Part shown: positions 1-64,000 of the stretch, one piece after another
How the letters are laid out: every line of letters starts with the position of its first letter
Numbering within the stretch: position 1 is the stretch's first letter
From: Bugula neritina
Taxonomy: Eukaryota; Animalia; Bryozoa
Direction of reading: 5' to 3'
Length of the DNA: 64,000 bases
Assembly (NCBI GenBank): GCA_964035545.1
Contig: OZ037766.1
Coordinates: forward strand, 26,703,473-26,767,472
The notes under the pieces: model-generated
The model's input: only the letters and a program-made list of their open reading frames with translations
What the model was told of the DNA's origin: nothing
The model's database searches: none
Translations under genes and position numbers: made by a program

Positions 1-265
1 CCATATTGTTTTGAGTGCAATAGATTTCTCTCAGACAGTTTCTTTTTACAGTATTGCAAAATTTGCGGAGAGCCAAACTGGCAGTTGAATCGCAGTTTTA
101 CAAAAAAAACATTGTACTCACTGGGCCTACTATAAATAATTGTTACTGTATTTAATAGTTTCACATAACGCATACCAAACTTGGCATGCTGAGAAAATGT
201 TTATTAAGGAAGAACAACCATCTTCCTGAGTTATACTAACCATGACGATAGAATGTTGAGCATAC

Positions 266-37886
<37,621 letters not shown>

Positions 37887-40029
37887 GTGTACACCAGACG
37901 AATATACTCCTTGATACGCAGTAGCCCTTGGAATAACTTCAACCTACAGCTGTTATATGATGCGTAGTACTTCTTCTTTGCAGCAAGGTTACTATAGCAA
38001 CGACAAGCTTCCTTTGCAGAGGACCCAGTAATATGGATTGTAATTTGACGCTAGAGTGAACGCTAGATGTCTAGAATCTCATTTAGTAATTAGTTATAAT
38101 TGGCACTAATCTACACTCAAGGATATATTTCCTCACTTGTGGGGAAGATAATCCTTACACTTGAGTTATATAATCAGATTACGACGCACAGCAACGCTAG
38201 CTTTCGGCACATTCAATAATTGTTTGATAGCTGAAGCTGTCACCTACGTCTCAGAAAGTTGACTGCTGCTCACCTCTGACCTCAACTGCTGATTTGCCTT
38301 CCCGCCATAACTTAACTGACTCTAAATAATAAAATTAAATTATATAAAACATTTTAATATATAAAAATATTCCACGAGACTACTTTGACAGTAGTTGCTT
38401 AGTATCCCTAGAAAAAACATGCTCAGTATCCCCAGGTGATAGAATTTTATATGTGTTCATTACCAATCAATTATAGGCTGTTACTTTGAAACTATATTAT
38501 GTGGAGATATGAAGAAAATTAGATTTCTAAACAAAACTATTAGGTTTCATTTTGGTTGAAAAATATTACCCTAGGTTACAAAATACAGAAAAGTTTGTTA
38601 GAGTTGTCATAATTATACATCTGCAACTGCTTTATATTGGTAAATTCAGTGTACAAATAGAAAGTACTAAACAATGTAGATGAAGAAAAATGGTCTCTTA
38701 AGTTCAACCGATCTGGTGAATGGCAACAGACCATATTGCAAAGTATGGTCCTCAAAAAAGTTACCGGCATGTAATAAACTATTATTAAAGCCATAGCATG
38801 ATAGTATGATAGTATGAGAAAATAAGTTTAATAAAGTGTCAAACTGGGTGTTTAAATACTTGTCTATGTTTAAACAATATCTTGTCGCATTCACTTCAAG
38901 TTGTATTTCAGTTTGGGTCAATTAATTACAAGAGTTGTTGTTCTGTGACCGTCACTTAAAACTTACACCCATCAACATACCCTGAAAACGTAAGGGCATG
39001 ACACTTATGGAAATTCTGTAAAGATAGGATAAATGGTAGTAATAATAATAACTGACGTGTGTGTCATTGCCTATAGCAGGACTGATAGTAATAAGTATAA
39101 TTTAGGTGAACAGGTAATTTTTCAGGTTATAACGGCTCTGCACCTACATACCGACTAGAAGAGTCAAGTAGACGCACTAGCTACCTATTTAGCCTAAATT
39201 CTGCTTCTCCTGCTTAGAAGATGCTTTATAGACTCTGTGACATTCAACAAGTTTATCATTTAAGAAACTTAACTTTTATAACACATAATAGAAGCAACAG
39301 AGAGCTTTTACACTAATTAATGGTCATTGACAAGCACCTATGTAATGTGAAGAAGCACACAAAACAGGCATAGACTTACACTATAATTGGCCGTAGCTAT
39401 GAAGTGATAATGATAGTATAGTGTGAAATATGTACTGAAAAACTTACTTCCATAAACAATAGTGTCAAAAATTTTTGAATTTAAAAGTTTCTAATATGTT
39501 TAATTACTCACCTAATTACCATTTATATTCAAGAGGTGACTTTCCTAGCTACTGACTACAGTAAGGTAGTTCTACTTGTCTTTGAGTTTATGTACTGACA
39601 TTAGCATTACTCAGCTTAGCCTAAGAACTTACTTTGTGCCTAACTATAAACTAGAGGGGGCATATATAAAAGACTATACCACGATGAAAAGCTTAGTTAG
39701 TAAAGTTCAGTAAACAATGCATATGATATATATCAACATGAATGCAAAGTATGCAGGTAAATAGAAATCCATTAATTTCCAAAGAATTATAGTTGTTGGC
39801 CCATTCAATTACAAACAACTTTAAACTCATTGAGTGTTTAGTTTGTAAATAGAATGTAACAAATGGAAATGAATAACTCAGACCTAAACTAGAGAAATTA
39901 AAAAGCCATCTTCTATGCTTCAGTTGCAACCAAAGTATGTTAACAATGCCATCGTAGCATAAGTATAATGTATATATGTTCCAGTATCAGTAATCTTTAT
40001 ATGTATATATGTATATATGTATATATGTA

Positions 40030-40094
<65 letters not shown>

Positions 40095-40101
<7 letters not shown>

Positions 40102-40246
40102 GAAATAAAATGAGATTTGATTAATATAATGGCATTTATTACTAGTAGTTTCGTACACAAGAACGATGTGCACATCGTTCTTGTGTACGAAACTACTAGT
40201 AATAAATGCCATTATATTAATCAAATCTCATTTTATTTCTTCTAAT
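40095..40246. repeat. Perfect 152-bp palindrome (76-bp arms, no spacer)
   Basis: Centre GATGTG|CACATC at 40170/40171; the arms are exact reverse complements. Flanked by (TA)n tracts at about 39997-40095 and 40310-40510. Confidence 0.97.
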
Positions 40247-40346
40247 GTTTACGCTCTAGATTTATTTCTATAGAGCACTCTAGTAACGTTTTATAAACAC
40301 TCATTTTACTATATATATATATATATATATATACATATATACATAT

Positions 40347-40401
<55 letters not shown>

Positions 40402-40460
40402 AATCTGTGGACAGCAGATATATATATATATATATATACATATGCTTATATATATATATG

Positions 40461-40512
<52 letters not shown>

Positions 40513-41071
40513 TTTTTAAACGTTGTTTTCTTGTAATTTATAAGTAAAAATTTACATACAATAAGTCGGGTCCTCTCATATGACATCAGAAATTAAACTG
40601 CACAGTTGAGCATTACCAACTTTTTAGCGGGCTATTTAAAGGCTCCCCACTTAATGGTATAGGTATGATACAATACATATGCCAATACACATTTATGTAA
40701 TACTACTATAATACTAATAAATACTCATACTAGTAATTGTATTCTCTCTTATAACTATAATCATCAAGAGTGGATAACTTTCAATATTCTGTACTGATAT
40801 TTCATCATATTACCCACAATCCTTTTCCTGTTCCTTCTCTTCTTCCTTATACATAAAATATAACGGTCTTGTGAACTACAATTATATACTTACTTTATCC
40901 CAAACGTAAATAAGATGGCATCATTCTCCAGCTCAACAAATGGCGGATAATTTTTGCCACTGCCTTGCTTCACCATATGCATTGCTGTAGTTAAGCTTTC
41001 CTAATCTGTTCCGCTGTTTGTCTTTATAGCAGGCAGTTTTGCACCATTCTTAAAAAAAAAAATTCAGAAGT

Positions 41072-41120
41072 TCCCAAACCTCAAACCCCATCCCCAAACC
41101 CAAACCCCTCATTACAAACC
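41072..41120. repeat. C-rich (CCCAAA)-type simple repeat
   Basis: cccaaacctcaaaccccatccccaaacccaaacccc..; G-tracts on the minus strand. Confidence 0.7.
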
Positions 41121-42492
41121 CCCAAACCCCACCCCAAACCATACTATTGAAGATGTGCCATTTTTACCTACTTTCCATTTGTGCCATTATAATTACCTGT
41201 GCTATTTTCACCTAAAATTATAGGCTTAATTAGACCCGTAATTCAACTATCCCTACTCTCACCTACATGAATTTCTTTTCTTAGAATTTACTTACTAGTT
41301 TTTCGCTATTAGTATAATGATCACTGCAAATTAGCATTAAAATTAATATCATCATCAATTTTTTTCTTTTTCTGCAATGCCAAAGATATTGCAAATTTTT
41401 ATCTTCAAGATACAAGTTTTTAGGCAAGCTAATTCATGTACTACAATTAGCATATATCTATATGAATATAAATGTAAAACTATTTAATTTAACAAAGTCC
41501 TATATTAAGACTGTATATATAACTTCCAAATCAATTAATTCAGCTGACAAAGTATAACATCAAAATATCCTTTTATCTGTGCACAGTTACTGTTTCAGGA
41601 CCTGTGTTCTTATCAACAAGGAACAAAGCACTCTATGGCACACCTTCAAACAGAGGAAACTATAATATAATGCTTTTGCCAAAACTAATTTTATGTAGCA
41701 AAGATTATATAAATTGTCGTTATAATTCTATAAATTGTATATTACTATAATTATATATAACAACAAAATCAAATTTTAGATAAAAATGAGAGAAATAATT
41801 ACAGATTTGAGAGGTAGGACTAAAACAACCCATATAAATCATGAACTTTTTTGCTAAAAGGTGTGCTTTGTAAAACTCACTAGCCAAAGAGTGTAAAATA
41901 AAAATGGATAATAAAAAACGAAAGTAAAAGTTTTGTTATAAAGTTTGCTTATCTTAATTTAATTGACTCATTACAGCATACAGAGCAAAAACAACTAAAG
42001 CAAAAGCTACAAAATGGATTGAAGCTTTTCATCAATAGTACTATTTATCACAGCTTAAACTATAGGCTATTATCTCACTCACATAATATAGTTTATATAT
42101 ATCAAATGAAAAAACACATATTGTTTAGTTATTTGTTTCGGGAAAAAAAAGAGTTATGAGAAAAAAAACTTTGTATAATCAGATTGCATTTCTCACATCA
42201 GGTGATAAAAATGAAACTAGAATAAAAGTCTATTTTGAGCTTACTGGAGATGGCATATTTAGTAATTATAATATAAATTTATAAAAACAATTCAAAAATC
42301 AAAAGATCAGTTGAGATTCTTGTATTACTTTTCACACTCGCATGTGTAGCATTTTAAAAATATACTTGATATCAAAAACTTATTATATCATAATATAGTC
42401 ATGCAGTCAAATGCAAAAGGCAAAAAAAGAAATATATAGGCTATTTTACAGTTCATCAAGTTTGTTTATGGGGCGACACCTGAAAATATCCC

Positions 42493-45400
42493 TCATACTG
42501 AGGGAGTTGTTGCATTAACACTAACTGCTGCCTTGACTTTTGTAAATCTTTGTAAGAAGTTTTTCCTTAGTGTTGAGTTGGCAATGATATAAATGAAAAA
42601 GTTTCCAGTGTGGTTACAGCTTTGTAATATAAGTCCAACCTTGTTAAGCATAAAGGTGTCCGCAAAAGAGTGATTGCAGACATGCCCTATACTATAATAT
42701 TTCGAAGCAATATCAACCAGTTCATGAACTCCCTGAAAATAGCATAATGTAATTAAATACAAATAGAAACTTAAATTCTTAGCACAACCAATTTTTTAAT
42801 TACTTTATGGTGTTCTGGTGATGCATTGACTTTATTTTAATTTTGTTGAACAAATGTAAATTTGCTTAATTGAACGAATAAAAGTAATTAAGGCAGAACC
42901 TCATTAAGAAAAATGTTGTTGTTTAAAGAGAATTTGTTTCAGAACATTTAGATTGCAGTTGTAAAACCAGTCACCCAATCACTAAACACCCGTAACATAG
43001 AGTTATACGCCTCTATCACTCATATAATCACATAAGATTTCCAAAAGATCCGCAAACAATGAACAGGAAAGATCTTTTGAAAAGAAATACTACATGCATA
43101 ATGTTTAAAATAAAATTAAAATAATTAAGTTTTGAGCAATATTGATAAAAAAGCAGTGCGTGAACTATAGACCATGCAGTAGCTAATTTTCTGTTATATA
43201 TATGCAGAGTAAGGGAGCAGCCGTGGTCTTATAGGGGTTAGAGCGTTTGCCTAGTAAACACGAAGCCCTGACAAAGGCCATTGGTGGTGTTAGGAAGAGC
43301 ATCCAGTCATAATTGCTCCTGTGCCTCATTTAAATAAACCTTTAGCCCGCTTTAACAAAAACCCTTTCTATCAGGGGTTTCTCTCAGGGATAGCGACTAT
43401 AAACTTGCGTGAGTTTTTTTCATATATATGCAGAGTACACATAGTTATTAAGGTGGAATAGGCATTATTTTGTCCAATAATTCCCACTTTATAAACATAT
43501 AACTTTTAAGCTTAATTAGGAGTTTAATAAGTTTTTACTGTTGGCAGGTAGGTGATGATGAAGAATGCCAAGGTCAACAGTGAGGTGAAGGTCAACTTTC
43601 TCTGTTCCGTTACTCTTTCATCTAGCTGTGTTCTGGTTATAAACGAAAAGTATTATTAAAATCCAGATTTAATATATCATTGCATCAACTGCTATAAGAA
43701 CAGCATAGAGATTGAGTAATACTTACTGACTTACTAAATCTTTAGCCTTAGCATGGGCTCTACTAAGCTGTATCAGCAAAATTACTGTCAACACTAAACA
43801 CGCAACCATGGGTAAAATCTCAAATACGACTGGAACCAAATATATCAGCGATTCAGAAGATAAAGAATGACCAAACCTACAATAAAATAATCTTTATATT
43901 ATAAAATTACAACTATTGCACCTTAAAATGAGCATTCAAGTCAAAACACCGCTTATACAGCTTCATTTGAACTTTGATGCATCATTATGTAACTGCTATC
44001 ATTTAGATTGTAATTCTATAAACTTTGGAAATATATATAGATTATAGCAGATTCACAAATTTGATGAAAAACAATTTTGTAAAGCTAACATAAAACTATA
44101 TTTGTGCTAATAAATTTGCTTACAGATTAAAGAGTCTGTATAATTATGTGCTCAACGTTGACATCAGGTTTTTAGTTCTTAGTAAACTTACCATATAGCC
44201 ATAGTAAAAATCAAAGCCTGCAAACCAATGCAGAGTATGTAAATCAAAGCAATAGACACTTTCACTCTTTTGGGACTGGCAAATATAGCAGCTTTCATAG
44301 GAAAAATAACTACTAGCAATCTAATGATAGCCATCAGCACTGCGCTCCAGCTGGATATCTATAATATATAGTAATATTATTTTCAGCTATTATAATACTA
44401 TAAAACAATAACATCATGGCTATATTATAGCTTTCAACTTATTTATGACTTAAGAAGTTATCACTTACGGATGCAAATATACGAATTGCAATGGATATGG
44501 CAGCCAATGGCCCAATGCCATGGTGTTTGACAATGTGTGGCTGTGCTAGGAAGGCTGTAGATACACAGAAAAGTGTGATGTTTACCTAAAACAAAAACAT
44601 AATTTTGTATAATAACAAAAGTATAAGCTCACCTTTAAATCCTGAACTCTCTATAATATTAATTACATGCAAGTTAAATGCTGTTGCACAGTTATTTCAA
44701 CATTGTATTTAAGGATTTTGCGCAATTGCTAAATTTTTAAGGGCAACTGAATTGGAAATACTTTTAAGGTAGCTGCTGACACCAAAAAGTTTTAGTAATG
44801 ACAATAAACTGTCTGATACTAACTATCTTTGTCTTTATTACTAGAAATATTGGTTAAAAAATACACTATTCAATAAATTTTAACTTCACCCTATTCGAAC
44901 ATTTCAGATGTTTAACCCTGCATGACCTGCTGATTATATTTAGAAAATATTTTTCAACTCTGCGACCAGGCATGCAGTTGAGTGACTAAATAAATATGAT
45001 GAATAAATTTAATTTAATCATATATCAAAATGATGAATGAAGTTTTAGGGTTTCATAGAAGGGAAATTTTAAAACTTTATTTTTGATAACAAAGTGACCC
45101 AAAAGTGAAAATATGAGGTCATAAGAAAATTTCACAATAGCTTTCCACCCTATATCGATTTGTATTAATATAGTATTAATATAGTATTAATATAGTAGAA
45201 ACTAAAACTTCAAAGGCAAACAAACATCAGTATTATTTAAATACACATGTATAGATATGATTATTTGAGAGTTGTCAGTAATTCTTACCATCAAATCAGC
45301 AAAAGCCATTCCAAGAAGTATTTTATATGTCACCTGTTCTGTAGACATGGAAAGTGTGATAATATTTAGTATGTTAAGAATTATTCCTACAACAGATGTA

Positions 45401-46972
45401 TAAAAAGTATAAGTTTAATAGTTGTCACATTTAGGTTTCATGTTAAATGTATAAGTTGGTCTATAGTAACATATATAGTATGTGTTATATACTAACAAAT
45501 ACATTAATAAATTGAGCACACTATTATATCTGTAAATTGCTCAACTGCTCTAAAGTATATAAACTTAAAATTAAAGCTTTATAAGTGTGTATAGCAGTGC
45601 ATAGACAGTTCATCTTTAAAACTGATCATAATTATTTATTTTAAACCAACATTTTTTTTGAAACCCAAGCAAAAATCTTTGAAATATTAAAATTGATCGA
45701 TTACTATTTGATAGTTGTATAACCTGATTGACTTGGCCTGATAATATAGCATTATGCTAGTTTTGCATATTCAAAAATTTATAAAATATTTATTTAAATA
45801 AAAATATTAAGCAGAAAATATATTTTTTATACTACACTACATCTTCACCACTAAAGTACCCATATAAAATAAACTTCTGCTATATTTTGACTATAACTCA
45901 ATAAACACAATATGATATAATAAGTAATATACAATATTATATTACCCAAGATTCCCAGAAAGCACAAAATCTCAAGTACTTCTACTTCAACGGTCAAATC
46001 TAAATATAGAGATAGATTTACAAATATATACAAAGTAAGTAAAACATATTAAACATATGGGCGCAAACTCTGTTGCAACTGTGCCCCTACTATTAATTTT
46101 TGTGGCTATAATAATGGTTTTATTACAATTTTTTTTATTGTAGTTAAAAACGTTTACATTATAGTTTTAAATTTGAAATATGAGAGATGTGAAGTGTCTT
46201 GCAGTGATCTCCATTTTTATTCTCAAATTTCTGCATTTGAAATCTAAGCGGTATTATACCGACTGGGAAACACAGCTATATAAGCATCTAATTGTAAAGA
46301 CTAAATCATATAAATATACCAAAACAAATCTTTTAAAAACAGTGAGCAAGTTTCATACTCCTAGACACAGTTGAGTATTGCCTATTCTATATTATATCTG
46401 TATAATATATAGTAGACAGCCTACAGGTATAAATCAATTGTTTCAATACAACTCCTTGCCACATGGAATAAATGGTTAACAGTTATAGTTCGTGTGATAT
46501 TTATGAATCATGAAATATAGCTTTTTGCAACACATCACAGTTTCCTACGAGGTTATAATATCAAACTTTAAAGGCATATTTGAAAGCTTTTTTAATCTTT
46601 AGGCTAAAGTGAGAAGATCAAATATTTCTAGAATGCTATGTATAATAATATTTATTTTATGTTAAAAATTATTCCAGTAACTAGTTTTGGAAATATCATG
46701 CATTGTGTTGTTGATACCATTTTGATTATTTTACTTCTTCTCTTGACAAAGTTGCCTTACATACTTTTTAAAGTTTAAGCTGACATAAAAATTTTATCAG
46801 GTGAAAGAACTGATGTTGGTTATTTATGAGTGTATTAGATTGCATATACATAAGTACTCAGAAAAAGCGTTGCATGCTTGAAGCATTAGTGTGAAAACAA
46901 AACACATTTCTTACCTTCTGATGGAGAGTAAACGGTCTTTGGATTAAAGGTATGGCTGTATATATCCACCAT
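42493..46972 (-). CDS. Divergent class A (rhodopsin-like) GPCR, FMRFamide-receptor/Srw-like, ~320-325 aa
   Basis: Exons 46972-46915 (ACCATGG start), 45999-45946, 45386-45289 (GIILNILNIITLS..GMAFADL), 44585-44469, 44358-44192 (SSWSAVLMAIIRLLVVIFP), 43876-43727/43735, 43632/43625-43539 (FFIITYLP), 42732-42493 (NHTGNFFIY..LRKNF). Seven hydrophobic segments, consistent phases, no internal stops. Confidence 0.88.
43212..43421 (+). mobile_element. tRNA-Thr-derived SINE, copy 1 (in a GPCR intron)
   Basis: tRNA-like head (GCCGTGGTCTTATAGGGGTTAGAGCGTTTGCCTAGTAAACA), body shared with 54762-54977, perfect 16-bp TSD ATATATATGCAGAGTA at 43196-43211 and 43422-43437. B-box region is deleted. Confidence 0.88.
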
Positions 46973-47319
46973 GGTTGCAGTACACAGAGACAATGCCTTA
47001 GATACTGCTATATATACTTGACAAAAACATGTACAATGTGCAGAGGTATATGCTGGTAAATGACTAAATGTACAAGTTATGTATATTTATGCAGGCTGTA
47101 TAAGATAAAAAAATGTTGGAACAATAATAAAACCCATATACTTAAATAAAAACAGTGCGTAAGTGTTATTTTGGTTTTCATGACAAAGAAGCTATATGTG
47201 ATATATAAAAGTATACTGGTTACTTCGAATAAACATGTACTCAAACTACGCATTGGTAAAAATGTTGCAATTCCCCTAATGATTGTAAATATTTTTAGTC
47301 CAACATTTCATGCCTGCTG

Positions 47320-47431
47320 CGTGAGTGCGTGCGTGTGTGTGCGTGTGTGTGCGTGTGTGTGTGTGTGTGTGCGTGTGTGTGCGTGTGTGTGCGTGTGTGT
47401 GCGTGTGTGTGTGTGTGTGTGTGCGTGTGTG
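47320..47431. repeat. (TG)n/(TGCG) microsatellite
   Basis: Directly visible. Confidence 0.95.
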
Positions 47432-48296
47432 GATATATTTGTCTCCCCATCAACACGTAGAACCAAGTAGCATGACTCAAAACTTCACATTAGAAAAAGT
47501 TTATGTTTCTACTAAAGTATATTTAGAAAAGTGTGCAAACAGAAACCAGAGAGCTCAAGTAACTCCATCTTATATCAAGACACTTGTATTCTCTTTGTAA
47601 AATTTGGAAAATTGAAACACATAGATTGTCATAAAACCAATTAAGCTGAGACTTTAAAAATCCTATGAAATTTTCTGTAAATAATTATACGGATTTTGTG
47701 TAAACTTTGAGAGTTGTCTGCTTTTTAGCACAAAGAGAAAGCAACTTCTATCCTTAAGATACTATTATCACTATGTACATGAACTGCTATGAATATTTCA
47801 ATAAATTATATCCATAACTATTCACTATCACAACTGATTAAATATATATTGTATGGATGACAGATTGACTTAACTGGTACATCTTCTGAATGAGTAAATC
47901 AGAAATTACATCTCATATGTACAGATTGGTGACATGAATCATTCATTACCTCAAATTGTACAATGCTGACTCCATGTTATTGAGCATAATAATATATGTT
48001 GTACTTTTGTATTATTCTTTATTATCAAGAGTTCCTACTTTTACTTGCATTATAATTTACACCTGGTTTATATAAGCAAGGCTAGAGCATTAACCAAACA
48101 AACTGCAAAAACATTGTCAGATAAACTTAAATACATGCAGTTAGATATTTTTTGCAGAGTAGATAGCGCACACCAACATGGCACATTTCTAGTGAACTAG
48201 AATATATAATACTGCTGCGATAATGATGATTAATACGGTTAATGTAGTTTGCGTATAAATTGCAGCTAAAAGAAAATTTGGTCTTATAAGTTTATG

Positions 48297-48790
<494 letters not shown>

Positions 48791-51014
48791 TTTCAGCTCA
48801 TATTTTTAGGCACACATGAAAAAAATATTATGCTGGCAAGAGAAGGTAACCCCTGACTTTCTAAGACTAAAAATACATTATGTTATGTAAAGCCAAACAA
48901 CATTCTGATACAGCTGTAACTTTGTAATTTCTATGCTACAGTATAGTGGTAATCATTTCTCAGTGTGTGTGCGTGCATGTGTAGCACGTACATGTAACTT
49001 CTTACAAGAGAAGGTAATAGTACTACTAACTTCTGCAACCAATTTTTTGTGTATTTAGTTTGCTGGACATTATACCAACATTTTTATTTTATCAGCATGC
49101 AGCTTTAGAAATATTATCTGAACTATTAAGATGCTTTTGATAGTTTATACATTGAAGTGACAAGCTTTGCTAACTTTTTGACAGTTTAAATTAGGGTTTG
49201 TAAAAGTATCTTTTTTGCTACTATATGCATATTAAACATCTGATTAAAGGTGGAAGAATGATTATTAGTACTATACTGTCAAATCTACTTAAGGGCTGAA
49301 TTTTAGTAACCCGGCCATCGAGATGGTCTATATTTCTTATAAACAATATCGAAAGTCATATTACAGTGCATCTACAGTGCGGTATTTTACTAAGCTACAG
49401 GTCCTGAAACTTCAATTCGTGACATAGAATACTATATTTAACTCTTCAATCTTTTAAATTTGAACATTTTGTCGCTGTTTGAAAATACATAAGCCAAAAA
49501 TAGGGGTACAAGCCCTTCTTGTGAAGAATGAGACCGTGAGATATGGAGAGAGCACCATATTACTAAATATGAATTATATCCTTAGCTTGGTAAGTATTTC
49601 TAGATAGTTTTATGTGTAAATAGCTTCTTTGCTAGTTGCCAGCAAACATATCAGACTATATCTGATATATCGACGAGTCTGAATAAAATTTCACAATTTA
49701 CAAGTTTTCTATTTATTCAGTCTGGATCTAAAAAACAGAAAGTTTAGACTGCAAGCTGTAACAGGGAAAATTAATTTAGACCAGAGTTAGCATTGATAAC
49801 TATTTTTACACTTCCCTGATAACCATTGTGAGCAAAGATTCTTTTTGAATTGTTTGTCATTTTCTAAGTACAGTTTTCGTTATAATATGACAGTTTATGC
49901 AGATAAGTATTTTTGGCAAGTAATGTATTTTAGCAATCTGCTAAATTATATGGTGCAAGATGTATGCCAAGTTTCATAGGACCCATGCACTTATCTTGTA
50001 TTTTATTGCCTACTACCTTGGTAAAATTATTCTGGTCTTTATGGGAAGCTGTAAACATATTCATCATAGGCTGACAGGATGATCTACTAATATATACAAC
50101 TCTGATTTATTACTCTGGCGTAGAAAGTACCCTCGTCCTCAAAGTTCAGATTTCCTCTTTGTTTAACAGATTAAACAATTGAAAGATTAACACTGCAACT
50201 ACTATTTGACACAGCTGTAAGAAAATTCTTTGGTCTATAAGAAACTTCAGATGAGTTATAGCTATATTAATTGGTGAGGTGGTGCTTAACTAAACTGATA
50301 AAATAATAATCTGTGACAGTCAATAATATAATGGCTACCCACTAGCTTGTAATTTTAGAGAATTTATACAGTAATGTTCTTGCAATACATTAATTTGCTG
50401 TTTATACGCGCCAGTTCTAAGGGAAATTGTGTAGTTATATTGCTAAACAATCAGTTAGTTAATAGATTCCAAAGTACTATCATTATTTTATGTTCATAGT
50501 ATAGTTGTACCGAATAAATCAACATGTGATACATTACGAGTCAGCATCATCGTGTCACACACCATCACGCATATAACAGATAAATTTATAATTATACTAT
50601 ATACATGGAGAAAGCCTGTTATTATAGTCGACCATAAAACACATGCATTCAGATACTATATCCTTTTCCATGCAGATGTCATATTTATTTGGCTTTGGCA
50701 GGTTATACAACATAAATCATTAAGGTATTTGGCTATGAATAGAAGCAGGTATGGTAATGTATAATAGCCGCACAATCTTGTTGCATATGTAAAGTGAGGT
50801 TCAGTAACCTACACGGTATACTTTCACTGGTAACATTAGTTCACCATTGACAAATATTCCACTCATTGCGTTGCCTGTTGCTGGATCCACCTGTAGCTGA
50901 CAGATCGAGAAGAGGCAGGTTTACCTGGTATAACGGATTTTATAGATTCAAAAATTGGCTGTAAGTTGAGCGCAGTTATAGAAGAAAAGCATCACATCTA
51001 CATAGACTATTGAT

Positions 51015-53852
51015 ATGGCAGCTAACTATGCTCTACAGGAAAAGGTAGTTCTCATCACAGGTAAAACAATAAAAACAGACAAGTTAGTATCTTTGCTGCA
51101 TATTTTGTTCTTATAGCAAATGTTACCAAATGAAGGTGACTCTCTATCACAACTTTTATAGTGATTACAGTTATAATGTTTAAAGCTTAAATTACCTTGA
51201 ATTGGTTGCATGTTTCCTACATGATATTGATTACTAACTGATCACTCATTTTTGACTTCTGTAAAAATCTTTCTGTACGTTTAATAGAAGTTAACTTGGA
51301 ACTAGGAAATAATTGCATTATAAATAAACACACGATGCAATGAAAGAACTTATTTTTGAGGTGATAAAAAAACTTTCATATTTTCTTCTCCATAAATTGC
51401 ACATTTTTCCTCCTCTCCCCAAGAACCTGGTATAATAGTAAAGCTGGTTCAATATGTATCAAATGTGATAGAAAATGTGTAGCATGAATCAAAATATCTT
51501 AGCTTATATAGTTGTTCAAAAAAATCTCAAATATGGCTTCTGCAGTGGGTTTTATAATATTAATAATGATCAAGCCTGCTGTGTTGTGTGGGAATAGAGC
51601 ACTACTAATATTAGAGGACGGATTATATTAATTGAATAATACAAACATATTGACAGGCATCTTTTAAATCATCATTTAACTCCTACTTGTTTGTTTAGGA
51701 GCCAGTTCTGGTATTGGAAGAGCCACTGCTGTCCACTTTGCATCTCTTGGATCTAGACTGGCTCTCTGTGGTAGAAATGAAGCGAACTTGCAGGTAGGTT
51801 ATACTCTATTAAACTATATGGTAACATTATCTACATTGTGTTAATACCTGATGCTTATTATGTTTATTATATAACCTTAATTTATAGAAGACTGTAAGTC
51901 TATGTAAAGGAGCTGGTGATGTTATCACTATAGTTGGAGATCTTACCATTGAATCTGATGTGGTGAGAATTATTGAAAAAACAATAGAACACTACAAACA
52001 ACTGGATGTGTTGGTGAGAATCTCAGAAGTTGAGTCCGTGTATTTTTATTATTGATCTAAATTCTAAATAATGAATAACTGAAACTAAACTCTAATATAG
52101 TTACACAGATATTTATCAAAGAACTTGAAAACCCCAAGATGTACTAGCTTGCAGCTGCATAATTATATAGATGTTTATTTTCCAGTTTTAAAAGTGTATA
52201 TAATTATATAGTACTTGTTGAGAAGTAACTATATGTTAAAACTACAAAAATAGAAAGCTTACATTGCATAAACAAGGCTGTTAATAGTGAGCAAGCACCA
52301 CATTGGATAAAGAAACATACTAAATATATTATTTGTTTAGCCATTCGATATTCTACTTTTAATTGCTTTGTTAAGGTCAACAATGCTGCTGCTGCTACAT
52401 TTGACAGCTTCCTAGAGGAAACACTGGAACAATTTGACCTAATAATGGCTACCAACATCAGAGCTGTGTACCAACTAACCCAACTTGCTGTTCCACACCT
52501 GATTGAGAGTAAAGGATCCATTGTCAATGTGTCTAGCTTAATGGGTGCCATAGCTGTGAGTCATATAATTAATGTAGTGTTTGAAAGATATGCGTAACAT
52601 TTCTGTAGAATTACTGCATAAAAAGGCGTGTAACTTCAGCTCCCTTTCATGAATTATACTTTCACTTACTGAGAAGAAGTTAATGCTTTTGTATAGTTTG
52701 TGATTTTTTTCTAAAATTATTTTTGAAGCGTTCTGATGGTATGGCCTACGGAATGTCAAAAGCAGTTTTAGACTTGTTCACCAAAAGTTTAGCCTTAGAT
52801 CTGGGGCCTAAAAAAGTGAGGGTGAACAGTGTGAGGTTAGTTTACATGCAGTGGGTACTGTGGTTTCATAATTTCATGGTTTGTGTTGACACAGAATAAA
52901 ACCATACAGTGACGGTATAGAGATAAGTTACTTTTAATTAAAATAAACACTCTATATAGGGTAACAAATAGTCACAGTTTATATCATATTATAGTTTTGA
53001 TATTTAAATGTTGTACTATACTATATCATAATATAATTTGTGGCTATATTATTTCTAATCATACTATAGTTATACAAATCAACCATTATTATTAAAAAAG
53101 TAGTATAAAGAGGCTTTAACATTTTATTTCAGCCCTGGAATCATTGAAACAGAAACATTTTCTAGTTCAATGCCTAAAGAGGCCATAACTCCTGTAAGTG
53201 TCAACTATAATTGACCAATAATATTATTCCTAAATCCTAATACAGTATTTCATCAGTGTTGTTCTGTGAATCATCATCTGCCTGCATTGTGCAGACAACT
53301 CTCATAATACTCATAGCTTTTTTAAAAGAAGTTTAGTCTTATTCTCACACTTGACAACACTAGTCTGAAGAATAAGGTCAAGTTGTCACTGCCAAGGCCA
53401 AAGGAATATTGTGAAGTTGAAAAGTTTTGCTTATATTGTAAAACATCCAGTTTAAACACTTGTTAGAAAATTTTATTAATGCTATAAACATTTAACGTGT
53501 TTGCTGCGTACCACACCGCCAAGAGGGAGCAATTGCTGCTAACATTTTAGCTAGCAAAGTCAAAAAGGTATGAAGCTAGATTTATAAATCAAATATCATA
53601 TACGAAGCTGGACGTAGTAAATGTATACATGCATGCAAGTGGTTATTTGGTTGTCTAGATATTTGCTGACTATTATGTGTTTTTTAGTTTCTAAAGAGTG
53701 CTGCTGCTATATACCCACTCCGTAAGATAGGACAACCAGAGGAAGTAGCTAAGACTATAGCCTTCCTGGCTAGTAGTGAGTCAAGTTTTACTACAGGAGT
53801 CATTCTTCAACTGGATGGTGGAGCGCAACACAATACCAAAGTTGTTCCATAA
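51015..53852 (+). CDS. Classical short-chain dehydrogenase/reductase (FabG/3-oxoacyl-ACP-reductase-like), 259 aa
   Basis: Exons 51015-51060, 51699-51793, 51888-52013, 52376-52555, 52729-52835, 53133-53193, 53688-53852 (780 nt). Motifs TGASSGIG, LDVLVNNAA, IVNVSS, YGMSK (YxxxK), VRVNSVSPG, FTTG..LDGG. Confidence 0.95.
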
Positions 53853-54761
53853 AACAACTAAAAGTAAAAGTGAAAAATTTGTGACGCACTTTCATTTCAA
53901 TAGCTGAGTTTTATTCTGAATGAGCTCAAAAGATTCTTAGACCTGTTGGCGTTTTCTGCGACCTAGCTATTAACTTTTAAAATCACTTATAAAAACTGGG
54001 TATAAATTTAGTATATGCATTGATAAAATACTAAATTTGTTGATGTCGGAAAAAGTCACCTATTAATATACAATTTTACCGCAAAGTAATGATACTTTTT
54101 TCGAACTAATCCTACATTGAATAGTAAAAAGAAGTGAGCTTGTAAAGTTTCATGCAAGTAACTTTCTAATATATATATATGTTTTTGTAGTTTGATCACT
54201 ACCTTAAATTCTTAAATCAGAGGAAATGGTTAAATTGTTTTATTTACATTATTGAAGTCGTACATATAATAAGTCTCGTTGACAGGTGGATAATCCACTG
54301 ATTTTTGGTTAAGAAAAGTATCAATGGACGAATGTGGTTATATAACATAATAATGTAATATGTCATGATTACTATAATAATTCATGATTTCAAATTACAT
54401 AATATTATTATGATTGAATGTTTGCTTGATTGCTAAAATTGAACACATCAAGCTATAAAAACATTTCAATAGGTAAATAATCAATTTTACACATTAGGCT
54501 AGCTGTATCATTCCTAGTGAGTGGTGTGTCATGTTTTAGTACTAAAGTTGTCCTTCCATTAGATGATGTATACCATTTGAGTACTAAAACAGTTCCATAT
54601 GATCCATATAGTAGCCAATAAGTTGAACAAGTGGTAAAAAACGCACTGCTGCTATGCTATGCTAATAAATGCATTAGTTTATGCCAGTACATCTGAGTTT
54701 ATTTCTAATAGAAGCACGAACCTGCAGCAGCTATTTACAGTTGCTATATAGCCAACAGTAA

Positions 54762-54977
54762 AGGGAGCAGCTGTAGTCTAGGGGTTAGAGCGTTTGCCTA
54801 GTAAACAAGAGGTCATGGGCTTGAGCCCGGACAAAGGCCTTTGAGGATGTTAGGAAGAGCATCCGGTCATAATTGCTCCTGTGCCTCATTTAAATAAGTC
54901 CTTAGCCTGCCTTAACAAAAACCCTTTTCAGCATCAGGGGTTTCTCACAGGGATAGCAACTATAAACTTGCGTGAGT
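54762..54977 (+). mobile_element. tRNA-Thr-derived SINE, copy 2
   Basis: Aligns over its length with 43212-43421 and keeps a B-box-like GGCTTGAGCCC. Degenerate TSD tatatagccaacagtaaa / tatatagcaaacatgtaaa. Confidence 0.85.
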
Positions 54978-55806
54978 TATATAGCAAACATGTAAAAATT
55001 TTGGCTGGTGAATAAATTGCATTTTATTCAAAGTTACAGGTATAATACTTTATGCATCACATAGCTGATTTATATTACGGTAGCCGGCATAACAGTTCCA
55101 GTGCATCTGAGTTCCTATTTAGACGGTTTGCTGCCATTCTAAGCTGCTTTATAGCTGCCATGTATCCAGATAATTTACATATTCAGTCAGATATACATGA
55201 CCAAAATATCAAAAGATATGCACATTATCATATAATAGTAAGGGTGCCAACATATGGATTGGGCGGATGAAACCCATTATTACCGAACTTCTTTGCTATA
55301 TACATGATACATCATCAGTCAACTCAAAGCCAATATTTGCAAGAACTCTTTTTATCTGGAGAAAAGGTGTTTTTACAAAAAATGGGTATATTTACAGGTT
55401 TAAACAATATACAAATGGGCATAATGATATTTTAACATATAATTTTTAGGCAACATTAGTCTGATATGAACAACGTTGTCTATAGGAATGTTATGTGCGG
55501 ATAATAGCTTATTGTGTGTATGTTGATCTCACTTTTCATGGTTTACTATGACTTTGAATGTGAGGTTATTTGACAGATATCTTTGCACATTAAAAAGTTG
55601 GAGCTTTATATATGATTAGCTGAAACTACTGTATGTGAGCTTCTTCTTTGTTGCTAATGCACCATCTACCTGTAATAAAATTCGTCAAAATATGAAAACT
55701 ATCCGTTCGAATAGTTATGTGCATTTGACTTATGTTATTAGATCGTTTTAGCAATCTTGTAAATGGTTTGGTTCAATGTACAGATTAAATGTTTTTGCTT
55801 TAAAGC

Positions 55807-55807
<1 letters not shown>

Positions 55808-55841
<34 letters not shown>

Positions 55842-55957
55842 GCACACGCGCACGCGCACGCGCACGCGCACGTATGCACGTATGCACGTATGCACGTATG
55901 CACGTATGCACGTATGCACGTATGCACGTATGCACGTATGCACGTATGCACGTATGC
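55808..55957. repeat. Compound microsatellite (CA)n-(CGCACG)n-(GCACGTAT)11
   Basis: Eleven perfect 8-bp units at 55868-55955. Confidence 0.95.
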
Positions 55958-56290
55958 AGTGGGCATATGAACTGTTCAGGCAAAATATATTTACAGTCAT
56001 TAGAGTAAACTGGCAAGTTTTTGCCAATGAGTAAGTTGTACATGTATTCAAAGTTACCAGTACTTTTATATGCCAAATAACTTCTTTATTTTAACAGCCA
56101 AAATAATACTTGCGCACCATTCTTCTTTAGGTGCATTGGTTCTTTCTTTTCCGATAAGATAAATTCACCATTTACAGCCTGCATAACTACATAGCTTACA
56201 CATTTAGTCATCTAACATACACATACACATTGTATGTGTTATTGTGAAGGAGCAGTATCTAAGATAACAGAGTCTCTCTGTACTGTAACA

Positions 56291-57647
56291 ATGGAAGATA
56301 TAAGCAATCAAACCTTCACCATAGGGATCGTTCCCCTTTTTCAACAGGTAAGAAATGTATTGTTTCAACACTAACGCTTTTAGTTAGCCCGTGGGCACCA
56401 GAACTTCATGGTTAATTTTATAGTTTAAAGTTAAGGATTTTATAGGTAAAATGTTCAATATATAATTGTATTTGATATAGCAAAATGCGTAGTGTGCTAC
56501 TAGATCAACTAATATATACATTCATTATAAAACCTAAATGTAACAAATATATTATATAATAAACTTACAGTTCACATCTATTGTAGGGATAATTTTCAAC
56601 TTACTAAATATTATCACACTTTCCATGTCTACAGAACATGTGACATATAAAATACTTCTTGGAATGGCTGTTGCTGATTTATTGGTAAGAATAAATGCCA
56701 TATTTTTTAAATAATTATACTGTGTGTGTATTTAAATAATACTGAGACTCGTTTGTCATTGAAACTTTAGTTTCTTACTAATAAAAATTGATATTGGATG
56801 GAACTATTGTGAAAGTTTCTTATTACTTCATTTTACTACTTCATGAGTCAATTTGTTATCAACAATAAAGTTCTACAATTTCCCATCTCTAAAACCCTAA
56901 AACTTATCCGTCATTGTGATAACTGATTAATCAAAACCCATTCATCATATTTATTTAGTCACTCAACAAGCTATAGCTGCAGAGTTTAAGTGTATTATTT
57001 CATTAGAATCACCATATCAACTAACTCAAATAAGAGTTTACCACTTATAAGAGCTCTTGAGTAGGGTGAAGTTAAAATCTTTTGAATAATGTCAGTTTTA
57101 ACATATATTCCAGGAAATAATGACAAATATAATAAATATCAGACAGTTTAATGTTATTATTGAAGCTTTTTGATGAGAAAACAACTACCTCAAAAATAAT
57201 CGTAATTTTAAAAAACATAAAAATCCAAAGATTGCCGAAACACTTAGAAACAATGTCAAAAGAACTATGCCATGTGCCAGTATTTATATGCATGTATTTA
57301 ACAAAGAATTTGTTAACATTTTTACTTGATTGGTATATGATACAAAGTAATATTATTTGTTTTAGGTGAACATTGCGTTTCTGTGCTCAACTACAATCTT
57401 CCTAACAGTCATGTACTCTGACATTTCTTTTGACATCGTGCTATTGGGTATCATATTCATTGTGATGCACGCATTCACATCTGTAGGTGAACACTTTTTA
57501 TAAATAATAAATAATAAAATATTCGAAAATATTTATGTTTGCAGAGGTAGCAAAAACCAACTATTTTCTATTTTTTCTATATAAGGTTTCGTCTGGCTAT
57601 ACATAATTGACAACATTAATTGAGCTGCAAACATACTTTAAATTCAG
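56291..57647 (+). pseudogene. Inverted, truncated paralog of the GPCR gene (probable pseudogene)
   Basis: 56291-56347 matches exon 1 (57 vs 58 nt). 56587-56684 matches exon 3 (IIFNLLNIITLSMSTEHVTYKILLGMAVADLL). 57366-57482 matches exon 4. From 57586 it starts like exon 5 (VSSG vs ISSW) then hits TAA. Introns and upstream region also align; TM4-7 exons were not found. Confidence 0.8.
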
Positions 57648-58585
57648 GTAACTAACAAAAACCTGAATCTCGAAAATAATTATTATATATAAATAAAATG
57701 GTAAAGCTGCATATAAGCTATGCTATTTGTTGTAATATGTAGAATAATAAATATAAACTTGTAGAGTCTCGAAACATCAACACAATCTAGTTGGCAATTA
57801 GTAACCGTTTTTTTAAACTCTTCTATAACCTTATTGAATAAGCCAATAATATTTATACTTGCTCAAACATTCTATAATTAACTGACATTATTAAAAAAAA
57901 TGAAATTTAGGTTTTGGGATTTTCAGTGACCTTCATACACTTGTTATGACTAAATTTTAATTAAAAATTTAAACTAGAATTCCTCATCTTATTGTAACAA
58001 CTTTCTCTTCATTTAGTAATCTGTCAATTGCTATATTAGATTTGATTGTATCAATGGTAAATCATATAAGTAGATTATAGAAAGCACGACGCATTTTTCT
58101 TTTCTGCGAATTTACAATGTATAATATTTATAGGAACAATTTATGAAGTCATTTTTAATATGTAAAGCAGTTAAAAAATTTTCCATAAAGGCAGAGTTGC
58201 TCATAGATACTTTGCCAATCCATAACTTTTTATTCTCAGCTTCAAACATGGCCAGATGTTCCACTTGCATTCAATCTACCACTTTCTTTGATTGTAATTG
58301 TTTTGCATTAATTATACATGTGGTTTTATTTATTTATTTTAATTATACATGTGGTTTTATAGCTCACAGCACATTTGAAAACTAAACATTGCAAAACAAA
58401 ATCAGATAAATTTGCAGAAACTATGTTTATAATAGGCTGGGTATATATAGTTAAAACACACCAACACTGTTTATAATTTAATATAGTTCGTCTCATCAAA
58501 CCACTGTGTTCAATCTGGAAACACACAAGTAAAGTATCCTACATCTATAGCAGCTAGATTAGCCAGTAGAGCAAACAGGTATATT

Positions 58586-61500
58586 CTAGAATCGGTTTGG
58601 TTCTGTTGATGTTGATTCTTCATGGGGATAGAAATTAGGGAATAAATAGAGTTGTCTGCTTTTGGTGGGAAAACACTCAAAAGTTGGTTGTTGTCCTCCT
58701 ATGTCTATGTTCCTTTTAGCTACGAGAAGACTCTTCTCTCTTACTATTTCTTTAACCTGTAACACAAGTTACAATAGCAATAACATAAAAAGGTAGAGAA
58801 AGAAAGGCAGGAAAGATATATAGGTAAAGATCTCATCTTGAAGTGACAAATACTATAGAAGACGATTTACGCCCTGGACACACTTTGCCATACTTTATGC
58901 CCCAGCCTGTAACGTAAAATGTCAGTCATTTTAATGTGTTAAGGCTAAAGTGCCTATTGGGTATGATCTATGACACCTCATCAAACATTTATGTCCAATG
59001 TATTGACGCGAACGTCTTCCTGGCCAATAGGAGCCCGCCGCAAGATTTTTGAATCAAGCAGTAGATAAGATCCTGACCCACTGCAATGTCGTACAGGAAG
59101 CCTGTACATTTTTAAAAATAGCTGATATTTTACATTACAGCCTACAGTGTGACAAAGTGTGTCTAGGGGGTTAATAATTCTCACTTTCTCAAATATAGTG
59201 TTGAGGTCATCTTCACAGGCATAGTTGTACAGCGTACAGACCAGTGCCCGAAGAAGCCATGTGCCTTGTCGAGAGTGCCTCATTGAGCGAAAGCCTACAA
59301 ATAGAAATTTACAGTAACTAGGTCACCATTTGACCTTTTACCTTTATGTCTGACATTTAACTAATAAAACAACAATGTACTTCAAGCAGCAGAATCTATG
59401 CAAAATACACATAAACATAGTTGATCAGTGTAGACTGTTATTGTAACTACACACATACATAATGCAGTATGAAATGTCACTACTGGCAGTAACCATAGTA
59501 ACTACACTCATGCATAGTTTAGATTTTGCTGTAGTTATGGTAGCTACACATATACATAGTTTAGTATTGGCTGTAACCATGGTGACTACACATATACATA
59601 AATTGGTATTAACTGTAACCATGGTGAATACACGTACACATAAATTAGTATTGACTGTAACCATGGTGACTACACAGTACACATATATATAAATTAGTAT
59701 TGACTGTAACCATGGTGACTACACATATACATAAATTAGTATTGAGTGCATGTAACCATGGTGAATATATATATATAAACAATTATGTTGAACAAGATTG
59801 ACATGCCTCGAACTCTTCAGAGCTTCGAAATCTAAGCAAAAAAACAAGATTTAACAAAATCCGCCCATATATATTATATTGAGCTAAAATTCTGACTCTC
59901 TCACATTGCTCGTTTATCACATATAGATAGATGGATTTCTAACCCATCTTATCTTTTATTTCCTTCACATTAGACTGCATAAACTTACTAAGAAAACTGG
60001 CTTTTAAAATGAACAGATCATCAGTAGCCAGATGCTCTCCAGGAAATGGGGATTCCACTCTCACGGAGTGGTTGGCTACCGCTCGTACTCTATCGTCAGA
60101 ATAGAATCCTAGACTATCTGGCCTGGCTGCAACACACCACATATAGCAATTTCATTGTCACTGTTTACCCTCTTGAAACTCTGGCTGTCTTGTATTTCAT
60201 TCAAACACAGACATGGCACCCTCTACTAGTATAATACAGTTAGACATACTTCCAGCACAGGCCTGTATAATGATTATTTTAGGTTTCCCAGCCATTGACT
60301 CAAATTCATACGGCGACATTAAATCATAAATGTCTGTCAGCTTGACTGGAACTCCATCTCTACCATAAACCTCTGTTTCAGTGCCATGGGTCATGATGAC
60401 CAAGGCAATGGCACCATAGCCAAACCTTTCATGATTTGGATGCTTAGTTTCTCTTCTAATTGTTGCCAACATCTCCTGTGATTTAAATACAAAATAATAT
60501 TTATTTTCTACAAAAAGAAAACTATGAGAAACTGTGTTTATTTGCTGCATCACCATCGTTGTTAATCTCTAATGGTCTCAGATGATAGTTGCTGGTTTCT
60601 GCACGTCTTCATGTGACTGGGGAGGTCAATGATGAAGTGGTAGTGTTTACTGCAGAGACTACATATGTGTGCTGTTGCCGCCTGCTCGGTAGATAATTTT
60701 TGTTAAGTTTTAGTTTAGAAAAATTGAGCAATAGATTTCTCACACTTCACTCACCTCGCCACTAAGGTTTGTGTGAATTTCACAGATAAAGTGAAGTTGA
60801 GTGAAAACATTACAAATGTTAATAACATCCATGTCTGAACCTTCTCTTTTATCCATTCTCACTTGACTGGATGAAGCAAAGTCTCTGTTGTTGATGATTA
60901 AACATCTTCCTCTAACAGGGAAAGACATTTGGTAAACCTGCACAGTTGTTGAATTTAATAGATTAGAAAATAAAGCTAATTGTTAATTGCACATAACTCA
61001 GAAACTTGTTTATCTTTAAATAATGCATGTGAGCAAAAAATATCTTTTTATTATTTAGATATAGTAAGCATTTGAAAATAACAGCTTGCCTTCTTGGAGC
61101 TGTAGACACTATTCTTGAGATCTTTTTCAAAGTACGGCCTGAGTGGGATATTTATAATGTCTACATCCATGTTCATTTCATCCAAATATTTCAAGCTTTC
61201 CGAGGGATTGCTGCTTTGGGTTTTTAATCCTGGATATACAATTCCAGAGTAATATTTATTGAAACATATATCTTCCTTTGATAACTATATATTATAAATA
61301 TTGTTTAAGTTACAAGGAACACAATTTCATATCTACTTTTATTCAATTTGTATAAATTACAGTCATTACACTTTATAGCTATAAATGAACTAGCACAATA
61401 AAATAAATACACTAAAACAAAACAAACAGGCCACCTAAACGGCTTTCTTTACTCTAAGGTATTTCACATAAATAACAGCAACATCTAAAGTTGGTGTGGA

Positions 61501-63223
61501 GTTTATAAACTTGTGGAAGCTTAGCGAGCTTAGGATTTGGCTAAATTTAATATTTTGTTATTCAATTGAAACACGAATAGCTTGCTTGGCAGCTACTTAA
61601 TTGAATAGATTAAAAACATCCCAAGAGCTGTAAGCTGCAAGGCTGCGTTAGTTAAAGTAATATAAAAACTAAGCAATTTCAAACTAAAGCAAGCCGTTAA
61701 AAGTAGGTCCTCTAATTAAAGTATTTATCAGTGCATATTATATGTCCTATTAGTGGCAATTGATGGTGCATACATTACATGCAATACATTATAACATGCA
61801 ATGCATTACATACAATGCATACAACACGTTACATCCAGTACATTAATAAAAACAATACAATACATATCTTAAGTTACATACAGTATATGTAATACATTCA
61901 CAGAACTCTGCAAGGCTGCTGTAGCTATTATGTGGGTTATTGTTTAATTTGACTGAGGTAGTGGTAAGTGAGAATAAAATAGGTTTTGTTTATGTGCATA
62001 GAACTAATATTATTAATGAAGTATATTTCGTTCTCATTGTTTCTTCAAACAGGGCTACTGAATCAATCGATATCGTTATTTACATATTTTCAATAGCAGC
62101 CTTTTTAAATGAGTAAAAGGTAGCCAAAACTGCATACCGCAACAAGAAGACAAGTATTTTCACCTCGGACAGATTTTTGTGCCCATTTCTGTCTTTCCTT
62201 TAGAAAGCTAAGGATTTCAGCCTGTTTGTTGACTTTTGAGGAGTCTAGTGCAACATGCCCCAAACGATTCTTTGTATTGAACAGTTTTAGGTACTCATCA
62301 GGTGATAGCCTGCTGTACATGGTGTCTATAGCATCTGTATGACCCCCAACAGCTGCCAAATGTGTGACTGTGTTTCCATCTTTGTTCTGCATTGCAAGAT
62401 AAGAGTAAAGCTCGCCATCAGGCAAACTATCTACGATGACTTTAAATGTTTTAGTTTGTCCGTGCTCTGAAGCCCAGTGCAAAGCTGTGTTGTTACTTTT
62501 GTTTTGAATTTTGAGTAGCTTTTGAAAATCACCCTTTGGCACGGTTTCCATGAGCCATTTCACAGTTTCAGCGTACCCACTTTTTGCAGCTTTGTGCAAT
62601 GCTGTATTACCTTTTTTATTTTGTATCTTGAGTAGTTTGTAGAACTCATCCACTTGTACACATTCTTCTATCTTTTCCAATATATCAGTGTGGCCATTTC
62701 TTGCTGCGCAGTGCACAGCTGTATCGCCAGCTTTATCTTGCACTCCCAAGAGCTTACATAAATCGGTAACTGGTATAGATTCTATAACGTACCTCATCAC
62801 CTCTACATGACCATTCACTGCTGAATAATGTGCTACAGTAAGCCCTTGCTTGTTCTGTATATTGAGTAGTTTGGTCAAATCAGAGGCTGATACTGTGTCT
62901 ACTATACACTTCATTACCTCACTACTGTCCATGTCAGCTGCGTTGTGTGCCGCTGTGTTTCCAGCATTGTTTTGGATACTGAGCAGTTTATACAGTTCTG
63001 CTGGTGACACTGAGAATATGACGAGGTTGAGTCTATCTACGCTGTTATCTGAAGCTGCTCGGTGCAGATCTGTCCATCCATCTGTATCCTTCTCGGCCAA
63101 TGTCTTTAACATCTCAGTTCTTGAAACATTGGCCAACTTGTCTTTGAGTTGTTTCGTCCAATCAGGAGCCTCCATTTCTTTGCTTTCTAGAAACTCTGTT
63201 TCGGGTTCTCCGCTCTGGGACAT
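58586..63223 (-). CDS. Ankyrin-repeat-containing caspase (peptidase C14A), ~675 aa
   Basis: Exons 63223-62164 (ankyrin array), 61229-61090 (GC donor), 60937-60755 (YQMSFPVRGRCLIINN..REGSDMD), 60475-60250 (IMTHG..GKPKIIIIQACAG), 60126-59989 (..DDLFILKAS), 59294-59185 (SMRHSRQGTWLLRAL), 58756-58586 (QQP..RQLYLFP). Total 2028 nt, open, phases consistent. Confidence 0.88.
59440..59770. repeat. ~42-bp minisatellite (gtaaccatggtgactacacatatacataaattagtattgact), ~7-8 copies
   Basis: Directly visible inside caspase intron 5. Confidence 0.9.
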
Positions 63224-64000
63224 TTTATTTACAATATGCTCCCTGCATGTGAATAGAAGATGTAATTATATAGTGGCCAGTAATAAGCTACATGTCCTGC
63301 AAGCTACAGCCTTCTTATCCATTGTCTGTCAACATAGCCCTACATTCTTCCAACTGGTTTAATGTTTACTGGTAACTCTAATGTGACAGTGTAAAGTTTA
63401 TTCAGAAAACTGTAGTATCTCAGTCTATATCAATAAACAAAGAGTCATTCAAAAATAAGAAAAGCCTAATATAAGTTTTTGTTGACTTAAAAAGCAATTC
63501 TATTCAAAAGTAACTTCAGTTCAATAATTTTATTGTGAATGAAATACAAACGTGAATATATAGTAGTAAAAGACTAGGCACAATAAAAGTAGGATTTGTC
63601 TTCTCATTGAACACAAAGTATAACTCTATATAGAAAAAGATAGTATATATACACACATACCTGCGGTAGAGTATAAGTATATCATATAGTCTTTATGAAA
63701 TAAATCATAATGCTGCTATAAATAAAAAAAATATCTATCTAAATGAGCTTCAAATAGAAGATGTGCTTATTATTTCTTTTTTTAAAATGCTTAGCCACTA
63801 TAATTATGGAAAATTTTTGTTATTGAACATCATTAGAAAAAAAATTATAAAGTAAGTATTATCTTTGAAACCATACTTTTGTTATTTATGTTTTGTGAAA
63901 GTTTTTACATACATGTACAAAGAGTTATAAGAAAAATAAAAATACTTGAACTGCTTGCCTCATAATGAAGATGTGCTAAGCAAGTTTGCTACATTGTATT

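Follow-up and report, generated by a model that had tools for sequence, protein, structure and literature searches.

We identified, in the bryozoan Bugula neritina, what is probably a single gene encoding a 675-residue caspase zymogen in which an N-terminal cap and eight 39-residue ankyrin-type repeats are followed by a conserved linker of ~46 residues and a complete p20+p10 caspase. As part of the same reading, the gene would stand alone on a deep branch of a lineage-specific family of ankyrin-caspases that arose inside a very large caspase expansion. The gene lies in a stretch of 64,000 nucleotides (the window; contig OZ037766.1 of assembly GCA_964035545.1, forward-strand positions 26,703,473 to 26,767,472). 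Positions below are those of the window unless a chromosome is named.

A seven-exon gene model joins ankyrin repeats to a caspase domain

On the minus strand, from 63223 to 58586, seven exons join in frame to give 2,028 nt, an uninterrupted frame of 675 codons and a terminal stop (Table 1). The coordinates and motifs given in the first-pass annotation are all present in the sequence. That annotation had also proposed that the ankyrin exon splices in phase through a linker exon into the caspase, and the frame is indeed open through all seven exons. At the junction of exons 1 and 2 (CGA G/gtgaaa to ccag/GA; a slash marks a splice or cleavage boundary throughout), the phase-1 joint rebuilds a Gly codon. 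The donor that ends exon 1, G/gtgaaa, is kept in position and phase in paralogues L013-L016. Skipping of exon 2 would throw exon 3 out of frame. Exon 7 is 64-80% identical to its paralogues over 44 residues.

Table 1. Features of the ankyrin-caspase locus, in window coordinates
Feature	Position	Strand	Description
TATA-like box	63266..63272	-	TATATAA, 49 nt before the start codon; pattern scan, putative promoter element
Exon 1	62164..63223	-	Start codon, N-terminal cap, ankyrin repeats, short tail; 353 codons + 1 nt
Ankyrin-type units	62186..63121	-	Eight units, residues ~35-346; exactly 39 residues each, three predicted helices
Exon 2	61090..61229	-	Linker exon, 140 nt; phase 1 to phase 0
Linker motif	61156..61197	-	SLKYLDEMNMDVDI; from alignment, Asp before Ile kept in 6/6 aligned copies
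GC donor of intron 2	61088..61089	-	AAG/gcaagc
Exon 3	60755..60937	-	Start of p20; S1-pocket Arg431 (KREGSD)
+1 insertion site in X1	60777..60778	-	In exon 3; frame shifts at codon 454, stop at codon 459
Exon 4	60250..60475	-	Catalytic exon; His491 codon 60386-60388 (MTHG), Cys534 codon 60257-60259 (QACAG)
Exon 5	59989..60126	-	Intersubunit linker and first p10 strand
Exon 6	59185..59294	-	p10 subunit; Arg588 in SMR
Exon 7	58586..58756	-	End of p10 (GGQQPTFECFPTK) and TAG stop
Polyadenylation-like signal	58477..58482	-	ATTAAA, first such signal, 103 nt past the stop; pattern scan, putative

The ankyrin array and the caspase domain

Pfam recognized ankyrin profiles in exon 1 (Ank_2, 3.5e-39; Ank, 1.6e-22), and a pattern scan found the repeat anchors 39 residues apart six times. 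The usual ankyrin unit has 33 residues. The units in this array differ from that norm in their 39-residue length and in a predicted third helix. An AlphaFold2 model of the exon formed a confident solenoid (mean pLDDT 83.9, pTM 0.79) whose best Foldseek matches were ankyrin-1, DARPins and AnkB. The Pfam profiles, the eight units and the solenoid model all identify the array as ankyrin repeats, helix-turn-helix units with the TxxH/AA motif that stack into a solenoid.

Some 400 residues of prodomain precede the p20 subunit. Scored singly rather than as a joined protein, the caspase exons follow the order of the Pfam Peptidase_C14 profile through p20 and p10: exon 3 matches positions 1-48 (31.9 bits) and exon 4 positions 54-128 (42.4 bits), each above the cut-off of 21.4 bits, and exon 6 matches positions 173-206 (12.8 bits, E 0.098). 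Among solved caspases, the catalytic exon matched CED-3, caspase-3 and caspase-2 best. It aligns to CED-3 at 6.8e-11, with MTHG opposite SHG and QACAG opposite QACRG in register. The His491/Cys534 dyad and the QACxG pentapeptide are thus both present; paralogues carry QACAG, QACGG or QSCAG.

The residues expected of an Asp-specific S1 pocket (a p20 Arg, the Gln before Cys and a p10 Arg) are also found. Exon 3 aligns to zebrafish caspase-3 at 7.7e-08, placing KREGSD, which contains Arg431, opposite PRNGTD. Gln532 lies directly in QACAG, in register with CED-3. Arg588, in SMRHSRQGTW, is in register with SWRNSKDGSW of the caspase-3 p12 subunit, an alignment that is weak alone (E 0.68), and it is conserved in the paralogues. 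The SMR triplet corresponds to SWR in caspase-3 and to SAR in six of seven aligned paralogues. The catalytic His (MTHG), Cys (QAC) and pocket residues named in the first-pass annotation therefore stand in register with CED-3 and caspase-3.

Two conserved aspartates are candidate cleavage sites. One, in exon 5, lies four residues past QACAG (TRPD/S) in an alignment with seven paralogues and may be a processing site. The other is the Asp of the linker motif (DVD/I), where the prodomain could be removed. Ile at P1' is not among the contexts that caspases favour.

A family of ankyrin-caspases within a large caspase expansion

When the genome was searched with exon 4, more than 130 caspase matches were found. 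The 17 closest paralogues are 54-70% identical to the window gene and are followed by a gap. In 14 of the 17, the strand of the caspase also carries an ankyrin array 1.5-3.5 kb upstream, and we estimate the size of the ankyrin-caspase family in this genome at about 15-18 copies. Its loci comprise a cluster at C2:30.51-30.55 Mb, single positions at C2:31.06, C2:32.92, C7:5.54, C6:3.45 and C5:0.35, and a cluster at C9:9.32-9.41 Mb. The seven closest paralogues, on C2 and C7, have the same five caspase exons as the window gene in the same order. Where the C2:30.5 Mb cluster was examined, its genes also share the intron phases of the window gene and keep the phase-1 donor and the ag/GA acceptor.

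Homologues of the linker exon lie between array and caspase exons at nine paralogous loci, among them C7, C9, C6:3.45 Mb and the four genes of the C2:30.5 Mb cluster, and the motif SLKYLDExNxDVDI is shared. The aligned linker exons contain no conserved Met able to start a separate protein; the Met positions of the window gene are Arg in paralogues. For three close caspase paralogues on C6 that lack an upstream array, Pfam found no front domain within 7 kb upstream.

The exon order recurs at 14 other loci in the genome, and the organization of the gene goes well beyond what chance would produce. Because 14 of the 17 closest paralogues have an upstream array, and because, where checked, the linker exon is homologous and the phases are the same, and the linker has no conserved Met, by much the likeliest arrangement is a single transcription unit comprising array, linker and caspase, with the exons joined by predicted splicing.

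The window gene also differs from its relatives. It is a singleton that adjoins a teneurin gene rather than part of a tandem cluster, and its array has ~1.0 kb of ankyrin coding sequence, compared to 2.6-3.2 kb in the C2:30.5 Mb cluster. The exon-3 loop is shortened by five to six residues, SMR stands where six of the seven aligned paralogues have SAR, and intron 2 begins with a GC donor. Its array is 43-49% identical to those of paralogues, compared with 64-70% for the catalytic exon. In a tree of genes of this genome only, the 15 caspases that have an ankyrin array all fall in one group (support 83/90), and the window gene forms a singleton branch of length 0.29. Since synonymous divergence (dS) is saturated and the window gene sits on this deep branch, the family is old.

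A GC donor in the window copy and a frameshift allele in another sample

Three features that the first-pass annotation had missed bear on the present state of the window gene. The first is the GC donor of intron 2; all four paralogues examined in the C2:30.5 Mb cluster have GT (AGT/gtaagg) at the corresponding donor. A run search turned up no RNA run with the stretch, and the only sequencing run found to contain it is a DNA run from a second sample, X1, with contigs that span the introns and contain no exon-exon joint. The X1 contig over 60980-61123 is identical to the reference, so the GC donor is common to both samples. Seven of the nine positions of the donor (AAG/GCAAG) agree with the usual consensus, as in working GC-AG introns.

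The second is a +1 insertion in exon 3 of X1, present at full depth (103.3/103.3), which brings a stop before the catalytic exon. Among the differences listed between the X1 and reference alleles, no indel compensates for the frameshift, and there are at least 12 non-synonymous and at least five synonymous changes (pN/pS ~0.65). The third feature is that these allele differences look nearly neutral; an omega of 0.2 is rejected at P ~0.02, and difference densities are equal in exons and introns (0.84%).

Over longer times, the caspase part is under purifying selection. Compared with paralogues, dN is 0.23-0.28 against saturated dS, which bounds omega at or below ~0.14. Any loss of constraint must therefore be recent. 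The window copy appears to be weakly constrained today, with a null allele in another colony. Because of the GC donor here and the frameshift allele in X1, its present function is uncertain.

Discussion

The usual account of caspase activation invokes death-fold adaptors. How a caspase with an ankyrin solenoid in place of a death-fold prodomain might work we can only infer. In an adaptor-independent ligand-sensor mechanism, the solenoid would serve as a protein-binding module, and binding of a partner or ligand could pair two zymogens and so activate the caspase by dimerisation. Self-processing at TRPD/S, and perhaps also at DVD/I, might then free the protease from the repeat array.

The locus could instead hold two genes, one for an ankyrin-only protein of 372 residues that reads through to the stop at 62105, the other for a short-prodomain caspase driven by a separate promoter within intron 1 or 2. 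The read-through frame past the exon-1 donor does exist, there is an ATG at codon 404 in exon 3 as well as Met codons in the linker, and the three C6 paralogues lack an upstream array. Moreover, the sole run that covers the locus is of DNA and contains no exon-exon joint. We nonetheless regard this division as very improbable: array, linker and caspase occur in that order on one strand at 14 loci, with donor, acceptor and phase kept where examined; the linker exon is conserved yet has no conserved Met; and the exon-3 Met belongs to the usual caspase YxM motif, which is also in caspase-3. A second possibility accepts the architecture and takes the window copy to be a dying or polymorphic pseudogene, in which a T-to-C change in the donor weakened splicing, constraint was lost and null alleles segregate. 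Against such decay, the seven exons of the reference allele are open for 675 codons with all catalytic and pocket residues intact, the long-term omega is at most 0.14 and AAG/GCAAG, at seven of nine consensus positions, resembles the donors of working GC-AG introns. What speaks for it is that the four paralogues examined have GT at this donor, that the X1 frameshift is at full depth and uncompensated among the differences listed, and that the pN/pS of 0.65 among those differences, together with equal exon and intron divergence (0.84%), is compatible with neutrality. On balance we consider a pseudogene unlikely.

The same gene could also be wired differently from the ligand sensor outlined above. 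The array might be a docking or autoinhibitory module that an upstream caspase cuts off at the linker Asp, or an adaptor-dependent handle to an ankyrin-binding platform. We hold this to be possible, if doubtful. The conserved Asp of the linker motif hints that removal of the array is regulated, and the more than 130 caspase exon-4 matches in the genome could form cascades; against this, caspases do not favour Ile at the P1' position of the linker site. Designed ankyrin proteins can bind and inhibit caspases, according to work cited in PMC11463336, and a public protein (P0008) combines a caspase, a STAND NTPase and ankyrin repeats. However, an array at 43-49% identity beside a catalytic exon at 64-70% would be more in keeping with a recognition surface that varies than with a docking handle that is fixed.

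If variable ankyrin faces of the bryozoan ankyrin-caspases, the window gene among them, directly bind non-self or symbiont-derived molecules and trigger the protease without an adaptor, these would be one-piece recognition-and-death proteins. Presence/absence and null-allele polymorphism between colonies would then reflect balancing dynamics of an immune or allorecognition type in a colonial animal. This proposal is speculative and, in our judgement, quite unlikely to hold. Weak constraint is also seen in many fast-evolving immune-type genes. The window locus adds to the ankyrin-caspase family the first sign of a segregating null allele, as expected of immune genes with fast turnover, and a compact eight-repeat member that should be easy to express.

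Comparison with known systems

Searches of public protein collections with individual exons found no close relative. A word-indexed search with the ankyrin exon, over a length range that excludes 675-residue proteins, returned six ankyrin proteins, all of them distant and none fused to a caspase. An exhaustive search of representatives was dominated by giant ankyrin proteins; by Pfam, none of its ten most suitable hits has N-terminal ankyrin repeats and a C-terminal caspase, and in one of them, P0008, a caspase, a STAND NTPase and ankyrin repeats occur in another order.

The first-pass annotation could not say whether the architecture was unreported. It is in fact known: the name "ANK caspases" is already in use for proteins of parasitic flatworms and of one annelid, Alitta virens (PMC11463336). 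That paper credits the first observation, in Schistosoma, to Lee et al. (2014). The same study, which sampled no bryozoan, treats the ANK type as restricted to parasitic flatworms and as the sister group of DED caspases (PMC11463336). The further claim that an ankyrin array replaces the CARD/DED prodomain survives as a single gene model with conserved paralogue structure, which together point to an ankyrin prodomain and a caspase in one polypeptide; it fails as a new architecture. By described architecture, the predicted Bugula proteins resemble the flatworm and Alitta virens ANK caspases, likewise lophotrochozoan, in having an ankyrin prodomain for CARD or DED (PMC11463336). Unlike the flatworm type (PMC11463336), the Bugula family sits inside a bryozoan-specific caspase expansion and numbers about 15-18 copies.

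The predicted window protein shares with the CARD/DED initiators (CED-3 and caspase-2, -8 and -9) a long N-terminal protein-interaction prodomain, a linker, p20 and p10, the catalytic dyad, QACxG and the Asp pocket. It differs in having a repeat solenoid for the six-helix death fold and QACAG rather than QACRG or QACQG. Since the prodomain is a solenoid with no death fold, the protein would not be expected to join an apoptosome, PIDDosome or DISC by homotypic contacts.

The variable repeat arrays of NLR-like systems are thought to recognise ligands. Like caspase-STAND-ankyrin proteins (P0008) and fungal and bacterial NLR-like systems (PMC8195603), the window protein combines a C14-fold protease with a variable repeat array. 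In P0008-type and NLR-like proteins, an NTPase oligomerisation switch lies between the protease and C-terminal repeats, whereas the window protein has no NTPase and its repeats are N-terminal. A repeat solenoid in the place of the death-fold adaptor, outside flatworms and in more than 12 copies, would represent a second, probably independent system by which caspases are wired to recognition.

The gene model and its caspase domain

Judged from its sequence, the ankyrin-caspase locus is a real, well-formed gene model: spliced in silico, its seven exons gave 2,028 nt, comprising 675 codons and a TAG stop with 0 internal stops. The first-pass annotation had described an ankyrin exon spliced through a linker exon into a complete caspase domain (63223-58586) and had named its motifs; this was confirmed by the frame check over seven minus-strand exons, Pfam, and alignments to solved caspases, but it had not mentioned that exon 2 ends in a GC donor (AAG|gcaagc). 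All acceptors are AG, and donors are GT in five of the six predicted introns. The proposed in-phase join of the ankyrin exon to the linker exon also stood, as a phase 1 donor (CGA G|gtgaaa) and the acceptor ag|GA rebuild a Gly codon. The linker exon returns the frame to phase 0, and skipping it would lead to a stop in exon 3.

Predicted features of the ankyrin-caspase gene (window coordinates)
Feature	Position	Strand	Basis
TATA-like box	49 nt upstream of ATG	-	pattern scan
Exon 1	63223-62164	-	boundaries checked base by base
Exon 2 (linker), 140 nt	61229-61090	-	boundaries checked base by base
Exon 3	60937-60755	-	boundaries checked base by base
Exon 4 (catalytic)	60475-60250	-	boundaries checked base by base
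Exon 5	60126-59989	-	boundaries checked base by base
Exon 6	59294-59185	-	boundaries checked base by base
Exon 7	58756-58586	-	boundaries checked base by base
First ATTAAA	103 nt downstream of stop	-	pattern scan

For Pfam and structure alignments, exons were scored one by one, and the spliced frame was used only for frame, variant, and codon arithmetic. Exons 3, 4, and 6 matched successive positions of the Peptidase_C14 profile (1-48, 54-128, and 173-206). The catalytic His and Cys and the Asp-pocket residues, named in the first-pass annotation, lie in register with those of CED-3 and caspase-3: MTHG and QACAG align with SHG and QACRG of CED-3 (E 6.8e-11), KREGSD with PRNGTD of zebrafish caspase-3, and SMRHSRQGTW with SWRNSKDGSW of caspase-3 p12, an alignment that is weak taken alone. 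These key residues are numbered Arg431, His491, Gln532, Cys534, and Arg588 in the model. A p20 loop is five to six residues shorter than in paralogues, and p10 forms the C-terminal end of the protein. The paralogue alignment revealed a conserved Asp in the intersubunit linker, four residues past QACAG (TRPD|S), where caspase-3 has its first processing site.

Evidence for a single gene

A search for sequencing runs found no RNA run that contains the stretch. Contigs of X1, the only other public sample and a DNA run, run through the introns, and none joins two exons directly; the predicted splicing rests on strong comparative evidence. Using tblastn exon by exon, we found that 7/7 of the closest fetched paralogues keep the order of all five caspase exons; a homologue of the linker exon was present at five of these seven and at three further fetched loci. 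Searched alone against the whole genome, the linker exon matched only at sites with an ankyrin array on one side and caspase exons on the other. Its homologues share the motif SLKYLDExNxDVDI, which includes a conserved Asp (DVD|I). Four paralogues clustered at C2:30.5 Mb resemble our gene in detail: the ankyrin exon has an alignable tail outside the repeats and ends at the homologous site in a phase 1 donor (G|gtgagt), and the linker exon likewise begins at an ag|GA acceptor. The alternative, that ankyrin and caspase are two separate genes, is most improbable: exon order, linker, and phases are kept across the examined paralogues. It is also opposed by the linker, which has no conserved Met (its two Met in our gene are Arg in paralogues), so that a separate caspase protein cannot have its conserved start there. 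Ankyrin array and caspase therefore very probably form a single gene.

A family of ankyrin-caspases within a caspase expansion

The window spans C2:26,703,473-26,767,472. The B. neritina genome (216,009,554 bases, large contigs C1-C9) holds a very large caspase expansion, with at least 177 matches to Peptidase_C14, 135 to the catalytic exon, and at least 171 to the ankyrin exon. A count of paralogues had been proposed in the first-pass annotation. The catalytic exon identified 17 closest paralogues (54-70% identity, E <=2e-21), separated by a gap from the remaining matches (<=52% identity, E >=4e-17); in 14 of these 17, an ankyrin array precedes the caspase by 1.5-3.5 kb on the same strand. 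The other three, all on C6 (L020, L021, and L022, at 0.25, 2.53, and 2.59 Mb), have no ankyrin array within ~7 kb upstream, and in L020 the scanned upstream ORFs of at least 70 residues contain no Pfam-recognisable domain.

We built a caspase-exon tree from B. neritina genes alone: 15 ankyrin-bearing genes, the ankyrin-less trio, and four outgroup caspases. All 15 ankyrin-bearing genes group together (support 83/90), with the trio branching outside. The gene studied here has no close sister and sits alone on a branch of length 0.29. A teneurin gene fills the low-coordinate part of the window, where ORFs at 6583-6936 and 10004-10372 (minus strand) match teneurin EGF and teneurin galactose-binding-like domains; the ankyrin-caspase gene is thus solitary, outside any tandem cluster.

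Two other loci in the genome differ in layout. At C3:4,479,000-4,512,400 (minus strand), ankyrin matches form a very large run with a caspase exon match upstream of it on the same strand (C3:4512121), and this locus may place caspase first and ankyrin last. The genome's best Peptidase_C14 match (1.9e-34, full profile), at C4:5000994-5001812 (minus strand), lies in a single 345-residue open frame, apparently a caspase gene without introns.

The ankyrin array and its possible role

Exon 1 matches Pfam Ank_2 at 3.5e-39. Residues 1-34 form an N-terminal cap, disordered in part, followed by eight units of exactly 39 residues each (62186-63121, minus strand). A canonical ankyrin unit has 33 residues and two helices. 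In a single-sequence AlphaFold2 model (pLDDT 83.9, pTM 0.79), each unit is predicted to have three helices, the third a short xDLxKLL helix where a loop is usual. Ankyrin-1, AnkB, and DARPins rank first in a Foldseek search with this model, at TM-scores of just 0.3-0.6. Among paralogues, the array is far more diverged (43-49% identity) than the catalytic exon (64-70%), which fits a role in recognition.

The predicted protein has a zymogen layout with intact active-site residues. In a possible mechanism, the ankyrin solenoid would mediate interactions in place of a death fold, and two zymogens brought close on a bound partner would dimerise. Dimerisation would lead to self-processing at TRPD|S, and the array could perhaps be released at the linker Asp. 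That the array is a direct sensor is possible but doubtful; that it is instead a docking or autoinhibitory module is about equally so.

Present state of the copy

The intron 2 donor is GC in both the reference and X1, compared to GT in all four paralogues examined. It agrees with the consensus at 7/9 positions; working GC-AG introns likewise agree with the rest of the donor consensus. X1 differs from the reference by ~1.3% and has haplotype bubbles at about half depth, indicating the same locus in a different individual. In X1, a T inserted behind 60777 (depth 103.3 of 103.3) causes a +1 shift at codon 454 and a stop at codon 459, ahead of the catalytic exon. No compensating indel was found among the differences listed, and the caspase part appears to be null on both alleles of the X1 colony. 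Among the differences listed, 12 are non-synonymous and five synonymous, an approximate pN/pS of 0.65 that is compatible with neutrality (omega 0.2 is rejected at an approximate P of ~0.02), and difference density is approximately 0.84% in both exons and introns.

The GC donor, the X1 frameshift, and the near-neutral differences weigh against this copy being in use. Against a long-dead gene, the 675 codons of the reference allele are intact. In comparisons of the caspase exons with eight paralogues, dS is saturated and dN is 0.23-0.28, which puts omega at ~0.14 at most; together with the intact allele, this shows that constraint persisted through most of the gene's history. Therefore, either relaxation, if any, is recent, or this is a fast-turnover kind of gene with segregating null alleles.

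Two introns contain repeats. Intron 5 holds a tandem array (59484-59779) of about six copies of a 42-bp unit (a 91-bp unit also scored) with 75-83% matches. In intron 6, X1 depth rises about ninefold at 58901-59234 (932 versus ~103), and X1 contigs skip 162-173 bases or have loose ends; this segment is an intronic dispersed repeat or small mobile element.

Comparison with known ankyrin-caspases

The architecture is not new, as the first-pass annotation had thought possible. Caspases with an ankyrin prodomain have been named ANK caspases, a type described as restricted to parasitic flatworms apart from a single example in the annelid Alitta virens (PMC11463336); that paper gives Schistosoma as their first record. 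Its sampling covered molluscs, annelids, a brachiopod, and flatworms, and no bryozoan. A literature phrase search found no further user of the term, and the 15 best-ranked of 111 papers naming both Bugula and caspase contained no description of bryozoan caspases. Our gene is a compact, deep-branching addition to this named kind.

Whereas flatworm ANK caspases are reported as sister to DED caspases (PMC11463336), the B. neritina family nests in a bryozoan caspase expansion, and the best solved matches of our gene are CED-3, caspase-3, and caspase-2. These differences hint at independent origins. The second-best match of the ankyrin exon (41% identity) is P0008, a public protein of 1,878 aa with like parts in another order: an N-terminal caspase domain, an nSTAND3 NTPase switch domain in between, and a long C-terminal ankyrin array. 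Distinctive of the B. neritina gene are its 39-residue repeat with three predicted helices, its GC donor, and the apparent null allele in another colony.
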